DNA of 62,165 nucleotides, counting the filler, from Candidatus Delongbacteria bacterium (GTDB lineage Bacteria > UBA4055), in assembly GCA_016937995.1 (NCBI GenBank). It is 3 parts of 3 records of this genome, joined end to end, with 100 filler letters (N's around TTAATTAATTAA, not from the genome) between each part and the next. Parts side by side here need not be neighbours in the genome. Positions count along the whole stretch, not along the records: positions 44,377 to 62,165 come from JAFGVM010000068.1; 2 more parts are not named here. One strand, given 5' to 3'. The notes under the pieces are model-generated. The model saw only the letters and a program-made list of their open reading frames with translations. It was not told where the DNA came from and did no database searches. The position numbers were made by a program, and so were the translations under genes. Shown here piece after piece: positions 1-62,165 of the stretch; positions within the stretch are counted from its first letter, which is position 1, and every line of letters begins with the position of its first letter.

Positions 1-1
1 A

Positions 2-271
2 CCTTCAAAAGTAATTCCTGTCGAGTTCGTTGTATTCCAGTCCACAGTGATACCCGCTATTCCTTCAAACATTGTAACAAGTGTTTCAGGAACGGATTTT
101 GTGATAGACTGGGATGTCGCAGCTGATGCAACCAGCTACGATGTATATTCGTCTGATGATCCTTACGGAACATTTACTTTAGAGGCTAATGTTGGAACGA
201 ACCAGTATGTTGTTCCTGCAGAGACTGTGAAAAAATTCTATTATATAGTAGCTATCAATAGTACTAAATAA
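2..271 (+). CDS. 3' end of a gene starting before the window; C-terminal ~70-aa FN3/Ig-like beta-sandwich of a probably secreted protein
   Basis: The frame is open from base 2 (PSKVIPVEFVVFQSTVIPAIPSN...), so the ORF-track start at 47 is internal. FN3-like pattern P-x-N...W...ATSYDVY...FYYIVA. Confidence 0.7.
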   Translation, partial: PSKVIPVEFVVFQSTVIPAIPSNIVTSVSGTDFVIDWDVAADATSYDVYSSDDPYGTFTLEANVGTNQYVVPAETVKKFYYIVAINSTK

Positions 272-290
272 CATATGTGCATATATGAAT

Positions 291-322
291 AAAAAGCCGG
301 TTCAAGTAATACCGGCTTTTTT
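291..322 (+). terminator. Intrinsic terminator
   Basis: AAAAAGCCGGT-loop-ACCGGCTTTTTT about 20 nt after the stop at 271. Confidence 0.85.
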
Positions 323-414
323 ATTTATTTTGCTTGTCAATTTCAGATATTTATTTTATCTTAAAAACTTTAATATTTACGCAGAATTAATTCCATAAAA
401 TTTCAAGAAATAAT

Positions 415-3400
415 ATGTCTAAGAAAAAGTTAAAACAACTGGATGAAATGATCAAAGAGATACTTAACGTATCTCATGATGCAATAGTAGTATCAGATAA
501 TGATATGAAGATCATTTATGTCAATGATGTTGCAATAGAGCTTTTTGGATACTACGAAGAAGAAATGATCGGAATGAAAATATTGAATTTACTTCCTGAA
601 AGAAAAAAAGAAAACTATATCATGGACGAACAAAAGATATTGGTAGAAAAAGTTACGATATCCAATGTAGTATCAGGAGAAGAATTCTTTGCTAAAAAAA
701 AGGACGGGACTGAATTTTCAATAGAGTTAACATGGATAAACTGGGAAGGACGATCAAAAAACCTCTATAACATAGCTCAGATCAGAGACATTACAAAAAG
801 AAAATCATTTGAGAAGGAATTAAGAGAAAGTAATGCAACCATAAAAATTTTGAACGAATGCAATAAAGCGTTAATTGATTCTATAGATGAAAATGATTAC
901 TTCAAAAATATTTGTGATAACCTGGTTGATTTTGGAGGTTATAAAATTGCTTGGATCGGTTTAATAAAGCACGATGAAATCCAATCAATTGAACCATTAA
1001 CATACACAGGTTTACCTATAGGGCATTTTGAAAACGAAATTGCCATAAAAGGTAGAATGAGCTGGAAATTTAAAGGAGATTCTTCTACAGGACCAACTGC
1101 TAGAGCAGTTAATCAAAAAAGTGCGGTAGTGTGCAATAATATTCTTACAGATCCAAAGTATGAATCATGGAGAAAAGAAGCAAAGAAAAGAGGTTATAAT
1201 TCACAGATATCTTTACCTTTAGTTGTTGATGAAGATATTGTAGCAATACTAATAATACTGTCAGAGAACCCAGATGCTTTTCAAAATAAAGAGATCAAGT
1301 TTCTTGAAGAACTTTCAAATGATATATCATTCGGTATAAAATCTTTAAGATTAAAAAAAGCTCAAAAAGAAATAGAAGCAAACATTATTAAAAATGAAAT
1401 TGATCTGATTCAACTAAATAAACTTTTACTTGTTACCAGTGAATGCAATAAAGCTTTAACTAAATCAATCAATGCAATAGACTACCTACAGTCAATTTGT
1501 GAAATACTTGTTGAAAAAGGAGGAAACACAAGATCGATATTTCAGAAAGTATATCACGAGGATAGTAATATATATACTGAAGGCTTGGCATTATGTGGAG
1601 AAGATCTAGGAAGCTGGAGCTTGGAGTTTGTAGAAAAAAGAACAATAAAAGGTTTGTCAGGCAGCTGTATAATAGAACGAAGACCGATAGTATATCAAAA
1701 TATCAAGCAAAACGGTAATTATGTGTACTGGGATAAAGATCCTGACAAAGTACTTTTTCAATCAACGGTAGCAATACCACTTTTTGAAGGTAATGTTATT
1801 TCCTGGGTACTAAGAGTATATTCAAAAGATCAGTTTGCATTCGGTTCAAGAGAACTTGCTCTGTTAAAAGATCTGTCTAATGATATTGTTTACGGATTAA
1901 GCACTTTCAAAACCAAAAATGAGAAGTTTTTAACGGAAGTTAAATTAAGTGAATCAGAAGAGAAGTATAAAATACTGTTCCAGAACAGTAACGATGCAAT
2001 ATTTTTAGCAGATAGTGAAACTGGAAGTATAATCGACGCTAATGAAAAAGCTGTTAAAATGCTTGGTGTTGCATTGGATGATATAATCGGTATGCATCAA
2101 ACGAAACTTCACCCAAAAGGAGAAGAAGCTAGATATAAAGAATTGTTTGAATCCCATATTGCTTCTAAACACAAAATTGATCAATTCTATGTTGTTGACA
2201 GCACGGGAAAACATATTCCCGTTCATGTAAGCGCGAGTACAATAGTTATTGGCGGAAGAAAAATTATTCAAGGTATCTTCAGAGATATCTCTGAAACAAA
2301 ACGAAAAGATGAAAAGTTACGTCAAAGTCAGAAAATGGAAGCATTGGGTACTTTGTCAGGTGGAATAGCTCATGATTTTAACAATATTCTTTCACCGATA
2401 ATCGGTTATTCTGAACTTGCAATAATAGAAAAAGACAGCAATAAAGTGTCCAAATATTTAAACGAAATATTATCAGCATCTAACAGAGCAAAAAGTCTAG
2501 TATCTCAGATATTAACATTTTGCAGAAAAGGTGAATCCGAAATGAAACCTTTCAGACTTCAACCGATCATTAAAGAAGCTTTAAAATTAATAAAGATATC
2601 TTTACCATCAAATATCGAAATGGAAATTAATATTGATCAGGATTGCGGTGCTGTCCTGTGTGATCCTACACAGATCCATCAGGTAGTTATGAATCTGTGT
2701 ACTAACGCATATCATTCCATGAAGGAGAAAGGTGGAAAACTGAATGTGTCTTTGCTGGGAATGGATTCAAAAGATATCAGACATGATATTATTGAAGAAG
2801 TGAAAATTAAGAATTACCTATGTCTTACAGTTGAAGATACCGGAACAGGGATGACAAAATCAGTAATGGAAAGAATATTTGAACCGTATTTTACAACTAA
2901 AGGTAAAGATGAAGGAACAGGCCTTGGATTATCAGTAGTTCTTGGTATTATAAAAGCCCATGGTGGAGATATTTATGTCAGAAGCTACCCCGGTGAGGGA
3001 TCTTACTTCAAAGTTATTTTACCATTACTAGAATATCATGCGAGAGATGAGAAAGTAGAAAATACTGATGTTATAAAAGGGAAAAAAGAACGGATAATGG
3101 TTATCGATGATGAAAAAATATTGTGTGAAATAGTTTCAGCAATATTAAATGATCTTGGATATGTAACAACTACTTTTAATAGCAGTCTTGTTGCTCTTGA
3201 GGAATTTAAAAAGGATCCTTATAAATTTGATCTTATTTTTACAGACCAGACAATGCCCGGTATGGTGGGATCGGAACTTGCAAAAAAAATTCTTAAGATA
3301 CGGAATGATATCCCAATTATTCTAGCGACAGGTTATTCACCTCTGATCTCGAAAGAGGATGCACTTAATCTGGGGATAAAAGATTTTATCATGAAACCGT

Positions 3401-3468
3401 TCACCCGCTCCAGTTTGGCAAATGCAGTTGGAGCTGTGTTTGAGAAAAGTAAGGCCGTCAAAGGGTAA
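415..3468 (+). CDS. Cytoplasmic hybrid sensor histidine kinase (PAS-GAF-GAF-PAS-HisKA-HATPase-REC)
   Basis: H-box GGIAHDFNNIL, N-box QVVMNLCTNA, G-boxes DTGTGM and GTGLGL, receiver IDDE...FTDQTMPGM...KPF. No TM segment evident. Confidence 0.92.
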   Translation: MSKKKLKQLDEMIKEILNVSHDAIVVSDNDMKIIYVNDVAIELFGYYEEEMIGMKILNLLPERKKENYIMDEQKILVEKVTISNVVSGEEFFAKKKDGTEFSIELTWINWEGRSKNLYNIAQIRDITKRKSFEKELRESNATIKILNECNKALIDSIDENDYFKNICDNLVDFGGYKIAWIGLIKHDEIQSIEPLTYTGLPIGHFENEIAIKGRMSWKFKGDSSTGPTARAVNQKSAVVCNNILTDPKYESWRKEAKKRGYNSQISLPLVVDEDIVAILIILSENPDAFQNKEIKFLEELSNDISFGIKSLRLKKAQKEIEANIIKNEIDLIQLNKLLLVTSECNKALTKSINAIDYLQSICEILVEKGGNTRSIFQKVYHEDSNIYTEGLALCGEDLGSWSLEFVEKRTIKGLSGSCIIERRPIVYQNIKQNGNYVYWDKDPDKVLFQSTVAIPLFEGNVISWVLRVYSKDQFAFGSRELALLKDLSNDIVYGLSTFKTKNEKFLTEVKLSESEEKYKILFQNSNDAIFLADSETGSIIDANEKAVKMLGVALDDIIGMHQTKLHPKGEEARYKELFESHIASKHKIDQFYVVDSTGKHIPVHVSASTIVIGGRKIIQGIFRDISETKRKDEKLRQSQKMEALGTLSGGIAHDFNNILSPIIGYSELAIIEKDSNKVSKYLNEILSASNRAKSLVSQILTFCRKGESEMKPFRLQPIIKEALKLIKISLPSNIEMEINIDQDCGAVLCDPTQIHQVVMNLCTNAYHSMKEKGGKLNVSLLGMDSKDIRHDIIEEVKIKNYLCLTVEDTGTGMTKSVMERIFEPYFTTKGKDEGTGLGLSVVLGIIKAHGGDIYVRSYPGEGSYFKVILPLLEYHARDEKVENTDVIKGKKERIMVIDDEKILCEIVSAILNDLGYVTTTFNSSLVALEEFKKDPYKFDLIFTDQTMPGMVGSELAKKILKIRNDIPIILATGYSPLISKEDALNLGIKDFIMKPFTRSSLANAVGAVFEKSKAVKG

Positions 3469-3573
3469 ATAAAACCAAATAAATATTTTATATTTTCATA
3501 AATAAATTGTTAGAATAATTGCAATTTTGTTGTTATATTATTTTTCACTAAAATTAATTCATAGGGTTATACA

Positions 3574-5058
3574 ATGAATGTGGATACTGCTTTAAAAAAC
3601 AGCATAAAAAAGAACATCAATGATCTGATGGATTCTTCAGCAGATTATGTCGATGTAAGGTATTTGTTAAATGATGATTCTGAATCCATAATGCTTTATA
3701 ACGGAAATCTCGAATCGAATGATACTACTTTCGAGAGTGGTCTTGGAGTCAGAGTTTTATACAAAGGTACCTGGGGATTTGCAGCAACAAGCAATTTGAA
3801 CTCGATAGAAAATTGTTTTCAACAAGCTTTTCATAATGCAAAAACAGCAGCTTCTTTAGTTAAAGTACCTCTTTCCATGGGGAAGAAAGAACCACACATA
3901 AGTAATTTTAAATCTCCGGTTAAAATTGATCCGTTCACTGTTCCTCTCTCGGAAAAATTAGCTTTTTTAAACAAGATAGATGAGCAATTGAAAGAGGAAT
4001 GGATATTGCAGAGAATCGTAAGAGCTGACTTTCAAAAAAAGATATCTCTATTTCTAAACAGTGAAGGTACTGAAGTTGAACGTGAACTATACAATGTTTT
4101 TGCATCAATTAACATAATGGCTCTTGATAATGAAGGTCAAATGCAGAACAGAACTCATGATCTCTTTACAACGGGAAACGGTACAAGAGGATGGGAAATG
4201 TTAATTGATCCAGATCTGTTCAGTGGAAATATTGAAAGAATAAAATCAGAGCTTAAGGAATTGACAAAAGCTGATTCGCTGGAGTATGGAAAAAGAACTG
4301 TTATACTTCTACCGACACAGGCCTGGTTACAGGTTCATGAGACTATCGGGCACCCTCTTGAGTTGGACAGAATATTAGGATATGAACTTTCATATGCAGG
4401 TGGTTCCTTTGTTGATCTTGATTCTTTTGGCAAATTACAATATGGAAGTAAAAAGCTGAATGTGAGTGCTTATGGCAGTATTGAAAATTCTCCCGGTTCA
4501 TTTGGTTATGATGATGAGGGTTCACCTGAAAGAGATTATATGCTTATAAAAGACGGCATACTGGTAAATGCATTAACTTCAAGAGCAATGATAAATGAAG
4601 CCAATCAAAAAGCCGGCAAACAGATATTTAAAGAAAGTGGCGGTGCCGCCAGAGCAACAGCATTCTACAGAGCACCTATAGACAGAATGACGAACGTAAA
4701 CATACTGCCGGGAAGTGATGGAACACTTGAAGATATTATAGCCGGAACCGAGGATGGTATAATCGTTGATTATCCAAATTCATGGTCGATAGGTTCAAAC
4801 AGGGAACATTTTCACTTTGGTTGTGAGATCGCCTGGGAAGTTAAGAAAGGAAAGATCACCAGGGTATTAAAAAATCCGACTTACCAGGGACATACAATAG
4901 AATTTTATAATTCATTGTCAGCAGTCGGTGACAGATCCACATGGCAGGTCGGCCAGGTAGATAATTGTGGTAAAGGTGAACCTAACCAGGTAATGCAACT
5001 TGGACATGGTGTTCCTGTAGTTAAGTTTGATAATGTAATTACCGGAGAGAGGAAATAA
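3574..5058 (+). CDS. tldD: TldD family metalloprotease subunit
   Basis: HExxGH motif VHETIGHPLELDR, RMTN and the C-terminal CGKG motif. Confidence 0.9.
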   Translation: MNVDTALKNSIKKNINDLMDSSADYVDVRYLLNDDSESIMLYNGNLESNDTTFESGLGVRVLYKGTWGFAATSNLNSIENCFQQAFHNAKTAASLVKVPLSMGKKEPHISNFKSPVKIDPFTVPLSEKLAFLNKIDEQLKEEWILQRIVRADFQKKISLFLNSEGTEVERELYNVFASINIMALDNEGQMQNRTHDLFTTGNGTRGWEMLIDPDLFSGNIERIKSELKELTKADSLEYGKRTVILLPTQAWLQVHETIGHPLELDRILGYELSYAGGSFVDLDSFGKLQYGSKKLNVSAYGSIENSPGSFGYDDEGSPERDYMLIKDGILVNALTSRAMINEANQKAGKQIFKESGGAARATAFYRAPIDRMTNVNILPGSDGTLEDIIAGTEDGIIVDYPNSWSIGSNREHFHFGCEIAWEVKKGKITRVLKNPTYQGHTIEFYNSLSAVGDRSTWQVGQVDNCGKGEPNQVMQLGHGVPVVKFDNVITGERK

Positions 5059-5060
5059 TC

Positions 5061-6434
5061 ATGATAAATGAAAAAATAAAGAATATAATAATAGAATCCA
5101 GAGATATAGCTGCCGAGAAAAAATTACAGGCATCATTTTTGCTACATTATGAGAACAGTCACTTAATGAGGATCGGGAATAATTCGGTATCTTTGAGCAC
5201 ATCAGAAGAATTGTTCAGACTGGATATAGTTGTAACTATCGGATCTAAGCAGGGGTCACATACACAACTCGGTGACATAAGCTCAATTGATCAAATATTA
5301 AGATCATTGGAAATAGCAGAAGAAAAAGCAAAAGTGGCGAATGACAAGGATTATACTCCGATCGAAGATATTGTTGATGAAGAGGTCAAAGAAGAATCCC
5401 AGTATGACAGTGATTTTGAAAAATTATCACCTTCTTTTAAAGCTCAAGCTTACGCAGAAATATTTAATCAGGTAGGAGATAAATATAATTATTCCGGATC
5501 ATGGTCAAGTGGATATACAGAGCAGTTCATTGCCACTACAAATAACAGAAATACTGCATATCATAAAGGTACTGACCAATTATTCAGCATTGTTCTTAAA
5601 CATCCAGAGAAACACTGGGAGATAACTTCGTCTCAAACAGGCTGGAGGAAAGATGACTTTTCTGTTGAATCTGTTATAAAACAACTGAAGGAATATGTTG
5701 AATATTATGAAAATCTTCAACCTGTTAAAATTGAACCTAATAAATATACAGTTGTACTCGGTCCACAGGCGATTGCAGAAGTAATTGAGATGGCCATTTA
5801 TACCGGATTCTGGGGAAGAATTTATGAAGAAAAGCAGGGATGGACCTCTAATAATAAATTCGGAGACAAAATTTTAGGTGAGAACATCAGCATCTGTGAT
5901 GATCCTGCGAACGATAATACATTTAAGTTTAAATTTGATCTTTCGGGACAATCGAGAATTAAGAGAATGCTTGTTGAAAATGGGATATTCAAAGGACTAA
6001 TGTATGATCCGTCCACAGCAGCAAAATTCAATAAGCAGAAAACCGGACATAATATCAGATCTTCAAGTATTTCAGTGAAATGCGGTGATGGAGAAGAATG
6101 CCCTTTAGAAGCAGTAAAAAGTTTAGGAGATGTATTATATATACCTGCGCTTCATTATATAAATCTGCCTAACATCAGCAAAGGTATTTTTACAGGCAGT
6201 TCACGATTCAATGCTCTTTATGTTAAAGATGGAAAAGTAGTTGGTCCTATATATTCTTCAAGAATAACAGATACTTTTCAAAATGTGTTCGGAGATGTTG
6301 CAAAAATTTCTAAAGCGGATATTTCTGTTAATCTGTCGAATACATACGGGCGTAGAGCTCCGGTAGCATCGAGTGTTCCTAAATATATGGTATGCCGGGG
6401 TGTTAAAATAACAGACAGTGCGGATAGTTTTTAG
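5061..6434 (+). CDS. TldE/PmbA family subunit
   Basis: Starts 2 nt after tldD. PmbA/TldD C-terminal patterns (YTVVLGPQA, ISICDDP, LVENG). Lacks HExxGH, as expected for the non-catalytic partner. Confidence 0.8.
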   Translation: MINEKIKNIIIESRDIAAEKKLQASFLLHYENSHLMRIGNNSVSLSTSEELFRLDIVVTIGSKQGSHTQLGDISSIDQILRSLEIAEEKAKVANDKDYTPIEDIVDEEVKEESQYDSDFEKLSPSFKAQAYAEIFNQVGDKYNYSGSWSSGYTEQFIATTNNRNTAYHKGTDQLFSIVLKHPEKHWEITSSQTGWRKDDFSVESVIKQLKEYVEYYENLQPVKIEPNKYTVVLGPQAIAEVIEMAIYTGFWGRIYEEKQGWTSNNKFGDKILGENISICDDPANDNTFKFKFDLSGQSRIKRMLVENGIFKGLMYDPSTAAKFNKQKTGHNIRSSSISVKCGDGEECPLEAVKSLGDVLYIPALHYINLPNISKGIFTGSSRFNALYVKDGKVVGPIYSSRITDTFQNVFGDVAKISKADISVNLSNTYGRRAPVASSVPKYMVCRGVKITDSADSF

Positions 6435-6438
6435 TGAG

Positions 6439-6459
6439 TAAGGCAGTTAAACTGCCTTA
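6439..6459. terminator. Probable bidirectional terminator between convergent genes
   Basis: TAAGGCAGT-taa-ACTGCCTTA hairpin overlapping the stop of the minus-strand gene. Confidence 0.65.
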
Positions 6460-6819
6460 TTTCATTTTAGGGATATTGTCCTTAAACATTTTTTCATAAG
6501 CCACTTTTGAAGTATCACTGATAACATAATTGATCTCTAATCCCTGAGTATTTTCAACAAGCACCTCAAAAGTATCCATGTCCGGATCAATTGTAATAAT
6601 GATCTGTTTTGCAATTTGGGGGGTTAAATTATATTCTTCAAGATATACAGGTTTAACAGACCAGCATTTGTATTCCTGAGGATAACCGAAAGCATCTAGT
6701 TGAACTATCCAGTTACATGCAAATATTTCTATATGCGTATAGTCGTGTACCGGTTGATTAACATCAGAATCACAACTGATCAAAATAAATAAAAATATAG
6801 ATAAAAGGAAATTCTTCAA
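6457..6819 (-). CDS. Hypothetical lipoprotein
   Basis: TTG start, signal peptide MKNFLLSIFLFILIS-C with lipobox, fills an otherwise empty gap. Confidence 0.65.
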   Translation of the reverse strand: MKNFLLSIFLFILISCDSDVNQPVHDYTHIEIFACNWIVQLDAFGYPQEYKCWSVKPVYLEEYNLTPQIAKQIIITIDPDMDTFEVLVENTQGLEINYVISDTSKVAYEKMFKDNIPKMK

Positions 6820-7016
6820 ATTTACATCCGGTTAAGTATTAACATATTTATCGCTAATTCTAATATAATTTAAATCACGCAATTAGTCAATTTAAAAAAC
6901 TAACTGCTTCATGTTACTCTGTTGAACATGATAGTTTAAAATGAAATATTTTGAACTATTTTAAATTATATTAGTTATAGTAAGTTATTAATGTTATATA
7001 GGAGAAGCACAAGAAG

Positions 7017-8864
7017 ATGGTCTTGAATCTGAAATGGAAATATACAGGGCGTTATTTATCAGCATTTTTTGCAATTATCATTTTTTTCATATCAACATCT
7101 GTTTGTGGTCAGAACACAAAAAAAATGTTCAAAGACAGATCTGCCGTTCCTAAAAACTATAATCAGGTGCAGGCAGTCATTATTAAAGCTGACAGATACG
7201 AATCATTCTCAGAATATTCAAAAGCCTATAGTCTTTATAACAGTTTGATAAGGACTAACTTTACAGATCCTCAGGTATTGAATGGATATGTTAGAAATTC
7301 CGTTAAAACTAATAGGATAAAAGAGTGCGAAATAAAATTAAAACAGATAATTTTAGATTATAAAAAGGATGAAAAGAAAAAAAGTAATATAGTTGAAATA
7401 CAACTTGAATCTTTTCTTGGGCAATTATTTTTTATGACCGGAAGAGATATGCAGGGTAATGAAATAATAAAATTGATAAATTCTTCCGATATTTCAAATA
7501 AATTGAAGTATTCTACAAAAGGCAGGATTTATTTTGAATCAGGTTCGTATAAAAACTCAATAGATCAATATTTAAAGGCAAGAACTGAATTAGATGATGA
7601 AAATATATTTTCAAAAGAGCTTTTTTATTCCTACAGGTCAAGTAATATGATCTCAGATGCTGCTGAAGAATTGGTAAACATATTTATATCTGAAGACAGG
7701 CAGATAGACAGGGAGATCAGATTTGATGTATTTTCTTCAAAACATGAAATGGTCAAGTTGTTTCAGGATGAGATGAACAGAAAACCTATAATAAAAAAAG
7801 TGAAGGAGCGTTCTACAAAAAATAAGAAACTTATCCCTTTACTTTCAGAGCTTTATTTCATGAACAAAGATTATGATCAATCCTTTGAGGTTATCAAAAA
7901 TACAAATATTGATGACGATATACCTGCTATTATTTCTTTTGCAAACAGACTGTACAAAGATAAAGAATATGAAAATTCAGCTAATTTTTTCAGTTTATAC
8001 TTTACAGACTCTTATGAACTGACCGATGATGATATGGAGCAGTTCTTAGTTTATATAGAAGTACTTCTGAATTTAAATGAATTTGATAAATGCATAGATA
8101 AGCTTTCAAAATATGATTTCCCTGAGACAAAGATAAAGAACGCATATATTTTCCATCAAACAGGAAATTGGGATAAAGCAGTATCTGAATATGAGAATGA
8201 AATTGAAAATTTAAAAGAATTTCCAAAGGAATTCATTGATTATTTAAAATTATTGATCAGTATTGATGATCTTGCTAAATGTCAGAATATTGTAACGAAA
8301 TCGCTTAAAGATGTTTCGTATCATTCCCTGAGAAGGGAAGTAGAAGATCAACTGTTATTTATCGATATAATGCTCAGCCTTTTTCAAAACAATATGAATG
8401 AATTTAATGAAAAATATGAGAAATTAACAAAAGACAATATTATTGCAGATACAGATAATGATATAATAAAAGTTAAAAATCAGCTTCAGATCATTGATGG
8501 TGATGACAGGTTACGAAACAGTTATTTTGATTACTTACGGAATAATATTGATCCAACAAATAAATTCGAAATTATTCCGGATGATCCTGATAATTCGGAA
8601 GATAAAGCTGAAATATTGTTTGTCTTAGGATTAAAATATTACTATCTTAAGGCTTCAAAAAACATTGAAGAGCAGAGTAAGGTCATAAGACTGATATTAG
8701 ACCAGGATCCAACCAGTTCAGATATAGGTCTTTTGATACTGGATTATTGTGAAAACAATGATATCAAAAAAGAGGAAAGAAATGAGATCATTATGGAGTT
8801 ATTAAAAGGAGAATATTCTGATCTTATAAAATCCAGGGCAAGAAAAATCATAAGGCAGAATTAA
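7017..8864 (+). CDS. Exported TPR-repeat protein, co-transcribed with sprA
   Basis: N-terminal hydrophobic segment, TPR-like helices (GRIYFESGSYKNSIDQYLKA; AYIFHQTGNWDKAVSEYE), 5-nt gap to sprA. Confidence 0.7.
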   Translation: MVLNLKWKYTGRYLSAFFAIIIFFISTSVCGQNTKKMFKDRSAVPKNYNQVQAVIIKADRYESFSEYSKAYSLYNSLIRTNFTDPQVLNGYVRNSVKTNRIKECEIKLKQIILDYKKDEKKKSNIVEIQLESFLGQLFFMTGRDMQGNEIIKLINSSDISNKLKYSTKGRIYFESGSYKNSIDQYLKARTELDDENIFSKELFYSYRSSNMISDAAEELVNIFISEDRQIDREIRFDVFSSKHEMVKLFQDEMNRKPIIKKVKERSTKNKKLIPLLSELYFMNKDYDQSFEVIKNTNIDDDIPAIISFANRLYKDKEYENSANFFSLYFTDSYELTDDDMEQFLVYIEVLLNLNEFDKCIDKLSKYDFPETKIKNAYIFHQTGNWDKAVSEYENEIENLKEFPKEFIDYLKLLISIDDLAKCQNIVTKSLKDVSYHSLRREVEDQLLFIDIMLSLFQNNMNEFNEKYEKLTKDNIIADTDNDIIKVKNQLQIIDGDDRLRNSYFDYLRNNIDPTNKFEIIPDDPDNSEDKAEILFVLGLKYYYLKASKNIEEQSKVIRLILDQDPTSSDIGLLILDYCENNDIKKEERNEIIMELLKGEYSDLIKSRARKIIRQN

Positions 8865-8869
8865 GTTTA

Positions 8870-11800
8870 ATGAAATTGAGATCAGTTTTAAATATTCTCA
8901 TGTTCATCTTGGTATTAGATCTTTTTTCTATTCAAAATTCAGACAGTACATCGTTTAAATTAATATATGATACCGGAATACTGAAAAATCAGGTTGAAGT
9001 ATTTCCTCCGGTAGGACAGAATTTTCTGACTAAATATAAAAAAGATTCAATTGTCTTTTCCATCAGCTCAACTAAATATAAACATGGTATTGAGATAGAT
9101 GAATCAATGCAGTATGTTGTCATATATGAAAGACTTTTCGAGGAAGATTATAAAAAATCAATAGTGATGAAGCTTCAGGATTATATCTCTCAAAGAACCG
9201 AATATGAAACAAGGGATCAGTGGTTCAAATCAGTAACGAAGGGCCTGGGAGTGGGAGAATATGGAGGTTTCCTGTCAGGTGAAGAAATTGCAATAGATAT
9301 TCCATTTAAAATTAAATCAAGGACTTTTCACAGGGTTTTTGGTGGGGATAAGATCGGATTGAGAGTAAAAGGATCCCTGTCATTAAGTATTACCGGTCAA
9401 AAGAGTTATACTGATCTTCCAAATGTTGAAGATTCAAGCTTTGATTTTACTCTCGATCAGACTCAGAATATTTCTATCAGAGGAAAAATAGGTACCAAAG
9501 TCGATGTTGATATTGCACAGAATACGGAGTCTCTGGATTTTGAGAACTCTCTTAAGTTAACTTATACCGGTGAGAGTGATGAGATCATACAGAAGTTCGA
9601 AGCAGGGAATATCGGTCTTAGTTTACCGGGTACCAGGTTCGTAAGTTACAGTGGTGTCAATAAAGGATTATTCGGTTTGAAAACTGTGATGCAGATAGGA
9701 AATCTGAAGAATACCACTATCGCATCATTTGAGAAAGGACAGAAAAATCAACTTACTGTTAAGGGTGGAGTGACAACAAGAGAAGTATCTATTAATGCGA
9801 AAAATTACCTGCCATACACTTATTTCTACATTGAGGACAGTTTTAAGGAAAATTTTGCTACAGAGAACAACTATGAAAATATACTTGCCCATGTTCCGTT
9901 ATCAACTTCAATTTATAAAATTCAACCCTATTCTCTCGAACTGTTCGTAACAATCGGGAATGAAGTAGGTACATTCCCGGATGCGGATATATATATTGAT
10001 TATACTGATAACTCTGATTCAATTGGTGTATATCCGAACAGTTACCCCAATTTATATAAACAGAACCGTGTAAAAAGATTAGAACCTGAGCAATATGAAA
10101 TAAATAACGAGCTTGGATATATCAGGTTAAAATCTGTTAATCTTGTAAGTGGACAGATCCTTGCAGTGAAATACATTAAACAACACTACCAATTATTGAC
10201 CGATACAATACACATAGGAAAAAAAGTAAGTGATACAAAATATGAGCTTCAGATAATAGCTGAAAAAGGTCAGAAATTCAGTGCTCCCTGGTCAGATCTT
10301 GAATGGAAAAACGTTTATTCTCTGGGAGGAACAGATGTCAGTAGAGAGGATTTTAAACTCACAATAACAAAAGATGTAGCCGGTACAACAAAATCCGAAG
10401 AATTGGATCCATCCGGAGTTCCGGTACCATATCTTCAATGGTATGAGGTGGAGGATGAGCAGGCTAATGACCTTGTGGATATAGGCTACCTGAACCCAGC
10501 TTACGGAGAGTTCAGATTCCCTAATCAGAGACCGTTCGAACCTGACAGCAACAGTGTGATCTATAAAACCACAGGACTTGCAGATACACTTTTTACAGAT
10601 CCTGAAATATATCAGGACCCTTATACGACATTTACTTCTCCATTCAATCTGAAATTTGTGATCACCAGTAAATCGAGTACTTATCAGCTTGGATTTAACG
10701 TGATCGAAGGATCGGAAGTTGTAAGGTCCGGAGCAACTGAATTACAAAAAGATGTGGATTATATAATAGATTATCACTCAGGACAGCTTTCTCTGATCAA
10801 TGACCTTTATCAAACAGCTGACATAGAAATTTCTTATGAATCTGCAACAATATTTCAACTCGATGAAAAAGTTCTTTTAGGTAACAGATTTGAATATTCT
10901 TTCAATAAAGATACGTACATAGGAGGTACCGTTCTTTATTTATCTGAATCAACAAATGAGGAAAGGGTCCATGTCGGGTATGAACCAAAAAGAAATCTTA
11001 CTCTGGATATTAACGGACAAACAAAATTTGATACACCTTTCATTACTAAGATGCTTGACAGATTACCTCTGATAGAAACTGACTCAAAATCATCATTTTC
11101 ACTGGAAGGTGAGGTTGCACAGATATATCCAAATCCCAACCCACTGGATGCGGCTTACATAGATGATTTTGAGAACAGCAAGAAAAATACTTCACTGGGT
11201 ATCAATTATTCAAGCTGGCATTACTCATCAGTACCGGATTATTATGAGACCCTTGTTTCTTATACACAATCAACTGATGTGACCGGTGATGGATTGATCT
11301 TACCAACATCATACTTTCTTCAGGCATATTCCGGAAATTCTGAAACAGATGAACCTGCATTTTACTGGTATAATCCCAATGATGATGATAAATTGGCAAA
11401 AGATGATATTTATACTGATGTTCCTGCAACGGAAAAAAACGATAAAGTATCGACTCTGGATATGATATTTAAGCCTATGAACAGATCTGAAGGTATCAAC
11501 GGTAATGATATTAGACCAGAAGATTCATGGGGTGGAGTTATGAAGTATCTTCATTCATCATATCAGGATATGAGAGAGATAAAATATATTGAATTTCTTG
11601 CTTCAACAAACAGAAATATAACATTGAATATTGACATTGGTGAATTGAGTGAGGATGTTATACCGGATGGATATCTGAACACTGAGGATATTAACAACAA
11701 TAATGTTCTTGATATTGTTGATAATTCTGAGGATACAGGACTGGATATGATGTCAGGACAAAATGATTTTAACCCTTTGTATCTCTTCGATCCAAACTCC

Positions 11801-14800
11801 CCTAGAGCAAAAGAAAATTATGAACGTTTTTCTTTTGATGATCACCCAGAAGAATCAGCAGGAAAACCAACTCCTGATTCCCAACTGGATAATTACTGGG
11901 ATTTTATTAAGACCGAGAAAAACGGAAGGCTGGATTCAGAGGACCTTGACGGTGGAGGTAACCTTGATAAGACTGTAAAAGCCTACAGGTATTCTCTTGA
12001 ACTGAGATCCAATCCAACTGTGGACCTAAATTATGTTATCAGTAAAGACTATAGTCCCGGTTCAGGTTTTGCACTTTACCGGGTACCTTTAGATGATAAA
12101 TTAAGAAAAATATTGAACAGTGAGCCTGATCTGGCAAAAATGAAATATCTGAAATTGTGGGTTAACAATTCAGCCGATACTATAAATACTACAAAAATTC
12201 AGTTCGTGACCCTTAACCTTGTAGGAAATGAATGGGCTGCAAGAGGAGACAGTAAAGGTAGAATTGAAGCTAAAACAATAAATAACGAAGATGATAAGGA
12301 AAGATACCATTCTCCACCTGGAGTAAAAAAACTTGATTCAGATAATTACGAGGTACCTGAGCAGTCCCTTTTAATGGACATAACTCTTGATCCGTTCTCA
12401 ACTTCAAACTTACCTAAAAATCCAACACTTACCAAATATTTGATAGGTGGAGAAAATTATTTATTATACGAAGAAATGAAAATGTTCATTCATGGTGGTA
12501 CGGAAAAGGATGATCCTTTATGGCCGGTGGATAGACCATTATACTTTGTCTACAGATTCGGCTCAGACTCTTTGAATTACTATGAGTATAGATCAAAACT
12601 TGTAGCAGGATGGAAAAATACAGAAGTTAATAATCAAATGATAATTCCTTTGAACGAATTAACCGAGTTGAAAACTTTAAGATCGGATGACGGTGCACGT
12701 ATTGACTCGATGTACATGAAAGGATTTAACGATGAACTGATAAAAAGATACATAGGTATTCGTGGAAATCCAACTCTTCAAAATGTAAAATATTTAAATG
12801 CAGGAATTATTGACTCAGCGAATACAGCCCTGAATACAGAGATCTGGCTTGATGAGTTACGCTTGGTCAAAGTAAAAAAAGATCCTGGTATGGCAATGAG
12901 AGCTAAATCAAGGATAGAATTGGCAGATGTGGCAACGGTTGATATGGAGATGACAAGGCAGGATGGAAATTTTCACAGAATAGAGGAGAAGAGCGGAAGT
13001 GGATTGAATTCTCAAAATTTCAATCTGAATACAACATTCAATCTGGATAAACTGGTTCCGCAAAAATTAGGGTTGAGAGTACCGCTTAAATATACATATT
13101 CAAACAGTGACAGTTATACAAAGTATCAGGGAAGTACTGACATCTTAGTTGATGAGAACAATATTCCTGATTCTGTAAGGATCATTAATAAAAGACATCA
13201 ATATGATTTCTCTGTCAACAAGACCTCTAAATCAACAAATCCTTTTCTTAAATATTCGATAGATAATATTTCATTTACAGGAAATGCTTCTTTCTCCAAT
13301 CTCAGTAATGCAACCTATCTGACTTCTGAATCTGAAAATTATAAATATAAGATCGGATATTCTCTGAATTTACCGGAATCATGGTTTTCTTTAAAACCTT
13401 TTGGCTGGGTTGGTGCTAATAGTTTCATGAAAGGGATGAAGGATTTTAAATTTGTATTCTTTCCATCAAGTTATACAACTAATTTAGAAACAACGAAAAA
13501 TAAAACTGTTTCATTGACCAGAAAGGGGAATAATACTACATCACAATTATTTGATGTTACAAGATCATTCAATACTAAAATGTCCCCGATACCTATATTG
13601 AATACCAGTTATGACCTGACTTTGAGATCTGATATGTTCAAAACAAAGATCGATACAATTGATACGAACAGCGGGGAAACTGTCACTCTGGTGGTTGATG
13701 ATAAGACCAGAGATTTTTCTGATATTGCATCTTTTAACTTTGGTGAACTGTCAACTCTGGATTCAAAATTGAATAATAATTTGAACTTAAACTTTTTTAA
13801 ATTCTGGACGAACGATCTGTCATTTAATACAGCATACAGTTGGAATGGTAACCTTGCAAATAATTCGATGGGAACTGACATAAAAAACCGGTATGATGCT
13901 AAGATCGGTACTAAATTGAAAACTAAGGATATTTTTACCGGAATTCAAAGTTCGATTGAATATTTTTTCCCTAAAAAGGAAGAAAAAAAAGAGACTGTAC
14001 AACATAACGATGATCCAGCTCCGCCTCAAAAAAATGATCCTAAAGATGTCAAAAAAACTGATAATATGAGGAATATTAGAAAAAGTAAGTCTTCTAATTC
14101 TGAAAAGAAAAAATCTATACTTGATTTTTTAAAGAATAATTTATCTGACCTTTCTCTGTCCTATTCACAAAACCGGGAAAACACATTTAATAATATCAAC
14201 TCCTTTGACCAGGCTGATCTGGGATTTATATTTGGAGTATCTTCCGAACCGGAAGATCTGGAATATGAAAATACCAGCTGGGGTGGTAGTTGGGCTTTAT
14301 CCGGAAGTACAAGATTGAGCCTATCTAATAATCTGGCTTTTGATGGAATAACTTATCAGTTCGGAAGATCTTACAGAGAAAACAATAATGAGGGTTTTGC
14401 AGGTACAGATACAGAGACAAACTTTGTATGGCCGTGGGTCACTGAAGAAGAGCATAAAAAAAGTGATGTGACCTCCTACATGATACCGAATTATTCTATT
14501 AATATTAAAGGTTTGGAAAAACTGATGATCAACTCTGAAAGTATATCATCAATAACAATATCACATCAAAAATCCGGTAATGTTTCTTCGGTCTGGTATA
14601 TGGAGAACAGCAGCCCTGATATGTACCTGACCGGTATTCCCGACCTGGATCCTAACATTCTTAAATTAAGGTCTAAAGCTTATAATGTTTCTTTCAGACC
14701 TTTGGCTTCTTTCAAGCTGAATCTTAAGAACGGATATAATTTTAGTGCTTCTTACAACTACACATACGATATGAAAGAGCAATATGCATACAATGACGGT

Positions 14801-15202
14801 GTTGCAGACATTCAGTCCGGTGATAAAAAATATTCCCGGGAGTTAAGGGTCTCAAGTGGATATAATCAAAAAGGCGGTTTCAAAATACCATTGAATTTTT
14901 GGCCTTTCAACGGTAAAAGACTGGATAATGATATTACCTACAACTTATCATTGTCTTATAACTCTTCAGAAACTTATAAATATGATCTTGAAGCAAAAGA
15001 ATATGAAGGATTTGCAGACGGGATAAAATCAGATAATTTTACTGTAGCTCCGGATATAACATATAAAATATCACAAAAACTAAGCGGTACAGCATCTTAT
15101 TCATATAATTATAATGAAAGCCAGAGTTATGGCGCAAGAAGTGTTGTGAATACAAACCATAAGTTCGAATTAAGAGCTGTGTTGAGTATCTCGGGAAGGT
15201 AA
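8870..15202 (+). CDS. sprA: SprA/Sov type IX secretion outer-membrane translocon
   Basis: 2110 aa with signal peptide. SprA-typical segments FENSLKLTYTGESDEIIQKFEAGN, KGLFGLKT, KNVYSLG, AYIDDFE and IWLDELRL. Beta-strand-rich C-terminus. Confidence 0.88.
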   Translation: MKLRSVLNILMFILVLDLFSIQNSDSTSFKLIYDTGILKNQVEVFPPVGQNFLTKYKKDSIVFSISSTKYKHGIEIDESMQYVVIYERLFEEDYKKSIVMKLQDYISQRTEYETRDQWFKSVTKGLGVGEYGGFLSGEEIAIDIPFKIKSRTFHRVFGGDKIGLRVKGSLSLSITGQKSYTDLPNVEDSSFDFTLDQTQNISIRGKIGTKVDVDIAQNTESLDFENSLKLTYTGESDEIIQKFEAGNIGLSLPGTRFVSYSGVNKGLFGLKTVMQIGNLKNTTIASFEKGQKNQLTVKGGVTTREVSINAKNYLPYTYFYIEDSFKENFATENNYENILAHVPLSTSIYKIQPYSLELFVTIGNEVGTFPDADIYIDYTDNSDSIGVYPNSYPNLYKQNRVKRLEPEQYEINNELGYIRLKSVNLVSGQILAVKYIKQHYQLLTDTIHIGKKVSDTKYELQIIAEKGQKFSAPWSDLEWKNVYSLGGTDVSREDFKLTITKDVAGTTKSEELDPSGVPVPYLQWYEVEDEQANDLVDIGYLNPAYGEFRFPNQRPFEPDSNSVIYKTTGLADTLFTDPEIYQDPYTTFTSPFNLKFVITSKSSTYQLGFNVIEGSEVVRSGATELQKDVDYIIDYHSGQLSLINDLYQTADIEISYESATIFQLDEKVLLGNRFEYSFNKDTYIGGTVLYLSESTNEERVHVGYEPKRNLTLDINGQTKFDTPFITKMLDRLPLIETDSKSSFSLEGEVAQIYPNPNPLDAAYIDDFENSKKNTSLGINYSSWHYSSVPDYYETLVSYTQSTDVTGDGLILPTSYFLQAYSGNSETDEPAFYWYNPNDDDKLAKDDIYTDVPATEKNDKVSTLDMIFKPMNRSEGINGNDIRPEDSWGGVMKYLHSSYQDMREIKYIEFLASTNRNITLNIDIGELSEDVIPDGYLNTEDINNNNVLDIVDNSEDTGLDMMSGQNDFNPLYLFDPNSPRAKENYERFSFDDHPEESAGKPTPDSQLDNYWDFIKTEKNGRLDSEDLDGGGNLDKTVKAYRYSLELRSNPTVDLNYVISKDYSPGSGFALYRVPLDDKLRKILNSEPDLAKMKYLKLWVNNSADTINTTKIQFVTLNLVGNEWAARGDSKGRIEAKTINNEDDKERYHSPPGVKKLDSDNYEVPEQSLLMDITLDPFSTSNLPKNPTLTKYLIGGENYLLYEEMKMFIHGGTEKDDPLWPVDRPLYFVYRFGSDSLNYYEYRSKLVAGWKNTEVNNQMIIPLNELTELKTLRSDDGARIDSMYMKGFNDELIKRYIGIRGNPTLQNVKYLNAGIIDSANTALNTEIWLDELRLVKVKKDPGMAMRAKSRIELADVATVDMEMTRQDGNFHRIEEKSGSGLNSQNFNLNTTFNLDKLVPQKLGLRVPLKYTYSNSDSYTKYQGSTDILVDENNIPDSVRIINKRHQYDFSVNKTSKSTNPFLKYSIDNISFTGNASFSNLSNATYLTSESENYKYKIGYSLNLPESWFSLKPFGWVGANSFMKGMKDFKFVFFPSSYTTNLETTKNKTVSLTRKGNNTTSQLFDVTRSFNTKMSPIPILNTSYDLTLRSDMFKTKIDTIDTNSGETVTLVVDDKTRDFSDIASFNFGELSTLDSKLNNNLNLNFFKFWTNDLSFNTAYSWNGNLANNSMGTDIKNRYDAKIGTKLKTKDIFTGIQSSIEYFFPKKEEKKETVQHNDDPAPPQKNDPKDVKKTDNMRNIRKSKSSNSEKKKSILDFLKNNLSDLSLSYSQNRENTFNNINSFDQADLGFIFGVSSEPEDLEYENTSWGGSWALSGSTRLSLSNNLAFDGITYQFGRSYRENNNEGFAGTDTETNFVWPWVTEEEHKKSDVTSYMIPNYSINIKGLEKLMINSESISSITISHQKSGNVSSVWYMENSSPDMYLTGIPDLDPNILKLRSKAYNVSFRPLASFKLNLKNGYNFSASYNYTYDMKEQYAYNDGVADIQSGDKKYSRELRVSSGYNQKGGFKIPLNFWPFNGKRLDNDITYNLSLSYNSSETYKYDLEAKEYEGFADGIKSDNFTVAPDITYKISQKLSGTASYSYNYNESQSYGARSVVNTNHKFELRAVLSISGR

Positions 15203-15233
15203 AAGATAGTTGTAAGTTGTAGGTTATGAGCCC

Positions 15234-15365
15234 GAAGAGACGGCAGCACTGCTACGTCTCACAACACTTGATAAGGTCATAATATAATACTGTTGGGTCG
15301 GAGTTTACCTCCGACCTAAAACGAGAAATAAGATTGCAACGGATTTAATAAATCCTCGCAATGAC
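15234..15365. repeat. Composite intergenic REP cassette (two GTAG-type palindromes and one ATGAC-tagged palindrome)
   Basis: GAGACGgcAGCA-c-TGCTaCGTCTC; GGTCGGAG-tttac-CTCCGACC; AGATTGC..GGATTTAATAAATCC..GCAATGAC. Confidence 0.75.
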
Positions 15366-15387
15366 GAAATAAAAAGAGTAAAAATTA

Positions 15388-16662
15388 ATGACAGATTTGT
15401 TTTCATACATTGAGGAAGAAGAAAATAAGAAAGAAGCTGAAAAGCTTATTCCTTCTGAAAAAAAGAAAGAAAAAAAAGAGAAAGAAGTTCTTTCTGTATT
15501 TGAGATCACTAAACTGATCAAGGGCGTCTTAGAACCAAATTTTTCAGGTGTCTGGATAGAAGGTGAAATTTCTAACTATAAGCATCATAGCTCGGGTCAT
15601 CATTATTTCAGTTTGAAAGATGAAAAAGCTGTTATCAGTTGCGTTATGTGGAAAGCAACCGGTGACAGATTGAGTTTTAAACCGGATAACGGCCAGAAAG
15701 TTATTGTTCTTGGAAATGTGACAGTCTATGAGGGTAGTGGAAGATATCAGATCGATGTAAAGAAAATGACCGTTTCAGGTATTGGTGAGCTGCAGGAAAG
15801 ATTTGAGATATTGAAGCAGAAACTTCTGGAAGAGGGTCTTTTCGATCAGATACATAAGAAACCGTTACCATTCTTGGTAAAGAATATCGGTGTAGTCACT
15901 GCTGAGACAGGTGCAGCTTTCCAGGATATCAGGAAAGTTATTAGATCAAGAGCTCCTTTTGTCAATATTTTTATTTATAATGCAAGGGTTCAGGGAAAAG
16001 GAACTGAGTCTGAGATCGTTGATGGAATTATTTTGTTCAATTCTCAAGCTGATCCTGTGGATGTTATTATAATCGGTAGAGGTGGTGGGTCACTGGAAGA
16101 TCTCTGGTCTTTCAACGAAGAGGTTGTTGCTCGTGCTGTTTTTAATTCAAAGATACCGGTCATCAGTGCGGTTGGTCATGAAATAGATTTCTCTATTTCA
16201 GATTTCGTTGCTGATGTTAGAGCTGCTACACCTTCACATGCAGCAGAGATTGCAACAATAAATCTTACAGAAGAAAATCTCAGGATAGGTCAGTATAAAA
16301 GCAGGCTGGGAAGTTCTATATCAAATTATTTCCAGAGACAGAATGAACTTTTAAATGCCTATGCAAACTCTCATGCCTTCAAAAGACCTGCGGATATTTT
16401 GAATAATTATACAATGATCCTGGATAATATCGAAGATAAATTTTCAATGCTCCTTAGGGTAAGGTTCGATTCAGAGAAGCAAAAATTATCAAAATATGAC
16501 GATATTTTAAGATCGCTTGATCCCGAGTCAGTTCTGAACAGAGGTTTTGCTATTGTCAGAGATAAAAAGACAGAGAAGATCGTTTCTTCCGCAAAAAAAG
16601 TAAAAAAAGAAACTGAACTAGAAGTTCAGTTTAAAGATGGTAAGGTTGATGTAAAGTCGTAG
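15388..16662 (+). CDS. xseA: Exodeoxyribonuclease VII large subunit
   Basis: VWIEGEISNY..SGHHYFSLKD, GRGGGSLEDLWSFNEE, SAVGHEIDF, RAATPS. Confidence 0.96.
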   Translation: MTDLFSYIEEEENKKEAEKLIPSEKKKEKKEKEVLSVFEITKLIKGVLEPNFSGVWIEGEISNYKHHSSGHHYFSLKDEKAVISCVMWKATGDRLSFKPDNGQKVIVLGNVTVYEGSGRYQIDVKKMTVSGIGELQERFEILKQKLLEEGLFDQIHKKPLPFLVKNIGVVTAETGAAFQDIRKVIRSRAPFVNIFIYNARVQGKGTESEIVDGIILFNSQADPVDVIIIGRGGGSLEDLWSFNEEVVARAVFNSKIPVISAVGHEIDFSISDFVADVRAATPSHAAEIATINLTEENLRIGQYKSRLGSSISNYFQRQNELLNAYANSHAFKRPADILNNYTMILDNIEDKFSMLLRVRFDSEKQKLSKYDDILRSLDPESVLNRGFAIVRDKKTEKIVSSAKKVKKETELEVQFKDGKVDVKS

Positions 16663-16718
16663 GGATCGCAAAAATGCGATCATTAAGCGAAAAAGGAATG
16701 CATTCCTGCGTTCCGTAC
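16659..16718. repeat. Inverted GTAG-type REP doublet (REPIN/BIME-like)
   Basis: GTAGGGATCGCA-aaaa-TGCGATC and an inverted GGAATGCA-ttcc-TGCGTTCCGTAC between convergent genes. Confidence 0.7.
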
Positions 16719-16721
16719 AAA

Positions 16722-17591
16722 TCATTTTAATTTTTTCAGGCTTCGGTAAATCGCTCCGGCAAATAAATATTTAAACATTATAAAATTCATTACACCACCG
16801 AAAAGCTTAGCTTTCATTTTTGCTATAGCGAAAGATAAAGGATTAAAGCAAAATCCTGCTTTCCAGGAAGTTAAAAAATCATAGTTGAATCTGTCTTTAT
16901 TCTCAGGATACTTGTTGATAATATATTTAAAATTTGTTCCTGAATTTTCAAGCTGACTTACCCATTGATCAAGATCTTTATTATGGTAATGTAATAAAAG
17001 GTCCGTTTTATAGAACTTGATCTTTCCCCCGTTCTTTTCTATTCTCATACCCAGTTCAGGATCTTCCCATCCATATCCTTTAAAATTCTCATCGAACTTG
17101 CCTATATTATTAAAGAATTCCTTCTTTATTCCGCAATAAGCTGATGTGAAATAATTACTTTTAAAATTTTCCTCAAATCCTTTTTGATTTGCTCCACGGG
17201 TATTAAGAAACTTATTTAGACATGATTTAGCACCGTCTGATCTTACATTTATAACATTAGCGAAAACCGCATCGAACTCCTGATCCATAAGCTCCACAAA
17301 GATATCGAAAAGATTATCTTTCATCTCGATATCATCATCAACAAAGAAAAGTATGTCACCCTTAGCCATGTCAGCACCTTTATTACGTGCCTTTGACCTT
17401 CCAATATTCTCACCATTATTTATAACGGTCACTTTTTTATCAAAAAAACTTTCAATAGGATGTTCAGGGCTGTCATTCACAACTATAATCTCATAGTAAT
17501 TTTGTGTATCATGATCAAGTATAGAGTTGACAGTTCTTTTGATAGAATCCGGTCTATTGTAAGTAGGTATTATGATTGACATTCTAATCAT
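16722..17591 (-). CDS. Glycosyltransferase family 2
   Basis: SIIIPTYNR, IIVVNDS, ARNKGA, FVDDD and FDENFKGYGWED motifs. Confidence 0.9.
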   Translation of the reverse strand: MIRMSIIIPTYNRPDSIKRTVNSILDHDTQNYYEIIVVNDSPEHPIESFFDKKVTVINNGENIGRSKARNKGADMAKGDILFFVDDDIEMKDNLFDIFVELMDQEFDAVFANVINVRSDGAKSCLNKFLNTRGANQKGFEENFKSNYFTSAYCGIKKEFFNNIGKFDENFKGYGWEDPELGMRIEKNGGKIKFYKTDLLLHYHNKDLDQWVSQLENSGTNFKYIINKYPENKDRFNYDFLTSWKAGFCFNPLSFAIAKMKAKLFGGVMNFIMFKYLFAGAIYRSLKKLK

Positions 17592-18718
17592 GATCTATCT
17601 CCTGATTTATTTGAATATATTCTTGTATAAATAGAATATAAAGTAACAAGCAGTAATGTTGCAAGTGAAAAAATCATTGTCAGCTGTCTATCGGGTAATG
17701 GAAATCTTGAATAAAAATGGTGCGGTAGAGCTAATACGGTCAATATGAGAAGAATATTTTTATTCTTTTTAGTTAAAAATTCTTTCTGTTCAAGTATATA
17801 TCCTACAAGAAAATAGAAAACTGGAAAGACAGGAGCAAATAATCTCTCGTTATCCCCGGCAATGAAACAGCTGAAGAAGTAAATTATTACAAATATAAAA
17901 AAGTATGAATGTTCTTTAAAAAACTTGATTTTTTCTTTGAAAAAAACAGCAGGGATTAAAGCCAAAGGTAAAAAAGTATTTATTATGATTCTGTAGTATG
18001 TTCCGGGTTTGAATATTTTATTAGTGTCATCAAAGTGTAATTTGCCGAAAGAATGTGCAAGGCCACCACCCGAAGAAGACTCGGTTATAATAAAAGTCCT
18101 TATGCCTGTTAAGATTATTACTGAAGGTATTGTTGCAGCAATGAGTTGATAAGTTTTCTTAGGAGATCTTTCTTTGAACCAATAGTAGATCAATCCTGCC
18201 GGAACTGCAAACAGGATGGTTTCTCTGTTTAAAACTCCGATGATCAGAATGATCGAAATGTATAAGAAATTTTCTTTTTTTAAAGCTATGAAGAAGAGTA
18301 AAATAAGTAAATGGGTCACTAGATCGTTTATGTCATAAAAATCCCAGATTGCAAATCCATAGGTATATTTATTGAGCATGAACAGGATAGTTATGAAGAA
18401 TGCAGTGTTCTCTTTTAGGCCGTATAGTATTAAGAACCTTAAGAGAAATATCGGTATCATTAAAGCTATCAATATTGTTAATAAATAAAACCCGAGATCA
18501 GTATTCATAGGTAAAATTCCGACGATCCATGGAGATAGTATTCTGTAGCCGAAATTTCTGGATACTTCAGGATTGAAACCAGGGGATGCTTCTGCCATCA
18601 TTTTATAATGGATTATGTCCGGGATCTCGTTGAACGGTTCAATGGAAATGTTGATCTTTCCGTAATAGAAGATCATTATTAATGATACGAGTATTAGTAA
18701 TAGATATGGTTTTTTCAT
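17588..18718 (-). CDS. Polytopic membrane protein (possibly a GT-C-fold glycosyltransferase)
   Basis: About 9-10 hydrophobic segments and an ATGA overlap with the GT2 gene. The family assignment is tentative. Confidence 0.6.
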   Translation of the reverse strand: MKKPYLLLILVSLIMIFYYGKINISIEPFNEIPDIIHYKMMAEASPGFNPEVSRNFGYRILSPWIVGILPMNTDLGFYLLTILIALMIPIFLLRFLILYGLKENTAFFITILFMLNKYTYGFAIWDFYDINDLVTHLLILLFFIALKKENFLYISIILIIGVLNRETILFAVPAGLIYYWFKERSPKKTYQLIAATIPSVIILTGIRTFIITESSSGGGLAHSFGKLHFDDTNKIFKPGTYYRIIINTFLPLALIPAVFFKEKIKFFKEHSYFFIFVIIYFFSCFIAGDNERLFAPVFPVFYFLVGYILEQKEFLTKKNKNILLILTVLALPHHFYSRFPLPDRQLTMIFSLATLLLVTLYSIYTRIYSNKSGDRS

Positions 18719-18774
18719 ATTTCGTTAATATAAAATAATAGACTCGGCTAAGCTAACAAAAAAGAAATTATTTT

Positions 18775-18963
18775 GTAATTCCCGGACTTGATCCGGAAGC
18801 CTTTTATTTATTTTACGTTACTTTGTTTTGAAACAAAGTAACCAAAGTTCAAGGCAATCCAAGTTTTTTACCCCCTAAAGTGTGCAAATTTTTAACAGTG
18901 TAGGTGCGAACCCCGTGAATGTTGGATTGCCGAATTTTCACGGGGGAGTAATTGGTCGCATCC
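18775..18963. repeat. Cluster of palindromic elements upstream of hisS
   Basis: GTAATTCCCGGA-cttga-TCCGGAAGCC, a stem/pseudoknot element at 18817-18853, and GTAGGTGCGA...TCGCATCC enclosing CCCCGTGAA/TTCACGGGG. Confidence 0.55.
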
Positions 18964-19096
18964 TTAGCAGTCTGTGAAGGTAAGTCAAAAGATGACTTAC
19001 AACTTCCAACTTTCAACTAAATTAAAAAAGGTTTTCAAAAACCACTATATAACATTATATTTTAGCTTAATCATTAATATTTACTTAGGATCAACT

Positions 19097-20335
19097 ATGA
19101 AAGTGAACACTAATCCTGTCAGAGGAATGAAGGATTTTCTGCCTGATGAGGCAGAACTAAGAGAAAGAGTTAAGAGAACGATCATTGATACATATACATC
19201 TTTCGGTTATAGAAAGATCGAGACACCTATACTTGAGCATTTGAATTTATTGCAGTCCGGAGACGGTGGTGATAATGAAAAACTTACTTTCAAGGTCATG
19301 AAAAGGGGTGAAAAACTTAAGATCGATACTGCTAAGGAAGAGAATGATATTGCTGATTCAGGTATGAGATTTGATCTGACAGTTCCACTTACAAGGATAT
19401 ATGCAAATAATCAGGGGAATATACCTCTGCCGTTCAAGGTTATTCAGGCTGACTGGGTTTTCAGAGCTGAAAGACCTCAGAAAGGTCGTTACAGACAATT
19501 TATGCAATGCGATATTGATGTTATCGGAGAGAAAGATATTATCGCTGAGATAGATCTTCTGATTGCTTCATCTCAGGCTTTGTTGAATATAGGGTTTGAG
19601 GATTTTACGATTAAAATCAACGATAGAAAAGTTTTGAAGGATCTTGCAACGAAATGGGGTTTTTCAGAAGAAGACCATGAAAGTGTTTTTATCACTCTGG
19701 ATAAACTTGATAAGATCGGTAAGGATGGTGTGAAGAAAGAACTCATTGAAAAAGAATACTCTCATGATGCTATCACAGCTATGTGGTTTGATATTGGACA
19801 ATTCAATATTGGTGAATATAACCATATTTATCTAACTGATGATTTAAAGAAAGTTATTGAAGGAATAAATTTGACTTCGACGGGTAAATTTAAAATAGAA
19901 TTCGATCCAACTCTTGTTCGTGGAATGGGATATTACACAGGTATGATCTATGAGATAAAGTACAAAGATTATCCTGGTTCAGTCGGAGGTGGAGGTAGGT
20001 ATGACAAGATGATAGGGAAGCGTATTGGTCAGGATGTTCCGGCTTGCGGATTTTCAATTGGTTTTGAAAGGATTGTGGATATAATGTTGGAAGAAGAGCA
20101 GGCAAATAGTTCTATAGAGAAACTTGCAATAATATTTGATCTTGAATACCATGATATTAAAAGAATTTATCAGGAAGCTGAAACACAAAGAATAACGAAT
20201 AATTATATTGTTTCTGTTGTGAATAAAGAAAAAAAATTTGGCAAACAATTGAAGAAGTTAAAAGATATGGGATTTACCCGTTTTGGAGAACTGACAGATA
20301 ATCATTCAGCTTTTACAAGCAAACCCCTAGAATAA
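19097..20335 (+). CDS. hisS: Histidyl-tRNA synthetase
   Basis: RGMKDFLP, RFDLTVP, FRAERPQKGRYRQFMQCDID, LVRGMGYYTG, GGGGRYD. Start reassigned to ATG 19097 (AGGA upstream). Confidence 0.96.
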   Translation: MKVNTNPVRGMKDFLPDEAELRERVKRTIIDTYTSFGYRKIETPILEHLNLLQSGDGGDNEKLTFKVMKRGEKLKIDTAKEENDIADSGMRFDLTVPLTRIYANNQGNIPLPFKVIQADWVFRAERPQKGRYRQFMQCDIDVIGEKDIIAEIDLLIASSQALLNIGFEDFTIKINDRKVLKDLATKWGFSEEDHESVFITLDKLDKIGKDGVKKELIEKEYSHDAITAMWFDIGQFNIGEYNHIYLTDDLKKVIEGINLTSTGKFKIEFDPTLVRGMGYYTGMIYEIKYKDYPGSVGGGGRYDKMIGKRIGQDVPACGFSIGFERIVDIMLEEEQANSSIEKLAIIFDLEYHDIKRIYQEAETQRITNNYIVSVVNKEKKFGKQLKKLKDMGFTRFGELTDNHSAFTSKPLE

Positions 20336-20340
20336 TTGTT

Positions 20341-20371
20341 CATACAAACAGCACAATTGTATGTTTTTTTT
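20341..20371 (+). terminator. Probable hisS terminator
   Basis: CATACAA...TTGTATG stem followed by a run of about 8 T. Confidence 0.55.
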
Positions 20372-20635
20372 CAGCTTTCTTTTGCTTGCCCAAAAGAAAG
20401 TTGGAAAGAAAAGGGCAGCACGAACGCTAATTTTGGGACTACCGGTATTTTTCACTTTAAAATCTGAATCCCATATTAACTGGAAGTAGTTTTTACACAT
20501 CAGTGAAAAATCACTTTCGTCAGGTAACCAAAATTCCGTTAAGTGCTAAAAAATCAAACAAAAGCAAAATAACATTTTACAACCAGACAAATTGAAAGTT
20601 TGATTTGCGATATACTTGGTTACTCATCTAGTAAA

Positions 20636-20787
20636 TGTATGTAAAAACCGAACAAATGTATGGAATAGGCGAACAATATACAGATAAAATACAGATAGAA
20701 TACAGATAATTCTTGACTACGGCAAAAGATTGTATTAAATTTATTGTATGTATAAACCGAACAAGTGTATGGTCTAAGCGAACAATA
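20636..20787 (+). promoter_or_regulatory. Sigma70-like promoter flanked by two 43-bp direct repeats (four TGTATG-N7-CGAACA boxes)
   Basis: Repeats at 20636-20678 and 20745-20787 are 38/43 identical. TTGACT (20713) and TAAATT (20736) lie between them with a 17-nt spacer. Confidence 0.7.
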
Positions 20788-20795
20788 GGATTGGT

Positions 20796-21383
20796 GTGAG
20801 CATTTTAGCAGAAATATTTTCTTCAAAAGTTCGGTCTGAATATTTTAGAATTTTATTCGGACTGGAAAGTAAAGAGTATCATCTTCGGGAAATTCAAAGA
20901 CTTTCCGGTTTTGCAATTGGTTCTGTCAGGCAAGAGGCTCAGAAGTTGACAAAACTTGAACTGATCCTTAAACGGATAGATGGGAACAGAACCTATTATT
21001 CTGCAAATAAAAATCATCCGCTATACTCAGTTTTTCATGATCTTGTTATGAAAACAAATGGATTGGCAGATGTTCTCAAGAATTCTTTAAATGTTGAATC
21101 GATTGATTATGCTTTCATTTTTGGATCAATAGCATCCGGAGAAGAAAGACCTGAGAGTGATGTAGATCTTTTTGTGATAGGCAAGATCGGATTAAGAGAG
21201 CTGAGTAAACTTTTAAAAGAAGCAAATACCATTATTGATAGAGAAATAAATCCTTATACAATATCTATGGAAGATTTTATTCAACGCAAGAACGAGAATG
21301 ATCACTTTATATCAAGGGTCTTAAACTCTTCAAAAATTATTATTAAAGGAAGCATCGATGACATTGAAAAACTGGGAGAGTAA
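20796..21383 (+). CDS. wHTH + minimal nucleotidyltransferase (MNT) antitoxin
   Basis: N-terminal HTH (YHLREIQRLSG...SVRQE) and nucleotidyltransferase motif FGS-x10-DVD. GTG start. Confidence 0.85.
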   Translation: MSILAEIFSSKVRSEYFRILFGLESKEYHLREIQRLSGFAIGSVRQEAQKLTKLELILKRIDGNRTYYSANKNHPLYSVFHDLVMKTNGLADVLKNSLNVESIDYAFIFGSIASGEERPESDVDLFVIGKIGLRELSKLLKEANTIIDREINPYTISMEDFIQRKNENDHFISRVLNSSKIIIKGSIDDIEKLGE

Positions 21384-21798
21384 CGGCTGGCTTAAATCTC
21401 ACAGCTCGAGCAAGCAGGAAATTGAACAACTGCTTCAAATAGTAGATCGTGATATTAAAGATTCCAAGCAAACAGATCTGTCACCGGACTGGAGATTTGG
21501 TATAGCTTATAATGCTGCTTTGAAACTTTGTACTATTTTATTATATTCAGAAGGTTTCATGGCAGAAAGATCTGCAACACATTATCGTACGATCCAGTCA
21601 CTCAGTCTTATACTCGGAAAAGAGAGAGAAGATGATGCAGATTATCTGAATACATGTAGAGCAAAAAGAAATATGGTCGAGTATGATTCTGTCGGTGGTG
21701 CAACTGATGCGGAAGCCGATGAACTGATAGATTTCGTTGGAAATTTAAAAGATGATGTACTTAAATGGTTGAAGATAAATCATCCGGAATATTTATGA
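21358..21798 (+). CDS. HEPN-domain protein, probable toxin of an MNT-HEPN pair
   Basis: Overlaps the MNT gene. AYNAA helix, H in SATHY and an R-N-x3-Y motif (KRNMVEYD). Confidence 0.75.
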   Translation: MTLKNWESNGWLKSHSSSKQEIEQLLQIVDRDIKDSKQTDLSPDWRFGIAYNAALKLCTILLYSEGFMAERSATHYRTIQSLSLILGKEREDDADYLNTCRAKRNMVEYDSVGGATDAEADELIDFVGNLKDDVLKWLKINHPEYL

Positions 21799-22724
21799 AT
21801 AATAAAATCGTAATATTAGGAGCAGGGGCAGTTGGTTCTACTCTTGGAGCCGCTTTGGAGGAGAAGTATTCCGGTTCAGTTACTCTTATCGGTAGAAAAT
21901 CACATGTTGATAAGATAATTTCTGACGGTCTTTCTATTGAAGGAGATGTTTCTAAGAATCTTAAGATCAGTGCTAAGACAAAGATAGATTTCAGCTTAGA
22001 AAATACTTTATTGATCATTTCCACTAAGATAACGACCCTCCCTGGTGCTATTGAAGAGATATTACCATTTGTCACTGATACAACGACGATATTATTGATC
22101 CAGAACGGTTATGGTGCAAAGGATATTGCAATTGAAGCTATTAATGGAAAGATATCTGAGAATAATGTTTATCAGTCGATAATTTCCATGGGTGTTGTTT
22201 TCAGAGAGCCGGGGATAATTGATTTCTGGGGTGGTGGAATAAAAGTAGAGAAACCTTTCACAGAGACAGATTATTCTGAGATATTCAAAGATACGTTCAT
22301 AGATTTCAAAGCCACAAGGAATATTGGTCACGCTATATGGTATAAGCTTGTGATTAATAGCGTTGTAAATCCTTTGTCGGTAATATTAAAAGCTAAGAAC
22401 AAGGTTATAGCAGAAACCCAATATAATGATCTAAAAGAAAAAATATTGAATGAATGTATAGCTGTTGCAAAAAGTGAAGGGTTTGATACAAGTATGACTG
22501 TTGAACAATTCAATTCTTATATTTCAAACGACAACTATACCTCAATGCTGCAGGATTATTTTTATAAGAGAAATAACGAGATAGATCTTATAAACGGAGT
22601 GATAATCAGGTTTGGTGAAAAGAACGGTTTAGATGTTTCAATGAATAAATTGATATTTGATCTGGTTAAATCTATTGAAAAAGTCAATCTGGAAGGGAAA
22701 TCAATATCCAACATACAAGGATAA
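21795..22724 (+). CDS. panE: 2-dehydropantoate 2-reductase
   Basis: GAGAVG Rossmann motif, QNG, WYKLVINSVVNP, SMLQD...EID..NG. Start reassigned to ATG 21795 (ATGA overlap with the HEPN stop). Confidence 0.88.
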   Translation: MNNKIVILGAGAVGSTLGAALEEKYSGSVTLIGRKSHVDKIISDGLSIEGDVSKNLKISAKTKIDFSLENTLLIISTKITTLPGAIEEILPFVTDTTTILLIQNGYGAKDIAIEAINGKISENNVYQSIISMGVVFREPGIIDFWGGGIKVEKPFTETDYSEIFKDTFIDFKATRNIGHAIWYKLVINSVVNPLSVILKAKNKVIAETQYNDLKEKILNECIAVAKSEGFDTSMTVEQFNSYISNDNYTSMLQDYFYKRNNEIDLINGVIIRFGEKNGLDVSMNKLIFDLVKSIEKVNLEGKSISNIQG

Positions 22725-22727
22725 ACC

Positions 22728-22799
22728 GTAAAGACGTCGCACTGCTACGTCTCGTATAAAATAAGATTGCCACTCCCGATAAATCGGGAACGCAATGAC
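22728..22799. repeat. Composite REP cassette (GTAG-type and ATGAC-tagged)
   Basis: GTAAAGACGTcGCA-c-TGCtACGTCTC, then AGATTGC..TCCCGATAAATCGGGA..GCAATGAC. Confidence 0.75.
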
Positions 22800-22819
22800 A
22801 AAATAGCAAGGGAGTATTG

Positions 22820-23605
22820 ATGTCAGGTGAAATATTTATTTTGTTCTTAACAGGGATCGTGGCAGGTTTTCTCAGTGGATTTCTCGGTATAGGTGGCGGA
22901 ATTGTAACTGTCCCGGTGATAATTTATTTCCTTGAAGGAAAAGTACCTGACGAAAATCTTTTTTTGGCAGCATCTACAATTTCTCTGGCAGTGATAATAT
23001 TCTCAGCAGCAAACGCATCTCTGAAACATATAAAGCATAAGAATTTTTACAAGAAAGCACTCATTCCTATTGCATTAGGATCAATAATAGGACCTATCCC
23101 CGGAAATTATATCTGCTATGTCATATCTGATAAATCGAGAATAATTTTCTTTGCAGCAGTTATTTTCTTACTGGCAATAAAAATACTCTGGTTCAGAAAT
23201 CAGGATGAATCAGTTAAAGCAAATTTCAATTTCTGGCTGATGTTATCAGCAGGTATAGTAATGGGTATGATATCATCAATGACAGGTCTTGGTGGCGGAG
23301 CTGTTTTGGTTCCAATGTTAACAGTATTCCTGCACTTTGATATAAAAAAAGCAATTGGTATTTCGACTATAGTAATGATATTTACAGCTGCATCAGGTAT
23401 AATTGGGAGAGCTATCACAGGTATTAGCAGTTATCTCAGCTGGGATGTATTTGTACCGTTCTTTCTTGCAATAACAGTAGGAACATTATTATCTGCAAGA
23501 TTGGGAGCAACGGTTAATATTAGAAGTAAGAGTAAGAATGTTAAGGTGTTTGCAGCGACATTGTATTTCATCGTGGCGTTTAAGATGATCTACAAAATTT
23601 TGTAG
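22820..23605 (+). CDS. TauE/SafE (TSUP) family permease
   Basis: Duplicated G-x-G-x-GGG-x3-VP motifs and about 8 TM segments. Confidence 0.88.
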   Translation: MSGEIFILFLTGIVAGFLSGFLGIGGGIVTVPVIIYFLEGKVPDENLFLAASTISLAVIIFSAANASLKHIKHKNFYKKALIPIALGSIIGPIPGNYICYVISDKSRIIFFAAVIFLLAIKILWFRNQDESVKANFNFWLMLSAGIVMGMISSMTGLGGGAVLVPMLTVFLHFDIKKAIGISTIVMIFTAASGIIGRAITGISSYLSWDVFVPFFLAITVGTLLSARLGATVNIRSKSKNVKVFAATLYFIVAFKMIYKIL

Positions 23606-23637
23606 ATCATAATTGAGAATGGAAAATGGAGAATTGT

Positions 23638-23737
23638 GTAGAGACGCAACACTTTGCGTCTCAATACACGAAACGAACAACAGATTAAACAAATAAGTTC
23701 AACAAAAAAAAAGATTCTGAAATAAATTCAGAATGAC
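23638..23737. repeat. Composite REP cassette (GTAG-type and ATGAC-tagged)
   Basis: GTAGAGACGCAA-cact-TTGCGTCTC and AGATTCTGAA-ataaa-TTCAGAATGAC. Confidence 0.75.
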
Positions 23738-23745
23738 GAGAGAAA

Positions 23746-25278
23746 ATGACAGGAATTTCAAAAAATATTATAAAGATCTTCACTGGAACGTTCTTTTCAA
23801 GGATCTTCGGTTTTATCCGCGAGATTGTTGTAAGTGCTTATTTTGGCACAGGTCGTGTAGCTGATGCATTTACTTTTGCCCTGATGTTCCCGAACCTGTT
23901 CAGGCAGATACTCGGTGAGGATATGGTCGAAAGAGCTTTTATGCCGCCTTTCAAGACCATATATGATGAATGCAATAAAGAGAAAGCATGGAAATTCGTT
24001 TCAGTGTCTTTCAACTGGTTCTTTTTTTCTCTGCTGGGAATAATGACATTGTTATACCTGATAACTCCATTGGCATTTATGCTGATTCAACATTTTGGAA
24101 TAGATTCAGGTTTTGATTATGCTCTTGCAATGAAATTAATATATATACTTCTTCCGTTCATGCTGTTCATAGGGATTGCCGCTTTTGTAGGAAGTATGCT
24201 GAATTTCTTTGAAAGGAACTGGATCTTTGGTTTTGCACCTATGATGCTTAGCATTGGTGTGATCGCAGGAATAATATTTTTAAAACCTGTTATCGGTGAT
24301 TATTCTATTGCAGTAGGATATGTTCTCGGAGCACTTCTTCAATTACTAGTTCAATTACCGTTCATCTATAGCAAAAAATTCAAAAGCGAGACAGGATTAA
24401 AGCATGATCTGGTATTGAAAGATCATGAGAATGATTTTTCTGTGATAAAGCGTGAGAGTAAAGTTATTTCTCTGAATGCGGTTTTCAACAAAAGTACAGA
24501 GTTCTTCGGTAGAATGCTGGCTACAACTTTAGCTGCAGGGGCAACATCTTCTCTGTTTTATGCCAACAGAATATTTCAATTACCTTTTGCGATAATATCT
24601 TTACCTATTGCCAGAGGTATAAATCCTGTTCTTAACAAAATGAAAGCTACAGGTGATTTTAGTAATTTCAATAGAACCTTCAAAAAAGGGATCGATCTAT
24701 ATCTGATGTTCTTTATTCCGATCACTGTTATTTGTTTAACTTCTTCAGATGAGATCATTGATCTGATCCTGAGAAGAAAAGCTTTTGATGCTAATTCTGT
24801 AGCATTGACCTCAGATGCTCTTAGAATGTATTCATTGGGTCTTTTACCTATGAGTTTTGTAGGTTATTATGTCAGAGTGATGTCACTGGTCAATAAGAAT
24901 ATCCATGCCCTGAAAGTATCTATCACTTGTGCAATTGCGAATATTATTTTAGCATATATCCTTGCGAAACATACTCCACTTTCACATTCAGGGATAGCTT
25001 TGGCATCCTCATTGTCATTTTATTTGAATATGATGATGATGGACTATTTCACAAAAAAAGAGTTAAAAGATATGATCGACCCAACGATGAGATACTTCTT
25101 TGCACTTAAAAATTTAGTGGCAATTTTGATAGCTGTAGGTTTAGTTCTGTTTTTAAATAGTCATGTTTTTACCGGGATGAATTTCTTTGATGGGAAGTTG
25201 CAGGCTTTTGTGATGCTATCGATAAAGTCAGGGATAGTCGGGATTGTTTTTTATGTTTATTATAAATTCGTCAAGTAG
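23746..25278 (+). CDS. murJ: Lipid II flippase MurJ (MviN)
   Basis: SRIFGFIRE, ADAF...PNLFR, YANRIFQLP and about 14 TM segments. Confidence 0.92.
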   Translation: MTGISKNIIKIFTGTFFSRIFGFIREIVVSAYFGTGRVADAFTFALMFPNLFRQILGEDMVERAFMPPFKTIYDECNKEKAWKFVSVSFNWFFFSLLGIMTLLYLITPLAFMLIQHFGIDSGFDYALAMKLIYILLPFMLFIGIAAFVGSMLNFFERNWIFGFAPMMLSIGVIAGIIFLKPVIGDYSIAVGYVLGALLQLLVQLPFIYSKKFKSETGLKHDLVLKDHENDFSVIKRESKVISLNAVFNKSTEFFGRMLATTLAAGATSSLFYANRIFQLPFAIISLPIARGINPVLNKMKATGDFSNFNRTFKKGIDLYLMFFIPITVICLTSSDEIIDLILRRKAFDANSVALTSDALRMYSLGLLPMSFVGYYVRVMSLVNKNIHALKVSITCAIANIILAYILAKHTPLSHSGIALASSLSFYLNMMMMDYFTKKELKDMIDPTMRYFFALKNLVAILIAVGLVLFLNSHVFTGMNFFDGKLQAFVMLSIKSGIVGIVFYVYYKFVK

Positions 25279-25455
25279 GATCGAACACATATAATTTGAC
25301 AGAGTTGGTTAGTTGATTACTTGCAACCAACTAACTTATGTGTTCGACCGGTAGAGTTGTAGGGAATGGTTTCAAACCATTCCCTTTATTTTTTACAGTC
25401 AGGTTGTTCCACAGGTTGAAACCTGTGGTTACAGTAGTATAATCCCGTTGGGATT
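25275..25455. repeat. Cluster of palindromic repeats after murJ
   Basis: GTAG..TCGAACACATA...TATGTGTTCGA; GTAGGGAATGGTT-tc-AAACCATTCCCT; CCACAGGTT-ga-AACCTGTGG; AATCCC-gtt-GGGATT. Confidence 0.75.
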
Positions 25456-25589
25456 AGATTAATACTCAGTCAAAAGATTATCATTAATACGCTTATTCTA
25501 TGGGATTATATATAATAAATAACATTGTTTTTAACCTGACCCTTTAATATATTACTTATTGTTATTAATTATAAGGAAAGTACTTAGCT

Positions 25590-26903
25590 TTGAATAAAAC
25601 ATTTTATATAGAGACATACGGCTGTCAGATGAATATCGTTGACAGTGAGATCGTGACATCTATTCTGATCAAAGCTGGATTTAAGCTTGTTAAGCATATC
25701 AAGGAAGCTAATATTCTGCTTTTAAACACTTGTGCGATCAGAGAGAAGGCTGTTGAGAGGGTGATCAACAAAATGAAGCATCATAAGAGTCTCAAAAATA
25801 CAGGCAAACTTGAAATTGCAGGTATTCTGGGATGTATTCCTGAGCATACCGGAGATGAATTGAAATCAAAGCTTGATTTTATTAAACTTCAAGTAGGACC
25901 GGACAAATACAGAACTTTACCTGAACTGATCAAAAAAATATACAGAGAGAAGACATATTTCGAAGAACTGGATTTCGACATAGATGAAAATTATGAAGAT
26001 GTAACTCCTTACAGAAGTGAAAATACAAATGCCTTTATATCTGTGATGAGAGGTTGTAACAATTTTTGTTCTTATTGTGTTGTTCCTTATGTTCGGGGCA
26101 GGGAAAAAAGTAGATCAATGGATTCTATCATAGCAGAAGTAGAACAAACACTTGCTGAAGGTATTTCTGAGATAACATTACTGGGTCAGAATGTAAATTC
26201 ATACGACTATGAAGGTGTCAGATTCCCGGAATTACTTCAAAAAGTTGCTGATGTGAAAGGTTTGAAAAGATTAAAATTCGCAACTTCTCATGCAAAAGAT
26301 CTTTCTGAGGAACTGGTCGATGTAATTGTCAGAAATAAAAATATCTCAAACAGTTTCCATTTACCTTTTCAAGCAGGAAGCAATACAGTTCTAAAGAATA
26401 TGAACCGGGGTTATACTATCGAAGAATATCTCGCTAAAATAGATATGATAAGACGAAAGTTACCTGATATAGCTATAACGACAGATGTTATCGTTGGTTT
26501 TCCGGGAGAGACTGAAGAAGATTTTCAGCAAACTGTAGAAGTATTGAAGAACACAGAATTTGATAATGCATTTATGTTCATTTACTCAGAGAGAAAGAAT
26601 ACAGCATCTGCAAAAAATTTTACTGATGATGTTCCAAAAGAAGAGAAAGGTAGAAGGCAGCAATTTATCGCTGATCTGCAAAAGGAGATAGGATTAGAAC
26701 AATTACGAAAGGATATAGGTAAAACAAGAGAAGTTCTGATAGAATCTCTCAGTAAAAAGAGAAAAGAGCAGTATAAAGGTAGAACTGAGCAGAACAGGAT
26801 AGTTGTGTTTGACAAGATCACAAACTTCAATGTTGGAGATTTTGTCAAAGTAAAGATAATCAAGGCTGAAGGTGTGACATTATTCGGTGAAATTGTTAAA
26901 TAA
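25590..26903 (+). CDS. miaB: tRNA-2-methylthio-N6-dimethylallyladenosine synthase
   Basis: TYGCQMN, NTCAIREKA, radical-SAM motif GCNNFCSYC, C-terminal TRAM domain. TTG start. Confidence 0.95.
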   Translation: MNKTFYIETYGCQMNIVDSEIVTSILIKAGFKLVKHIKEANILLLNTCAIREKAVERVINKMKHHKSLKNTGKLEIAGILGCIPEHTGDELKSKLDFIKLQVGPDKYRTLPELIKKIYREKTYFEELDFDIDENYEDVTPYRSENTNAFISVMRGCNNFCSYCVVPYVRGREKSRSMDSIIAEVEQTLAEGISEITLLGQNVNSYDYEGVRFPELLQKVADVKGLKRLKFATSHAKDLSEELVDVIVRNKNISNSFHLPFQAGSNTVLKNMNRGYTIEEYLAKIDMIRRKLPDIAITTDVIVGFPGETEEDFQQTVEVLKNTEFDNAFMFIYSERKNTASAKNFTDDVPKEEKGRRQQFIADLQKEIGLEQLRKDIGKTREVLIESLSKKRKEQYKGRTEQNRIVVFDKITNFNVGDFVKVKIIKAEGVTLFGEIVK

Positions 26904-26923
26904 TTTATATAAGGAGATAAAAA

Positions 26924-27343
26924 ATGACCTATGCAAAAAGGATATTCCAGCTGGTCTTACTATTCGCAATAATCTGGCTGACGATACAGAATTACAGTGC
27001 TAAAACAGATATTAAGGTCTTTAACAAAGAGATCACTGATGCCTCAGTTATTTTAGTAATATTTTTTTCTCTGATGATAGGCGGACTGATCTCGGCATTT
27101 TTCTCTGCATTAAAAGACTTTAAGAATTCTAAAGAGCATAGCAGAGTATTAAAAGAGTTAAAACTTACTAATAAGGATCTTGAGATCAAGACCAAAGACC
27201 TCCTTATAGCAGTTAATGACCTAGAAAAATTAAAAGTTGAGAATACTTCATTGTCGAATGAAATTAAAACCCTTAAAGAGGTAATGAAATATCCTAATAA
27301 GGCTATTAACACTGAAGAAGGTGGAAAGTTAATTGATTACTAG
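26924..27343 (+). CDS. LapA/DUF1049-like membrane protein with a coiled-coil tail
   Basis: Two TM helices with QN after the first, a coiled-coil C-terminus and an AGGAG RBS. Confidence 0.65.
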   Translation: MTYAKRIFQLVLLFAIIWLTIQNYSAKTDIKVFNKEITDASVILVIFFSLMIGGLISAFFSALKDFKNSKEHSRVLKELKLTNKDLEIKTKDLLIAVNDLEKLKVENTSLSNEIKTLKEVMKYPNKAINTEEGGKLIDY

Positions 27344-27363
27344 GTGATCGATCACACGAATTG

Positions 27364-27454
27364 AACAAGGTGGCTTTAGCCCCTTGCAGTGATAGAATTT
27401 AAAAGAAAGATCCTGAATTCCCGATAAATCGGGACAAGCCGAGTTCAGGATGAC
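27364..27454. repeat. Palindromic repeats before nadB
   Basis: CAAGGtGGCT-tt-AGCCCCTTG, then AGATCCTGAA...TTCAGGATGAC containing TCCCGATAAATCGGGA, identical to 22774-22789. Confidence 0.7.
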
Positions 27455-27467
27455 AAAGAGACGAAAA

Positions 27468-27635
27468 ATGAAAGAAAAAATTTACGATTATCTTGTAATA
27501 GGAACCGGTGCAGCTGGTCTGTTCTTTTCGATCAATGCATCAAAACACGGAAAAGTTCTGCTTTTATCCAAGAATAAGATCAAAGATTCAAACACCTATC
27601 TGGCTCAGGGGGGTATTGCATCAGTTGAAAAGCCC
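27468..27635 (+). CDS. nadB: L-aspartate oxidase, 5' fragment cut by the contig end
   Basis: YDYLVIGTGAAGL...SNTYLAQGGIA. The ORF-track start at 27450 lies in the ATGAC repeat tag, so 27468 is preferred. Confidence 0.8.
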
Positions 27636-27735
27636 NNNNNNNNNNNNNNNNNNNNNNNNNNNNNNNNNNNNNNNNNNNNTTAATTAATTAANNNNNNNNN
27701 NNNNNNNNNNNNNNNNNNNNNNNNNNNNNNNNNNN
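27636..27735. other. Artificial contig linker (44 N + TTAATTAATTAA + 44 N)
   Basis: Exactly 100 nt, stops in all six frames, identical to the linker at 44277. Confidence 0.97.
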
Positions 27736-27905
27736 GTACTCCTTTTTTAAGTTTGTGTTTTTGGTTTGGTCGACTGTAATATAAGCTTTTTAAAAGTGAG
27801 TACCATGTCTTTTTAGCGGACATTTATCCCTTTTTTCTTTACTTGATTTATTTATTGGAACGACTTATACATTAAGAAACAAAAAACAAAATATAGGGGT
27901 TAGAG

Positions 27906-28223
27906 ATGTTTAGAAAATTTAGCAGTACGATTTTTATCTTAATATTTGCAATTTCATTATTAATTTCAAGCTGTGGAAAAACAGATGAAGTGGATATAAT
28001 GTTGGCTCAGTACGAGAAGATGATCGAAAAGTACATGCCACTGATGGAAAAAGCCTCGAAAGGTGCGGTTGAAGGACTTGATGAGGAAATGGCAAAAATG
28101 ACAAAAGAAATGGAAGATTGGGGTAAGAAGTGGGAACCGATGATCAAGGAACTTAGCGCTGAGCAGACAAAAAAAGTTCAGAAAAGAATGATGGAAATAG
28201 CACAGAAAATGTATCAGAAATAA
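27906..28223 (+). CDS. Small helical lipoprotein, function unknown
   Basis: Signal peptide with lipobox LISS-C and a Met/Lys/Glu-rich amphipathic helical body. Confidence 0.7.
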   Translation: MFRKFSSTIFILIFAISLLISSCGKTDEVDIMLAQYEKMIEKYMPLMEKASKGAVEGLDEEMAKMTKEMEDWGKKWEPMIKELSAEQTKKVQKRMMEIAQKMYQK

Positions 28224-28241
28224 GATCATAACTATAAGTCA

Positions 28242-29471
28242 ATGCAGTATCAAAAGTTCAGAATATTACATCTTCTCAGTCAGAGACCTGACTCTACAGG
28301 TAGTGGTTTTTACGTACAGGCAATGCTGAAAGAATCTGAAGCTAAAGCACATGATAATTATCTTTTTGCTGGTCTTCATTCAAATGATGTTCCAGAGATA
28401 AACACAGTTTCTGATGATAAAAAGGAATTTGTTCATTTTAACGGGAATGATATTTCTTATCAGATCGTAGGAATGAGTGACGTTATGCCTTATGAAAGTC
28501 GGAAATTCTGTGATCTGACTGAAGCCGAGTTGGATGAGTATGAATCTGTGTTCAGAAACAGGATCGAAAATATAATCGATAAATTCAGACCGGACATAAT
28601 CCACAGTCATCACCTCTGGTTGTTAACTTCACTTGTTAAAAGAAGTTTTACCAATATCCCGGTAGTTGCTTCATGTCACGGTTCAGATATCAGGCAATTT
28701 AGAAAATGTGTTCATCTAAGAGAGAGGGTTTTGAACGGATGCAAAGATCTTGAAGGAGTTTTAGCACTAAGTAATATTCAGAAAAATGAAATAATAAAAC
28801 TATACGGTTTCTCGGCAGATAAAGTACATGTTGTTGGAGCAGGATTTAATGAAGAATTATTCTCTGTTTCCGAGAAACCGGATCCTGATCCGATTCAGAT
28901 AGTTTACGCAGGAAAGCTTAGCAGATCAAAAGGGGTGCCTTGGATGCTTAAAGCTTTTTCAAGGATAAAGGAAATTAACTGGAAATTACATTTGGTTGGA
29001 AGCGGAAGCGGGAAGGAAAAGGAAGAATGTCTGGAACTGTCAAAAGAACTTAAAGAAAATGTTGTAATCCATGGTGCTGTTCATCAGCACGAACTAGCCT
29101 TGATCATGAAGCATTCTCATATCTTTATCCTTCCATCCTTTTACGAAGGACTCCCATTAGTTGTACTCGAAGCTTTAGCCAGTGGTTGTAGAGTTATTGC
29201 AACAGATCTGCCGGGTATCAGAGAAATATCAAAACATATCGAAAAGCAAAATTTAAACATGGTCAAAACACCGAGACTACATTCGGTTGATACTCCATTT
29301 TCTGAAGATGAAGAAGATTTTGTCAGTAATCTTAAAAAATCGATAATATCGGCTATTAAGAGTGTTACTGATACCCCGGTCGTAAAGGAAAAGGGGATCA
29401 ATCTTTTTACCTGGATCAGTGTTTTTGAGAAAGTAGAAGCCGTATATAAAAAGGTTTTAACAATTTCGTAG
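28242..29471 (+). CDS. Glycosyltransferase family 4 (GT-B)
   Basis: PDIIHSHH, YAGKL..SKG and LPSFYEGLPLVVLEALASG. Confidence 0.9.
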   Translation: MQYQKFRILHLLSQRPDSTGSGFYVQAMLKESEAKAHDNYLFAGLHSNDVPEINTVSDDKKEFVHFNGNDISYQIVGMSDVMPYESRKFCDLTEAELDEYESVFRNRIENIIDKFRPDIIHSHHLWLLTSLVKRSFTNIPVVASCHGSDIRQFRKCVHLRERVLNGCKDLEGVLALSNIQKNEIIKLYGFSADKVHVVGAGFNEELFSVSEKPDPDPIQIVYAGKLSRSKGVPWMLKAFSRIKEINWKLHLVGSGSGKEKEECLELSKELKENVVIHGAVHQHELALIMKHSHIFILPSFYEGLPLVVLEALASGCRVIATDLPGIREISKHIEKQNLNMVKTPRLHSVDTPFSEDEEDFVSNLKKSIISAIKSVTDTPVVKEKGINLFTWISVFEKVEAVYKKVLTIS

Positions 29472-29550
29472 GGGAAGGCTTACACGCCTTCCCTCGTTCG
29501 TATTTAATTGGGATATTTTAAAGAGGTTGACCGTGGAAGGTCACCCCTAC
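29468..29550. repeat. Inverted GTAG REP doublet (REPIN-like)
   Basis: GTAGGGGAAGGC-ttacac-GCCTTCCC ... GGtTGACC-gtggaa-GGTCACCCCTAC. Confidence 0.8.
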
Positions 29551-29660
29551 GAATACGATTAAAACCTTAAATATATCACCCATCATAAAATCTAACATAA
29601 AATATTCGTAACTTATGGTTGTAGAGATATACAAACAATGCTAGATCGATGGGGTGGAAT

Positions 29661-30587
29661 ATGAAATACGTTATACTTATGATAGGAGTAGTTTACATAG
29701 CCTTATTGGCTATAAATAACAACAAGGAGAAAAAAATGACCGGTATAAAATTAAATGATCTAACTCCTGAACAGGAAAGAGTTATTCTGAATAAAGGTAC
29801 AGAGATGCCTTATAGCGGTAAATATGATAAATTTTTTGAAAAAGGTATATATACTTGCGCTCTTTGCAATGAACCATTGTATAAGTCTGAAGATAAATTC
29901 AATTCAGGTTGTGGATGGCCAAGTTTTGATGATGAAATTCCCGGAGCAGTGAAGAGAACGATAGACTCAGACGGTAGAAGGATCGAAATAACTTGTGCGA
30001 ATTGTGGCGGTCATTTAGGTCATGTGTTTGAAGGTGAAAATCTTACAGATAAAAACATCAGGCACTGTGTCAATTCAGTTTCAATGAACTTTATACCTGG
30101 AGAAAATATTAAGAAAGCATATTTTGCAGGTGGATGTTTCTGGGGGGTTGAATATTACATGGAAAAAATAGATGGTGTGATAGATGTTGTTTCAGGTTAC
30201 ATGGGTGGAACTATGGATAATCCAAACTACAGAGCAGTTACAACCGGAACAACAGGTCATTATGAATCAGTTGAAGTTACTTATGATGACAGAAAAACTG
30301 ATTTTGAGAAATTAGCCAGGGAATTCTTTGAGATCCATGACCCTACTCAGAGGAACGGACAGGGACCCGACATTGGAGAGCAGTATAGATCTGTTGTATT
30401 TTATTCAACTCAGGAAGAGAAACAAACGACCGAAAAACTTATCGGAATTCTAAGAAAAAATGGATTTGATGTAAAAACTATGATTAAAGAAACATCTGAA
30501 TTTTACGATGCTGAGTCCTATCACCAGAATTATTATGACAACAAGGGGTCTTTACCATATTGTCATTCAAAAAAGAAACGGTTTTGA
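29661..30587 (+). CDS. msrAB: Fused methionine sulfoxide reductase MsrB-MsrA
   Basis: MsrB motifs CALC, GCGWPSF, CANCGGHLGHVF, RHCVNS and MsrA motifs GGCFWG, GYMGG, AESYHQNY. Alternative start at 29736. Confidence 0.93.
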   Translation: MKYVILMIGVVYIALLAINNNKEKKMTGIKLNDLTPEQERVILNKGTEMPYSGKYDKFFEKGIYTCALCNEPLYKSEDKFNSGCGWPSFDDEIPGAVKRTIDSDGRRIEITCANCGGHLGHVFEGENLTDKNIRHCVNSVSMNFIPGENIKKAYFAGGCFWGVEYYMEKIDGVIDVVSGYMGGTMDNPNYRAVTTGTTGHYESVEVTYDDRKTDFEKLAREFFEIHDPTQRNGQGPDIGEQYRSVVFYSTQEEKQTTEKLIGILRKNGFDVKTMIKETSEFYDAESYHQNYYDNKGSLPYCHSKKKRF

Positions 30588-30814
30588 TCAGAGAGGGACA
30601 CAGAATAGTACCCCTCCTTGTGTTATTAATTCACTGAAATTTAATATACTTTTTGTTTTTATGGACAAATATCCGAGAAATGTCACTTGAACAAAATCAT
30701 CAAATTGTGCCTAAAATCATAAGAAATACTTTTTTTTATGTTGACAAATCACACTATATTTGCAATATTATAGGTCCATTGGATACTATTATTAATTAAA
30801 GAAGAAGAAATAAA

Positions 30815-31828
30815 ATGAGGAAGAGATCAATGCGATATATAGGTATAATTTTGCTTTCAATGGCCTTACTGATCCAGTTGTCATGTAAAAATGTGGATAC
30901 TGTAAGCAATGAACAGGTCAGATTGGAAGAAACAAAAGAAATGGAAATCAAAGCTGTTATAGAAGATAATGAGCAGAAAGTTGAGGAAGGTCTAATAGCT
31001 GAGGTCCTTGTTGAAGAAAAAGTAGAAGACATTCAAAAGATAGAGACCATTCAAGAGAAAGTTTCTGAAACTGTAAGCGGAGAAATCGCAGAAGCTGTGA
31101 TACCGGTCACTGTTGATAAACCGAAAGCTTCATATACTGATGAAAAAGGTATAGTGGCTTATGTTGAAGGAAAAGTTAAGAAAAAAGCTGTTGAAGAAAG
31201 TGACTGGAATGTAGAAGTAGCCGAAAAAGCAAAAGTGAAATCCAGAGAATCTTATAGAACTATGAAGAAATCCAGAGCGGAACTTGAGCTGTCAGGAATG
31301 GATATATTACGTTTGGCACCAAAGACAACTATCGATCTTGTAGCCCTTTATGAAGAGGCAAAAGATGGTAAGCAGAAGACTGATATTAAACTTTCAGAAG
31401 GGGATCTTTGGGCTCAGGTAAATTCTGCAGATGATGAAAGTGAATTTATGATGGATACTGATATAGCTGCTGCGGCTATTACAGGTACAAACTTCAGGAT
31501 GTCCAAGACAGGCGACGTAACAGAAATGAAAGTTTATCACGGAGAGGTTAAGATATCTAATTCAAAGAAGAATATGAACTCACTGGCTCCAAAATCCGTA
31601 AGAGAATTTTCAGAGCCTAAGCAAACTTTTGGACCAAAAGAAGTAACAGGACCAAAAGAAGTGTCACTAGAAGAATGGGTCTATGTCGTTAAAAATATGC
31701 AGCAAATCAAATTTGACCGAACTGGTAAAGTAATCTCTGCCGGAGATTTTACTGCAAAAGATGCAGAAGAAACAACAGACTGGGTTAAGTGGAACAAAAT
31801 ACGTGACAGACAAAGAGGTTTGAAATAA
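30815..31828 (+). CDS. FecR-domain lipoprotein
   Basis: Lipobox QLS-C, acidic linker and FecR pattern (RT...SRAEL...LRL...TTI, GT-x-F, VYHGEV). Confidence 0.75.
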   Translation: MRKRSMRYIGIILLSMALLIQLSCKNVDTVSNEQVRLEETKEMEIKAVIEDNEQKVEEGLIAEVLVEEKVEDIQKIETIQEKVSETVSGEIAEAVIPVTVDKPKASYTDEKGIVAYVEGKVKKKAVEESDWNVEVAEKAKVKSRESYRTMKKSRAELELSGMDILRLAPKTTIDLVALYEEAKDGKQKTDIKLSEGDLWAQVNSADDESEFMMDTDIAAAAITGTNFRMSKTGDVTEMKVYHGEVKISNSKKNMNSLAPKSVREFSEPKQTFGPKEVTGPKEVSLEEWVYVVKNMQQIKFDRTGKVISAGDFTAKDAEETTDWVKWNKIRDRQRGLK

Positions 31829-31863
31829 ATTAATAATAAGACAATGAAACCAAGGAGTAATTT

Positions 31864-32676
31864 ATGAAGAAGTTAACGGTCATTACAATGTTGATCATGG
31901 TGCTTTCGCTTTTTGCACAGGGTGAGATCGACTGGGAGAGAAGAGTTGTAACTGCAAGTGGAATTGGTGCTCCAAATCCAAATATGCCGAACATGGCAGC
32001 AAAAAGAGCGGGAGCGATCAATGCAGCGAAAATGTATGCTGTAAGAGACTTGGTAGCTACAATTAAAGGTATGTATCTTTCTAGTGAAAGTAACGTTGAA
32101 AATTATATGACAACTTCAGATGTTGTGAAAACTCAGGTGGAAGGAATCGCTAAAGCATATAGAATGGTTGGAAAACCAAAATATTTCGAAGATGGATCAG
32201 TAGAGGTGACTGTAGAAATGAGCATTGATGGTGACTTGAGTTCTCTTATAATGAAAGAACAGCAGTTTGATACAGAAGCTCCGGCAGTAGCTGAGGCTGA
32301 TTACAAACTTTCTGACATCGCAACAGATAAACCTGACGTTTACACAGGTTTGATAATCGATTGTTCAGAAGTGCAGTTAAGACCTGCATTATCTCCTAAA
32401 GTATTGAGTAAATCAGGTGCTGAGATCTATGGTTCAGCTAATGTATCAAGAGATTTCGCAGTTCAGCAGGGAATGCTTGGATATCTTAAGGATATTGAAA
32501 AAGCAAAAGCAACTTCCAGAGTACAAAATAACCCTTACATCATAAAAGCTATCGGTGTTCAGGGAACTAATAAAGCTGATATTGTTATCAGTGATGAAGA
32601 TGCTGCAAAAGTTAAAGAACTTTCAGCAAACTTGAACTTCTTAAGGGAATGTAGAGTTATAGCGATCATAAAATAA
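31864..32676 (+). CDS. Exported LPP20/FlgT_N-like protein, paralog 1
   Basis: Sec signal peptide. Motifs IDWE..V.ASGIG, AKRAGAINAAK and YTGLIIDC..LRPALSPK. Confidence 0.7.
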   Translation: MKKLTVITMLIMVLSLFAQGEIDWERRVVTASGIGAPNPNMPNMAAKRAGAINAAKMYAVRDLVATIKGMYLSSESNVENYMTTSDVVKTQVEGIAKAYRMVGKPKYFEDGSVEVTVEMSIDGDLSSLIMKEQQFDTEAPAVAEADYKLSDIATDKPDVYTGLIIDCSEVQLRPALSPKVLSKSGAEIYGSANVSRDFAVQQGMLGYLKDIEKAKATSRVQNNPYIIKAIGVQGTNKADIVISDEDAAKVKELSANLNFLRECRVIAIIK

Positions 32677-32686
32677 ACAGGGTCAA

Positions 32687-33655
32687 ATGATGAAAAAATT
32701 TATATTACTTGTAATATCAGCTTCATTTATCCTAACAGTCGGATGTTCTTCAACTGCTGTTAAGGAAGAAGCGAAAATTGAAGTTAAACCCGAAACGGTA
32801 GTGGAAAAGAAAGTTGAACCTGTGATGGAAAAAGTGATCACACCTCCTGCTGCAGACATAGTAAAAGTCGTTGTTCAGGAACCTATAGAACCGGTCGTTG
32901 TAAATGGTGTAGATTGGTCTAACAGAACTATTACTGCTACAGGTATAGGGGCACCAAATCCCGATGCTCCGAATATGGCAGTTAAAAGAGCCGGTGCCAT
33001 CAATGCTGCAAAAATGTATGCTGTTAGAGACATGATAGCTACCATTAAGGGAATGTATGTTTCCAGTGAAAGTGTAGTAGAAAATTATATGACCACCTCT
33101 GATGTTGTAAAAACACAGGTTGAAGGAATCGCTAAAGCGTTCAGAATGGTCGGTAAACCTAAATATTTCGAAGACGGATCTGTAGAAGTTACAGTTGAGA
33201 TGAGCATAAACGGTGACCTGAGTGATCTTGTTCTTGGTGGTGAAACTTTTGACGAAACTGCTCCTGTAAAAGAAGCTGACTATAAATTGTCTGATCTTGT
33301 GCCGGATCAACCGGGAGTTTACACAGGTTTGATAATTGACTGTAGAGCGGTTCAGTTGAGACCTGCGTTATCACCTAAGATATTCAATAAAGCTGGTACA
33401 GAGGTATACGGAAGTGCAAATGTTTCTAAAGAATTTGCTGTTCAGCAGGGAATGCTGGGATATTTGAAGGACGTTGAAAAAGCTAAGCAAAATTCCAGAG
33501 TCGTAGGAAACCCCTTAGTAATAAGTGCTATCGGTGTTAAAGGAACAAACAAAGCAGACATCATTATAAGCGATGAGGATGCTGCAAAGATAAAAGAACT
33601 TTCAACTAAATTGAATTTTTTACAGGAATGTAGAGTAATAGCGATAATCAATTAG
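32687..33655 (+). CDS. LPP20/FlgT_N-like lipoprotein, paralog 2
   Basis: Lipobox TVG-C, Pro/Glu/Val linker, then a close copy of the preceding protein. Confidence 0.75.
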   Translation: MMKKFILLVISASFILTVGCSSTAVKEEAKIEVKPETVVEKKVEPVMEKVITPPAADIVKVVVQEPIEPVVVNGVDWSNRTITATGIGAPNPDAPNMAVKRAGAINAAKMYAVRDMIATIKGMYVSSESVVENYMTTSDVVKTQVEGIAKAFRMVGKPKYFEDGSVEVTVEMSINGDLSDLVLGGETFDETAPVKEADYKLSDLVPDQPGVYTGLIIDCRAVQLRPALSPKIFNKAGTEVYGSANVSKEFAVQQGMLGYLKDVEKAKQNSRVVGNPLVISAIGVKGTNKADIIISDEDAAKIKELSTKLNFLQECRVIAIIN

Positions 33656-33735
33656 AACATTGTGAGTTGAGTCACAGTTTATTGACAAGGATATTGCTTA
33701 ATTGCACTGTAATCAAAAAACAAAAGAGGTAAATT

Positions 33736-34914
33736 ATGAAGAAGTTGATAATTTTATTATTAAGTCTGACATTCATTCTTACAGTTGGATGTTCACCGGA
33801 CACAAGAAAATCTGAGTCTGTTCTTGACAGTCCTGAAATGCATATCAGTATGGGAATGAAATTTTTTAATGATGGAAAGTACGAGGAAGCAAAAAAAGAA
33901 TTTGATGATGCTATAAAGATCGACTGGAAGAAGGAAGATAAGGCAGGTGCATACGCTGGTCTTGGAATGTATTATGCTATCAAAGGTGACAAAGGTAAAG
34001 CTAAGGACAACGCTAAGGAAGGTATATCTTTAAATAAGAAGCTTCCTCTTGTTCACACTTGCTATGGTAGAACGTTAGGTATCTTGAACAAAGGTGTTAA
34101 TGCTGATGAGTGGCTGGAAGATGCTGTGGATGAATTCGATAAAGCTTTGGAGTTGGCTGATGAGTTAAGAGACATCAAAGCTCAGGCTGAAGCACATTAT
34201 TTCAAAGGTATCACAGCAAAATATGCTTATGATTTTTCTATGGCAAAGAAAGCTTTTGCAGAGGTTGTTAAGCTTAAAAGCCTTTATGCAACAGAAGCAA
34301 ATGCTGAGTGGGAAAAAGTTCAGATGATCGAAAGAGCAAGACCAGGTACCAAAGTGGGTGCAAAAGTTGCCTTGTTGGATGAGGTTGGTAAAGCTGAGAT
34401 CGCAGTTCTTTTTATCGAAGAGTTAAAGATCAACCAGATCCTTGATAAAAGAGAAAAGAAAGAGTATGATACTGAATTCAAAGCTCCTGAAGATCCAATG
34501 AAGTACGAAGCAGAAAAGGCTGAAGCTAAGCTTGCAGTAGATATTGATAAAAGCTGGGCAAAGAGTTGGATAATGCAGGTTCTAGAGAAAGGGGTGATGG
34601 AAACAGCTCCGGATCATAAATTCTATCCTGACAAAAAGATCACCAGAGCTGAATATGCTTTAATGCTTCTTAGAGTTATGGTAATGATCACTAACGATGA
34701 GAGTCTTTATACAAAGCACTTCGGTGAAGAGAATTCAATGTTCGTTGATGTTAGAACATCTCATCCTGCATACAATGCAATGGCAGTCTGTGCTACAAGA
34801 GGTATCATGAAAGCCAACATTAATGGTGAGTTCGAACTAAGTAAGACTATTTCTGGTGCGGAAGCACTTTTAATTATCAGAGAATTCCAGAATGCATTGA
34901 GTTTGACATTCTAG
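33736..34914 (+). CDS. TPR + S-layer homology (SLH) domain lipoprotein
   Basis: Lipobox TVG-C, TPR helices, SLH motifs DI..SWA...FYPDKKITRAE and FVDV..HPAY...GIM. Confidence 0.8.
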   Translation: MKKLIILLLSLTFILTVGCSPDTRKSESVLDSPEMHISMGMKFFNDGKYEEAKKEFDDAIKIDWKKEDKAGAYAGLGMYYAIKGDKGKAKDNAKEGISLNKKLPLVHTCYGRTLGILNKGVNADEWLEDAVDEFDKALELADELRDIKAQAEAHYFKGITAKYAYDFSMAKKAFAEVVKLKSLYATEANAEWEKVQMIERARPGTKVGAKVALLDEVGKAEIAVLFIEELKINQILDKREKKEYDTEFKAPEDPMKYEAEKAEAKLAVDIDKSWAKSWIMQVLEKGVMETAPDHKFYPDKKITRAEYALMLLRVMVMITNDESLYTKHFGEENSMFVDVRTSHPAYNAMAVCATRGIMKANINGEFELSKTISGAEALLIIREFQNALSLTF

Positions 34915-34944
34915 TTTACAGTGGTCAGTGACCAGTGTACAGTG

Positions 34945-34970
34945 AGGGCGTTTTATAACGCCCTTTTTTT
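34945..34970 (+). terminator. Intrinsic terminator of the FecR/LPP20/SLH operon
   Basis: AGGGCGTT-ttat-AACGCCCT followed by a T run. Confidence 0.85.
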
Positions 34971-35125
34971 ATTTCATCGTTTAGATTGACACCTTTGATT
35001 TCTGATTTCTAACTTAAACGATAGGCATGAACCTGTCTTTTTTTTATTTTAGCTTTGTAAAAAGCTCAATTATTAATTATATTATTAGTCCATTATAGCA
35101 TATATGAATTTATTAGGTAATAAAT

Positions 35126-38100
35126 ATGGATAACAAGTTAGTTACTGTTACTAAAGGCCTTGATAATGTTAAGGACCTTAAAAGTCTGTTGATCAAGCTT
35201 ACTGATATTACCAAGGAGCTTTTGAGTGCAGACCGCTGCAGTATTTTTCTTTACGATGAAAAGAAGGATGATCTTTTTACTTACGTTGCTCACGGAGTCG
35301 ATGAGATAAGGATATCCAAGAGTAAGGGTATAGTCGGGCACTGCTACGTCAACAATAAAACTCTGAACATCCAGGATGCCCAGAATGAACCTTTGTACAG
35401 CAAAGAATCCGAAAAATTTACCGGTTACAAAACACTTACAATGTTATCCATGCCTATAGCAAGTAAGAACAAAATGAATATCGTAGGTGTTTTTCAGGTA
35501 CTGAATAAGACAAATAACAAACCTTTTAACATTGAAGATGAAGAATTACTGAAGAATATGTCATCTTATGCAGCATCTCTTTTAAGTAAGGCATTAAACT
35601 ACGCGAATTCCATGAAACTTGATGAAAGTGAGATGGAAACTATCACAAATGTATTTGATGATGACATAGTATCAAAAATAAGTACATCTATAATACCACT
35701 GAGAATAAGAGCTAACATTAACGAGGCTGATGTATATTTCCCGTACGAAGGTCTTCAAGTAGACATTTACTCCATAGAAAATAATTTTTTCATAATTCAG
35801 AAAGATGATCTTAATACTGTATCGGTAGATAACTATATCCTAGACAAAAATACACCTTTCAAAGTACTTTTTAACTCGAATATCAAGATAAATGATTATA
35901 CGATCCTTTACGAGCAGATAAAATCATACTTTAAAATAAAACTGAATTATTACAACAAAAAAACTTTTTTCCTGAACAAGCAGGAAGATGAGATCATACT
36001 TGATAAAGAAAAGGACCAGACAAGTATTGCAAAGCTATTCCTGGTAAAATCTATCATTAAGATTGAATTGCTTTCAGATGATTCAGAGCTGCTGATAAAC
36101 AGGGTCAGGGGCTACAATACGATATATGTCAACATCAACGATGTTATACAGATAAACGGCAAGAACCTGAATATTAAGAAGATCGTTTATGAAAATATCA
36201 TCGAAAAAGAGTTCTATCATATAGATCTTGAGGAGTTCGATTTTACAATTTCAAATAAGAAAGCTGACATTGTAGTTGAGGATGAGATAGATCATCAGTG
36301 GAAGTGTTTGATCAGACTTCATGAAGGCAAGTATTATTTTATCAATGAGAACTGCCCTTACGACGTATACCTAAACGATAAGACTGTTACAAAATACGAA
36401 CTTAAACAGGGTGATAAACTTTATATCAACGGTAATATCCTGATATTGGATTTTGAGAACAACAGTATTGAAAGATCAAGGTTCAGTTTCAGTTCGTTTG
36501 TAGTCAATAAGGTGAAGCATTATTTCAGTGATAATACCCTGGGCATTGACGACATTTCTTTCGAAATGGAGCATGGTGACCTTATCGCTGTTATGGGACC
36601 AAGCGGTTGTGGAAAGTCAACTTTGTTGAATATAATAAACGGAAATTACAAACCCAGTCAGGGTGATGTATCTCTTGATAACATTGACCTTCATGAGAAC
36701 TATGCTTTTTTGAAAAATTTCATGGGATTTGTTCCCCAGGACGATCTTCTTTTCGATAATTTGACAGTTTATGAAAACCTGTTCTACAATGCTAAACTTA
36801 GAAATCCTGGAAAGAAAAAGGAAATCCTTGTTTCTCATGTTGATAAAGTACTAAAGGATATCAATCTTTTTGAGAAGAAAAACACAAAGGTCGGTAATGC
36901 TCTTGATAAAACTCTAAGTGGAGGAGAAAGAAAAAGGCTCAATATCGGCCTGGAACTACTTGCCGATTCAGAGGTCCTGCTACTTGATGAGCCAACATCT
37001 GGTCTATCATCAAAAGATTCAGAGAAGATAATTGAGTTGCTTAAAAGAATTTCACTGGATGGAAAAATTGTCTATGTGATAATCCACCAGCCAAGTTCAA
37101 AGATATACAAGATATTTGACAAGTTGATACTTTTGGACAAAGGTGGCAAGCTTGCATTCTATGGTAATAATTATAATTGTTTAAAATATTTCCGTGAGCA
37201 TTCAAGGCAGCATTTCGGAGAGGATATAGAATGTCCTGCATGTAAGAATGTTGAACCTGATCTTATTCTGGAAACGCTGGAGGAGCCTGCCAGGGATAAG
37301 GACGGAACCCCTTTAGACCATAGAAAGCATACACCGGATTATTGGAAAGAGGAATTCAATGACTACCAGAAGGTATCAAGTTCGGTAAAGATACCACAGC
37401 ACAAGAATCAATTTATTCCACCAAAACCTAAGCTTACAATAATTGAAAAATTTATGCAGTTCTTTGTGTTGCTTCAAAGGAATTTTGTAAACAAACTGAG
37501 AGATAAATCCAATCTTGCCATAACCTTCCTTGAAGCTCCGGTACTTGGTGCTATCATTGCCTTACTGCTTAAATATATTCCGGGAGAAGAATACTCTCTG
37601 TACGACAACAAGTATCTTATGACATTTATTTTCCTTTCCGTGATAGTGTCGATTTTCTTTGCTTTATCGAACAGTGTTGATGAAATAATAAAGGATGCAA
37701 CGATACTTCTCCGGGAAAAAATGCTTAACATAAACAGTTTTGAATATTATGTCTCAAAATTTCTGACACTGATGGTATTCTCCATAGTTCAGAATCTACT
37801 ATTTCTTATTGTAGGATTCTGGATACTGGAATTGAAAGAACTATTTGTGAATTACCTGTTAATTCTGACACTGGTATCTATTGCGGGTACTTCTATGGGA
37901 TTATTCATATCCTCATTTCCGAAACTTACTTCTAAAGCAGCTCAGAACATAATACCATTAATATTGGTACCACAGATCATTTTTGGTGGATTTATAGTAA
38001 AATTCCAGGATATCAACAGATCATTGTTCATAGATAAGAACGTTGCAATACCTGAAATCTGCCAGGTTATGATCTCAAGATGGGGTCTTGAAGCTCTTTG

Positions 38101-38581
38101 CATAACTCAGGATAAATATAACAGCTATCATTCTCAAAAAGATGAACTGCAGTCAACTCTAGATGAATTTATCGAGAATAAAAAAATGCATGTTAAAGTG
38201 ATGGGAAAGAAGGAATATAACGAAAAGAAATCTGAAATATTGAAACAACTGGATGTATTAAGACTGGAGTATAAAAAACCTTTCGGGAACAGAGAGCTGC
38301 ATACAACAGTTAATGAAGCGAAAGAAGATTTTACAATAGGTCTTAGTAAAAAATACGGTGCTAAAATACCCATGCTATCAGAGATTGATGTAGTTTATCC
38401 TATGTTCATTAACGAAAAAAGATTACCTTACACAAATAAGATCATTAGCACAGAGATCTATAATTCAATAATAATGGCGTTATTTGCTGCGTTATTAGCA
38501 ATGATATCGATATTGATGTTAGCTTACAGAGAGAAGATCACAAAACTTCAACAGAAAATAATAATGATGTTCAAGAAATGA
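35126..38581 (+). CDS. GAF + FHA-like + ABCG/White-type ATPase-permease fusion
   Basis: GAF (ADRCSIFLYD...GIVG...LNK...F..EDE), Walker A GPSGCGKS, LSGGE, LLLDEPTSGL, IHQP and about 6 TM helices of ABC-2 type. Confidence 0.85.
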   Translation: MDNKLVTVTKGLDNVKDLKSLLIKLTDITKELLSADRCSIFLYDEKKDDLFTYVAHGVDEIRISKSKGIVGHCYVNNKTLNIQDAQNEPLYSKESEKFTGYKTLTMLSMPIASKNKMNIVGVFQVLNKTNNKPFNIEDEELLKNMSSYAASLLSKALNYANSMKLDESEMETITNVFDDDIVSKISTSIIPLRIRANINEADVYFPYEGLQVDIYSIENNFFIIQKDDLNTVSVDNYILDKNTPFKVLFNSNIKINDYTILYEQIKSYFKIKLNYYNKKTFFLNKQEDEIILDKEKDQTSIAKLFLVKSIIKIELLSDDSELLINRVRGYNTIYVNINDVIQINGKNLNIKKIVYENIIEKEFYHIDLEEFDFTISNKKADIVVEDEIDHQWKCLIRLHEGKYYFINENCPYDVYLNDKTVTKYELKQGDKLYINGNILILDFENNSIERSRFSFSSFVVNKVKHYFSDNTLGIDDISFEMEHGDLIAVMGPSGCGKSTLLNIINGNYKPSQGDVSLDNIDLHENYAFLKNFMGFVPQDDLLFDNLTVYENLFYNAKLRNPGKKKEILVSHVDKVLKDINLFEKKNTKVGNALDKTLSGGERKRLNIGLELLADSEVLLLDEPTSGLSSKDSEKIIELLKRISLDGKIVYVIIHQPSSKIYKIFDKLILLDKGGKLAFYGNNYNCLKYFREHSRQHFGEDIECPACKNVEPDLILETLEEPARDKDGTPLDHRKHTPDYWKEEFNDYQKVSSSVKIPQHKNQFIPPKPKLTIIEKFMQFFVLLQRNFVNKLRDKSNLAITFLEAPVLGAIIALLLKYIPGEEYSLYDNKYLMTFIFLSVIVSIFFALSNSVDEIIKDATILLREKMLNINSFEYYVSKFLTLMVFSIVQNLLFLIVGFWILELKELFVNYLLILTLVSIAGTSMGLFISSFPKLTSKAAQNIIPLILVPQIIFGGFIVKFQDINRSLFIDKNVAIPEICQVMISRWGLEALCITQDKYNSYHSQKDELQSTLDEFIENKKMHVKVMGKKEYNEKKSEILKQLDVLRLEYKKPFGNRELHTTVNEAKEDFTIGLSKKYGAKIPMLSEIDVVYPMFINEKRLPYTNKIISTEIYNSIIMALFAALLAMISILMLAYREKITKLQQKIIMMFKK

Positions 38582-38838
38582 ATTTAAAAGAACTAAGAAA
38601 TAGAATTGACCAGTTAGACGAAAAGGTCATAAAGCTGATCATCGAAAGATTTGAAATAGTTGAACAGATCATGTCTCTAAAAAGTGAAGTAGAAGACAAA
38701 AACAGAGAAAAGGAGATATTAGATAAGATCAGGTCATTAACAGAAAATACAGGAAATCAGGAATTTTATAATGCGCTCTACAACAGTATTTTTACGGAAA
38801 GTAAACGAATTCAAAATAAATCAGGTAAACAAACATAA
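38578..38838 (+). CDS. Chorismate mutase type II (AroQ-like)
   Basis: LKELRNRIDQLDEKVIKLIIERF...K...D..RE...ES..IQ. ATGA overlap with the ABC gene. Confidence 0.8.
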   Translation: MNLKELRNRIDQLDEKVIKLIIERFEIVEQIMSLKSEVEDKNREKEILDKIRSLTENTGNQEFYNALYNSIFTESKRIQNKSGKQT

Positions 38839-38856
38839 TAGGTAAAGGTGAGAGAA

Positions 38857-40458
38857 ATGAAAAAATCAATATTGATCCTGTTGATCTTTACTGCATATCT
38901 ATTCAGCGCTGTCTTTGATGTAACGTTATTTGAGAAAAATAAAATGGACCTTGCAGGAAGAAGAAATCCAGTGAACGATAAAACAGGAAACCCTTGTGCA
39001 CTTATCAGGGTCAAATCTACTCTGGAAGAATTAAAATTTGAAGGTCAGGATATTGTAAAAAAAGGAGTTGAAAGCAGTGGTAAATACTATATCTATTTAA
39101 GTCAGACCGCAAAAAGTATTAAATTGACAGCAAAAAATATTGAACCGATGGAGTTTAATTTCCCAATTCCTTTAGAGTCAACTATAGTGTACGATCTTGA
39201 ACTATCAAAAAAAGATGGATTAACTGATTTGGGTACGATTGAAAATATTATATCTAGTGAGCATCCTGAGATAAATGGAATTATCAACAATCTCCAGGTA
39301 GCACCATATAATAACGATATTATCAGTTTTGAAGTGAAATATGATTCTGACATAGGCATGGAATCAGATAAAACTGTTAAGTTATTTCTCTACAACATTG
39401 TAAAGAGGACATTGTTCAGAGTGGAATCATCAAAGATAGAATTTGATACTTCTAATGATAATAAATTTTATGTTAAAGACAAATCACTTGTTTGGCATCC
39501 GACAAAAAAATGGTTCGCATTTAATGGTAATGGTTATAAAAACAGAGAAAATATCTATATTTGTAAGCTTTTGGATGACAGTCTGAGCAATTCATCTGCC
39601 ATTAAAGGTTACCTTGTAGATCTTTACGATCAACGTAATGAAAGATCTTATTGTATGTATCCTTCATTCAGTTCCAATGGAAAGGACCTTTTCTTCTCAA
39701 GACAAGTGTCCAAGAAAGATAAAAAAGCGAAGTACAATAAAAGTTTCAATCTGGCTATGATAAAGAATATTTTCGAAAATGAGGAACAGAAATTTAAAAA
39801 TATTAATTTTGACATACTATCTGAGGAAGAGTTTGATCAATTCAGAGTTAAATGTTCTCCGAAAGACCCGAATTTAGTCGCATACATAAGTTATCAGCTT
39901 AAGATCAGAAATACGGATAGTTTTTATGCAAAATATTTTCTGAATATCTATGACACAAAAACCAGCTCAGTTGTCACAATTGATGATCTTGACGGGTTTA
40001 GAGATTATTCGTTCCAATGGAGTACAGACGGACAGTATATCTTCTATAATAAAGCTGTTTCATTAGCTAGAACGGATAAAGACTTTATAAAGGATAATAT
40101 CAATAAAGTAAATCTCTGTTTTGCAAAAGTATCATATGAAAACGGAAAATTAACTGCTGAAATTCAAAAAAATGAGACATCTGAAATTCTTCTCGAAGAT
40201 GTTCCTGCAAAGGATAACGGGATAGCTTTTTTAAACGAAAACAAGGTGTTGATATCGAAATACGCACCGTATAATTCATTATGTGTAGTGGATCTGCAAA
40301 AGTGGAGGGATCAGGAAAAAACGTACTATGAAAAACTTGATTTTCAAAATGATACCGATGCTCCAGCTTTAACAAAGGACAAACTCTTCTATATTGAATA
40401 TACATATCCGGAGAAGAAAACGATCGTTTCTGTGAAATCGGTCGGAATAGAAAGATAG
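38857..40458 (+). CDS. Exported protein with a TolB-like beta-propeller
   Basis: Signal peptide. WD40/PD40-like motifs LVWHPT, PSFSSNGKDLFFS and FQWSTDGQYIFY. Confidence 0.65.
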   Translation: MKKSILILLIFTAYLFSAVFDVTLFEKNKMDLAGRRNPVNDKTGNPCALIRVKSTLEELKFEGQDIVKKGVESSGKYYIYLSQTAKSIKLTAKNIEPMEFNFPIPLESTIVYDLELSKKDGLTDLGTIENIISSEHPEINGIINNLQVAPYNNDIISFEVKYDSDIGMESDKTVKLFLYNIVKRTLFRVESSKIEFDTSNDNKFYVKDKSLVWHPTKKWFAFNGNGYKNRENIYICKLLDDSLSNSSAIKGYLVDLYDQRNERSYCMYPSFSSNGKDLFFSRQVSKKDKKAKYNKSFNLAMIKNIFENEEQKFKNINFDILSEEEFDQFRVKCSPKDPNLVAYISYQLKIRNTDSFYAKYFLNIYDTKTSSVVTIDDLDGFRDYSFQWSTDGQYIFYNKAVSLARTDKDFIKDNINKVNLCFAKVSYENGKLTAEIQKNETSEILLEDVPAKDNGIAFLNENKVLISKYAPYNSLCVVDLQKWRDQEKTYYEKLDFQNDTDAPALTKDKLFYIEYTYPEKKTIVSVKSVGIER

Positions 40459-40471
40459 TCTGCAACTGACA

Positions 40472-41506
40472 ATGGATAATCTGCAATTGATAGTTAAAAA
40501 ATATAACATAGCGATCGTAGGTGCAACCGGTGTTGTCGGAGAGACAATGCTTTCGATCTTGGAAGAAAGGAATTTTCCTGTCAATAATCTTATTTTACTT
40601 GCTTCAGAGAGATCATCCGGTAAAGAATATTGGTTCAGAGGTCAGAGATCAACCGTTAAAACCTTGAACGAGAACAGTTTTAAAGATATTAACATTGCTT
40701 TATTTTCTGCCGGTGCTATGATAAGTAAGCAGTATGCGGATATAGCTGTAAGTGAAGGCTGTACTGTAATTGATAACAGTTCAGCTTTCAGAATGGATTC
40801 AGATGTTCCACTTGTTATTCCGGAGATAAATCCAGAAGCACTTTCAAATCATAATGGAATAATTGCAAACCCCAACTGTACCACAATAGTTACTTTAATG
40901 GCCTTAAATGCAATTAATAAATATTCAAAAATAAAGAAAATAATTGCTTCGTCTTACCAGGCTGTATCGGGTGCAGGACAGGATGGAATTAATGAATTGA
41001 TAGATCAGAACAAGGCAATTGTTATTGGGCAGGATCCTCAAATAAAGTATTTTTCACATCAGATAGCAAATAATCTGATCCCCAAGATAGACAGAATGGA
41101 TGAAAATGGTTTCACAGCAGAAGAAATGAAAATGGTCAATGAGACAAGGAAGATATTCAATGATGAAAATATCAGAATATCTGCAACCTGTGTCAGAGTT
41201 CCAGTAAAAACAGCTCATTCCGTAGCTGTGACAATTGAAACGGAGAATAAGATACCTATTGATAATGTTAGAGAGATGATTAAAAATGCTGAAGGAGTAG
41301 AATTACTTGATGATCCGTTAAATAACATATACCCTATGCCATTGCTTGCAGAAGGAAAAGACAGTTGTTTGGTTGGAAGAATAAGAGAAGATCTTGTTTT
41401 TGAAAATGGAATATCACTATGGGTCAGTGGGGATCAGTTGAGGAAGGGAGCTGCATTGAACACGATCCAGATAGCAGAAAAGATGATAGAGATGGGAGTT
41501 ATATAA
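40472..41506 (+). CDS. asd: Aspartate-semialdehyde dehydrogenase
   Basis: VGATGVVG, IDNSSAFRM, IANPNCTT, YQAVSGAG, TCVRVPV and DQLRKGAALN. Confidence 0.96.
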   Translation: MDNLQLIVKKYNIAIVGATGVVGETMLSILEERNFPVNNLILLASERSSGKEYWFRGQRSTVKTLNENSFKDINIALFSAGAMISKQYADIAVSEGCTVIDNSSAFRMDSDVPLVIPEINPEALSNHNGIIANPNCTTIVTLMALNAINKYSKIKKIIASSYQAVSGAGQDGINELIDQNKAIVIGQDPQIKYFSHQIANNLIPKIDRMDENGFTAEEMKMVNETRKIFNDENIRISATCVRVPVKTAHSVAVTIETENKIPIDNVREMIKNAEGVELLDDPLNNIYPMPLLAEGKDSCLVGRIREDLVFENGISLWVSGDQLRKGAALNTIQIAEKMIEMGVI

Positions 41507-41515
41507 TTGAAAATT

Positions 41516-41540
41516 GATACTAAAATAAATTCAGCATGAC
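41516..41540. repeat. ATGAC-tagged palindrome
   Basis: GATACTAAAATAAATTCAGCATGAC, a close match to 23713-23737. Confidence 0.65.
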
Positions 41541-41551
41541 AAAATGATACA

Positions 41552-42055
41552 ATGAATAAAAATTTTATAAAATATACTGTTATTTTCACCCTCGCTCTAT
41601 TTTTGTATTCCTGTAATATTTTTTCTCCTGATTACGAACATTTTGATAATATTTCTCTGAGAGGTGACAATAAAACTGTAAAAGGTTTAATGCAGAATTT
41701 TGTTTACGCATATACTTTTAAAGATTCTTTTCTCTACGAAGGTCTGTTACACGATGATTTTACTTTTGAATATGATAATGAAGGAACTCCTGAAACCTGG
41801 AACCGGGATGAAGATATCAGGATAACGAAAAGGATATTCAGGAATTTCAAAAATATCGACCTGATGTTCAATACAATTTTCCCGGAATATACAACTTTTG
41901 AAGATACAACCATATATACTTCATTTAATATAGGGTTCTATTCGGGAGATGACATTGTTAACTTTACAGGTTTTGCACGGTTTATTTATCAGAAAGTATA
42001 TGTTACAGAAGACAGTTCAATTTACAGGATCAAATACTGGGAAGACCTTAGATGA
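41552..42055 (+). CDS. Lipoprotein, possibly NTF2/SnoaL-like fold
   Basis: Lipobox LYS-C, LLHDDFTF motif and a terminal YRIKYWED strand. Confidence 0.65.
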   Translation: MNKNFIKYTVIFTLALFLYSCNIFSPDYEHFDNISLRGDNKTVKGLMQNFVYAYTFKDSFLYEGLLHDDFTFEYDNEGTPETWNRDEDIRITKRIFRNFKNIDLMFNTIFPEYTTFEDTTIYTSFNIGFYSGDDIVNFTGFARFIYQKVYVTEDSSIYRIKYWEDLR

Positions 42056-43176
42056 AGAAGATACTTTACATAATAATTTTAATTATACTGGTGATAAACA
42101 CCTTATTGTTCGTAATAAATTCAAAAAATGATGAAAAAGCTGCAGCAGAAGAATATTTATCAAAATTTAAATCATTAGAAAAGCACGATTCTGACAGCTT
42201 GTCAAATAAAAATGAGATATTTAATATCATTGATGATGAGTTTCTGAAGAAAGATTTTAACAAAAAATGGATATATAATAAAAAAACAGACAGTTTATGG
42301 TATAAAAGGATAAAAGTTCCCAATTCAATAGGAATGGCTCGTTACAATAGATTTGTTCAAACTTTATTTAGAAAGTATAACGTAGAGCTTTCTAAAGTAT
42401 CTGAGAATGAACTGGCTAAAATACTTAAATTTTATTTTTCAATAAATGACAGTTTACCTGCAATGCTAGAAATACGGTTGGTTTCAGGGTTAAATGAAGA
42501 GATAAAATTTAACGGTCGTATGGCGATAGTGATTGACGATCTTGGTGATCAATGGGGGCCTGAATTCATTCAGGGATTGCTGGAGTTTCCAAAACCGATA
42601 ACTTTATCTATTTTTCCAGATCACTGGGCAAGTTCCAGAACTGCAAAGGCAGCAAAAGAAAAAAATAAAGAGGTAATGATACATTTACCGATGGAACCAA
42701 TGAAGGGGAGCATTGAAAAGGAAAATATTAAGATAACTACCGACATGGACAGAGTAACGATAGACAGTATGCTGACAAGAGCGATAAAATTGATCCCTGA
42801 AGCAAAAGGAATGAATAATCATATGGGCTCAAAAGCAACTTCTGATTATGAAATTATGGACATGTTCTTCGATGTCTTTAAGGATAAAGGAATGTTCTTT
42901 GTTGACAGTAAGACCACACCGAACTCGTATTGTTCATTAATGGCTGAATACTACAGTGTTCCAATCTTCGAAGCTAAATTGTTCTTGGACAACAGTAATG
43001 ACCCTGAAGATATTGAGAATATGTTCAGACAGGCAACAAATCATGTTGCAGACGGATCGGACATTCTGATAATTGGTCATGCAAGGATAAATACTTACAA
43101 GACACTTTTAAAGATGGTTACTGAAGTATATCCTGAAATCGATTACGTTTACGCAAGTCAGTTAATAAGCCGTTAA
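42052..43176 (+). CDS. Divergent polysaccharide deacetylase (YibQ family)
   Basis: AIVIDDLG, HLPMEP, GMNNHMGS, FVDSKT, FLD and IGH motifs, with an N-terminal anchor. Confidence 0.9.
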   Translation: MKKILYIIILIILVINTLLFVINSKNDEKAAAEEYLSKFKSLEKHDSDSLSNKNEIFNIIDDEFLKKDFNKKWIYNKKTDSLWYKRIKVPNSIGMARYNRFVQTLFRKYNVELSKVSENELAKILKFYFSINDSLPAMLEIRLVSGLNEEIKFNGRMAIVIDDLGDQWGPEFIQGLLEFPKPITLSIFPDHWASSRTAKAAKEKNKEVMIHLPMEPMKGSIEKENIKITTDMDRVTIDSMLTRAIKLIPEAKGMNNHMGSKATSDYEIMDMFFDVFKDKGMFFVDSKTTPNSYCSLMAEYYSVPIFEAKLFLDNSNDPEDIENMFRQATNHVADGSDILIIGHARINTYKTLLKMVTEVYPEIDYVYASQLISR

Positions 43177-43189
43177 TGTTAATGATCAT

Positions 43190-44212
43190 ATGATAATAGA
43201 TTTAGGTAAAATCAAACTCAGTAAACCTTTAATACTTGCGCCGATGGACGGGTATACGAACATTCCATTCAGAATTGTGATAAAACAAATGAACCCTGAT
43301 CTGATGTTCACTGAATTTGTTAACTCTGATGCGATTATATATACCAATAAGAAAACTATGGGTAAGATACAGATACTTGAAGAAGAAAGGCCGGTAGCCA
43401 TTCAGTTATTCGGTCATAATCCTGAAAATATGGCAAAAGCAGCCCAGATAGTGGAATCTTACGGACCGGAAGTAATTGACCTGAACTTCGGTTGCCCATC
43501 ACCTAAAGTATCGGGTCATGGTAACGGAGCAGGTTTGTTAAAAAATCTGCCATTACTAGGTGAAATATGTTCAAAGGTTGTAAAGAGTGTAAAAACACCA
43601 GTAACTGCCAAGACAAGGATTGGTTGGGATTTTGATACAATTAATATATTGGAAACAGGAAAAAGGATAGAAGATGCCGGTGTAAAAATGATAACTTTAC
43701 ACCCTAGAACAAAATCACAGAAATACGGTGGCAATGCTGATTGGAATTATATAAAGCTATTAAAGGAGAATGTCTCAATACCTGTGGTGGGTAATGGAGA
43801 TATAAAATCTCCTGAAGATGCGAAAAGAATGTTCAGTGAAACGAACTGTGACGGAGTTATGATCGGTAGAGAAGCAGTGAGTAATCCATGGATATTTAAA
43901 CAAACAAGGGATTATTTCAATACTGGAGAGTATATTCATGAGATCCCTTTCGAGGAGAGACAGGAGCTGTGTCTTTTTCATTTTGATCTCTCAGTCAAAT
44001 ATCTTGGAGAGCAAAGAGCGCAATTTGAGATGAGAAAATTATATCAGAATTATTTTAGGGCCTTACCTAATCTAAAACGTTTCAAAAGATTAGTTTTTGC
44101 AACAACAGATCATAAAGAAATAAGAAAACACATAGAAAACATTTTAAATATAGTGAATGATCCGGGAATAGACTTTATGGAATTAGAGCCTAAAGTACGT
44201 TGGGGATCATAG
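43190..44212 (+). CDS. dusB: tRNA-dihydrouridine synthase B
   Basis: LAPMDG, DLNFGCP, KTRIGW, LHPRT, GNGDI and DGVMIGR. Confidence 0.92.
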   Translation: MIIDLGKIKLSKPLILAPMDGYTNIPFRIVIKQMNPDLMFTEFVNSDAIIYTNKKTMGKIQILEEERPVAIQLFGHNPENMAKAAQIVESYGPEVIDLNFGCPSPKVSGHGNGAGLLKNLPLLGEICSKVVKSVKTPVTAKTRIGWDFDTINILETGKRIEDAGVKMITLHPRTKSQKYGGNADWNYIKLLKENVSIPVVGNGDIKSPEDAKRMFSETNCDGVMIGREAVSNPWIFKQTRDYFNTGEYIHEIPFEERQELCLFHFDLSVKYLGEQRAQFEMRKLYQNYFRALPNLKRFKRLVFATTDHKEIRKHIENILNIVNDPGIDFMELEPKVRWGS

Positions 44213-44276
44213 GAATTGAGCCTAAAAACATTAGGCGAAAAAAAATCAAAAAAATATTTACAAATTACTTGACAAA

Positions 44277-44376
44277 NNNNNNNNNNNNNNNNNNNNNNNN
44301 NNNNNNNNNNNNNNNNNNNNTTAATTAATTAANNNNNNNNNNNNNNNNNNNNNNNNNNNNNNNNNNNNNNNNNNNN
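44277..44376. other. Artificial contig linker (44 N + TTAATTAATTAA + 44 N)
   Basis: Same structure as 27636-27735. Confidence 0.97.
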
Positions 44377-44489
44377 TTTATTGTTCGGTCATACCCTTTA
44401 TTTCAAAGAAACTTCTTTTTACTTTTTGAAAAAGAAAAAGAAGCAAAAAGAAAAGTGTAAAAGTGTAAAAGAACAAAGTGTAAGCTACG

Positions 44490-44650
44490 CTATTTAGTCC
44501 TCGCAATACGAAACCCGCCGTAGGAGTTCCTGCCGCCGGGGTCGTTGCCGTTGCGGTCAGAAACTTTGCAGCCGGCGTCGAGGTTGCCCCACGACCCGCC
44601 ACGAACAACACGGCACTGTCCCTGCGTGTACCAGTCCCAGCACCATTCCC
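44490..44650 (-). other. Putative DGR variable region (VR)
   Basis: About 64% GC over 44501-44650 (96/150 by hand count). 20 of the 24 codons between GGSW and GFR end in C. Confidence 0.72.
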
Positions 44651-45836
44651 AAACATTTCCACTCATATCATGAATTCCTAGCTCATTAGCTCTTTTTGTA
44701 GCTACGGGTTGTGTCTTTGATCCGGAATTTCCATCATACCAAGCAACATCACCGACATCATTACTCCCACTATAAGTGTTTCCTCTGCTCTGATTTCCGC
44801 CCTTAGCCGCATACTCCCATTCAGCCTCTGTCGGCAAACGGTAACCGTTCGCTTTGAAGTTACAATTCGTACTTTTTCCGCTTCCCGAATAGCACTTTGT
44901 CAATCCTTCCATTTCACTCAATTTGTTGCAGAACTCAACAGCATCGTACCAGCTTACTTGCTCGACAGGTAAGTTATCTCCTTTGAAATTACTCGGATTA
45001 TTGCCCATTACAGCTTTCCACTGAGCTTGGGTCACTTCCGTTTTACCTATATAGAAATCGCTTCTGGCATATACCATATTCGATTTTATTTCACTTATAG
45101 CATATCTGTATTTATTTTTAATTTCTGCTATCCGCCTTAACTCTTCTGCATTTCTCCTTTCTTCTTCAGTTTTTTTATCATTCCTCAATTTCTTCTCTTC
45201 GTTGCTGAGCAATGCCGTATATTTGCTGCTTGGATAATAAATTTTGAATTTATCGAACTCCGGTGAAAAATTATTCATATATTTATCAAGAGAGTCAAAG
45301 TATTCGTTAACACTTTGTCCATACGGTAACAAAAACCACTTCATATATAAATAATGCGCTTGTTCCGCCAAATCTGTGTTTGTATCATTCATCAGCTTTA
45401 TAATTATTTGCTTTGATTCTTCTTTTTTGTCTTGTTCAAAAATGTGCTTTGCATATCGCAGTTCTTTGAATGTGATATCTTCTTCTACTGTAGATTTAAC
45501 TTTTCCTACAAGAACTACCGAATAAGTGCCGTCAGACCCGTACCCGTTGTCTATTATCTGGAATCCCGGCATCAGAACTGTCTCTGCTTGTGTTTCAATG
45601 TAATCGTAAGTGGTCTGGAAGTTTTCAACTTTCGTAGTGGATTTGAGTTTCAATCCCGCTTTTTCAAGAGCTTGACGTTTTGCGTCCATTATAGCTTCCT
45701 GCCTGTCTTTCTGCTCGCCGTTCTTGTAATTGTCGCTTACTCCTCTTACAGCTACATCTACAAGGGCTTGTGCTTTTAATAGTGTGCTGAAAATTAACAA
45801 TGTCACAAATAATAGTTTCAGGATATTTTTACTCAT
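44490..45836 (-). CDS. Secreted LPP20-like + FGE-sulfatase (CLec-fold) protein; probable DGR target
   Basis: Signal peptide and FGE-sulfatase motifs KTEVTQAQW, PVEQVSWYDA, YRLPTEAEWEYAA, DMSGNVWEWC, RGGSW and GFR. GC-rich 3' end. Confidence 0.88.
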   Translation of the reverse strand: MSKNILKLLFVTLLIFSTLLKAQALVDVAVRGVSDNYKNGEQKDRQEAIMDAKRQALEKAGLKLKSTTKVENFQTTYDYIETQAETVLMPGFQIIDNGYGSDGTYSVVLVGKVKSTVEEDITFKELRYAKHIFEQDKKEESKQIIIKLMNDTNTDLAEQAHYLYMKWFLLPYGQSVNEYFDSLDKYMNNFSPEFDKFKIYYPSSKYTALLSNEEKKLRNDKKTEEERRNAEELRRIAEIKNKYRYAISEIKSNMVYARSDFYIGKTEVTQAQWKAVMGNNPSNFKGDNLPVEQVSWYDAVEFCNKLSEMEGLTKCYSGSGKSTNCNFKANGYRLPTEAEWEYAAKGGNQSRGNTYSGSNDVGDVAWYDGNSGSKTQPVATKRANELGIHDMSGNVWEWCWDWYTQGQCRVVRGGSWGNLDAGCKVSDRNGNDPGGRNSYGGFRIARTK

Positions 45837-46038
45837 TTTTTCTACCTCATTGCTGAATTGCTTTTAATTTTTATATTTTCCACTACGCTTCTGCAAATCC
45901 TAATTGTGCCTATTTAGTTACAAGAAATAAATTCAGTTAGAATTTTAAGTTTTTTTGTCAAATAATTCAAGTAAAATCCTTTGTTTAAATATTTATATTT
46001 TTGTATATTTAAAAAACACCGGTTAAGAAAAAAAAGGA

Positions 46039-46144
46039 CGCGGATAAACAATCATAAACAGCCCCTAACATTGGCAAAATTGTACTGTTGTAATTATCTA
46101 TGGGTCCGAATGCTTTAGCAGCTGAGTATACTTGATTATCCACG
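46039..46144. ncRNA. Candidate structured RNA or long imperfect hairpin
   Basis: Nested arms CGCGGATAA/TTATCCACG, CAA/TTG, CAGC/GCTG, CTAA/TTAG and CATT-GG/CC-AATG. Confidence 0.3.
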
Positions 46145-46148
46145 ATAT

Positions 46149-46178
46149 AAAAAAAGGGTCGTATATATTACGACCCTT
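46149..46178 (-). terminator. efp terminator
   Basis: On the minus strand, AAGGGTCGTA-atata-TACGACCC followed by about 7 T. Confidence 0.85.
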
Positions 46179-46215
46179 ACTGTCAACTGGTCAATGACCA
46201 TTATCCACTACAGAG

Positions 46216-46773
46216 CTATGCTCTGCTAATATACTCCCCGGTCCTTGTATCTATTTTGATCTTCTCCCCCTGCTTAATAAATGCCGGAACCTTAATTTCG
46301 TGACCATTAGCAAGTTTTGCATCTTTTATCAAACCACCTGAAGTATTACCTCTCTCAACATCCTCGGTATAATCGATCTCAGCAATAACAACAGTAGGCA
46401 ATTCAATTGAGACCACTCTGCCTTCATAGAACTGAACAGTGATATTCATCTCCTCCTGCAGGAACACAACATTATCTCCGATCTGATTCTCTTCGACCTC
46501 CAGCTGCTCATAGGTTTCATTATCCATAAATGTATAAGTGGTTCCTGTAGAGTAAAGATATTGCATTTCTCTGGTATCAAGTCTTAGATCATCAACAGCA
46601 TCGGAAGCAGGTATAATATCATTAACGATCTGTCCCGTAATAATATTTTCCAGCTTTAATTTCATAACACATGCTTTTTCACTGGGATTAAAATGCTCTG
46701 ATTTTAAAACTCTGAAGATCTCATTTTTCATCTTAAGAACGTTCCCGTTCCTGATCTCTTTGGCTTTTTTCAT
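46216..46773 (-). CDS. efp: Elongation factor P with an atypical loop tip
   Basis: 185 aa; MQYLY, FMDNETYEQ, ELP, RGNTSG, VPAFI..GE.IKIDTRTGEY.SRA. The loop reads PSEK. Confidence 0.92.
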   Translation of the reverse strand: MKKAKEIRNGNVLKMKNEIFRVLKSEHFNPSEKACVMKLKLENIITGQIVNDIIPASDAVDDLRLDTREMQYLYSTGTTYTFMDNETYEQLEVEENQIGDNVVFLQEEMNITVQFYEGRVVSIELPTVVIAEIDYTEDVERGNTSGGLIKDAKLANGHEIKVPAFIKQGEKIKIDTRTGEYISRA

Positions 46774-46839
46774 TGAAACTCCAATCTGAATTTAATTTTT
46801 AACGAAAATAATAATATTTTCATATTAAGTCAATAGCAT

Positions 46840-46866
46840 AAAAAAAAGGGTGCAAATACACCCCTT
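46840..46866 (-). terminator. Terminator after the kinase operon
   Basis: On the minus strand, GGGTG-TATTTG-CACCC followed by a T run. Confidence 0.7.
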
Positions 46867-46887
46867 CCATTTTTTACTTAATGAAAT

Positions 46888-48903
46888 CTAACTATCCAGC
46901 GCTTCTCTTACCGCTATGGACAGCTCTCTTTTTAAGAAAGGTTTCATTATAACATGCTTTATAGGAAGTACATCAACTCTGGTTTCATTTAACAGTTTGC
47001 TAAAGCCGGTGCACAGAATTATAGGCAGGTCCGGGTTTATCTCAAGTAGCTCCTCAGCCAATTCTATCCCTGTAATACCAGGCATAGATATATCTGTAAT
47101 GACCAGATCAAAATGATCAGGATCATTCCTGAATATCTTCAAAGCTTCATTACCTCTAAAACTGGTAGTAACAGAATAACCCAGCTCTGATAAGATCATC
47201 TTACCGAGTGCAGTGATCTGTTCTTCATCATCAATAAATAATATATTTTCATTACCGGTGGGAATTTCCTGTGAATTCTCTTCCACAACTTTCTCATATT
47301 CAAGTTCATTATACGGAAACATAATACTGAAAGTTGTTCCTTTACCAACTTCACTGTAAACCGAAATAGTACCATTCAGATTTTTTACGATTCCGTCAAT
47401 GACAGCAAGACCCAGACCTGTACCTTCACCTACTTTTTTTGTTGTATAGTATGGTTCAAAAATTCGATCCATCTCATTTTTCTTTATACCGATACCCGTA
47501 TCAGAAATGACCAGTTTAAGATAACTTCCCGGTGATATATCATAACCGTTTTGCTCAACATCAAATTCAGTTATGTTCTTATATTCCAGAGATATCCCTA
47601 AAATACCTCCTTTATCCTGCATAGCTTGAAAAGAATTTGTACATAGGTTCATTACGATCTGATGGATTTGAGTAGGATCAGCCATGACCGTACCTTGAAG
47701 CGTATTGATATCCTGCTTGATGTCGATAGTACTTGGTATAGATGCTCTTAATAATTTCAATGCTTCTTTTACTATGAGATCGATCCTTACAGGAATAAGT
47801 TCCTGCTCGGTCTTTCGACTTAATGTAAGGATTTGCCTAACAAGATCTTTTGCTCTGTTTCCTGCTCTTAGCACTTCTTTCAATTTAACGCTTGTTGTAT
47901 TGTTATCCTGCAGTTCCATCTTAGCCAGTTCTGTGTAACCCAGTATCGCTGTTAAAATATTGTTAAAATCATGAGCTATCCCACCTGCCAGAGTTCCAAT
48001 AGCTTCCATTTTCTGAGATTGCCTTAATTGTCTTTCCATTTGATTATGAACAGTCATGTCCCTTTTGATCGCAAAATACCCGTGATTCTTATTATCGCTG
48101 TTCCTCATAGGTGATATCGTACTGTCTTCCTCTATCAGTGAACCGTCCTTTCTTTTGTTCACTATCATTCCTCTCCATACATTACCGTTGGTAATAGTTT
48201 CCCAGAGTTCCTTGTATATTTTTTCAGACTGTTTTCCACTTTTTAATAATCTTGGATTTTGACCGATAACTTCAGCAGAAGTGTAACCTGTAATTCTCTC
48301 AAATGCCGGATTTACATATGTAATATTCCCGTCAAGATCAGTTATAATAATATCTTCTTCAGTTTGTTCAAGGATCATAGCCAGTCGATTAATTTCAGAA
48401 ATCCTCTCCTCTATTATGCTCTCCTGCTCCTGATTTATCTTTTTCAACTCCTTTTCAGCTTTTAACCTTAAGAATACTTCCTCAAATAATTTTTCATTTT
48501 TTTCTTCGAGTTCTTTTTGTATATCTGTAAGCTTAAGATGTGTTTTTATCCTTGCCAGAAGTTCATGAGGGTTGAATGGTTTTGTTATATAATCTACTCC
48601 CCCGCTTTCAAAACCCCTGATTATACTTTCTGAATCAGTTTTTATCGTTAGAAATAGTATCGGTATCTTTTTATATTCATCATTAGCTTTTATTTTTTCA
48701 CAAAGTTCAAAACCATTAATCTCAGGCATTATGACATCCAGTAAAATAATATCCGGTAATTCTTTCGACAGGATATTAAGAGCTTCCTCACTAGTAGTTG
48801 CAAAAGATAAGATATATCCTTCATTCTGCAAAAAATTTCCGACAACCTGGATATTCTTTGGAGTATCATCTATTATCAATACCTTGTATTTTTTTGTAAA
48901 CAT
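46888..48903 (-). CDS. Hybrid histidine kinase REC-PAS-HisKA-HATPase-REC
   Basis: N-terminal receiver (IIDD..LLDVIMP), PAS (YVNPAFE), AHDFNNIL and C-terminal receiver (ITDISMP). Confidence 0.92.
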   Translation of the reverse strand: MFTKKYKVLIIDDTPKNIQVVGNFLQNEGYILSFATTSEEALNILSKELPDIILLDVIMPEINGFELCEKIKANDEYKKIPILFLTIKTDSESIIRGFESGGVDYITKPFNPHELLARIKTHLKLTDIQKELEEKNEKLFEEVFLRLKAEKELKKINQEQESIIEERISEINRLAMILEQTEEDIIITDLDGNITYVNPAFERITGYTSAEVIGQNPRLLKSGKQSEKIYKELWETITNGNVWRGMIVNKRKDGSLIEEDSTISPMRNSDNKNHGYFAIKRDMTVHNQMERQLRQSQKMEAIGTLAGGIAHDFNNILTAILGYTELAKMELQDNNTTSVKLKEVLRAGNRAKDLVRQILTLSRKTEQELIPVRIDLIVKEALKLLRASIPSTIDIKQDINTLQGTVMADPTQIHQIVMNLCTNSFQAMQDKGGILGISLEYKNITEFDVEQNGYDISPGSYLKLVISDTGIGIKKNEMDRIFEPYYTTKKVGEGTGLGLAVIDGIVKNLNGTISVYSEVGKGTTFSIMFPYNELEYEKVVEENSQEIPTGNENILFIDDEEQITALGKMILSELGYSVTTSFRGNEALKIFRNDPDHFDLVITDISMPGITGIELAEELLEINPDLPIILCTGFSKLLNETRVDVLPIKHVIMKPFLKRELSIAVREALDS

Positions 48904-48933
48904 TTTATCCTCCGAAATTTGATAGTTCTTTTG

Positions 48934-51900
48934 TTATACAACTCCTTCACACTTATCAATTATATCCTCAAAACTTCCCAACAATCTCTTGATGTTCTCG
49001 ATATCAAAATTGTTAACGGCATTTTTCAATTCTTTGGAAAATTTTGAAATTGTGTTGGAATTATGCTGAACTGATAATTTTTCAAGTTCAGATGAAAATT
49101 CTTTGATATCATCAAGATTTTGTTTTTCAATTGAATTTCTGTATTTATTAAAGATCTCTCCCTTGAGTTTTCTGAAAAATATTTCAGGATCTTTCAATTC
49201 TTCGTCCAGAATATAAATCTCCTTTGTATCCTGTTTAACTGTGAAAGGAATGAATTCTCTGAACTTGTTCAATAACTCTTTTCTGGAAATCGGTTTTCTT
49301 AAATAACCGCTGAATCTAGATCTTTCCAGTTTAACACTTTCACTTGACATCACAGATGCAGTAACAGCAATGACCGGAATATTCACTAAACTATTATCCG
49401 ACTTAATTTTGCTTATAGCCTCATATCCATCCATTTCAGGCATTCGTATATCCATCAATATGATATCAGGAACATAGAATTTTGCCATTTCAACAGCTTC
49501 CTTTCCATTAACAGCTTCAAAAACTTCAAAACCATGTTCCTCGCATAATTCTCTCAAAAGAATTCTGTTAGATTCAACATCATCAGCGATCAATATCTTT
49601 CTCTTTTCAAAAACAATATTCTCGAAGGTGTTTTCATCATGATCAACTTTTTTTATTTCACTGTCTATATGAACTTTCAGAAGATCAATTATGAATTTAG
49701 TACCCTTGTTCAATTCACTTTGAACTTGAATACTACCATTCATCATTTTTACCAGATTACTTGTAATTGCTAGTCCAAGACCTGTTCCTTTTGTAATTCT
49801 TTTAATTTTCGGATCTGATACCTGTACGAAAGGTTTGAATATTTTTTTCAAGTTCTCCGGGCTCATGCCCATCCCGCTATCTTCAATGATCAACCTGATA
49901 TCAGTATATCTTGGTTTAATATTTCTGAATTCTGTGATAAGCTTAATGTATCCTTTATTTGTAAATTTGATAGAATTGCTTATAAGGTTGAAAAGTATCT
50001 GTCTAAGTCTGCTTTCATCGAGAACTATCATATTAGTAATATCAGACTTGTGTTCGATTAAGAACTCAAGCCCTTTTAACTTTAGTTCCTTTTCAAAAAA
50101 TTGCTCGATCTCATAGACGGTACTTACCAAATTAAAGCTGGAATATTGTAATTCCATTTTTTTTGCTTCTATCTTTGAGATATCAAGTATATCATTGATC
50201 AGATTCAATAATGTGTTCCCGCCAGCTTTTATTGTCGAGATATAGCTTAATTGTTTACTTGTCAAAGGTGTCTTTTCCATAAGTTCGGTAAATCCGATTA
50301 TTGCATTCATCGGAGTTCTTATCTCGTGGCTCATATTCGCCAAGAACTCACTCTTGGCATTTGTAGCTTTCTCGGCAACATTCTTTGCTTTAACCAATTC
50401 GATCTCAGTTTTTTTCCTCAGATCTATCTCTCTGGCCAGTCTCCTGTTCCAGAAAAAAATGAATATCATTACTACCAAAGAAAAAATTATTACTTTCCAT
50501 ACAAGTGCATAATCTATAAGATCGCCTTCTTTGCCATGCCATTTTTCGAAAATTGAATTTTTTTCCTCAATAGAAATAGTAGCAATAGATTTATTAATTA
50601 TGCCCAGTAAAATTCTGTTATACTTTGATACTCCGATCTTATAATCACGGGAATATTCTGTAACTCCAACTACTTTCAGTGCTGTCAGCATCTTTTCTTT
50701 CTTGGAGTACTGAAATTCTGAATAGTGTCTTAAGAAAAGATCTATCTTTTTCTTTACAAGGTCGTTATAAGCAATGTCAGGATCCGAATAATAATAAAGT
50801 TGAATTTCCGGATAATCCCTTTTGATCAACTCTGTCTCTGAAGTTCCTTCTTGCACACCCAGTTTTAAATTTCCCACTTTTTCCAACCCATCGACAAAAT
50901 CCTGATCATTACGTCCAATAATAATAACTTGTGAAGTGAACAGCACATCAGAAAAATCCATGTATTTTGCTCTTTCAGTAGTTTCAGAAACCCCGTCTAT
51001 AATATCAATAGCTCCGGATTGCATGAGTTTTAATGTTTCTGCCCAGTTCTCACTTCTTACCCTCTCAAATTTTATGCCTGATCTTTCTGAAATAATGCTC
51101 CAAAGATCAGCTATAATCCCAACGTAATTACTATCCTGATCATACATTGAGTTCGGTGGCCAATAAGGATCACCTGAAATTTTAATCACAGGATTTTCTC
51201 CCAACCACTCATTTTCCCTTGTATTAATCTCGATCTTTCTGGTAGACAGGATCGATTCACCAAACCATTTGTTCCTGAATTCCCTGTTTTGTTTTTCAGG
51301 AATACTTCTGAGCACTTTGTTTACTATATTCAGCAATATTGTATCATTCTTAGTTACACCGATCGAAATTTTAGCTCTCCAGTCCGGAAGTTCATTGACG
51401 ACCTTAAGGTTTGTAATTAGTTCTTCCTGGGATATATGTGTAAATGCTGGTAAGTTTCCAATATAAGCATCAGCTTGACCGAAAGATACTGCCTCAATAC
51501 ATTCTTTGTTTGATGATTTTAATACCGGAAATACTTTTATCCCTGAAGCATTTATATACTCATGGATGTATGAGTCTTTATTAACTGCGATCGTTTTACC
51601 TTTAAGATCATTGAATTTCTTTATATCATCTCTGTCCGATTTTATAATTATCACTAAAGGAACATCTATGAACGGATCTGAAAATTTTAAAAATTCATCC
51701 CTGTTATTTGTTCTTACTACCGCAGAGATACCTTCATAAATTCCTTTCTTTGCATTCTCCAGTACAAATGACCACACACCCGGAACCACATTGATCTTGA
51801 TCCCGGTCTTCTTTTCAATAACGTTAATATAATCAGCTGACAGACCGGTATGTTTATCATTCTTATCAGCAAAATCAAATGGAGGCCATTTAAAATCAGC

Positions 51901-52746
51901 ACCAAAAGTAATTTCCTTGTTCGATTCGAGCCATCTCTTCTCTTCTTTTGAAAATTTAATCACACCATTTCCGGGATTGAAGGAATACAGATATTTAATA
52001 TCGCTTAACCATTTTGTAGAGATCGAATCAAATTCTTCCTTTGTAATGCTGTTCAGTCCTTCATTTATCAAATTCAACAGCTTATCATTTCCTTTTTTAA
52101 CAGAACCACGGTAGGACCTTTTGTATCCTTCTATAAAATCAAGTTGAATATAATGATTGCTTAGTTTATTTGATAGAAGATAATATTCGAGGTTCTCTTT
52201 AGGAGCAACGAACACTTTTAACTGTCCGCTTGTAGCCTCATCGAACAGATCAGTGTAATCTTCAAAAACTTCCAAAGTTTGCTCGGGATATTTTTTTTCT
52301 ATATAACTCGCAGTGTATCCTTTGGGAACTCCGATCTTGTACGCAAGTATATCATTCACATTCATGGATCTGCTGTAGCATCCTCTGTCTATGAAATAAC
52401 TGTACTCAGCATTCATAATACTTTTAGTAAAATCGAAGTCTTTATTTCTGTCTTCACTATGAAACAGTCCTGCATGGATATCAGCTTTGCCCTGCTTTAC
52501 CATTGACAGTGTACTGTCCCATGTAGCTGAGATAAATTTTATTTTTATTCCTGTTTTTTTAGACCATAGTCTCCAGAGATCAATTAATATGCCATCTGAT
52601 TCACCTTTTTCATTAACGAACTTAAATGGAGGATTATCAAGATTATGAGCAATGGTTACGGATCTGAATTCTTTGATCTGAGCAAATGACATTTGAAATA
52701 GAACAAATATCGTAAGAATGAAAAATATGAAATTATCTCGTTTCAT
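48934..52746 (-). CDS. BvgS/EvgS-like membrane hybrid kinase with three periplasmic SBP family 3 domains
   Basis: Three PP(F/N)...G...D-x-W/I repeats, a TM helix, FLANMSHEIRTPMN, GTGLGL and receiver LMDIRMP. Confidence 0.9.
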   Translation of the reverse strand: MKRDNFIFFILTIFVLFQMSFAQIKEFRSVTIAHNLDNPPFKFVNEKGESDGILIDLWRLWSKKTGIKIKFISATWDSTLSMVKQGKADIHAGLFHSEDRNKDFDFTKSIMNAEYSYFIDRGCYSRSMNVNDILAYKIGVPKGYTASYIEKKYPEQTLEVFEDYTDLFDEATSGQLKVFVAPKENLEYYLLSNKLSNHYIQLDFIEGYKRSYRGSVKKGNDKLLNLINEGLNSITKEEFDSISTKWLSDIKYLYSFNPGNGVIKFSKEEKRWLESNKEITFGADFKWPPFDFADKNDKHTGLSADYINVIEKKTGIKINVVPGVWSFVLENAKKGIYEGISAVVRTNNRDEFLKFSDPFIDVPLVIIIKSDRDDIKKFNDLKGKTIAVNKDSYIHEYINASGIKVFPVLKSSNKECIEAVSFGQADAYIGNLPAFTHISQEELITNLKVVNELPDWRAKISIGVTKNDTILLNIVNKVLRSIPEKQNREFRNKWFGESILSTRKIEINTRENEWLGENPVIKISGDPYWPPNSMYDQDSNYVGIIADLWSIISERSGIKFERVRSENWAETLKLMQSGAIDIIDGVSETTERAKYMDFSDVLFTSQVIIIGRNDQDFVDGLEKVGNLKLGVQEGTSETELIKRDYPEIQLYYYSDPDIAYNDLVKKKIDLFLRHYSEFQYSKKEKMLTALKVVGVTEYSRDYKIGVSKYNRILLGIINKSIATISIEEKNSIFEKWHGKEGDLIDYALVWKVIIFSLVVMIFIFFWNRRLAREIDLRKKTEIELVKAKNVAEKATNAKSEFLANMSHEIRTPMNAIIGFTELMEKTPLTSKQLSYISTIKAGGNTLLNLINDILDISKIEAKKMELQYSSFNLVSTVYEIEQFFEKELKLKGLEFLIEHKSDITNMIVLDESRLRQILFNLISNSIKFTNKGYIKLITEFRNIKPRYTDIRLIIEDSGMGMSPENLKKIFKPFVQVSDPKIKRITKGTGLGLAITSNLVKMMNGSIQVQSELNKGTKFIIDLLKVHIDSEIKKVDHDENTFENIVFEKRKILIADDVESNRILLRELCEEHGFEVFEAVNGKEAVEMAKFYVPDIILMDIRMPEMDGYEAISKIKSDNSLVNIPVIAVTASVMSSESVKLERSRFSGYLRKPISRKELLNKFREFIPFTVKQDTKEIYILDEELKDPEIFFRKLKGEIFNKYRNSIEKQNLDDIKEFSSELEKLSVQHNSNTISKFSKELKNAVNNFDIENIKRLLGSFEDIIDKCEGVV

Positions 52747-52920
52747 TGAATTCTCTTAGAATTTTCAAAACTTTGTAACTTTCTGGTAGAAAATATTTAT
52801 ATATCAAGTTCTTTTTCAACTCAGGTGGAAAATACTGTACTTTGTTAATATCATGAATTAATCTGGTGTACACAAGAAAAAAGTATTGTGTTATTTGCTT
52901 ATATGATTATCTGATCGCTG

Positions 52921-53039
52921 TCAGGAGATTAAAATCGCATCTATAGCATTTTTTATTTCAGATAACCTGAATGGTTTAGTGACGGCATTTAAAATCCGTA
53001 CTTTTTGTAATTCATTATAACAGGATCATTATTTTGCAT
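52921..53039 (-). pseudogene. Frameshifted remnant of a receiver-domain C-terminus
   Basis: Reads NDPVIMNYKKYGF, then after a 1-nt shift NAVTKPFRLSEIKNAIDAILIS*. Confidence 0.55.
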
Positions 53040-53206
53040 TTCAACTGTGAGTTCAAAACTATTTTATCTTTGTCTGAATCGAAAACTTCTCCTTCAACCG
53101 CAAGTAAACGAATAACACTGAAGCATACCTTTACGTATCTCTTAAAATAATTTTATCATTCTAAGTAGAAAAAATAACATTATGTTTTTATACCGGGTTG
53201 TTTTGA

Positions 53207-56200
53207 CTACAACACCGTTTTTACACTCTTCCCCATCATCTTGAGGCATTTCTCTGTAAAATTGAATTTATCCATGTCTTTATCCATTACAAAATTTACG
53301 ACTTCACCATCTTTTTCAACTGTTAGCTCCACTGATGGATCTTTCATTAATTCAATAACATTCTCCTGGACCATCAGAGCCGTCTCAGTATGCTTGATCT
53401 CATCCATTTCTTCCAGATTGAAAGTAAACTTAAGAACATCGTTTTTTCCATATTTTGTCAAAGAAATGTTCTTAATAAGAAGATTTCCACCAAGTATTGA
53501 AAGATAAACGTTACTGAAGAGGTTTACCGCTTCAGGTGGAAGAATTCCAAATCTGTCCCTTACCTCTGTTCTAATATCGTTAAGGTCGTCAACTGAATAG
53601 CAATTCATCATTCTTCTGTATATTTCCACCCTTTCTGATGCATCATCAACATAATACTCAGGCAGATATATCTCATTCTGTAAATTTATAGATGATTTTA
53701 TCATTCTGACAGGAGTATCAATATGTCTCAGAACATCTGAAAATTCTTCTTCTTTCAGCTCTGAAACAGCCTCCTCCATTATTCTTGTATAGAGGTCAAA
53801 TCCAACAGTTTCTATGAACCCGCTCTGCTCTCCACCCAGAAGATTACCTGCACCTCTGATCTCAAGATCTTTCATAGCTATCTGGAAACCTGATCCCAGA
53901 TCAGTAAAATGACTTACTGTTTCCAGCCTTTTTCTGGCAATTGGTGATATTGACCCTGATGGGGGAGCTAAAAAATACGCATAGGCCTGTCTGGAAGATC
54001 TGCCGATTCTACCTCTTAGCTGATATAACTGGGATAACCCGAACATATCCGCTCTGTTCACGATCATAGTATTAACGTTAGGAATATCAACACCATTCTC
54101 GACTATAGTGGTGGCTAATAGAACATCATACTTTTTGTACATGAAATCATACATTATCTTTTCAAGTTCGGCAGGCTTCATCTGACCGTGAGCTATTGCG
54201 ATAGAAACATCCGGAACGATCTTATTTATTGACACTCTTATTGTTTCTATCGTTTCAACCCTGTTATGAATGAAAAATACCTGACCACCACGGTCAACTT
54301 CTTTCATTATCGCTTCAAAAATTATCTTTTCATCATAAGGGTGAATCTCAGTTATGATAGGAAGTCTGTTCACCGGTGGAGTATTTATCAGGCTGAGGTC
54401 CCTTACACCTATAAGCGACATATGGAGTGTCCTCGGGATTGGAGTAGCTGTCAGGGTCATAACATCAACATTAACTCTGAGCTCTTTGATTTTCTCTTTA
54501 TGCTTAACACCAAATCTCTGCTCCTCATCTACGATCAAAAGACCTAGGTCTTTAAATTCAACATCTGATGATAACAGCCTGTGAGTTCCGATTATTATAT
54601 CAATTTTACCTTCTTTAAGACCTGTCAGTGTTTTTCTCTGGTCGGAAGGTTTTCTGAATCTTGACAGAACATCCACTTTCAAAGGATATCTTTCCATCCT
54701 GTTCTTAATATTTTCGTAGTGCTGATGCACTAAAATGGTCGTAGGAGCTAGAATTGCCACCTGCTTACCGGCGATCGCTGCTTTGAATGCTGCTCTGATA
54801 GCGACCTCTGTTTTCCCGAAGCCAACATCTCCACAAACAAGCCTGTCCATTGGAATTCTGGATTCCATATCCCTTTTAAAATCTTCAACGGCATTTGCCT
54901 GATCAGGAGTATCTTCGAATTCAAATGAAGCTTCAAGTTCAGTCTGCCATATCGCATCTGCAGGAAAAGCATATCCCTTTGCTTCTTTTCTTCTGGCATA
55001 AAGTTTTATAAGTTCTCTTGCTATTGACTTGACACTGTTCTTTGTTTTTTCCTTAAGGTTCTTAAATTGCTTACCACCAAGTTTAGACAAAGCAGGCACT
55101 ACACCGTCTCTTGCACTATACTTCTGGATCATGTGTATCATATCCAGCTTAACGAACAGGATATCTCCGTCTTTGTAAAGCAACTTAACAACATCTCTTA
55201 CCGAACCGGCAACTCTGATCTTTTCCAAACCTAAGAACTGACCTATTCCATGATCCATATGAACAATGACATCTCCGTATTGAAGTCTTTTAAGTTCTCT
55301 GAGAGGTATTGCTTTTTTGAACCTGCGGAAATTCCTGGTCCTTTTCAACCTTCCGAATATCTGATGATCCGTATAGACAGCTATATTCGATGATGGAAGA
55401 ATAAAACCTTCGTGGATACCCACAGTTGTCACAGAACAGTTCTTAACTCCGGGTAATTCTTCATCGAGTATCTCTTCAAATCTTTCAGTCTGTCCCGGAT
55501 TATCACATAAAATGTATGAATAATACCCTTTCATCGAATTATTATCCAGTGAAGTAAGAAAAGATTTAAAATCATACCTGTATGATACCTGGTCTACGAT
55601 ATCCAGTTTTATATCTTTACCTGTATCAGTAAAACCGTTAACGATCAGATTTTTACTATCCAGATGTTTCAAAATTTCATCAGGTGAAAAATATTTTTCT
55701 TTGTAAGGTAATTCCACCTTGGCCGAACGGTTAAAACCCTCTATGATCTGCTGTTTGTAATAATCTTCAAATTTAGATCTGATATCATCACACTCTTCTA
55801 TAAATACAACAGTTTCAGGATCCAGTATTTCCAGCAGATTACGTCCGGTTGTGGTATTTATGCCGGCATCAGAGAGAAATATGTTTATCTTTCCTATCTC
55901 TCTGATCTTTTTCTGATCGACCGGATCAAAAAATCTGAGCGATTCTATCTCAGTGTCGAATAATTCTATCCTGACAGGACTTTCCAGAGCAAACGGATAA
56001 ATATCGATAATATTACCCTTAACTGAATACTCTCCGATATTCTCCACAGTACTGACTTTTATAAAGCCTTTTTCATCAAGCTTTTCAATAAGATCTTTAA
56101 GTGAAATTTCTTTACCGGTTTTAAATTCATACATACTGTCTTTGTAGTCATCTTCAGTAGGTATTTTATCAAAAAGGTTTCTAAAGGTTGAAATTATGAT

Positions 56201-56566
56201 CTGATATTTTTTAGTCAGTATCTTTTCAAGAGCAAGAAGTCTGTTACCTTTACGTTCATCATCTATACTGCTTGAGCAATATGGATAATTCTCAGCAGGC
56301 AGGTAAACCTCACAGTCATCTCTATTCTTCAGGATAGAGAACAGGTCATCTCTTGCTTTCTCTGCACTTTCAACCGTATCAGCAAGGAATATCACTTTCT
56401 TTTTTAAATTTTCATATATGAAAGCCATAAAAAAAGACTTTAAAGAGTATGTAATGCCTTTAGTGTGAACTTTATTCTTGATCTGCAGCTGTTTTGCTGT
56501 TTCAGCAAAAAGTGGATTTGAAAATATCTGCTTTTTTATCCTGTTGGAAGGCATTTTAGTACTCAC
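53207..56566 (-). CDS. mfd: Transcription-repair coupling factor
   Basis: VHMDHGIG, PMDRLVCGDVGFGKTE, VDEEQRFGV, LTATPIPRT and QLRGRIGRS. Confidence 0.96.
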   Translation of the reverse strand: MSTKMPSNRIKKQIFSNPLFAETAKQLQIKNKVHTKGITYSLKSFFMAFIYENLKKKVIFLADTVESAEKARDDLFSILKNRDDCEVYLPAENYPYCSSSIDDERKGNRLLALEKILTKKYQIIISTFRNLFDKIPTEDDYKDSMYEFKTGKEISLKDLIEKLDEKGFIKVSTVENIGEYSVKGNIIDIYPFALESPVRIELFDTEIESLRFFDPVDQKKIREIGKINIFLSDAGINTTTGRNLLEILDPETVVFIEECDDIRSKFEDYYKQQIIEGFNRSAKVELPYKEKYFSPDEILKHLDSKNLIVNGFTDTGKDIKLDIVDQVSYRYDFKSFLTSLDNNSMKGYYSYILCDNPGQTERFEEILDEELPGVKNCSVTTVGIHEGFILPSSNIAVYTDHQIFGRLKRTRNFRRFKKAIPLRELKRLQYGDVIVHMDHGIGQFLGLEKIRVAGSVRDVVKLLYKDGDILFVKLDMIHMIQKYSARDGVVPALSKLGGKQFKNLKEKTKNSVKSIARELIKLYARRKEAKGYAFPADAIWQTELEASFEFEDTPDQANAVEDFKRDMESRIPMDRLVCGDVGFGKTEVAIRAAFKAAIAGKQVAILAPTTILVHQHYENIKNRMERYPLKVDVLSRFRKPSDQRKTLTGLKEGKIDIIIGTHRLLSSDVEFKDLGLLIVDEEQRFGVKHKEKIKELRVNVDVMTLTATPIPRTLHMSLIGVRDLSLINTPPVNRLPIITEIHPYDEKIIFEAIMKEVDRGGQVFFIHNRVETIETIRVSINKIVPDVSIAIAHGQMKPAELEKIMYDFMYKKYDVLLATTIVENGVDIPNVNTMIVNRADMFGLSQLYQLRGRIGRSSRQAYAYFLAPPSGSISPIARKRLETVSHFTDLGSGFQIAMKDLEIRGAGNLLGGEQSGFIETVGFDLYTRIMEEAVSELKEEEFSDVLRHIDTPVRMIKSSINLQNEIYLPEYYVDDASERVEIYRRMMNCYSVDDLNDIRTEVRDRFGILPPEAVNLFSNVYLSILGGNLLIKNISLTKYGKNDVLKFTFNLEEMDEIKHTETALMVQENVIELMKDPSVELTVEKDGEVVNFVMDKDMDKFNFTEKCLKMMGKSVKTVL

Positions 56567-56583
56567 TGAAAATTAAACAAAAT

Positions 56584-56608
56584 AAAAGGCGAAGATCATT
56601 CGCCCTTT
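56584..56608 (-). terminator. Possible terminator
   Basis: GGCGAA-gatca-TTCGCC hairpin with flanking A and T tracts. Confidence 0.55.
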
Positions 56609-56633
56609 AAACAGCTATTCTAGTTTTTTTAAT

Positions 56634-56972
56634 CTATGATAATTTCTTGTCTTTTGAAATTCCGCTGTCATTGATAAGAGAAATAATACCGTCTGATATC
56701 AAAATATAGACTAATAAAGCTAAAGCGATCCTGGTCAAATAAGGGAACATCGCTGCTCTGATCCCGAAAAAATTATCAAATGTTGCGGTTACGATCATAA
56801 TGAAGAAAAAGAAATAAATTATAGCCCAGAGGATATTATTGATCCTCATATTTTTTGCTTTCAATGAACCATCTTCAAAATTATGCTGTTTTTTAATTAC
56901 CTCAGGTACGATCAAACCAAAAGTTCCGATCAATATCACGTATGCTAATAATTTATTTTTTGTACCTTTCAT
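56634..56972 (-). CDS. Small hypothetical membrane protein (3 TM)
   Basis: GAGG RBS and three hydrophobic segments. Confidence 0.65.
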   Translation of the reverse strand: MKGTKNKLLAYVILIGTFGLIVPEVIKKQHNFEDGSLKAKNMRINNILWAIIYFFFFIMIVTATFDNFFGIRAAMFPYLTRIALALLVYILISDGIISLINDSGISKDKKLS

Positions 56973-57194
56973 TTATTACCTCTTTTGATTTCATGGGAAA
57001 ATAAGAAAATATTTTAATTTTAACAAGTTGTTATACGTTTGTTTTTGATTTCGTGTTCAAAATGAATGTAATAATTGATTTTGGTAGGGAATGTTGACTG
57101 ACGAGGTGATGAAAAACATAAATACATTAATCATTTAAATTCTTTTGTTAATCCCTTATATTTCCTTTTGAAATTAAAATTCGAGGCAACAAAA

Positions 57195-58271
57195 ATGAAT
57201 TTAAAGGTGATCATAATATTCTTAACGACTATCATATCATTTATATACTTTTTCTCCTTCTTCAGCCTGAGAATGTTTTATTCACTCGCTGAGAAAAAAT
57301 TAACCTGGAAAGCCAATTTCGGATACACTGCTCTGATCGTGATGGGTTTATTCATGATAATGACAATAGCAAGGTATTTTGATATAAAATTTTTCAGTGA
57401 TGTTTTTTTCTATAGTACAATAGTGATCATATACACTTTGTTAATTTCTCTGATATTAAAGCCAATGTCAATGATAATAAGATCAAGTCCAACAATTAAT
57501 CTATCAATTCTATTCGGTCTTTTAGTACTGTTTTTTATCGTAGGCATTTACAATGCGTACCAGTTAACAGTAAAAAAGGTTGAATTTTCTTCCGGTAAAA
57601 TTACAAAAGAATATAATTTTGTTCTTCTCAGTGATACTCATATCGGCTCTAACTCCCCCAAATTTTTTCACAAGATAATGGAGAGTGTGTGTGATCTGAG
57701 ACCCGATGCTGTATTTATAACCGGGGATTTCATCGATGAAAGGTACATTACTCTTGATGATATAAGGGTAATTGAAGATGCTCACTGCCCGTTTTACTTT
57801 ATTACAGGGAATCATGAGGTTTATGCGGATAAGCACAACGGTTTCTTTTACGGTTTGAAAAATTTTCATAAATTCGAATTAGATTCTACTGTAACGGAAT
57901 TTAATAATGAGATCAATATAACCGGTTTCCCTTGGGGAAATATGAGAATGAACAATTCCGGATTTTACGAAGAACTGATGAAAAGAACTGTGATCGATCC
58001 GACTAAATACAATATCCTGCTCAATCATGAACCTTCATCAGTGAAAATGATATCAGAGAACAAAATTGACCTGATGCTATCGGGACATACTCACAACGGA
58101 CAAATGTTCCCGTTTAAGTATTTAGTAAAATTACGTTACGAAAATATTTACGGGAAATATAAGATCGGTAACATGGACCTTTATGTAACTTCCGGAACTG
58201 CCACCTGGGGACCTAAGATCAGATTCGGAACTCAGAATGAGATAGTACAGATAATTTTAAAACCTGAATAA
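57195..58271 (+). CDS. Membrane-anchored metallophosphoesterase (YkuE/YaeI-like)
   Basis: SDTH, TGDFID, GNHE, NHEP and SGHTHNGQ motifs with N-terminal TM helices. ATG 57195 is preferred over TTG 57168. Confidence 0.88.
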   Translation: MNLKVIIIFLTTIISFIYFFSFFSLRMFYSLAEKKLTWKANFGYTALIVMGLFMIMTIARYFDIKFFSDVFFYSTIVIIYTLLISLILKPMSMIIRSSPTINLSILFGLLVLFFIVGIYNAYQLTVKKVEFSSGKITKEYNFVLLSDTHIGSNSPKFFHKIMESVCDLRPDAVFITGDFIDERYITLDDIRVIEDAHCPFYFITGNHEVYADKHNGFFYGLKNFHKFELDSTVTEFNNEINITGFPWGNMRMNNSGFYEELMKRTVIDPTKYNILLNHEPSSVKMISENKIDLMLSGHTHNGQMFPFKYLVKLRYENIYGKYKIGNMDLYVTSGTATWGPKIRFGTQNEIVQIILKPE

Positions 58272-58362
58272 TGACTTTTATTTCAAGTACATTATAATAT
58301 TGATTTTAATTACCTGCTTACATATATTTACCTAGTTAACTTCAATCTTACAGCTGAAAAAT

Positions 58363-60969
58363 ATGATCAAAAGATTACTGTTATTACTTATATTCATTTC
58401 CATATGCAATTCATTCGGGATCAATTTCTATTCCAATCCGGATGATTTTTCAAAATATGTTTCCACGGGTATGTACCCTGAAAACAAACTTATAAAGAAA
58501 ATTCCTCTTAATACGAACTGGCAGTTCAAACTTGAAGGTCTGGAAGAGTGGAAAGATATTTTTGTGCCTTCCTGCTACGACGATTATGATCAGGACAAGA
58601 AAATATACTTCAGAACAAATTTTTTTCTCGGGGGGGAAAAGTCATCAGACAGGAGTTATAAGCTTGTTTTTTACGGTATAAATTACAGTTGTAATATTAA
58701 GATCAACGATATATTTGTCGAAAATCACAGTTCGATCAATTCTTTTGAAGTTAATCTGAATAACAACCAGCTTAAATTCGATGATACGAATACTTTGGTC
58801 GTGGAACTGTCCAATAAACTTTCTCAATTCACAATTCCGGCAGAAATGCAGGTTAATGACTGGAGAAATTACGGAGGTATTTTCAGAGATGTTTACCTGA
58901 TAATAACTTCTCAGACATCAATCTCGGATGCGAATATCAGATACTATTTTGAAAACAACAATACCATTGTAAATTCTGAAGTATCAGCAAATATCAAAGA
59001 TAATAATTTTATCAAAGTAAATGAGACTGACTCGATAGTATACGATACGAAAATTTACTCATATATTGAAGTGAAAAGGAACTCTGACAACAAAACCGTT
59101 TACAAGTCTGATGACCTGGAGCTTGTTATCAGAAGATACAGTGATAAATTGATCAAATTTAATTTCAAACTTAAAGATCCTAAATTATGGTCACCAAATG
59201 ATCCTAATTTATACAGATGTTCTGTATTTTTAGGAAAAATTAATGCTTACGGGAAAAAAGTTGATTATAACAGATATGATTTCAATTTTGGATATAAAGA
59301 CCTTCAGATCGTGAAGAATAATTTTGTTCTCAACGGAGAAAAATTTGTAATTCAGGGTATTTCAAGATACGAGGATATAATGAGAATGGGTAATTCCATT
59401 ACTTATTCAATGATGCAGAAAGAAATAGAAAAGATAAAAAATATCGGTTCAAATGTTCTTTACTGTAATTCTTACCCGCCACATCCGTATATACTTGACC
59501 TGTGTGATAAATACGGGATATTTGTACTGGAGGACCTTCCGATCAATACAGCTCCTAAAATATCACTTTCAAACAAAGAATTTATTGACCAGGCATATGA
59601 TATACTGGATAAACTGGTAAAAAGAGATGAAAATCATGTTTCCTTATTCGGAGTAGGTTTAGGATTCGGTTACAATGTTTTTGATCTTCAGGCTGTTGAT
59701 TTTATTAAGGACCTTGCAGACAGAACAAAGGTTTTAAATGACGACCTGCTGACTTTCTTTACTTCAAATTATACTGAAATCGATGAATACTACAATGTTA
59801 CAGATTTTAATGTTATAGACCTTTCAAAGCCGTCTAATGTTGAATACAGCAGTACAGAGATAAAAAATATCGCTGAAAAAGCCGTCAATAAACCTTTGAT
59901 AGTAAATAATAAACTTATCCGTGTATATCCGGGAAATCAAAATGGTTTTATTGATCCTCACAGTGAACCTGCCCAAGCTAAAGCAATAATTGAAAATTAC
60001 AGATTGGTCATTGAAGAAAATAATCTTTCGGGTATTATAATTGATTCTTTCAGAGATCATAGAACTGATGTCTCTCTACTCACTAATCGACCGGATGATG
60101 ATCTTTATATTGTGCGGAACGGTTTGATCGATTATAACGGAAATGAAAGAATTTCATATATGATAGTAGATGCATTGTTCAAAGGAAGAAAACCACCCAC
60201 TTTGTCTCAGGGAGAATTTAAGGTTGATGAAATTAATATTTATTTCATTCTGGGACTAATATTCACTATCGTTTTCCTATACATGACAAAAAGAGAACAT
60301 TACCTTTTTGTTAACAGTGTCAGAAGCTTAAAAAACCCAGATGCTTTTTACATTGATATCCGGGATAGAAGGGTCACTCAGATACTTCATTCAGTTTTCA
60401 TAGGTTTTTTATCATCCTTTTCTTTAGCCTCAATATTATCAGCTGTATTTTACAGTTTCAGACAAAATGAAAAATTTGATTATTTTTTAACTTACTTTAT
60501 ACGAAATGATATCTTGAAAAAATATCTTACTTATTCTTCATGGGAACCGATGATATTTTTGATCACAGTAACATCCATTATAACGCTGCTGATGATTGTA
60601 TTAGCTCTTTGTTTAAAGATAATTTCAGTTTTTTTTAATTTAAGATATTCAATGCCTATAGCAATTAACATGGTATTCTGGAATTCTATTGTATTTCTAC
60701 CTTTACTGCCTATCTCAGCTGTTTTCCTGCGGGTTTTCTCATCATTTTCAGTAAAACTCGTTACTTTCCTATTTGTGGGAATGCTGATATGGTTTGTCGT
60801 TAGAATGTTCCTTATAATGGCAATTTCTTTTAAAACTTCAGTAAGGAATATTATATGGATGAATCTGGCAATATTGATAAGTTCATTTCTTCTGTATATC
60901 TATTTCTTTGAGTTCAACTATTATAAGATAAGTTATTTCTTCTATCTTATTGACAAGCTCAGTATATAA
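58363..60969 (+). CDS. GH2-like protein with a C-terminal multi-TM domain; catalytic residues appear absent
   Basis: LNTNWQF, WRNYGGIFRDV, PKLWSPNDPNLY, LNGE, LDLCDKYGI and RDENH, followed by about 6-7 TM helices. Confidence 0.8.
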   Translation: MIKRLLLLLIFISICNSFGINFYSNPDDFSKYVSTGMYPENKLIKKIPLNTNWQFKLEGLEEWKDIFVPSCYDDYDQDKKIYFRTNFFLGGEKSSDRSYKLVFYGINYSCNIKINDIFVENHSSINSFEVNLNNNQLKFDDTNTLVVELSNKLSQFTIPAEMQVNDWRNYGGIFRDVYLIITSQTSISDANIRYYFENNNTIVNSEVSANIKDNNFIKVNETDSIVYDTKIYSYIEVKRNSDNKTVYKSDDLELVIRRYSDKLIKFNFKLKDPKLWSPNDPNLYRCSVFLGKINAYGKKVDYNRYDFNFGYKDLQIVKNNFVLNGEKFVIQGISRYEDIMRMGNSITYSMMQKEIEKIKNIGSNVLYCNSYPPHPYILDLCDKYGIFVLEDLPINTAPKISLSNKEFIDQAYDILDKLVKRDENHVSLFGVGLGFGYNVFDLQAVDFIKDLADRTKVLNDDLLTFFTSNYTEIDEYYNVTDFNVIDLSKPSNVEYSSTEIKNIAEKAVNKPLIVNNKLIRVYPGNQNGFIDPHSEPAQAKAIIENYRLVIEENNLSGIIIDSFRDHRTDVSLLTNRPDDDLYIVRNGLIDYNGNERISYMIVDALFKGRKPPTLSQGEFKVDEINIYFILGLIFTIVFLYMTKREHYLFVNSVRSLKNPDAFYIDIRDRRVTQILHSVFIGFLSSFSLASILSAVFYSFRQNEKFDYFLTYFIRNDILKKYLTYSSWEPMIFLITVTSIITLLMIVLALCLKIISVFFNLRYSMPIAINMVFWNSIVFLPLLPISAVFLRVFSSFSVKLVTFLFVGMLIWFVVRMFLIMAISFKTSVRNIIWMNLAILISSFLLYIYFFEFNYYKISYFFYLIDKLSI

Positions 60970-60995
60970 AAAAAGAACGCATCTCTGCGTTCTTT
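60968..60995. terminator. Bidirectional terminator
   Basis: AAAGAACGCA-tctc-TGCGTTCTTT between convergent genes. Confidence 0.8.
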
Positions 60996-61032
60996 CTACC
61001 ATAAAATTCAATATTTAAAAAAACGAAGTTTA

Positions 61033-61983
61033 TTAGAGATATTGCTCTTCTTCGAAATACCAGTCATTATAAAATTCAATAGACTTGATAGCAGTAGCAG
61101 CATCACCACATGCAGTAACGATCTGTCTCTGTTTTTTAGAAATTATATCACCCGCTGCGAAAATACCGGGAATATTTGTTCTCATTTCCATATCTGTTTT
61201 AATATAACCAGCCTGATCTTTGTCTATAATACCGGGCACAAAACTTGTTCCGGGAATATATCCTACAAAAACAAATATTCCCTGAACTTTAAAATCAGTT
61301 ATCTCATTTGTCTTTACGTTCTTTAATTTTAAATTGTCGACGATCATTTTTCCTTCAATACCTTCTACTACTGTATCCCAGATAAAATTGATCTTGGGAT
61401 GCTTCAGTGCCTTTTCCTGTATAACTTTAGTTGCTCTTAATTTATCCCTTCTGTGGATAATAGTGACCTTACTAGCGAATTTAGTAAGATACAGAGCTTC
61501 TTCCACAGCGGAATCTCCACCACCAACAACTGCGATCTCTTTTTCTCTGAAAAACGCACCATCACAGGTTGCACAATATGATACACCTCTGCCAAGATGT
61601 TCTGATTCGCCTACACATCCGATCTTTCTCGGAGTTGAACCGGTAGCGATCAAAACACTTTTTGCAATATATTCATTGGAATCTGTTTTAACAATGTGTC
61701 CGTTTATACCTGCACCAGGTTCGATCAAAAGAACCTCTTCACTTTTGATCTCCAGGCCCATATCTCTTGCCTGTTTTTCCATATTTCCGACAAGTTCAGG
61801 ACCTGTAATGTCAGGAGTGCCCGGATAATTCTCTACTTCAGCTGTAATTGACACCATACCACCCGGCATCATTTTTTCCAGCATTATAACATTCATTTGA
61901 GATCTTGCAGCATAAAGTCCAGCAGTTAATCCTGCAGGTCCTCCACCTATAATGACCAGGTCTAATAACTCTTTCTTTTCCAT
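61033..61983 (-). CDS. trxB: Thioredoxin reductase
   Basis: GGGPAG, ENYPG, GVSYCATCDG, VGGGDSAVEEA and FAAGD. Confidence 0.96.
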   Translation of the reverse strand: MEKKELLDLVIIGGGPAGLTAGLYAARSQMNVIMLEKMMPGGMVSITAEVENYPGTPDITGPELVGNMEKQARDMGLEIKSEEVLLIEPGAGINGHIVKTDSNEYIAKSVLIATGSTPRKIGCVGESEHLGRGVSYCATCDGAFFREKEIAVVGGGDSAVEEALYLTKFASKVTIIHRRDKLRATKVIQEKALKHPKINFIWDTVVEGIEGKMIVDNLKLKNVKTNEITDFKVQGIFVFVGYIPGTSFVPGIIDKDQAGYIKTDMEMRTNIPGIFAAGDIISKKQRQIVTACGDAATAIKSIEFYNDWYFEEEQYL

Positions 61984-62165
61984 ACTATCCCCTTGTTTTT
62001 TCTCTATATAGCCACTCTACTAATATACGTCATTTTTCCTTTTGTGTCAATAGGAATAATTTGAATTTGATTATTTGACCCTCACAAAATCATTTTTATG
62101 GAAGAAATTCTTAACTATCTGCCTGGTTCAGTCACAGTTTTTGTTTCAGCCAGAGCTTTGACAAA

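Follow-up and report, generated by a model that had tools for sequence, protein, structure and literature searches.

A very probable DGR-type variable region at the 3' end of a putatively secreted lectin gene from Delongbacteria

The target gene and its surroundings

The window, i.e., the whole stretch of 62,165 nt that was analysed, consists of three contigs of a Delongbacteria genome that were concatenated. The joints lie at 27636-27735 and 44277-44376 and are filled by linkers of 44-N runs on either side of a TTAATTAATTAA stop-codon spacer. These linkers are artificial, so the neighbourhood across both joints is not real. The third contig (44377-62165; 17,789 nt) carries the target gene as its first gene, and its edge at 44377 is reached 113 nt past the stop codon. 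Upstream, efp and a gene for a hybrid sensor kinase are found on the same strand. Such neighbours point to ordinary chromosomal DNA. In the closest genomes, efp and the kinase gene are 74-80% identical to those of the window. No orthologous locus showing the DNA past the contig break was found among them: in G002, other genes come after efp, and in G015 the contig stops there. The features of the locus are collected in Table 1. A 94-aa ORF in another frame (44378-44662) was rejected as a by-product of the GC-rich variable region (VR).

Table 1. Features at the target gene and at the adjoining contig edge, with window coordinates
Feature	Position	Strand	Basis
Target gene, 448 aa	44490..45836	-	ORF; Pfam search
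Probable Sec signal peptide, residues 1-24, ending AQA	45765..45836	-	Visual reading of the translated sequence
FGE-sulfatase / CLec-fold domain, residues 259-446	44499..45062	-	Pfam PF03781, E 2.2e-41
VR taken broadly, codons 409-443: constant scaffold codons and variable NNC codons	44508..44612	-	Ungapped alignment to 10 verified TRs; G010 scaffold of the same length
Variable core, codons 417-440, 20/24 NNC	44517..44588	-	Codon count
IMH-like constant end, codons 441-448 and stop	44490..44516	-	Conserved among targets with differing VR scaffolds (alignments A1, A2)
Three TTACAC(T)TTT units, from stop to hairpin	44455..44483	-	Alignment with relatives
AT-rich inverted repeat: ~15 bp stem, short loop, then T-rich run	44411..44444	-	15 predicted pairs
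Last 16 nt of the contig	44377..44392	-	Alignment A2; homologous to the TR-end spot of G010:C51 and the avd-remnant spot of G001:C91
Artificial linker	44277-44376	no strand	N runs 44277-44320 and 44333-44376 flanking the TTAATTAATTAA spacer; not biology

The target protein consists of a signal peptide, a FlgT_N-like domain, a charged helical linker and an FGE-type C-type-lectin domain that ends in the VR. Judging from the putative signal peptide, which was read by eye, the protein is probably secreted. The FlgT_N-like domain (residues 37-107; E 4.5e-5) scored 24.3 bits in the Pfam search, below the cut-off of 28.8. For the C-terminal domain, the best sequence match in the PDB is TvpA, the variable protein of the Treponema denticola DGR (2Y3C; E 3.1e-37), compared with about 1e-7 for true FGEs. 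A structure model of residues 250-448, built from a 25-row alignment, reached a pLDDT of 94.3, and its best fold match is again TvpA (2y3c; E 2.8e-25, TMq 0.89). Hence, the VR is situated at the C-terminus of a C-type-lectin-fold domain of the FGE type (CLec1), as judged from PF03781 and from the likeness to TvpA in both sequence and fold.

In an alignment of the domain with the copper-bound FGE 6muj, Asn 418, encoded by a variable codon, takes the place of the first cysteine in the LCHDSYC pair, and just the second (Cys 423) is retained. We take this cysteine pair to be the catalytic residues of FGE, and the PDB entry titles C336S and C341S agree with such a role. The paired C-terminal active-site cysteines of a catalytic FGE are thus not found in the target domain. 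Given the absence of the first Cys and TvpA as the best relative, the domain is, judged by sequence and modelled fold, a lectin-like binding module and no catalytic FGE. For annotation, this means that the target gene should not be called a 'SUMF1/FGE family enzyme'. The protein cluster of the target has two members, and the other one is an unrelated 33-aa fragment which is uninformative on VR variants.

In the lineage of the window, the lectin-VR cassette has apparently been transferred to a secreted scaffold of another kind. This graft is suggested by N-terminal homologues devoid of the FGE domain, by lectin relatives with other N-termini and by the different genes found after efp in G002. 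The N-terminal 258 aa (45063-45836) have 81 homologues of 265-571 aa in Delongbacteria, Calditrichia, Marinimicrobia and others; none of them (0/81) has an FGE domain, and three have WD40 repeats. As for the lectin domain, its closest relatives are Delongbacteria MAGs, and at all of the 80 closest FGE loci the match of the target is confined to the C-terminal domain. It is 80% identical to the domain of a G010 protein that bears PEGA and CarboxypepD_reg at its N-terminus. The N-terminal partner of the cassette is FlgT_N-like here and a PEGA, fibronectin or short helical domain in relatives. Taken by itself, the N-terminal module (residues 1-258) represents an uncharacterised secreted family with no Pfam domain and some WD40 fusions.

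The variable region compared with templates and copies

An earlier note on this DNA, made from the sequence alone, had pointed out a jump in GC content at the 3' end of the gene in an AT-rich genome. The jump was found again: the GC content is 0.67 at 44528-44627 and 0.59 at 44478-44577, compared with 0.28-0.48 over the remaining gene and 0.345 over the window. The codons listed in that note between GGSW and GFR also read as it had claimed. Of these 24 codons, 20 end in C, compared with a fraction of 0.169 in the 408 upstream codons, and the binomial probability of at least 20 C-ending codons in 24 is 1.9e-12. In a decayed VR in G004, C3 is 0.29 and many codons are of the NNT type, compared with 0.48 over the final 48 codons of the window gene. 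The unworn NNC codons suggest that the VR segment was rewritten recently. Third-position changes between the window and G010 affect 5/40 VR codons vs 20/60 upstream codons (P 0.0025).

The 80 closest FGE loci, with one genome per species, were each compared with themselves for pairs of template repeats (TRs) and VRs. TR/VR pairs with adenine-biased mismatches were obtained at seven of these loci. In Delongbacteria, the MAG G001 has three RVT_1 ORFs with TRs (21/23 and 21/28 mismatches at A), and G014 carries a complete cassette made up of target, HRDC gene, RT and TR. The ten TRs that were verified by A-biased TR/VR mismatches all align to the window VR without gaps over 109-124 nt, and their AAC codons coincide with its variable codons. 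Each of them differs from the window VR by 18-36 non-A mismatches, so none of the ten is cognate to it. In L181 (G014:C16), the VR (~4150-4309) is four codons shorter than the TR (~5890-6045), and the gap faces the AAC run; such an indel is found in some DGRs.

Copies of the VR were available from sequencing runs and from G010. In run X2, which comes from a sister sample, a 397-nt contig has the same 3' end as the window gene and shows 43 differences in all, 27 of which are listed. The listed differences fall within 44514-44578, are distributed over codon positions 1, 2 and 3 as 12, 12 and 3, and are all possible template adenines. A contig with an X2-type internal joint is present in X1, the likely source run, at a depth of 12.7 vs 14.5 for the gene; from these depths, it is probably a paralogue. 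Runs X1 and X2 were compared as assembled contigs, which drop rare variants. The cover by run X3 (share 0.10) is limited to conserved stretches of the domain and does not count as evidence, and neither do the window parts without contig cover.

In G010, a Delongbacteria genome of another species, two genes carry a VR that equals the window VR in length and in its invariant scaffold codons. Their differences from the window at codon positions 1, 2 and 3 amount to 16, 14 and 5 for one gene and to 17, 12 and 8 for the other over 40 VR codons, vs 6, 2 and 20 and 10, 9 and 33 over 60 upstream codons. This contrast between VR and upstream codons is significant for both genes (Fisher P 5.7e-6 and 1.0e-4), and the pattern in the VR is the opposite of ordinary drift. 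VR copies thus vary at adenine-derived positions on a constant scaffold, with 24 of the 27 listed X2 differences at codon positions 1 and 2 and with the G010 counts given above.

A family of 270-281-aa proteins was also observed in three Delongbacteria genomes (L132, 4479-5291; L133, 4712-5554; L160, 2489-3334 and 4390-5223). Its members have a common N-terminus of ~70 aa and end in an FGE part of the DGR type. Two copies, with one gene between them, are present in G015. No TR was found near the family genes in L132, L133 and L160.

The 3' module and the search for a retroelement

Downstream of the gene, the earlier note had reported repeated units, a hairpin and the contig end, and all three are there, with the TTACAC units at 44478-44483, 44463-44468 and 44455-44460. 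The gene's last 27 nt and the following ~110 nt are 86-89% identical in G001:C91. The 3' module is recognisable after eight target genes from six sources, including genes with VR scaffolds of other lengths (alignment A2). The TTACAC(T)TTT units are partially conserved in four relatives, and no tool applied suggested a function for them.

The hairpin lies about 45 nt after the stop codon. Three of the 15 predicted pairs of its stem are G-C, and one pair shows a compensatory change in G004. Strict matches to the hairpin gave five distinct cases among 231 loci, and all five directly follow a GFR-type VR end. The same hairpin comes after the VR in two complete DGRs from other phyla, L024 and L059. 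By sequence, the VR is therefore followed by an IMH-like end and an inverted repeat, the stem being AT-rich and not GC-rich. The IMH/hairpin cis-elements invoked in the earlier note have their counterpart in this conserved end and in the hairpin common to L024 and L059. A sigma-70 and terminator scan found nothing over chance at the hairpin, because the G-C pairs of the stem are too few for the scan. The hairpin may be a candidate DGR target-site element, an intrinsic terminator or both, since the AT-rich stem and the trailing T's make a plain terminator role possible.

A broader reading, which we regard as unlikely, concerns the module as a whole (IMH-like end, TTACAC units, AT-rich hairpin and avd stub). 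It would mark a horizontally spread DGR lineage, in which the lectin-VR-module cassette is grafted onto unrelated N-termini and stays competent at loci without avd, TR or RT of their own. One distant, perhaps mobile, retroelement would then serve many scattered targets in trans via the AT-rich hairpin, in place of the GC-rich cruciform known to date. The conserved AT-rich hairpin module, which is found across phyla and at loci without a retroelement, is the only point that might repay further work.

The cognate retroelement was searched for in the window and in relatives, as well as in genome, metagenome and viral contigs. Within the window, no second VR copy and no cognate TR were found, the best other blastn matches being at most 21 nt long with E values of at least 0.7. 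A cognate TR, i.e., one with mismatches at A only, was present neither in the 231 loci (1.81 Mb) nor in the 15 genomes of the phylum, where a search with the DNA reference returned VR copies only. A scaffold pattern with N at the variable positions had 0 matches in genome contigs and 0 in metagenome contigs; this pattern is too strict for the G010 copies. The pattern of the 3' module matched 0 viral contigs and one metagenome contig, L116, where a remnant with a deletion is present and a TR is missing. In the viral contigs, 40 loci encode relatives that are at most 50% identical, and none of these loci contains a cognate TR. RVT_1 matches occur in 4/15 genomes of the phylum. G003 has a 345-aa RVT_1 ORF, which is similar in size to the RTs of G001 and G014. 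G010 has at least two VRs of the window's scaffold, and neither RT nor TR was found in its assembly.

Remnants were found where relatives carry the 3' module. G001:C91 has a 60-aa bAvd-like stub (E 1.5e-5, below the cut-off) and then a Fic gene at the spot homologous to the contig end. In L116, an internally deleted FGE remnant is followed by the 3' module and then by a Fic gene. In G010:C51, the 3' module runs into a 23-nt piece that matches the 3' end of the G014 TR exactly, and the last 16 nt of the contig (44377-44392) align with this remnant region. Since relatives with the same module carry remnants at that spot, the DNA past the contig break may have decayed as well; it may hold a complete avd-TR-RT, a remnant of one or neither of the two. 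In run X1, a 487-nt contig extends about 197 nt past 44377.

Two further observations were made at these loci. In L130 (G010:C51), the 23-nt TR-end piece is located at ~5985-6010, some 90 nt after the target stop and between tandem target paralogues; the region looks like a collapsed avd-TR region. Moreover, a Fic/DOC gene comes directly after the 3' module in two unrelated contigs, L096 (G001:C91; 1631-2694) and L116 (2-805).

Explanations and known systems

An orphan or fossil VR is a possible explanation, although we consider it less than probable. The segment would formerly have been written by a DGR, avd, TR and RT would since have been lost or have decayed, and a frozen binding site would be left to ordinary mutation. 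Such a history would fit the mere remnants borne by relatives with the same module (the stub in G001:C91, the deletion in L116 and the 23-nt piece in G010:C51), one of which aligns with the very edge of the contig. The three TRs of G001, which are not cognate to its own two module-bearing VRs, and the 11/15 genomes of the phylum without an RVT_1 match point in the same direction. An absent RT is, however, weak evidence, because all the genomes compared are MAGs that fall short of completeness, and because the repeats of DGRs are prone to poor assembly. The state of the VR also argues against a fossil. Its core retains 20/24 C-ending codons vs 17% in the upstream part of the gene, and the G004 copy with its C3 of 0.29 exemplifies what decay looks like. 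Furthermore, third positions and scaffold of the VR are better conserved against G010 than the upstream part (P 0.0025), as expected if both VRs had been refreshed recently from a conserved template.

It is very unlikely that the domain is an ordinary lectin/FGE domain without any retroelement history, which would owe its composition to a GC-rich donor, to gene conversion between paralogues or to diversifying selection. No TR or RT was found for the target gene in the searches described above, and the region is common to many paralogues, so gene conversion is conceivable. A GC-rich donor would nevertheless leave the C third positions and the varying positions 1 and 2 unexplained, and the remaining part of the domain has an ordinary composition. 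The agreement of the variable codons with the AAC codons of ten verified TRs and the DGR-associated hairpin module after the stop also speak against this history, as does the missing first cysteine of the active-site pair of FGE.

An assembly chimera, in which the real VR of one paralogue was joined to the foreign N-terminal body of another at the conserved WEWCWDW, is very unlikely: in the likely source run, the locus is split into pieces of 487, 199 and 17,337 nt with overlaps of only 30 and 16 nt, both in conserved stretches that dozens of other contigs contain, and the module region has a depth of 37.8 vs 14.5 for the gene, but the three pieces match in depth (14, 14.1 and 14.5) with at most three differences from the window, and the cassette, although missing from the N-terminal homologues, is fused to unrelated N-termini in relatives too.

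The preferred explanation is a DGR-target VR whose TR and RT, outside the window, act on a secreted lectin. Taken as a whole, it is held with slightly better than even confidence. That the segment 44508-44612 is a DGR-type VR of the target gene by origin is very probable in view of its anatomy, the fold of the domain, the homology to TRs from related genomes, the way in which copies differ from one another and the conservation of the 3' module. The chances that the segment is still served by a live retroelement are roughly even. We infer that the cognate TR and RT are still present in this genome and act on the target gene.

Under the preferred explanation, an AAC-rich TR elsewhere in the genome would be transcribed and then reverse-transcribed by a DGR RT that misreads template adenines. 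The cDNA would replace the VR up to the IMH-like end, with help from the hairpin that lies 45 nt past the stop codon. The outcome would be NNC codons with the first two bases randomised, and the residues on the binding face of the lectin would change as a result. TR, RT and accessory gene would be located outside the window, either in a non-adjacent element or past the contig break.

Of the interpretation in the earlier note, the part on a VR in a secreted CLec/FGE protein is supported. It agrees with the match to TvpA, the AAC codons of the TRs on the variable codons, the differences at codon positions 1 and 2, and the IMH-like end with its hairpin. The proposed partner element was not recovered, as the searches yielded neither a cognate TR nor an RT or avd for this VR. 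The same note had tied its reading to a TR-like copy or a DGR RT in the genome or its relatives and to polymorphism at adenine positions; relatives do have RTs of the DGR type together with TRs built in the same way, and copies do differ at adenine-derived positions.

The locus adds a secreted DGR-type hypervariable lectin from the uncultivated phylum Delongbacteria. It also illustrates that such DGR targets are recognisable by sequence alone when a fragmented assembly misses the retroelement. Its general interest is modest, as targets of the FGE type, remote targets and decayed cassettes have all been described before; remote targets and HRDC-type cassettes, for instance, are treated by Wu et al. 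(2018; PMC5758913). A full-text search of the literature found no paper naming both DGRs and Delongbacteria.

Several known systems resemble the locus. In the same paper, 71 of the 372 DGRs belong to the FGE-sulfatase/CLec1 class, whose members often bear further domains at the N-terminus, and the Treponema element is described as having an HRDC accessory gene and seven targets that do not adjoin it (PMC5758913). The VR architecture of the window agrees with that of TvpA from the Treponema denticola DGR residue for residue across RGGSW...GFR, and an HRDC-bearing complete DGR exists in the window's phylum (G014). Unlike TvpA, the window protein has a FlgT_N-like N-terminus with a helical linker and comes from a different phylum. 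The cognate TR, RT and accessory gene of the window VR were not found in the window or in relatives.

SUMF1 and the S. coelicolor FGE share the family PF03781 and the overall fold with the target domain. In contrast to TvpA, these enzymes give a far weaker sequence match, and one of their active-site Cys corresponds to a variable Asn codon in the window.

In the Bordetella phage BPP-1, retrohoming is efficient only if a hairpin/cruciform lies shortly after the VR, and IMH and hairpin are sufficient for targeting a foreign gene, according to Guo et al. (2011; PMC3240598). The BPP-1 repeat is described as GC-rich and immediately downstream of the VR in PMC5758913. As in BPP-1, the window has a constant VR end and then an inverted repeat close downstream. 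Unlike in BPP-1, its stem is AT-rich, lies ~45 nt past the stop and has a T-rich run behind it, and a role as a simple terminator is therefore possible. The window target is, in addition, chromosomal, with efp and a sensor kinase gene as housekeeping neighbours.

L024 and L059 are like the window in TR/VR architecture, in their FGE-type target and in the AT-rich hairpin after the VR. Unlike the window, both possess avd, RT and TR, and their TRs have 24 and 23 non-A mismatches, respectively, to the window VR. L059, from a Cloacimonadota MAG, has the order VR, hairpin, avd start and TR, with 24/25 mismatches at A. L024, from a MAG labelled Cytophagia, has a bAvd match (E 1.6e-20), an RT, a TR with 24/24 mismatches at A and a target 5 kb away, and the N-terminus of its Avd resembles the avd stub of G001:C91.

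Follow-up and report, generated by a model that had tools for sequence, protein, structure and literature searches.

The window, by which we mean the whole 62,165-nucleotide stretch of Candidatus Delongbacteria DNA that was analyzed, carries on its minus strand an open reading frame of 185 amino acids that encodes an EF-P (efp; Table 1). Three Pfam domains matched above their cutoffs (EFP_N, PF08207, 44 bits; EFP, PF01132, 80.6 bits; Elong-fact-P_C, PF09285, 74.6 bits), and TIGR00038, the NCBIfam equivalog model for efp, scored 210.2 bits against a cutoff of 185.8 bits. Foldseek returned TM scores of 0.88 to 0.90 to the structures 3oyy and 6s8z, and all 10 columns that are invariant in a 23-sequence EF-P alignment are kept by the window protein. 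Models for EfpL/YeiP scored below their cutoffs (NF003392, 121 versus 216 bits; TIGR02178, 110 versus 264 bits). The original prediction, which was made from the sequence alone, held that the protein is intact apart from one loop, and the domain and family matches bear this out.

A Shine-Dalgarno-like motif precedes efp, and terminator-like hairpins flank it on both sides. Three terminator-like sites were found in the region compared to a mean of 0.5 in shuffled sequence. One of the hairpins ends the kinase gene upstream, which makes efp look like a separate transcription unit. No contig of metatranscriptome X4 lay on the stretch, a result that says nothing about expression. The pair of kinase genes upstream of efp is conserved at only one related locus, L001. 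On the other side of efp, the FGE-sulfatase domain protein has a hydrophobic N terminus that is a putative signal peptide, as well as a weak FlgT_N-like match below cutoff.

Table 1. Positions of the efp gene, its loop codons, its flanking signals, and other genes in the window and at related loci
Feature	Position	Strand	Basis or remark
efp, 185 aa, three-domain EF-P (KOW-like N-terminal, OB, C-terminal)	46216..46773	-	Pfam, TIGR00038, Foldseek
H27-C35 codons, including the 7-residue beta3-beta4 loop N29-P-S-E-K-A-C35	46669..46695	-	sequence; loop limits from model strands
CCC = P30, Pro at -2 of the tip	46684..46686	-	G there in Arg-tip sister group
GAA = E32, place of the modified Lys/Arg tip	46678..46680	-	aligned without gaps to 1yby and 3oyy (HMMER)
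AAA = K33, invariant basic residue at +1; proposed functional cation	46675..46677	-	alignments A2 and A3
Cys35, +3 of the tip	46669..46671	-	
Domain III loop Y135-T144, YTEDVERGNT	46342..46371	-	alignments
GGAG, Shine-Dalgarno-like, 5 nt before ATG	46779..46782	-	read from sequence
Promoter-like TTGACT-17-TATTTT, 9/12 matches	46805..46833	-	weak; 3 sites found, shuffled mean 3.4
Terminator-like hairpin and T-run closing the upstream kinase gene	46843..46868	-	sequence scan
Terminator-like hairpin, 10-bp stem and T-run, 38 nt past the efp stop	46154..46178	-	sequence scan
Hybrid response-regulator/PAS/histidine-kinase gene	46888..48903	-	directly upstream of efp
Sensor kinase, 1270 aa; putative repeated periplasmic solute-binding-like domains	48934..52746	-	next gene upstream
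448-aa protein, FGE-sulfatase (SUMF1-like) domain	44490..45836	-	
2110-aa open reading frame	8870..15202	+	largest in the window
TraB/PrgY/GumN-family gene between GT9-like gene and earP	L046:1690-2601	-	230-238 bits
TraB/PrgY/GumN-family gene between GT9-like gene and earP	L049:560-1462	+	230-238 bits
DUF3857/transglutaminase-like gene upstream of earP	L044:3-1484		other Arg-type genomes
Divergent EF-P-like loci	L038 (G010), L039 (G008), L040 (G012), L041 (G015), L042 (G011), L043 (G014), L037 (G007)		

The one canonical EF-P feature that the window protein lacks is a basic loop apex, either Lys or Arg. The codons of the loop and its approach are CAT TTT AAT CCC AGT GAA AAA GCA TGT, which encode H27-F-N-P30-S-E32-K33-A-C35, the same codons and residues that had been read initially. 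In HMMER alignments that were gap-free in the loop region, E32 lined up with the tip Lys of 1yby ("hvkpgkgaaf") and with R32 of the Pseudomonas aeruginosa EF-P 3oyy ("fnksgrnaav"), in agreement with the original placing of Glu at the normally modified tip. Moreover, an AlphaFold2 model of the protein (mean pLDDT 87.6, pTM 0.68) predicted strands at residues 18 to 28 and 36 to 43, leaving a seven-residue loop from 29 to 35 with E32 in the center, but because canonical EF-Ps made up the guiding alignment, its loop register is not independent evidence. We refer to proteins with this loop as the PSEK type. Every PSEK protein has Cys35, a position at which Ala, Ser, or Gly is found in canonical EF-Ps.

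Sequencing error had been named beforehand as one way in which the acidic tip might be spurious, and it is contradicted both by contigs from a second study and by 10 relatives that carry the motif. Among Logan contigs, one from run X2 (record 6) spans positions 46550 to 46724 with 0 differences, and one from run X3, which belongs to the second study (record 9), spans 46466 to 46807 and differs only at 46540 and 46600, such that the loop codons are unchanged in both. The assembly itself may derive from run X1. Among 5.8 billion protein clusters, a search picked out six close relatives at 92, 71, 68, 66, 63, and 63% identity, below which identity dropped to 48% or less, and P-S-E-K was present in each of the six. 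When 185,579 species, each represented by a single genome, were scanned with clade peptide patterns, 151 stretches matched, four of which encode a relative. These four loci, from three Candidatus Delongbacteria MAGs and one labelled Cloacimonadota, all encode N-P-S-E-K-A-C-V-M in proteins with 55 to 92% identity to that of the window. Thus, the motif is not unique to this copy, and all 10 relatives keep N/K-P-S-E-K-A/K-C-V-M (53 to 93% identity among those compared). Residues N29 to M37 are invariant in alignment A3, and K33 is invariant in alignments A2 and A3. We conclude that the acidic apex in the EF-P loop is real and above chance.

The loop is conserved as protein while its codons drift. 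E32 is encoded by GAA in the window as well as in each of the four related genomes, and synonymous variation among the relatives was found at other loop codons (CCC/CCT/CCA, AGT/AGC, GCA/GCT/GCC, TGT/TGC, and GTT/GTG/GTA). The dN/dS ratio was 0.033 between the window and L001, a pair with dS of 1.8 and therefore near saturation, and 0.045 between L001 and L002, with dS of 0.87. Judging by these codon comparisons, we conclude that the PSEK efp is under strong purifying selection.

The PSEK type is rare. Only one entry of the clade (375 bits) was found among 1.84 billion representatives, with the next match at 200 bits. The tip residue in 263 loop-bearing rows of fetched EF-Ps, a sample biased towards relatives of the query and containing near-duplicates, was K in 170, R in 47, N in 36, Q in 3, and E in 7, and all seven E-tip rows belonged to the PSEK clade. 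A metagenome scan found two loci only, which were contigs of the already known P0002 and L003. As the E-tip rows, the library entry, and the metagenome loci all belong to this clade, the PSEK type is confined to one lineage.

Gene copies and modification enzymes were counted in four related genomes, G001 to G004 (2.0 to 2.6 Mb), that stand in for the window's own genome; all are MAGs of unstated completeness, in which unassembled DNA could hide a second efp or a modifier. Each contained a single match to TIGR00038 over cutoff, and the sole other match scored 12 bits. The PSEK copy is thus the only efp in four of four related genomes, and this result, together with strong purifying selection, leads us to reject the reading of the gene as a paralog with altered function, which the original prediction had entertained. 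We likewise consider it very improbable that the gene is an artifact, a pseudogene, or a redundant extra copy beside a canonical efp. Such an explanation could appeal to copy number having been read from related genomes rather than from the whole genome of the window, but it is opposed by the agreement of the second-study contigs, the motif in ten relatives, the strong selection, the absence of another efp from all four genomes, and the gene's own Shine-Dalgarno motif and flanking terminator-like hairpins.

None of the known EF-P modifiers was found in the four related genomes. EarP (PF10093) was absent from all four, and no EarP-like sequence was found in the window or at the PSEK loci (best tblastn E value, 0.42). 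EpmA (TIGR00462) had no match over cutoff in any of the four, its best matches being synthetase-sized frames of 498 to 590 amino acids, and EpmC was found in none. EpmB (TIGR03821) was likewise without a match over cutoff, and a KamA-like gene of 156 bits was present in G004 only. YmfI (NF047420), searched without the other pathway genes ynbB and gsaB, gave no match over cutoff in the four genomes; the best short-chain matches of the SDR family (205 to 213 bits), checked in G001 and G003, were FabG (TIGR01830, 333 to 351 bits), which adjoins FabD in G003. A DHS-like gene was found in one genome of the four, again G004. Because the DHS-like gene and the KamA-like gene, the latter below the EpmB cutoff, each occur in G004 only, they cannot explain the clade and were rejected as modifiers. 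We conclude that the window protein belongs to the EF-P family but lacks the basic tip and lies outside all described activation types. The original prediction had excluded the EpmA, EarP, aminopentanol, and EfpL types, and the EfpL/YeiP scores and the missing modifiers agree; its suggestion of a new EF-P subtype is supported. Its other two suggestions that remain, K33 as the tip and a novel modification, both fit the sequence.

Genes near efp were also considered as a source of modifiers. A conserved neighbor was rejected as a candidate, as no efp neighbor is conserved beyond the closest relative: the window and L001 have the hybrid kinase, L003 has AhcY and a putative outer-membrane protein, and L004 has a GT9-like gene and MsrBA. 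The GT9-like neighbor in G004 was rejected as a replacement for EarP because a GT9-like gene is also found near earP-efp in genomes with Arg-type EF-P. One way in which an acidic loop could nonetheless function is if the side chain of E32 or K33 bears a new modification, the work of an enzyme with no established connection to EF-P, and reaches the CCA end in place of a bare K33. The absence of known modifiers leaves room for another, and most characterized EF-P types need modification of the tip, according to the available part of PMC12856214. Moreover, the invariance of nine residues, N29 to M37 with the unusual Cys35 among them, is more than one contact would call for and would be in keeping with enzyme recognition. 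No conserved neighbor of efp points to such a modifier, however, the DHS-like and KamA-like genes are each limited to one genome in four, and unmodified EF-Ps are an established class that includes the PGKGP subfamily and several Arg-type proteins. We therefore regard a new modification as rather unlikely.

The distribution of EF-P types within the phylum points to the origin of the PSEK loop. Among 15 genomes in the phylum of G001, the PSEK type is the only efp in four, and nine (G005, G006, G008, G009, G010, G011, G012, G014, and G015) encode an Arg-tip EF-P with the loop YNKG(A/N)R(S/G)AS. G007 has only a very divergent EF-P-like gene, and no efp was found in G013. EarP was present in nine of nine Arg-tip genomes, eight times over cutoff and once as a 20.7-bit fragment at a contig end, and was absent from the four PSEK genomes, G007, and G013. 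The earP gene directly adjoins efp in eight of the nine; in G009, the two are found on separate contigs, each at an end. Gene order at the Arg-type loci is GT9-like <-> TraB/PrgY-family gene - earP - efp - msrBA. In G004, the order is the same GT9-like gene (58 to 62% identity) <-> a 181-nt spacer - the PSEK efp - the same msrBA (72 to 78% identity), and no earP remnant was found at that locus, in the window, or at the other PSEK loci.

Phylogeny was consistent with a single origin of the acidic tip. In a quick, unrooted maximum-likelihood tree of 65 EF-Ps, the E-tip proteins clustered together (SH-aLRT 96), G004 branching off first. They lie inside the mostly Arg-tip half of the tree, the base of which is without resolution, and the tree does not resolve them as the sister group of the Delongbacteria Arg clade. 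As the base is unresolved and the tree unrooted, the direction of change rests on synteny and the distribution of types. The Arg-type loop K-G-A-R-S-A-S and the PSEK loop N-P-S-E-K-A-C differ at six of seven positions, including the gain of Pro at -2. In the portion of Volkwein et al. 2019 (PMC6544042) available to us, Pro at -2 is described as preventing EarP activation of Escherichia coli EF-P and as typical of Lys-type EF-Ps. Loss of the rhamnose donor was rejected as the driver of the change: RmlC was over cutoff in all four PSEK genomes, and RmlD was seen in all four as well, twice over cutoff, once at 223.5 against 224.05, and once truncated. Because the dTDP-rhamnose donor pathway is kept, the loss is specific to EarP. 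We conclude that the PSEK EF-P apparently descends from an EarP-dependent Arg-tip type and that it arose together with the loss of earP at the same locus, a point beyond the reach of the original prediction.

Other features of these genomes are recorded here as observations. In two Arg-type genomes, a TraB/PrgY/GumN-family gene separates the GT9-like gene from earP, and the corresponding G004 locus lacks both this gene and earP; other Arg-type genomes have a DUF3857/transglutaminase-like gene upstream of earP (Table 1). G003, the source of L003, is labelled Candidatus Cloacimonadota yet is grouped with the Delongbacteria phylum, and its EF-P falls firmly inside the PSEK clade. Finally, a very divergent EF-P-like gene, scoring 84 to 144 bits on TIGR00038 and hence below cutoff, was found in seven genomes. 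It is a second copy in six Delongbacteria with Arg/EarP-type EF-P and the only copy found in G007, and it is absent from the four PSEK genomes. These proteins lack a basic tip, their beta3-beta4 loop being either degenerate or shortened (e.g., INLSDNNSKSV). Pfam matched all three domains in L038 and only the C-terminal domain in L040.

The PSEK EF-P resembles EarP-dependent Arg-type EF-Ps (P. aeruginosa and P. putida; 3oyy and 6j7m) in fold (TM score 0.88, 38% identity) and in its loop length of seven residues, and the EarP type is among its best matches of solved structure at 131 bits, essentially tied with 1yby at 132 bits. Within the phylum, the EF-Ps nearest to it have an Arg tip and an adjoining earP, and the PSEK gene of G004 sits at the same locus. 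Unlike the EarP type, in which the tip is Arg and, in the accessible text of PMC6544042, Pro at -2 is avoided, the PSEK type has a Glu tip, Pro at -2, and Lys at +1, and EarP is missing from all of the PSEK genomes even though dTDP-rhamnose genes remain. Outside the beta3-beta4 loop, the nearly universal Pro of the domain III motif TEP is replaced in the crown PSEK group only, giving TE followed by D, E, or N. The change came later, as G004 keeps YTEPAVQGNT. PSEK proteins and the Arg-type sister group have GNT in common, rather than GDT, in domain III.

Demand for EF-P function appears to continue in the PSEK genomes. ValRS contained one PPP run at 13 of 13 loci examined, including those of four of four PSEK genomes, and in G001 to G003 the triplet lies at IPPPNVTG.LHIGH. 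The importance of the ValRS PPP triplet is noted in the available text of PMC11388002, citing Starosta et al. 2014. The observed/expected ratio of Pro-Pro was 0.99 in PSEK genomes (60 in 66,396 amino acids) and 1.05 in Arg/EarP genomes (64 in 57,992 amino acids), a small comparison of 58 to 66 thousand residues per group of sampled coding sequence, and depletion of polyproline in PSEK genomes is thus not supported. PPP was counted twice in the PSEK genomes versus six times in the Arg/EarP genomes, where a single genome supplied all six. This small coding sample shows no genomic sign of EF-P dysfunction of the kinds discussed in the part of Brewer and Wagner available to us.

An alternative is that the PSEK EF-P has kept ribosome binding and that its catalytic help is weakened or redirected, with the load passing, once EarP had gone, to other factors (e.g., ABCF proteins of the Uup/YfmR kind) or with other stalling motifs as its target; the conserved PSEK loop would then have taken on an altered role. 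An acidic tip is hard to square with the canonical mechanism, and the crown group also changed its domain III loop. Proline makes up a low 3.0% of residues and Pro-Pro is rare, at about 0.9 per 1000 amino acids, such that demand may be modest. Different loop types rescue different motifs, as stated in section 6 of PMC12931083, a source available in part. A decaying function, however, would not be expected to leave the loop as the most conserved part of the protein at dN/dS of 0.03 to 0.05; moreover, the Pro-Pro frequency equals that of EarP-type relatives and the ValRS PPP is kept. We consider a weakened or redirected factor unlikely.

We instead favor, with moderate confidence, a working, single housekeeping EF-P that descends from a rhamnosylated Arg type and now would rely on K33 and P30. 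Its ancestor would have carried an Arg tip and been activated by the rhamnosyltransferase EarP, the product of the adjoining gene. Within a sub-lineage of Candidatus Delongbacteria, an in-place deletion would have removed earP, the loop would have been remodeled from K-G-A-R-S-A-S into N-P-S-E-K-A-C, and purifying selection would have kept it frozen since then. The resulting protein may still promote Pro-Pro bond formation and polyproline rescue, probably unmodified, with K33 supplying the working cation and P30 stiffening the loop. E32 would be secondary and might form a hydrogen bond to ribose or base or a salt bridge inside the loop. One consideration counts against the PSEK EF-P as a working factor, as a carboxylate beside the tRNA backbone should repel it, and a positively charged tip is regarded as essential in the available passages of PMC5615199 and PMC6544042.

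A role for K33 can be read from other EF-Ps with a nonbasic tip. In the query-biased sample, a K or R at +1 or +2 was found in 45 of 46 N-, Q-, or E-tip EF-Ps compared to 6 of 217 with a K or R tip, and Pro at -2 was found in 36 of 36 N-tip rows and 7 of 7 E-tip rows. This "displaced cation" layout suggests that K33 is the functional cation. Asn-tip EF-Ps (P-G-N-x-R) share with N-P-S-E-K a nonbasic apex and the invariable Pro at -2, and they mostly have a nonbasic residue at -3 and a basic residue just past the apex (35 of 36). The two classes differ in that the Asn-tip apex is neutral and its basic residue is mostly Arg at +2, whereas the PSEK apex is acidic and followed by Lys at +1, and they occupy separate parts of the 65-EF-P tree. 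Some Asn-tip EF-Ps have been linked to DHS-like genes, according to the part of Volkwein et al. 2019 (PMC6544042) at hand, genes that only one of the four PSEK genomes contains. Another likeness is to the unmodified PGKGP subfamily (Actinobacteria and others; 6s8z, TM score 0.90), which also has no known modification enzyme and in which a proline-stiffened loop is the proposed substitute for modification. The PGKGP apex is Lys with Pro on both sides; the PSEK apex is Glu with Pro at -2 only and Lys at +1.

Another possibility is that E32 itself does the work, which we regard as doubtful. An enzyme might extend the carboxyl with an amine, for instance a polyamine or an amino acid, in a reversal of beta-lysylation chemistry that would produce a long cationic arm. 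Alternatively, the bare carboxylate might position the CCA end, held through hydrogen bonds to ribose or base or through a bound metal ion. If true, a working E32 would break the rule of an obligatorily basic tip in EF-P/IF5A, and an amine extension would add a further kind of EF-P activation.

The PSEK type is also distinct from the remaining described systems. EfpL/YeiP, the E. coli paralog (8s8u), has the EF-P fold and works unmodified through a changed loop; that loop has nine residues and an Arg tip in a second copy beside EF-P, whereas the PSEK loop has seven residues in the only copy. The EpmA/EpmB type has a P-G-K-G loop with a beta-lysylated Lys tip, and the 5-aminopentanol type of Bacillus subtilis has a Lys tip and YmfI. 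The PSEK protein has neither set of loop features, and the corresponding enzymes had no match over cutoff in any of the four genomes. Among the tips of 1,166 EF-Ps tabulated in the available text of Volkwein et al. 2019 (PMC6544042), K accounts for 81.11%, R for 14.75%, N for 2.23%, M for 0.77%, Q for 0.6%, and A for 0.51%, and E does not appear. No glutamate tip was found in the available texts, supplementary tables aside, of PMC6544042, bioRxiv 2023.09.18.558224, PMC11388002, PMC12856214, and PMC12931083. Literature searches found no acidic tip mutants (K34E, R32E, K32E, or K34D), only text artifacts of "R32^EF-P^", and nothing that joined EF-P and Delongbacteria. We conclude that an acidic EF-P tip is new relative to the literature searched, to the extent of its available texts and supplementary tables aside.

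EF-P and a/eIF5A are described as needing a basic, usually modified, tip at the peptidyl-transferase center, and here an acidic residue occupies the tip of the cell's only EF-P under strong selection. Close relatives with an Arg tip and EarP provide a ready comparison pair, which makes two questions testable: what the tip needs chemically and how a lineage escapes dependence on a modification enzyme. The layout in common with the Asn-tip class hints at a general "displaced cation" solution, which could guide the engineering of modification-free EF-Ps.
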